DNA of 9,578 bases from assembly GCA_964595665.1 (NCBI GenBank), contig CAZQQS010000012.1:1-9578 (forward strand), written 5' to 3'. The notes under the pieces were generated by a model, which was not told where the DNA came from, made no database searches, and was given only the letters and a program-made list of their open reading frames with translations. The position numbers were made by a program, and so were the translations under genes. The stretch is from an uncultured archaeon. GTDB lineage: Archaea; Iainarchaeota; Iainarchaeia; Iainarchaeales; 0-14-0-20-30-16. Each line of letters opens with the position of its first letter. The stretch's first letter is position 1. Below are positions 1 to 9,578 of the stretch, one piece after another.

Positions 1-45
1 GTCTTAAATCTTTTACAAAGTGTCATGAACTATAAGTTCAAGTCA

Positions 46-92
46 CAGTCTACCCCAAAGAAAACTGTATGTTTCACTTCGTTCAAGCATAC
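46..92. repeat. Intergenic hairpin element, copy A (core GTATGT-N14-GCATAC at 67-92)
   Basis: The 26-nt core at 67-92, GTATGTTTCACTTCGTTCAAGCATAC, matches 8483-8508 at 22/26 positions. Its arms form 6 bp (5 Watson-Crick plus 1 G-U). The upstream flank CAGTCTACCCCAAAG resembles CCGTCAGCCAAAAG ahead of copy C. The functional strand is unknown. Confidence 0.5.
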
Positions 93-153
93 ATAATGAG
101 ATAATATATTTTTACAGCATTATATATATAAATATACGGGTTTTTAATATTTT

Positions 154-873
154 ATGAAGAATAAAGAATTTTTTTATAGACAATACGATAAAATTAATTG
201 GGAAAAACAAGAAAAAACTCGAATAAATGTAAATATAAATGATTTTATTTTAAAAGAAATTATTTCTCAAAGTAAAAATAAAACTTTGAAAATATTTGAT
301 ATAGGTTTTGGTATAGGCATATTTTTCGAACAATTACAAAAGTTAAGTAATAAATATTCTATTTGTGCTGAAGGTTGTGAACCATCAGAAAAGAACTATG
401 ATTATTTTTCTAAGAATTTTAAACTAAAAAATAAAAAGCTTAAATTAAAAACATACAGAAAATCTTTTTTTGAAACAATTACAAAATCAAAATATGATTT
501 TATTGTTTCTGTATATAGTTTTCCACACATATTATTTGGAGATTTGGATGCTACTATAAAACAAATTAGATCTATGCTTTTACCTGGGGGAAAATTTGTT
601 TTAGCAGTTGCAAATGAAAAATATATTAAAAGCAAATTAAAATTAAAAAAAGATTTATTTATTGAATCTTGTTTAGTTAAGTATAAAGGTAAGGAATATT
701 CTGAAGTTTTACATTATACTGATATTCCTGAAATTGGAAAAGTTATTGATTATAATAGAGATGAACAATTATATTTAGATTTATTTAAGAATAACAAATT
801 TAAATTAGTTTCAAGAAAAGATTTTAATGATCATGGATTTATTTGCACTATTTTTGTTTTTGGAAAAAATTAG
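154..873 (+). CDS. Class I SAM-dependent methyltransferase, substrate unknown
   Basis: 239-aa ORF with a glycine-rich SAM-binding motif I (KIFDIGFGIGIF) and a later PGGKFVLAV strand typical of Rossmann-fold methyltransferases. The A/T tract tatatatataaatata (about 121-137) sits about 25 nt upstream of the ATG, consistent with a leaderless or near-leaderless archaeal transcript. Confidence 0.7.
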   Translation: MKNKEFFYRQYDKINWEKQEKTRINVNINDFILKEIISQSKNKTLKIFDIGFGIGIFFEQLQKLSNKYSICAEGCEPSEKNYDYFSKNFKLKNKKLKLKTYRKSFFETITKSKYDFIVSVYSFPHILFGDLDATIKQIRSMLLPGGKFVLAVANEKYIKSKLKLKKDLFIESCLVKYKGKEYSEVLHYTDIPEIGKVIDYNRDEQLYLDLFKNNKFKLVSRKDFNDHGFICTIFVFGKN

Positions 874-881
874 TTGATGTT

Positions 882-1292
882 ATGGATTGGGAAGTATATT
901 TAATAAAAGAATATAAATATTGGAAATTGTATTTGCATATTAATCAATATTATTTGGGCAGAGTTCATGTTTGGGCTAAACGTGAAGGTTTATTGGATTT
1001 AATGAACATAAATAAAGAAGAACAAGAGGAATTATTTCAAATTGGAAAAGAAGCAAATAAGGCATTAAAAGAATTATTTAATTATGATTTAATGAGTTAT
1101 ATTGTGCAAGGACAAAAAACACAACATTTGCATGTTCATTTTATTCCTAGATATAAAGAGCCGCGAACATTTAATGGAATTAAATTTGTTGATGAACAAT
1201 GGGGTAAAAGTTATTCTCCATATAATAACGATTTTGATATTTCTTTAGAAACCAAATTAAAATTAGTTGAAGAAATAAAAAAAGTAATTTAA
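882..1292 (+). CDS. HIT (histidine triad) family nucleotide hydrolase/transferase
   Basis: Histidine-triad motif HLHVHFIPR, with the preceding core YWKLYLHINQYYLGRVHVW typical of HIT proteins. I prefer ATG 882 (MDWEVYLIKE...) to the ORF-track TTG at 843, which would overlap the methyltransferase by 31 nt and add a non-conserved extension. Confidence 0.75.
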   Translation: MDWEVYLIKEYKYWKLYLHINQYYLGRVHVWAKREGLLDLMNINKEEQEELFQIGKEANKALKELFNYDLMSYIVQGQKTQHLHVHFIPRYKEPRTFNGIKFVDEQWGKSYSPYNNDFDISLETKLKLVEEIKKVI

Positions 1293-1816
1293 TTTTTCTT
1301 TACACTTTTGCATTTGGCATTTGGAGTTATAATTCTTTTTTGATCTGGGAATTCTATTTTAGAATAATCGTTTAATTCGTGCAATAAAATACCTAAAGCA
1401 GCAACTTCAGAATGAGGTTGATTTGTAATTGATAAATTTACGTCTGCTAAATTATAAATTTCAGTTGGCACTTTTTGTGAGCCAATTATAATTAAAATTG
1501 GTTTTTTATCTTTTTCTAATTTTGGTTTTTGTTTTAAAAATTCTTTTAAATCTAAACCATACATAGTTAAATGAATTATATAATATTTAGATTTATTTTT
1601 TTCTAAAAAATCCAAATAGTTTTTTTTGTATTCAACAGGGAATTCTCCACCCCATTGTTTGCAAATATCTTTTACACTTTTTTCAAAATGGTTATCTTCT
1701 TGGCCACAATAGTATATTTTATTGCAACCAAAAGCTCTTGATACTAAAGCACAGTGAGTTGTTGTTCTTTTGTCTCTATCAATTCTATGCCCAAATCTAA
1801 AAATAGTAATATCCAT
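1289..1816 (-). CDS. trm56: tRNA (cytidine56-2'-O)-methyltransferase, archaeal Trm56 (SPOUT family)
   Basis: [39 protein letters not shown] and [17 protein letters not shown] match the conserved blocks I recall for Pyrococcus aTrm56 ([49 protein letters not shown]). I chose the start at ATG 1816 ([10 protein letters not shown]...). The track's extension to 1873 reads through a GC-rich hairpin and has no homologous counterpart. Confidence 0.8.
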   Translation of the reverse strand: [175 protein letters not shown]

Positions 1817-1924
1817 ATTATCACAAAAAATCGTAAGTCTCACTTCGTGTGCCTTTACGATGCCATATCGCAAACAGGATTTGCTTTAAGTCATTTTAAG
1901 TTGTCCTTCAGACACCTTTAAAAA
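1817..1924 (-). other. GC-enriched structured spacer: candidate trm56 5' leader or small ncRNA
   Basis: 36/90 G+C (40%, hand count over 1831-1920) against about 20-30% in flanking coding lines. On the minus strand there are three hairpins: GgTGTC-TGAAG-GACAaC; GCAAA-TCCTG-TTTGC; and ATCGTAA-N18-TTACGAT followed by a T-run, located 8 nt before the trm56 ATG. No TATA-like box lies within 30 nt of that ATG. Confidence 0.3.
1830..1861. repeat. Hairpin element, copy B (ATCGTAA-N18-TTACGAT; loop shares TCACTTCGT with copy A)
   Basis: Perfect 7-bp stem (1830-1836 / 1855-1861). The loop gtcTCACTTCGTgtgcct contains the same 9-mer TCACTTCGT (1840-1848) found in the loop of copy A (74-82), in the same plus-strand orientation but with a different stem sequence. 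Confidence 0.4.
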
Positions 1925-1995
1925 TGCAGTCGCCGGGATTCGAACCCGGGTTTACAGCTTGGAAGGCAATCGTCCTACCACTAGACTACAACTGC
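1925..1995 (-). tRNA. tRNA-Gly (anticodon UCC)
   Basis: Manual cloverleaf, 71 nt: acceptor GCAGTTG/CGACTGC (one G-U) with discriminator A; D arm GTCT-AGTGGTA-GGAC; anticodon arm ATTGC-CTTCCAA-GCTGT (one U-U mismatch; anticodon TCC flanked by T33 and A37); 4-nt variable loop AAAC; T arm CCGGG-TTCGAAT-CCCGG. No CCA is encoded, and TTTTT follows immediately on the minus strand (1920-1924). Confidence 0.9.
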
Positions 1996-2002
1996 TTAAT
2001 GA

Positions 2003-2030
2003 TTTATAAAATCAGTAATATATTATTGGA
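2003..2030 (-). promoter_or_regulatory. Putative archaeal TATA-box promoter of tRNA-Gly
   Basis: The A/T tract taatatattat (2016-2026) is centred about 26 nt upstream of the mature tRNA 5' end (1995). A second TTTATAAA (2003-2010) is probably too close to the tRNA to be the TATA box. Confidence 0.35.
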
Positions 2031-2050
2031 TAGCAAGATTTAAAAATCAA

Positions 2051-2968
2051 TTATCTTCTAACTATTCTTTTAAAAAAATCTCTTCTTGAGAATTCTGGTT
2101 CTTTTCTTGGTTTTGCTTTAGGCAATTTAATTGGCCTATCTAATCTAGGCAATTCTAAAGTTTTTTGAGTTAAATTCCAAGTTTTTCCATTAAAATCAAA
2201 TCTTAATACCCTAGGGATTTCTTCGGTAACTACGTGTAAATCCATGTTTTTATCTCGGAGATAAAGCACTGCTTTTCCAGGAGATCTTAAAAAATCTTGT
2301 AACATAGCGTGATTAGGTCTAAAATCATAAATTAATATTGTTGGTCTTTTACCAGTTTCTTGAATTAAATCTCTTGCAATAGCATCAAACTTTATTGAAT
2401 TAATTGCATCTCTTATGTCTGCTGAACGCATCGATATTAGAAATTCTTGACTAGTTGCAATATCTTTTCGCATAAATTCTTGTAATTTAGATCTTTTTCC
2501 GGGCATTTCAATACTTAATGTTTGTAATAAAGGCCATAATTTAAATAATACAAATGAATCAAAACCCATTCTAATTCCTCTTGTTATAAATTCTCTTCTG
2601 GTTACAGGTTTTTTTGTTAGTTCATTAATATTAATTCCTAAATCTATTGCTAAACCAGTAGACAATATTATTCTTAATAGATCTTCTAAACGATTTTGGC
2701 TCATTTTAGGTGAAACATCTGTTGTAAAAACAGGTAAGGGCTTAGTTCTTTCTAATTCTTTAAATAATGGATTAATTGATTTTAATCTAGCTCTCATATC
2801 GTCAACAGTGTTACCTATAGGTTCAGATGTTCTTGTGCCTTGTTCTAAAATTACAGCATCACTTTCTTTTATCCATCTTTGTATATCTTCTGTAGTTTCA
2901 TTATGAAAAATAGAATAAACTACAATATATCTTGCATTAGCATTTTCGACAATTCCCCATGAAGCCAT
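2051..2968 (-). CDS. Hypothetical protein, 305 aa; very tentative TraB/GumN/Tiki-like fold
   Basis: Long uninterrupted ORF that fills the whole gap between flanking features, with an A/T TATA tract about 24 nt upstream of the ATG. N-terminal YIVVYSIFHNETTEDIQRWIKESDAVILEQG and C-proximal RDAINSIKFDAIARDLIQETGKRPTILIYDFRPNH loosely parallel the TraB-family blocks (GTAHVS...PDVVAVEL and RD..MA...VVAVVGAGH). This rests on memory only. Confidence 0.6.
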   Translation of the reverse strand: MASWGIVENANARYIVVYSIFHNETTEDIQRWIKESDAVILEQGTRTSEPIGNTVDDMRARLKSINPLFKELERTKPLPVFTTDVSPKMSQNRLEDLLRIILSTGLAIDLGININELTKKPVTRREFITRGIRMGFDSFVLFKLWPLLQTLSIEMPGKRSKLQEFMRKDIATSQEFLISMRSADIRDAINSIKFDAIARDLIQETGKRPTILIYDFRPNHAMLQDFLRSPGKAVLYLRDKNMDLHVVTEEIPRVLRFDFNGKTWNLTQKTLELPRLDRPIKLPKAKPRKEPEFSRRDFFKRIVRR

Positions 2969-3029
2969 AATAATATAGAGTTAGTTTTATATATAAATAC
3001 TTATTATTTAATTAAGGCAAAGGGATAAC
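2969..3029. promoter_or_regulatory. Divergent promoter spacer (orphan gene on the minus strand, trkH on the plus strand)
   Basis: 61-bp spacer dominated by the near-symmetric A/T tracts ttttatatataaata (2985-2999) and ttattatttaatta (3001-3014). The first is centred 24 nt from the minus-strand ATG (2968). The second is centred about 22 nt from the trkH ATG (3030). Confidence 0.4.
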
Positions 3030-4469
3030 ATGTTACATTACGGAAGAGAAGATCTAAAAGTTATTTTTACTAATTTAAGTGTATTGTTAAATGCCAGCTC
3101 ATATATTTTTTTGTTGCCGATTTTAATGATTTTTATTTACCAAGAGCCTAGATTATACATTATAGTTTATTTAATTTTGGCATTAGTTATGCGATTATTT
3201 GCAAAATTAATTAAAACTAGCCCTAAAATAAATATTGAAAGAAGGCACGCAGTAGTTACTGTAATTTTATTTTGGATTATTTTTGGTTTATTTGCGAGTG
3301 TGCCGTTTATTGCAATTGAAGGCCACAATTTTATTAATGGTTTTTTTGAAGCAATTTCTTCAATGTCGAGTACAGGAGTATCTATGTTTGCAAGCCAGGA
3401 TGCTTTGGCGTATAGTTCTTTATTCTGGAGATGTTTATTAGAATGGTTTGGAGGTATAGGTATTGTTGTTTTGGCAATTATGGGTTTGTTTATGACTTAT
3501 AGTAATTTTAGGCTTTTTGCAGAATCTGAGGGTCATAATGAAAAAATTACTCCAAATGTGAAAAAAACTTTTACTATTTTTATATTATTATATTTAGCAT
3601 TTACTGCTTTTGGAATTATAGCTTTAAGAATTGCGGGTCTGCCTTTATTTGATTCTGTGTATTATACTTTGTCTTCTATATCTGCAACTGGTTCTGATAT
3701 GACTAATGCGGGTATTTTGGGTTATAGTAATGTAATTTTTGTTCTATTTATTTTATTGTTTCTTATGTTTTTGGGAACCACGAGTTTTATTACGCATTAT
3801 AGAGTATTTATTTCAAAAAACTTAAGAGAATATTGGAAAGATAAATCTGTAATTTATATTTTTATGGTTGGAATATTTTTCTTCTTTTTTATAATGTTAA
3901 AATTTTCTAAATTTGTTCCGTTACATACTTTTGCAACTGTATTTTCTTCAGGTATGGGAGGTATGTCTTTATATATTGCTGAAGTTAATAATTTATTTCC
4001 AGATTTAGTTAAAGGAATTTTAATATTTATGATGTTTGTTGGAGCATCTACTGCATCTGCAGGAGGTGGAATAAAAAGACAAAGATTATTAATTATTTTA
4101 AAAACAGTGTGGTGGAAAACAAAAACTTTTCTTTTACCAAAAAATGCAGTTTTCTCAAAAAAGTTTAATAATATTATTGTAGAAGATAAAATAATTTTAG
4201 AAGTTCTAGGCTATGTTTTAATTTATGTTCTGTTTATTATTTTAGGAACTTTTGTTTTTATGGGTTTAGGGTATAATGGAATAGATTCTTTATTTGAGGT
4301 TACTTCTCATCAAGGAAATGTAGGAATAAATGTTTTTGTTGATTATAATCTGCCGGTTATAGGTAAAATAATGTTAATAATTAACATGCTTGTAGGAAGA
4401 TTAGAAATAGTACCTGTTTTAGTACTATTTGGTTTTATATTTAATATTCGCTTAAAGAAAAAGGAGTGA
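3030..4469 (+). CDS. trkH: Trk/Ktr-type K+ transporter membrane subunit (TrkH/KtrB family)
   Basis: 479-aa polytopic hydrophobic protein with four pore-loop-like glycine motifs spaced as in TrkH/KtrB: SSTGVS, SATGSD, GMGGMS and SAGGGIKRQR. It is followed by, and translationally coupled to, a TrkA-like RCK protein. Confidence 0.85.
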   Translation: MLHYGREDLKVIFTNLSVLLNASSYIFLLPILMIFIYQEPRLYIIVYLILALVMRLFAKLIKTSPKINIERRHAVVTVILFWIIFGLFASVPFIAIEGHNFINGFFEAISSMSSTGVSMFASQDALAYSSLFWRCLLEWFGGIGIVVLAIMGLFMTYSNFRLFAESEGHNEKITPNVKKTFTIFILLYLAFTAFGIIALRIAGLPLFDSVYYTLSSISATGSDMTNAGILGYSNVIFVLFILLFLMFLGTTSFITHYRVFISKNLREYWKDKSVIYIFMVGIFFFFFIMLKFSKFVPLHTFATVFSSGMGGMSLYIAEVNNLFPDLVKGILIFMMFVGASTASAGGGIKRQRLLIILKTVWWKTKTFLLPKNAVFSKKFNNIIVEDKIILEVLGYVLIYVLFIILGTFVFMGLGYNGIDSLFEVTSHQGNVGINVFVDYNLPVIGKIMLIINMLVGRLEIVPVLVLFGFIFNIRLKKKE

Positions 4470-4477
4470 TTAAAATG
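4463..4477 (+). promoter_or_regulatory. Stop-in-Shine-Dalgarno coupling junction GGAGTGATTAAAATG (trkH stop, trkA start)
   Basis: GGAG lies at 4463-4466, the trkH TGA at 4467-4469 sits inside the SD-like GGAGTGAT, and after an 8-nt spacer the trkA ATG is at 4475. The arrangement at 6270-6284 is nearly identical. Confidence 0.6.
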
Positions 4478-5098
4478 TATATTGTAATTGTTGGTGCTGG
4501 AAAAATTGGATACTCATTAGCTAAGTTGCTTTTGGAAGAAGAACATGATGTTATTATGGTTGAAAAGGATTCAATTAAAACACAAAAAATTGTTGATGAA
4601 TTAGATATTGTTTGTATAACTGATGATGCTACTAAAGATGGGGTATTAGATAGTGCTAATGTGCATGAAGCTGATGCGGTTATTGTGTTAACTGGTTTTG
4701 ACGAAATTAATTTAATTGTTGGAATGTTGGCAAAAGAAAAAGGTGCAAAAAAAGTTGCAATTAAATTATCTAAAACAAATTATGATAATAAAATTTTGAA
4801 TAAAATGGGTATTGATTTAGCAATACATCCTGAAGCTGCAGCTGCAAATTATATTGAACAAGTTATTGCTAAACCATCAATAGTTGATTTAGTATTTTTA
4901 TCGCACGGAAATGCAGAGATTGAAGAAATAGTAGTAAAGAAAGATTCTCATTATATAGACAAAAAGGTAAGTGAATTAAATAATGATAATCATAGAATTA
5001 TAGCTACTTTTGAGAAGGATAAATTGGTATTTCCTAAGGAAAACTATGTTTTAAAAGAAAATTCTCGAATATTGGTTATAATTAAAAGGGAAAAATAA
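4475..5098 (+). CDS. trkA: Trk/Ktr K+ uptake regulatory subunit (RCK: TrkA-N plus TrkA-C domains)
   Basis: N-terminal Rossmann dinucleotide-binding motif IVIVGAGKIGYSLAKLL...VIMVEKD, and a C-terminal TrkA-C-like region (EIEEIVVKKDSHYIDKKVSEL...RILVI). I prefer ATG 4475 to the track's GTG 4466, which lies inside the SD. Confidence 0.85.
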   Translation: MYIVIVGAGKIGYSLAKLLLEEEHDVIMVEKDSIKTQKIVDELDIVCITDDATKDGVLDSANVHEADAVIVLTGFDEINLIVGMLAKEKGAKKVAIKLSKTNYDNKILNKMGIDLAIHPEAAAANYIEQVIAKPSIVDLVFLSHGNAEIEEIVVKKDSHYIDKKVSELNNDNHRIIATFEKDKLVFPKENYVLKENSRILVIIKREK

Positions 5099-5104
5099 AG
5101 ATGA

Positions 5105-5152
5105 TTTATAAAGATTTTGTATAAATATTATATATTACATTTATGGTGGTGA
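5105..5152 (+). promoter_or_regulatory. Putative rps8e promoter (TTTATAAA) and Shine-Dalgarno (GGTGGTGA)
   Basis: TTTATAAA lies at 5105-5112. GGTGGTGA at 5145-5152 is 4 nt upstream of ATG 5157 and is complementary to the archaeal 16S 3' end as I recall it (..GAUCACCUCC). Confidence 0.4.
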
Positions 5153-5156
5153 ACTA

Positions 5157-5597
5157 ATGTTAGTAACAAGAAAATCAAAAAGAAAGCCAACTGGAGGCTT
5201 AAGACATTCATTAAAGAGAAAGAATAAAACATTATCTCAATTAGCTAATCCTGCAACTTTAACAACTATAGCTAATACTAAAGAAGTTAGAAAAGTTTAT
5301 AGAGGAAAAGGTGCTAATAAAAAAGTAAAAGCAGTAGCTATAACTAATGTTAATTTAGTTTTAGATAAAAAAATTGTAAAAGCAACAATTAAAAGTGTAA
5401 AGAAAAATTTATCTAATAGAGAATATACTAGAAAAAACATAATTACAAAAGGTTGTGAAATTTTAGTATCTTATAAAGATAAAGAATACTTAGCAAAAGT
5501 AACTTCAAGACCAGGTCAAGATGGTGTAGTTAATGCTGTAACACTAAGTGTTTTTGAAGATGTTAAAGAAAAAAAACCAAAAGCAACTAAAAAATAA
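5157..5597 (+). CDS. rps8e: 30S ribosomal protein S8e
   Basis: N-terminal RKSKRKPTGG and C-terminal REYTRKNIITKGCEI...VTSRPGQDGVVNAV closely match archaeal S8e (YARRNIITKGAII...VTSRPGQDGVVNAV in Methanocaldococcus, from memory). The family is specific to archaea and eukaryotes. Confidence 0.9.
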   Translation: MLVTRKSKRKPTGGLRHSLKRKNKTLSQLANPATLTTIANTKEVRKVYRGKGANKKVKAVAITNVNLVLDKKIVKATIKSVKKNLSNREYTRKNIITKGCEILVSYKDKEYLAKVTSRPGQDGVVNAVTLSVFEDVKEKKPKATKK

Positions 5598-5636
5598 AGG
5601 TAGTTATCTACTTTTATTTCCATTTTTTTATTTTTT
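5596..5636 (+). terminator. Putative terminator after rps8e: hairpin plus two oligo-T tracts
   Basis: AAAGGTAG-TTAT-CTACTTTT forms an 8-bp stem (one G-U) at 5596-5615, followed by T7 (5623-5629) and T6 (5631-5636). Oligo-T is the known archaeal termination signal. Confidence 0.45.
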
Positions 5637-5762
5637 AATTAATTGTTAAACTAAATCTTTAACTATTATTAAAATCCAAATCTATTTTTTAATTTATTAT
5701 AATAATTATTTTACTCTTATATTCTTATACTGAAATAGTTAATTGTTATGCCTAAACGCACC

Positions 5763-5774
5763 CCTTTATAAAGG
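5763..5774 (+). promoter_or_regulatory. Putative TATA box of the nrdR-nrdJ operon (CCTTTATAAAGG)
   Basis: Perfect 12-bp palindrome with core TTTATAAA at 5765-5772, preceded by a G/C-richer, BRE-like cgcacc. The expected TSS is about 24-27 nt downstream (about 5793-5796), leaving a leader of about 38 nt before ATG 5833. Confidence 0.45.
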
Positions 5775-5781
5775 TTAATTA

Positions 5782-5797
5782 TATCTAAATATAGTGT
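5782..5797. promoter_or_regulatory. Candidate NrdR box 1 (TATCTAAATATAGTGT)
   Basis: 12/16 match to the NrdR-box consensus acaCwAtATaTwGtgt as I recall it. The right half is perfect and the left half weak. It lies between the TATA box and the predicted TSS. Confidence 0.45.
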
Positions 5798-5812
5798 TTT
5801 AGAAATATTAAA

Positions 5813-5828
5813 ACACAACAGGTTGTGT
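5813..5828. promoter_or_regulatory. Candidate NrdR box 2 (ACACAACAGGTTGTGT)
   Basis: 13/16 match to the consensus. It is the core of a perfect palindrome, AACACAAC-AG-GTTGTGTT (5812-5829). Its centre is 31 bp from the centre of box 1, and it ends 4 nt before the nrdR ATG. Confidence 0.5.
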
Positions 5829-5832
5829 TGAT

Positions 5833-6276
5833 ATGCTTTGTCCATTTTGTAGTTCTGAAGAGTTGAGCGTTGTAGATAAAAGAGATGTATCTGAAGGTTT
5901 AATTCGTAGAAGAAGAGAATGTTTGAAATGCAAGCAAAGATTTACAACTTATGAAAAAATTGGGGATGTTGATTTCTTTGTAATTAAGAAAGATGGTTCT
6001 CGAGAAAGATTTGATAAAGAGAAAATTAAACGAGGCATAATATTAGCATGTAAAAATAGGCCCGTAACTATTGAACAAATTGAGTCTTTAATTTCTAAAG
6101 TTTTACAAGATATTAAACAAGAAGGAAATATGGAAATTGAATCTGTAAAAATTGGTAGCAAAATATTAAAACTATTAAAAAAATTAGATGAAGTTGCATA
6201 TATTAGATTTGCATCAATTTACAAATCATTTAAAGATTTGGAAGATTTTAAAAAAGAGATATTTAAATTGGAGTGA
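5833..6276 (+). CDS. nrdR: Transcriptional repressor NrdR (Zn-ribbon plus ATP-cone)
   Basis: N-terminal Zn ribbon MLCPFC...RRRECLKCKQRFTTYE, then an ATP-cone (VIKKDGSRERFDKEKIKRGI...AYIRFASIYKSF). Length of 147 aa and position directly upstream of an RNR gene are both typical. Confidence 0.9.
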   Translation: MLCPFCSSEELSVVDKRDVSEGLIRRRRECLKCKQRFTTYEKIGDVDFFVIKKDGSRERFDKEKIKRGIILACKNRPVTIEQIESLISKVLQDIKQEGNMEIESVKIGSKILKLLKKLDEVAYIRFASIYKSFKDLEDFKKEIFKLE

Positions 6277-6284
6277 TTACTATG
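6270..6284 (+). promoter_or_regulatory. Stop-in-Shine-Dalgarno coupling junction GGAGTGATTACTATG (nrdR stop, nrdJ start)
   Basis: GGAG lies at 6270-6273, the nrdR TGA at 6274-6276, and after an 8-nt spacer the nrdJ ATG is at 6282. The first 10 nt are identical to the trkH/trkA junction. Confidence 0.6.
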
Positions 6285-8447
6285 ATTTCAAAAGTTAAAA
6301 AAAGAACTAACGAATTTGTTGATTTTAATAAAGAAAAAATAAAATTGGCTATAAATAAAGCATTTGTTTCGATTAATGAAGAACCAAAAGATATTGATGT
6401 TTTGGTAGACGCAGTTATTAAAGAATTGGAATTAAAAAAATATGAAACTCCAAGTGTAGAAGAAATTTCTGATTGTGTTGAAACTGTTTTAATGAATAAG
6501 CATCCAGCTGTAGCTAAATCTTTTATAATTTATAGAGAATATAAAAGACAATTAAGAGATGTAAGAAAAATTTATATGGGTACAGAAGAAAATAATAATT
6601 TATCATTAAACGCATTAAAAGTTTTAGAAGCAAGATATTTATTAAAAGATATAAATGGAAAAGTAATTGAAACTCCAAATCAATTATTTGATAGAGTTGC
6701 AGAACACATAGTAAAAGCAGATAAAAAAAGATTAACTAATGGAAAATATAAAGAATTAAAAGATGATTTTTATAATATGATGTTTAATTTAGATTTCTTA
6801 CCTAATACCCCAACATTAATGAATGCTGGAACTGAATTAGGACAATTAAGTGCATGTTTTGTTTTACCAGTTGGAGATTCTATTTCAGAAATTTTTGATT
6901 CTGTAAAACATACAGCAATAATTCATAAGAGTGGTGGGGGAACAGGATTTTCTTTTTCGAGAATAAGATCTAAAGGAGAAATAGTTAAAAGTACAAAAGG
7001 AGTAGCTTCTGGTCCAATTTCATTTATGAGAGTTTTTGATGCAGCAACTGAAGTTATAAAACAAGGTGGCAAGAGAAGAGGAGCAAATATGGGTATATTA
7101 AGAGTAGATCACCCAGATATTTTAGAATTTATTTCTTGCAAACAAACAGAAGGACAAATATCTAATTTTAATATCTCTGTTGGTATTACAGAAAAATTTA
7201 TGAATGCTGTAGATACAAATTCAGAATATGATTTAGTAAATCCAAAAGATGGAGAAGTAGTTAATAGATTAAATGCAAGAAGTGTATTTGATTTTATTAC
7301 AAATTATGCTTGGCAAAATGGTGAACCAGGAATAGTTTTTTTAGATGAAATTAACAAACATAATCAAGTTGCTAATGTAGGTGTAATAGAAGCAACAAAT
7401 CCTTGTGGAGAACAACCATTATTACCTTACGAATCTTGTAATTTAGGATCTATAAATTTAGCAAATTTTATAATTGAAGAAAATAAAATTGATTGGAAAA
7501 GATTAGAAAAAATTATAAGATTGGCAGTAAGATTTTTAGATAATGTAATTGAAGTAAATAAATATCCTTTACCACAAATTGATAGTATGACTAAATCAAG
7601 TAGAAAAATTGGTTTGGGTGTAATGGGTTGGGCTGATTTATTATTACAATTAAAAATTCCATATAATTCAGATGATGCAATTTATTTGGCTGAAAAAGTT
7701 ATGAAATTTATTAATGATACTGGTGTAGATGAATCTGTAAAATTAGGTGAGGAAAAAGGAAACTTCCCTGCATTCAAAGGAAGTTATTGGTCTGAGCAAG
7801 GTTATAAATATATGCGAAATTCTACAATTACAACAATTGCTCCAACTGGAACAATAGGGATTATAGCAGATACTTCTGGTGGAGTTGAGCCACAATTTTC
7901 TTTGGCCTATACTAGAGTTAGTTTAGATAATCAAGAATTAATTTATACTAATAAATATTTAGAAAGAGAATTAAAGAAAAGAGGATTCTTTACAGAAGAT
8001 ATTATGGTAAAAATCTCTAAAACTGGTTCTGTTGTAGATGTTGAAGAATTACCAGAAGATATTAAAAAAGTATTTGTTACATCAAGAGAAATTTCTCCAG
8101 AATGGCACATAAAAATGCAAGCAGCATTTCAAAAATACACTCATAATGCAGTATCTAAAACAATAAATATGCCTTTTGAAGCAACTATTGATGATGTAAA
8201 ACAAGCATATTTTTTAGCTTATAAATTAGGTTGTAAAGGTATAACAATTTATAGAGATGGTAGTAGACAAATACAAGTATTAACTTCTGGAACAAGTAGT
8301 AAAAAAGTTGTTGAAGAACCCAAACCTATACAAAAATTAATTACAAAAGAATTGCCTAAAGATGAGTGTCCAATATGTCATAGTAAAATGCACGCTCAAG
8401 AGGGCTGTTATACATGCACAAAATGTTCATATTCTAAGTGTTCTTAA
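6282..8447 (+). CDS. nrdJ: Class II (adenosylcobalamin-dependent) ribonucleotide reductase NrdJ, with N-terminal ATP-cone and C-terminal Cys-rich tail
   Basis: GGGTGFSFSRIR, KQGGKRRGANMG, the thiyl-radical loop ATNPCGEQPLLPYESCNLGSINL, and ISPEWHIKMQAAFQKYTHNAVSKTINMP with GCKGITIYRDGSR are hallmark class II RNR blocks. There is no radical-generating subunit or activase gene nearby. The N-terminus KVKKRTNEFVDFNKEKIKLAINKAF is ATP-cone-like. The tail is CPICHSKMHAQEGCYTCTKCSYSKCS. I prefer ATG 6282 to the track's GTG 6273. Confidence 0.9.
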   Translation: MISKVKKRTNEFVDFNKEKIKLAINKAFVSINEEPKDIDVLVDAVIKELELKKYETPSVEEISDCVETVLMNKHPAVAKSFIIYREYKRQLRDVRKIYMGTEENNNLSLNALKVLEARYLLKDINGKVIETPNQLFDRVAEHIVKADKKRLTNGKYKELKDDFYNMMFNLDFLPNTPTLMNAGTELGQLSACFVLPVGDSISEIFDSVKHTAIIHKSGGGTGFSFSRIRSKGEIVKSTKGVASGPISFMRVFDAATEVIKQGGKRRGANMGILRVDHPDILEFISCKQTEGQISNFNISVGITEKFMNAVDTNSEYDLVNPKDGEVVNRLNARSVFDFITNYAWQNGEPGIVFLDEINKHNQVANVGVIEATNPCGEQPLLPYESCNLGSINLANFIIEENKIDWKRLEKIIRLAVRFLDNVIEVNKYPLPQIDSMTKSSRKIGLGVMGWADLLLQLKIPYNSDDAIYLAEKVMKFINDTGVDESVKLGEEKGNFPAFKGSYWSEQGYKYMRNSTITTIAPTGTIGIIADTSGGVEPQFSLAYTRVSLDNQELIYTNKYLERELKKRGFFTEDIMVKISKTGSVVDVEELPEDIKKVFVTSREISPEWHIKMQAAFQKYTHNAVSKTINMPFEATIDDVKQAYFLAYKLGCKGITIYRDGSRQIQVLTSGTSSKKVVEEPKPIQKLITKELPKDECPICHSKMHAQEGCYTCTKCSYSKCS

Positions 8448-8453
8448 TACGAG

Positions 8454-8508
8454 CCTTTTGAAAAGCCTCCGTCAGCCAAAAGGTATGTTTCGCTATGCTC
8501 AAGCATAC
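8454..8508. repeat. Intergenic hairpin element, copy C, with an extra upstream hairpin
   Basis: Upstream hairpin CCTTTTG-N16-CAAAAGG (8454-8460 / 8477-8483). The core at 8483-8508, GTATGTTTCGCTATGCTCAAGCATAC, is 22/26 identical to 67-92. A competing inner hairpin TATGC-TCAA-GCATA lies at 8494-8507. The region 8445-8512 is 30/68 G+C (44%, hand count). T-runs follow at 8515-8519 and 8525-8529. Confidence 0.5.
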
Positions 8509-8542
8509 GAACACTTTTTATATGTTTTTGGGTATTATACTT

Positions 8543-9061
8543 ATGAAAGAAATTGAAGTTAAGATTTTGGAAATTGATAAAAAGAAAATAGAATTAAAGC
8601 TTAAGAAATTAGGTGCTAAAAAAATATTCTCTGGAAAATTGGTATCTTATTTCTTTGATACTAAAACTAATTCTTTAAAATCTAATGATATGCAATTAAG
8701 ATTAAGACAAAGTAAGTTGGGAACATTATTAACTGTTAAACAAAAGATATCTCAAACAGAAACAAAAAATTCTAATGAATATGAAATTGAAGTTTCTGAT
8801 TTTAATGAAACTAAAAAGATATTAAGTTTATTAGGTTTTAATCAAAAATATAAATTAGAAAAAAATAGAATTTCTTATATTTTAAAGGATGTAAGATTTG
8901 AATTGGATAAACCAAAAGAAAAAGTGCCTTGTTTTATTGAGATCGAAGCTAAAGATAAAAAAACTGTTGAAAAATACGTAAAACTCTTAGGTTATAAAAT
9001 GTCTAAAACAAAAAATTTAACATATAGAGGAGTTTTAAGACATTATGGAGTTTTAAGATAA
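8543..9061 (+). CDS. CYTH-domain protein (triphosphate tunnel metalloenzyme; CyaB/ThTPase family)
   Basis: N-terminal ExExK signature MKEIEVKIL, then the alternating charged beta-strand motifs of the CYTH tunnel: LRLRQ, LTVKQK, EYEIEV, RFELDK, FIEIEA. I prefer ATG 8543. The track's start at 8495 would translate through the hairpin element and the TATA-like tract ctttttatatg (8514-8524). Confidence 0.8.
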   Translation: MKEIEVKILEIDKKKIELKLKKLGAKKIFSGKLVSYFFDTKTNSLKSNDMQLRLRQSKLGTLLTVKQKISQTETKNSNEYEIEVSDFNETKKILSLLGFNQKYKLEKNRISYILKDVRFELDKPKEKVPCFIEIEAKDKKTVEKYVKLLGYKMSKTKNLTYRGVLRHYGVLR

Positions 9062-9067
9062 TGGAGT

Positions 9068-9578
9068 GTGATTATAATATTAATTATAAACACAGGCGAC
9101 GGAAAGGGTAAAACAACTTCCGCTTTAGGAATAATGTTAAGATCTTTAGTTTTAGGAAAAGAAGTTTTATTAGTTCAATTTATGAAACCAGAAAAAGAAA
9201 AAAGTATTTTGTTTTTAGAAAATGCTTTTTCGAATTTTAAAAGTGTAAATTATGGTATTTCTGAATTTATTAAAAAAGGAAGTGTTCCAAAAGATTTAGT
9301 TATGATTTGCAAATATGGTTTTGAAACTCTAAAGAAAACTTATGTTGGAAAAGATTTAATTGTTGTTGATGAAATATTTGCTGCAATTTATTTTGGTTTA
9401 ATAGAGGAACAAGAAGTTTTACAATTTACTAAACAAATAAAAGATCAAGTGGATTTGGTATTTACTGGAAGAAAATGTTCACATGATTTTATTGATTTAG
9501 CTGATATAGTAACAGATATGCGTGCTACAAAACATCATTATGAGAAAGGAATTCAAGCTAAAGAAGGAATAGATTACT
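9068..9578 (+). CDS. cobA: ATP:cob(I)alamin adenosyltransferase, CobA/CobO/BtuR type (3' end beyond the window)
   Basis: Absent from the ORF track because it is open to the window edge. My translation from GTG 9068 is VIIILIINTGDGKGKTTSALGIMLRSLVLGKEVLLVQFMK...LIVVDEIFAAIYFGL...DLVFTGRKCSHDFIDLADIVTDMRATKHHYEKGIQAKEGIDY. The P-loop GDGKGKTT, VQFxK, VxDE, TGR and T(E/D)M...KH...G..A..GI blocks are characteristic of CobA. The start codon is uncertain because no in-frame ATG precedes the P-loop. Confidence 0.8.
   Translation, partial: MIIILIINTGDGKGKTTSALGIMLRSLVLGKEVLLVQFMKPEKEKSILFLENAFSNFKSVNYGISEFIKKGSVPKDLVMICKYGFETLKKTYVGKDLIVVDEIFAAIYFGLIEEQEVLQFTKQIKDQVDLVFTGRKCSHDFIDLADIVTDMRATKHHYEKGIQAKEGIDY

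Follow-up and report, generated by a model that had tools for sequence, protein, structure and literature searches.

Our comparative analysis suggests that the functional core of the locus studied here is a pair formed by the ribonucleotide reductase NrdJ and a CobA-type adenosyltransferase, and that the CYTH-domain gene lying between the two is not an obligate partner but a variable passenger within a conserved block; we give this reading a probability of roughly 0.6. The locus belongs to a 9,578-nucleotide stretch of DNA (hereafter, the window) from a DPANN-type archaeon, whose DNA is AT-rich (26% GC), and comprises four genes in the order nrdR-nrdJ-cyth-cobA, all on the forward strand, with a U32 peptidase gene downstream of cobA in relatives. 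Its features are as follows.

5782..5828, forward strand: two NrdR-box-like palindromes at a 31-bp interval, shortly before nrdR
5782-5797, forward strand: first NrdR-box-like palindrome, TATCTAAATATAGTGT, 4 mismatches by eye
5813-5828, forward strand: second NrdR-box-like palindrome, ACACAACAGGTTGTGT, 3 mismatches in a pattern search
5833..6276, forward strand: nrdR, 147 aa, transcriptional regulator with Zn-ribbon and ATP-cone
6273..8447, forward strand: nrdJ, 724 aa, class II adenosylcobalamin (AdoCbl)-dependent ribonucleotide reductase (RNR)
8543..9061, forward strand: CYTH ORF, 172 aa, stop TAA at 9059-9061
8549..8563, forward strand: ExExK signature E3-I-E5-V-K7, with no HF motif before it (from sequence, alignment and the rules of PMC8233210)
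8699..8707, forward strand: RxR motif R53-L-R55 after Gln51, both Arg kept (TTM type)
8939..8947, forward strand: C-terminal ExE E133-I-E135, metal-binding motif that is ExA in cyclases
9059..9067, forward strand: stop TAA and 6-nt spacer TGGAGT; CYTH and cobA have a common frame but are separate genes
9068..9578, forward strand: CobA-type ORF, start GTG 9068, open to the window end
9095..9118, forward strand: P-loop G10-D-G-K-G-K-T-T17, aligning with GNGKGKTT of S. enterica CobA

The identities of the two upstream genes were established with curated profiles. NrdR scored 170.8 bits against TIGR00244 (cut-off 124.65) and matched PF22811 and PF03477, and NrdJ, whose gene overlaps nrdR by 4 nt, scored 983.4 bits against NF006417 (cut-off 961) and 741.2 bits against TIGR02504 (cut-off 399.95), with RNR barrel, all-alpha and ATP-cone Pfam domains. 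These models confirm the preliminary description in placing the CYTH and CobA-type ORFs downstream of an AdoCbl-dependent RNR. The palindrome pair upstream of nrdR is probably the operator of the cluster, judging from its sequence; the pattern search returned the second palindrome, for which 0.43 matches were expected by chance. This match is weak alone; the spacing of the pair agrees with the known tandem arrangement of NrdR boxes.

The CobA-type ORF matched PF02572 with 148.8 bits (cut-off 25.7) over profile positions 5-172 of 172, and its alignments span residues 30-196 in S. enterica CobA (1g5r) and 25-191 in the 4hut chain (E 1e-18). Although the ORF is open at the window end, its final codon in the window (TAC, 9575-9577) is aligned to Tyr196, the last residue of the S. 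enterica enzyme, and the protein is therefore essentially complete; the CobA proteins of relatives are 167 aa long and end in ...GIDY. The fold family and the GxGKGKTT P-loop are common to the window protein and to S. enterica CobA and E. coli BtuR (PDB 1G5R, 4HUT), the QF.K, DE, TGR and KH positions of the S. enterica enzyme are kept, and G10, G12, G14 and K15 of the P-loop are invariant among 76 homologues. The window protein differs from S. enterica CobA in lacking an N-terminal stretch of about 25 residues and the N-terminal helix, and in having Ile64 and Glu66 in place of Phe91 and Trp93, with a Phe three residues on; the subfamily consensus of this region is GxxxF. It also falls under the NCBIfam equivalog cut-offs (123.9 bits against 167.75 for TIGR00708 and 130.3 against 185 for NF004637), and by these sequence comparisons it represents a short, divergent subfamily. 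In contrast to S. enterica cobA, the window gene lies beside nrdJ and is not part of a cob operon.

The CYTH ORF matched PF01928 with 76.5 bits (gathering cut-off 23.2), so that the identities proposed for both ORFs from the letters of the DNA were correct. The catalytic residues E3, E5, K66, E79, R109, E133 and E135 are invariant in 82 homologues, in which the conservation of K7, R53 and R55 reaches 90% or more. An AF2 model (pLDDT 96.6, pTM 0.88) folds into an eight-stranded beta-barrel tunnel that carries a plug helix at the C-terminus, and a Foldseek comparison with the PDB placed closed complexes of SaTTM with inorganic triphosphate (PPPi) at the top (TM 0.79), followed by other TTM, thiamine triphosphatase (ThTPase) and class IV adenylate cyclase (AC-IV) structures. 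SaTTM (Saci_0718 of Sulfolobus acidocaldarius; PDB 7NS8/7NS9; PMC8233210) is also the top PDB sequence match (E 7.5e-10); like the window protein it consists of a single CYTH domain of about 170-180 aa with the ExExK, RxR and ExE motifs, and it too is misannotated in databases as an adenylate cyclase. Its activity on PPPi exceeds that on NTPs about 19 times, its NTPase activity being weak, and it forms no cyclic nucleotides (PMC8233210). The two proteins are only about 29% identical, however, and the DxY water-positioning motif of SaTTM (D38/Y40) is apparently not kept, the window protein having S-Y-F in a HMMER alignment whose N-terminal register is uncertain; in addition, the window protein, whose activity is predicted only, comes from a mesophilic, AT-rich DPANN lineage, unlike SaTTM. 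Under the published motif rules that discriminate TTM enzymes, cyclases and ThTPases (PMC8233210), its sequence classifies it as a TTM-type phosphohydrolase and not a class IV adenylate cyclase, and a ThTPase was rejected since the aromatic residue of W/YxRxR is absent, with Gln51 in its place (QLRLR). The preliminary description had allowed for all three activities; the TTM signature and the PPPi preference of the nearest solved relative narrow these to a predicted metal-dependent inorganic tri/polyphosphate phosphohydrolase that, from its motifs and the behaviour of SaTTM, probably prefers PPPi. The specific inorganic triphosphatases NeuTTM (Nitrosomonas europaea) and YgiF (E. coli) belong to the same superfamily and have the same predicted chemistry, but are remote in sequence, YgiF being a fold match only. 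Unlike the CYTH proteins of CYTH-CHAD/polyphosphate clusters, the window protein has neither a CHAD domain nor a CHAD neighbour, while its relatives in Bathyarchaeia adjoin PPK1 and a CHAD/Ppx protein.

The boundary between the CYTH and cobA genes was then as first described: the CYTH ORF ends at TAA 9059-9061 and, after TGG AGT, the CobA-type ORF begins at GTG 9068 without a change of frame. The CYTH start is likely ATG 8543 (MKEIEVK), because M1 is nearly invariant in the 82 homologues; ATG 8522 has also been used by gene callers (P0001), the identical protein being recorded there as a longer, 179-aa call, and an exact look-up of the 172-aa form returned no record. In relatives cobA starts with an ATG that corresponds to ATA 9077 in the window, and GTG 9068 is therefore a lineage-specific substitute start. 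The 'in-register' arrangement that the preliminary description had emphasized is no more than chance: a common frame was found in two of the five CYTH-containing lineages, where one in three is expected, and the gaps in these lineages measure 6, 84, 83, 5 and 8 nt. Read-through or recoding of TAA 9059 was rejected because TAA is a normal stop here, terminating seven of the ten window genes, and neither frame nor gap is conserved. The gap of 5-8 nt in three lineages (the window, L006 and L173) suggests co-translation of CYTH and cobA from one transcript, and the cluster as a whole may be co-transcribed; a scan of positions 8300-9578 for bacterial-type promoters and terminators, a type of scan unsuited to an archaeon, gave none above shuffled expectation.

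The arrangement of these genes in relatives separates the constant from the variable part of the locus. NrdJ is followed by CobA in all nine sampled lineages of the closest clade, and the slot between them holds CYTH in five, is empty in three (L169, L171/172 and the P0093 contig, where nrdJ and cobA are directly adjacent) and is filled by a methyltransferase in one (L170). The possibility that the latter is a relocated copy of the methyltransferase encoded at 154-873 of the window was rejected, the two having no significant similarity. TrkH-TrkA-S8e on the 5′ side of nrdJ and U32-Metallophos on the 3′ side of cobA recur wherever the contig extends far enough, and of all the elements in the clade's syntenic block CYTH is conserved least. 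In an NrdJ tree the CYTH-containing lineages are paraphyletic, and the presence of CYTH in the slot would therefore be ancestral, followed by two or more losses. In the relative L029, which has the same block, CYTH lies 6.5 kb away on the opposite strand, and the P0008 contig stops 21 nt past CYTH and offers no downstream context. The five lineages retain CYTH in this arrangement down to about 50% identity (L173); the L173 protein groups with the window clade in a neighbour-joining tree with a bootstrap of only 47.5%, and independent recruitment was considered for it. The location of CYTH exactly between two functionally linked genes was counted against its being a passenger.

A wider set of neighbourhoods was drawn from 80 CYTH loci of 80 species (1.05 Mb, neighbours scored within 8 kb) and 80 CobA loci, many of both on short contigs. 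CobA was found near CYTH in three of the 80 CYTH loci, all of one lineage with the order CobA-TAL-CYTH-YchF, in which a transaldolase gene (TAL) intervenes and CYTH is tightly coupled to the transaldolase and YchF genes and not to CobA. The claim that the adjacency exceeds background thus failed, as the unrelated control PyrG also occurred three times, with TAL at four and NrdR/NrdJ at five; commoner CYTH neighbours were PPK1 (14), a CHAD/Ppx protein (14), Nop5 (10) and fibrillarin (9). From the side of CobA, CYTH was adjacent in one of 80 loci (L140, divergent), and the main neighbours, recognised in their sequences by eye, were the methylmalonyl-CoA mutase large subunit (12), its B12-binding subunit (11) and a MeaB-like protein (11). 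NrdJ neighbours CobA in three of these loci, distant ones from metagenomes (L102, L110 and L133), without CYTH, and the NrdJ-CobA pair occurs again in L175, where an opposite-strand toxin-antitoxin pair separates CobA from CYTH; an AdoCbl-dependent client, NrdJ, is thus upstream of CobA in these four loci as in the nine clade lineages. The CobA of the CobA-TAL-CYTH-YchF lineage, hereafter the second lineage, is only 30-33% identical to that of the window, and neither these identities nor the CYTH tree supports a single 'CobA-linked CYTH' subfamily for the two lineages. The three CobA-CYTH co-localisations, in the window clade, the second lineage and L140, are probably independent, and would be slightly more than chance, which we estimate roughly at well below one in 80 loci.

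A fused CYTH-CobA polypeptide, which the preliminary description had put forward as a check, was absent from about 300 homologue clusters (87 CYTH matches and the 120 of 213 CobA matches listed) and from the top 150 matches of a concatenated protein query against 1.84 billion representatives. A regex for the conserved PduO-type N-terminal motif, of limited sensitivity, matched no ORF near CYTH in 168 loci, and viral contigs scanned with the CYTH and CobA alignments yielded no relatives. The literature searched contained no paper linking TTM/CYTH proteins with corrinoid adenosyltransferases, in line with the earlier remark that no described pairing was known to its author.

These distributions allow the alternative roles of the CYTH protein to be weighed. 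The preliminary description proposed that it is a dedicated inorganic triphosphatase that removes the PPPi of the neighbouring CobA, relieving product inhibition and pulling forward adenosylation for NrdJ. Its premises hold: the protein has TTM-type motifs and an SaTTM-like fold, and CobA-type enzymes do liberate PPPi, which in turn inhibits them (Fonseca 2002, cited in PMC10449867); the inhibition is reported from about 1 mM PPPi upwards. In a cell-free B12 system an inorganic pyrophosphatase was added against this inhibition (PMC10449867), which follows the same logic, although there the enzyme came from E. coli and acted in vitro on a millimolar by-product, and was not a natural TTM partner. 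According to PMC3440374 the origin of the PPPi used by TTM enzymes is not known, and their physiological substrate pool is likewise described as unknown (PMC3440374, PMC8233210). The short CYTH-cobA spacing in three lineages, the persistence of the arrangement in five lineages down to 50% CYTH identity, and the proximity of CobA and CYTH in an independent second lineage and, in divergent orientation, in L140 also speak for such a scavenger. The comparative evidence nevertheless runs largely the other way: adjacency is limited to one shallow clade in which CYTH is missing from the slot in four of nine lineages, as it is from the NrdJ-CobA pairs of L102, L110 and L133; CobA is not enriched near CYTH over control genes; neither a fusion nor a PduO-type motif was found within the searches described above; and in the second lineage and L175 other genes are coupled to CYTH or intervene. 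Moreover, cofactor-level adenosylation in a tiny cell would produce only micromolar PPPi per generation, against the roughly 1 mM or more reported for inhibition, and PPPi is also hydrolysed by ordinary pyrophosphatase (PMC3440374, PMC10449867). We therefore regard a dedicated scavenger as unlikely, and its extended form, in which this DPANN clade and, independently, another archaeal lineage each recruited a TTM-type CYTH to remove the PPPi of a CobA-type enzyme that serves a class II RNR, as even more doubtful.

A tie of CYTH to RNR and nucleotide metabolism (the NrdR regulon) instead of to CobA, for example through action on NTPs or on PPPi from dNTP triphosphohydrolases, is improbable. NrdR/RNR genes do lie within 8 kb of CYTH more often than any other of the window-derived control families (five of 80), a bacterial MAG (L082) has the order CYTH-NrdR-NrdJ-dCTP deaminase with no CobA, CYTH lies about 0.7 kb 5′ of an ATP-cone protein in L088, and NrdR-box-like sites precede the window cluster; yet the counts are small and partly mirror shared synteny, in L029, L037 and L039 a distance of 4-6.5 kb separates the genes, which lie on opposite strands, the other 75 CYTH loci have no RNR, the NTPase activity of SaTTM is weak, and the cluster contains no dNTPase gene. 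That the CYTH protein makes cAMP as a class IV (CyaB-like) adenylate cyclase is very improbable, despite the names 'class IV adenylate cyclase' and 'adenylate cyclase class 2' given to homologues in the sources, its best NCBIfam match to TIGR00318 and the good fold match to Y. pestis AC-IV structures (TM 0.80). The TIGR00318 score of 54.7 bits is under the cut-off of 57.95, the HFxxxxExExK extension is absent even from the longer upstream reading (...GIILMKEIEVK), both RxR arginines are kept where cyclases have a small residue for the first, the C-terminal motif is ExE and not ExA (all three being discriminating features in PMC8233210), and SaTTM yields no cyclic nucleotides.

With NrdJ-CobA as the core and CYTH as a passenger, the CobA-type adenosyltransferase would supply NrdJ with the adenosylcobalamin it requires, made from cobalamin that was salvaged or had become inactivated. 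The CYTH protein is a separate and catalytically intact enzyme, most likely hydrolysing PPPi or short polyphosphate to PPi and Pi by a two-metal mechanism as shown for SaTTM, and its position between nrdJ and cobA is lineage-specific and repeatedly lost. A dedicated coupling to CobA is not indicated by the genomes; PPPi scavenging is plausible, and a CYTH protein with triphosphatase activity would incidentally clear CobA-derived PPPi as it would PPPi from any source. The core follows a usual pattern, with counterparts in the pdu/PduO, eut/EutT and methylmalonyl-CoA mutase-MeaB-ATR operons, in which an AdoCbl client is likewise encoded together with its own adenosyltransferase (ATR), with the difference that here a CobA-type ATR accompanies a ribonucleotide reductase as client, and that one sub-clade has an additional CYTH gene between the two.

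The location of CYTH illustrates how synteny conserved only within a shallow clade can resemble functional coupling, and the annotation of such archaeal proteins as 'class IV adenylate cyclase' is almost certainly wrong, these being TTM phosphohydrolases. If a CYTH-CobA partnership were true, TTM enzymes would gain an identified source of PPPi in the cell, and the activation of the B12 cofactor would include one further, accessory step. The NrdR-NrdJ-CobA arrangement itself means that genome-reduced DPANN archaea keep a self-contained activation of salvaged B12 for DNA-precursor synthesis.

The window (9.6 kb, 26.4% GC) has genes for ribosomal protein S8e and aTrm56, both archaeal markers, and also encodes TrkH/TrkA, a methyltransferase and a HIT protein. 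In its 3′ third, nrdR, nrdJ, CYTH and a CobA-type gene run along one strand, laid out as follows.

nrdR, 5833-6276, same strand as nrdJ, CYTH and the CobA-type gene
nrdJ, 6273-8447, same strand as nrdR, which it overlaps by 4 nt
nrdJ-CYTH gap, 95 nt
CYTH gene, 8543-9061, same strand as nrdJ
CYTH-CobA gap, 6 nt
CobA-type gene, 9068 to the window end, same strand as CYTH

The coordinates, stop codon and shared frame reported for the CYTH and CobA ORFs in the preliminary description agreed with the window sequence, and the AdoCbl-dependent ribonucleotide reductase (RNR) placed upstream of them was borne out by an NrdJ score above the curated equivalog thresholds for B12-dependent reductases. The NrdR of this archaeal (DPANN-type) genome is bacterial in style (5833-6276), and two NrdR-box-like palindromes, 31 bp apart, lie immediately 5′ of its gene (5782-5828), suggesting that the nrdR-nrdJ cluster is autoregulated. 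The window nrdJ is intein-free; at sister-lineage loci one or two inteins bearing LAGLIDADG endonuclease domains split it (L170, 612-5270; L171, 2745-5987), giving products of 1552 and 1080 aa. Elsewhere in the window, a 305-aa ORF without Pfam match (2051-2968, minus strand) lies between Trm56 and TrkH and has a 303-aa positional counterpart, also without Pfam match, in relatives L001/L002, and the HIT-family ORF (843-1292, listed from a TTG) shares 31 nt with the 3′ end of the methyltransferase ORF (154-873), its true start probably being further downstream.

The CYTH protein matched PF01928 and kept all tunnel catalytic residues (E3, E5, K7, R53, R55, K66, E79, R109, E133, E135) in an 82-homologue alignment; its place in the triphosphate tunnel metalloenzyme (TTM) family stood, and a class IV cyclase is very improbable. 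Such cyclases are marked by HFxxxxExExK, ExA for ExE and a small residue replacing the first Arg of RxR, and thiamine triphosphatases by W/YxRxR (PMC8233210); none of these motifs was present in the window CYTH sequence, which begins MKEIEVK and contains QLRLR and EIE, and the NCBIfam cyaB cut-off was narrowly missed. The AF2 model was very confident (pLDDT 96.6), and its closest matches were closed triphosphate complexes of the Sulfolobus acidocaldarius enzyme SaTTM (TM 0.79), which prefers inorganic triphosphate (PPPi) over NTPs about 19-fold and makes no cyclic nucleotide (PMC8233210). Given the motifs, the SaTTM-like fold and the PPPi preference of SaTTM, tri/polyphosphatase activity is the best inference for the window protein, and on the motifs, the sub-threshold cyaB score and the SaTTM likeness the naming of homologues as ‘adenylate cyclase’ was rejected as very probably wrong. 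Some relatives of the window CYTH carry a fused riboflavin kinase domain of the CTP-dependent type (PF01982) or a nucleotidyltransferase domain (PF14907/PF09970), as in records P0269 and P0231; no CobA partner occurred in such fusions among the representative-library matches.

The window CobA is a short PF02572 member (148.8 bits) with an intact GDGKGKTT P-loop and conserved QF.K, DE, TGR and KH positions and, since it can be aligned through the final residue of S. enterica CobA, is complete save for its stop codon. Unlike the S. enterica protein it lacks the N-terminal helix and the Phe91/Trp93 pair, and it did not reach the NCBIfam equivalog cut-offs. GTG 9068, the sole canonical in-frame start 5′ of the P-loop, is a local substitute start, because the window reads ATA (9077-9079) where relatives begin at ATG. 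The CobA proteins of a second archaeal lineage (lineage 2) carry an insertion of ~25 residues with four cysteines, e.g., VECKNQ...GYCRDCF (L085, 6458-7042; L175, 2452-3057; L050, 83-565), missing from the window and S. enterica proteins; the insertion could bind a metal or a cluster.

The preliminary description had further regarded the two genes as joined in-register and proposed looking for a single CYTH-CobA fusion polypeptide. Both domains were found together in 0 of 87 CYTH homologue clusters and in none of the best 120 of 213 CobA clusters. When CYTH and CobA were concatenated and searched as one query against 1.84 billion representative proteins, 5315 matches were obtained, the best 150 of which (96 bits or more) each covered one half only, and a fusion ~35% identical in both halves should rank within that top 150. 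The shared frame is thus not meaningful, since TAA is the most frequent stop in the window, fusions were absent from these searches, the gap varies across the five pair-bearing lineages (6, 84, 83, 5 and 8 nt) and only two of the five have the genes in a common frame. The 83-84-nt spacer of L001 (10520-10603) and L003 (10541-10623) opens with a degenerate repetition of the cobA 5′ end (~30 nt; ATGTTAATAATAAACACAGGA...), after which comes an inverted repeat (CACAAAAA...TTTTTGTG); it resembles the scar of a small insertion or duplication and is absent in the window, L006 and L173.

Across the home clade (nine lineages, CobA 58-90% identical to that of the window), NrdJ is followed by CobA in 9/9. 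The order is NrdJ-CYTH-CobA in five (window, L001/2, L003-5, L006-8, L173/4), CobA directly follows NrdJ in three (L169, L171/2, the P0093 contig), and in L170 the slot holds a methyltransferase unrelated to the window's own. As the flanks also recur wherever contigs extend that far (TrkH-TrkA-S8e upstream, U32 peptidase-Metallophos downstream), the least conserved part of the block is CYTH. The CYTH-containing lineages were paraphyletic in the NrdJ tree (685 columns), for which the simplest history would be an ancestral CYTH insertion and at least two losses. In L029, which is more distantly related but shares the block, CYTH lies 6.5 kb off on the opposite strand.

Beyond the clade, 80 species-representative CYTH loci (homologues 35-47% identical, 1.05 Mb) included three with CobA within 8 kb, all from one lineage with the order CobA-transaldolase-CYTH-YchF; unrelated controls numbered PyrG 3, transaldolase 4, S8e 1, ThrRS 1 and TrkA 1, and NrdR/NrdJ 5. 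A fourth member, L175, has NrdJ-CobA, an opposite-strand toxin-antitoxin pair and then transaldolase-CYTH-YchF; the tight CYTH spacing in this lineage 2 (6-26 nt) is with transaldolase, not CobA. Around 80 metagenomic CobA homologues (0.59 Mb), an adjacent CYTH occurred once (L140, divergent), NrdJ lay immediately 5′ of CobA at three loci, and methylmalonyl-CoA mutase (MCM) subunits with a MeaB-like G-protein were present at 11 or 12. Since lineage-2 CobA is just 30-33% identical to window CobA, the two lineages' co-localisations are probably independent, making three events with L140, slightly more than chance would give, which we roughly infer from locus length over genome size to be well below one per 80 loci. 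These events are few, heterogeneous in arrangement and no more numerous than control genes. The CYTH-CobA adjacency is real, yet lineage-restricted and dispensable, and its general conservation did not hold up in these loci. The commonest neighbours of the CYTH family in Bathyarchaeia were PPK1 and a CHAD/metallophosphoesterase/Ppx protein (14 loci each, Pfam-verified), a polyphosphate gene cluster that is this family's most frequent conserved context; PPK1 and the large CHAD + metallophosphoesterase + Ppx/GppA-domain protein lie 3′ of CYTH on the same strand (L030, 9353-11518; L058, 12299-14863; ~12 more). In DPANN genomes they were Nop5 (10 loci) and fibrillarin (9 loci), with CYTH just 3′ of Nop5 and/or 5′ of fibrillarin at ~10 loci in L009-L088 (e.g., L015, L086), and thus within a C/D-box snoRNP gene pair, usually contiguous.

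That the CYTH protein is a dedicated CobA partner clearing PPPi, as had been proposed, is chemically sound: according to PMC10449867, PPPi is both a by-product and an inhibitor of CobA, for which reason E. coli pyrophosphatase was put into a cell-free B12 system. However, the genomic distribution counts against this role, which we consider unlikely; the inhibition reported there takes about millimolar PPPi, whereas a very small cell adenosylating its cofactor pool should yield only micromolar PPPi per generation, and ordinary pyrophosphatase already hydrolyses PPPi (PMC3440374, PMC10449867). Our literature search found no paper tying TTM proteins to corrinoid adenosyltransferases. A link to RNR or nucleotide metabolism is weaker still: a bacterial MAG locus, L082 (8001-12289), has NrdR-NrdJ-dCTP deaminase after CYTH on one strand and lacks a CobA gene within 8 kb; taken with L088, it is a hint that CYTH tends weakly to lie near RNR genes independently of CobA, but the cases are even fewer than for the dedicated partner.

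The best reading is that CYTH would be a housekeeping TTM phosphatase that happens to fill, in one sub-clade, a variable slot of an NrdJ-CobA block. The recurrent, logical module is NrdJ with CobA, an AdoCbl-dependent enzyme co-encoded with the maker of its cofactor, paralleled by the MCM-MeaB-CobA clusters among the CobA loci. PduO in pdu operons and EutT in eut operons follow the same pattern. The CYTH-CobA finding is a reasonable hypothesis generator rather than a discovery; each protein is an ordinary representative of a known family, and NrdJ-CobA is a known kind of organisation.
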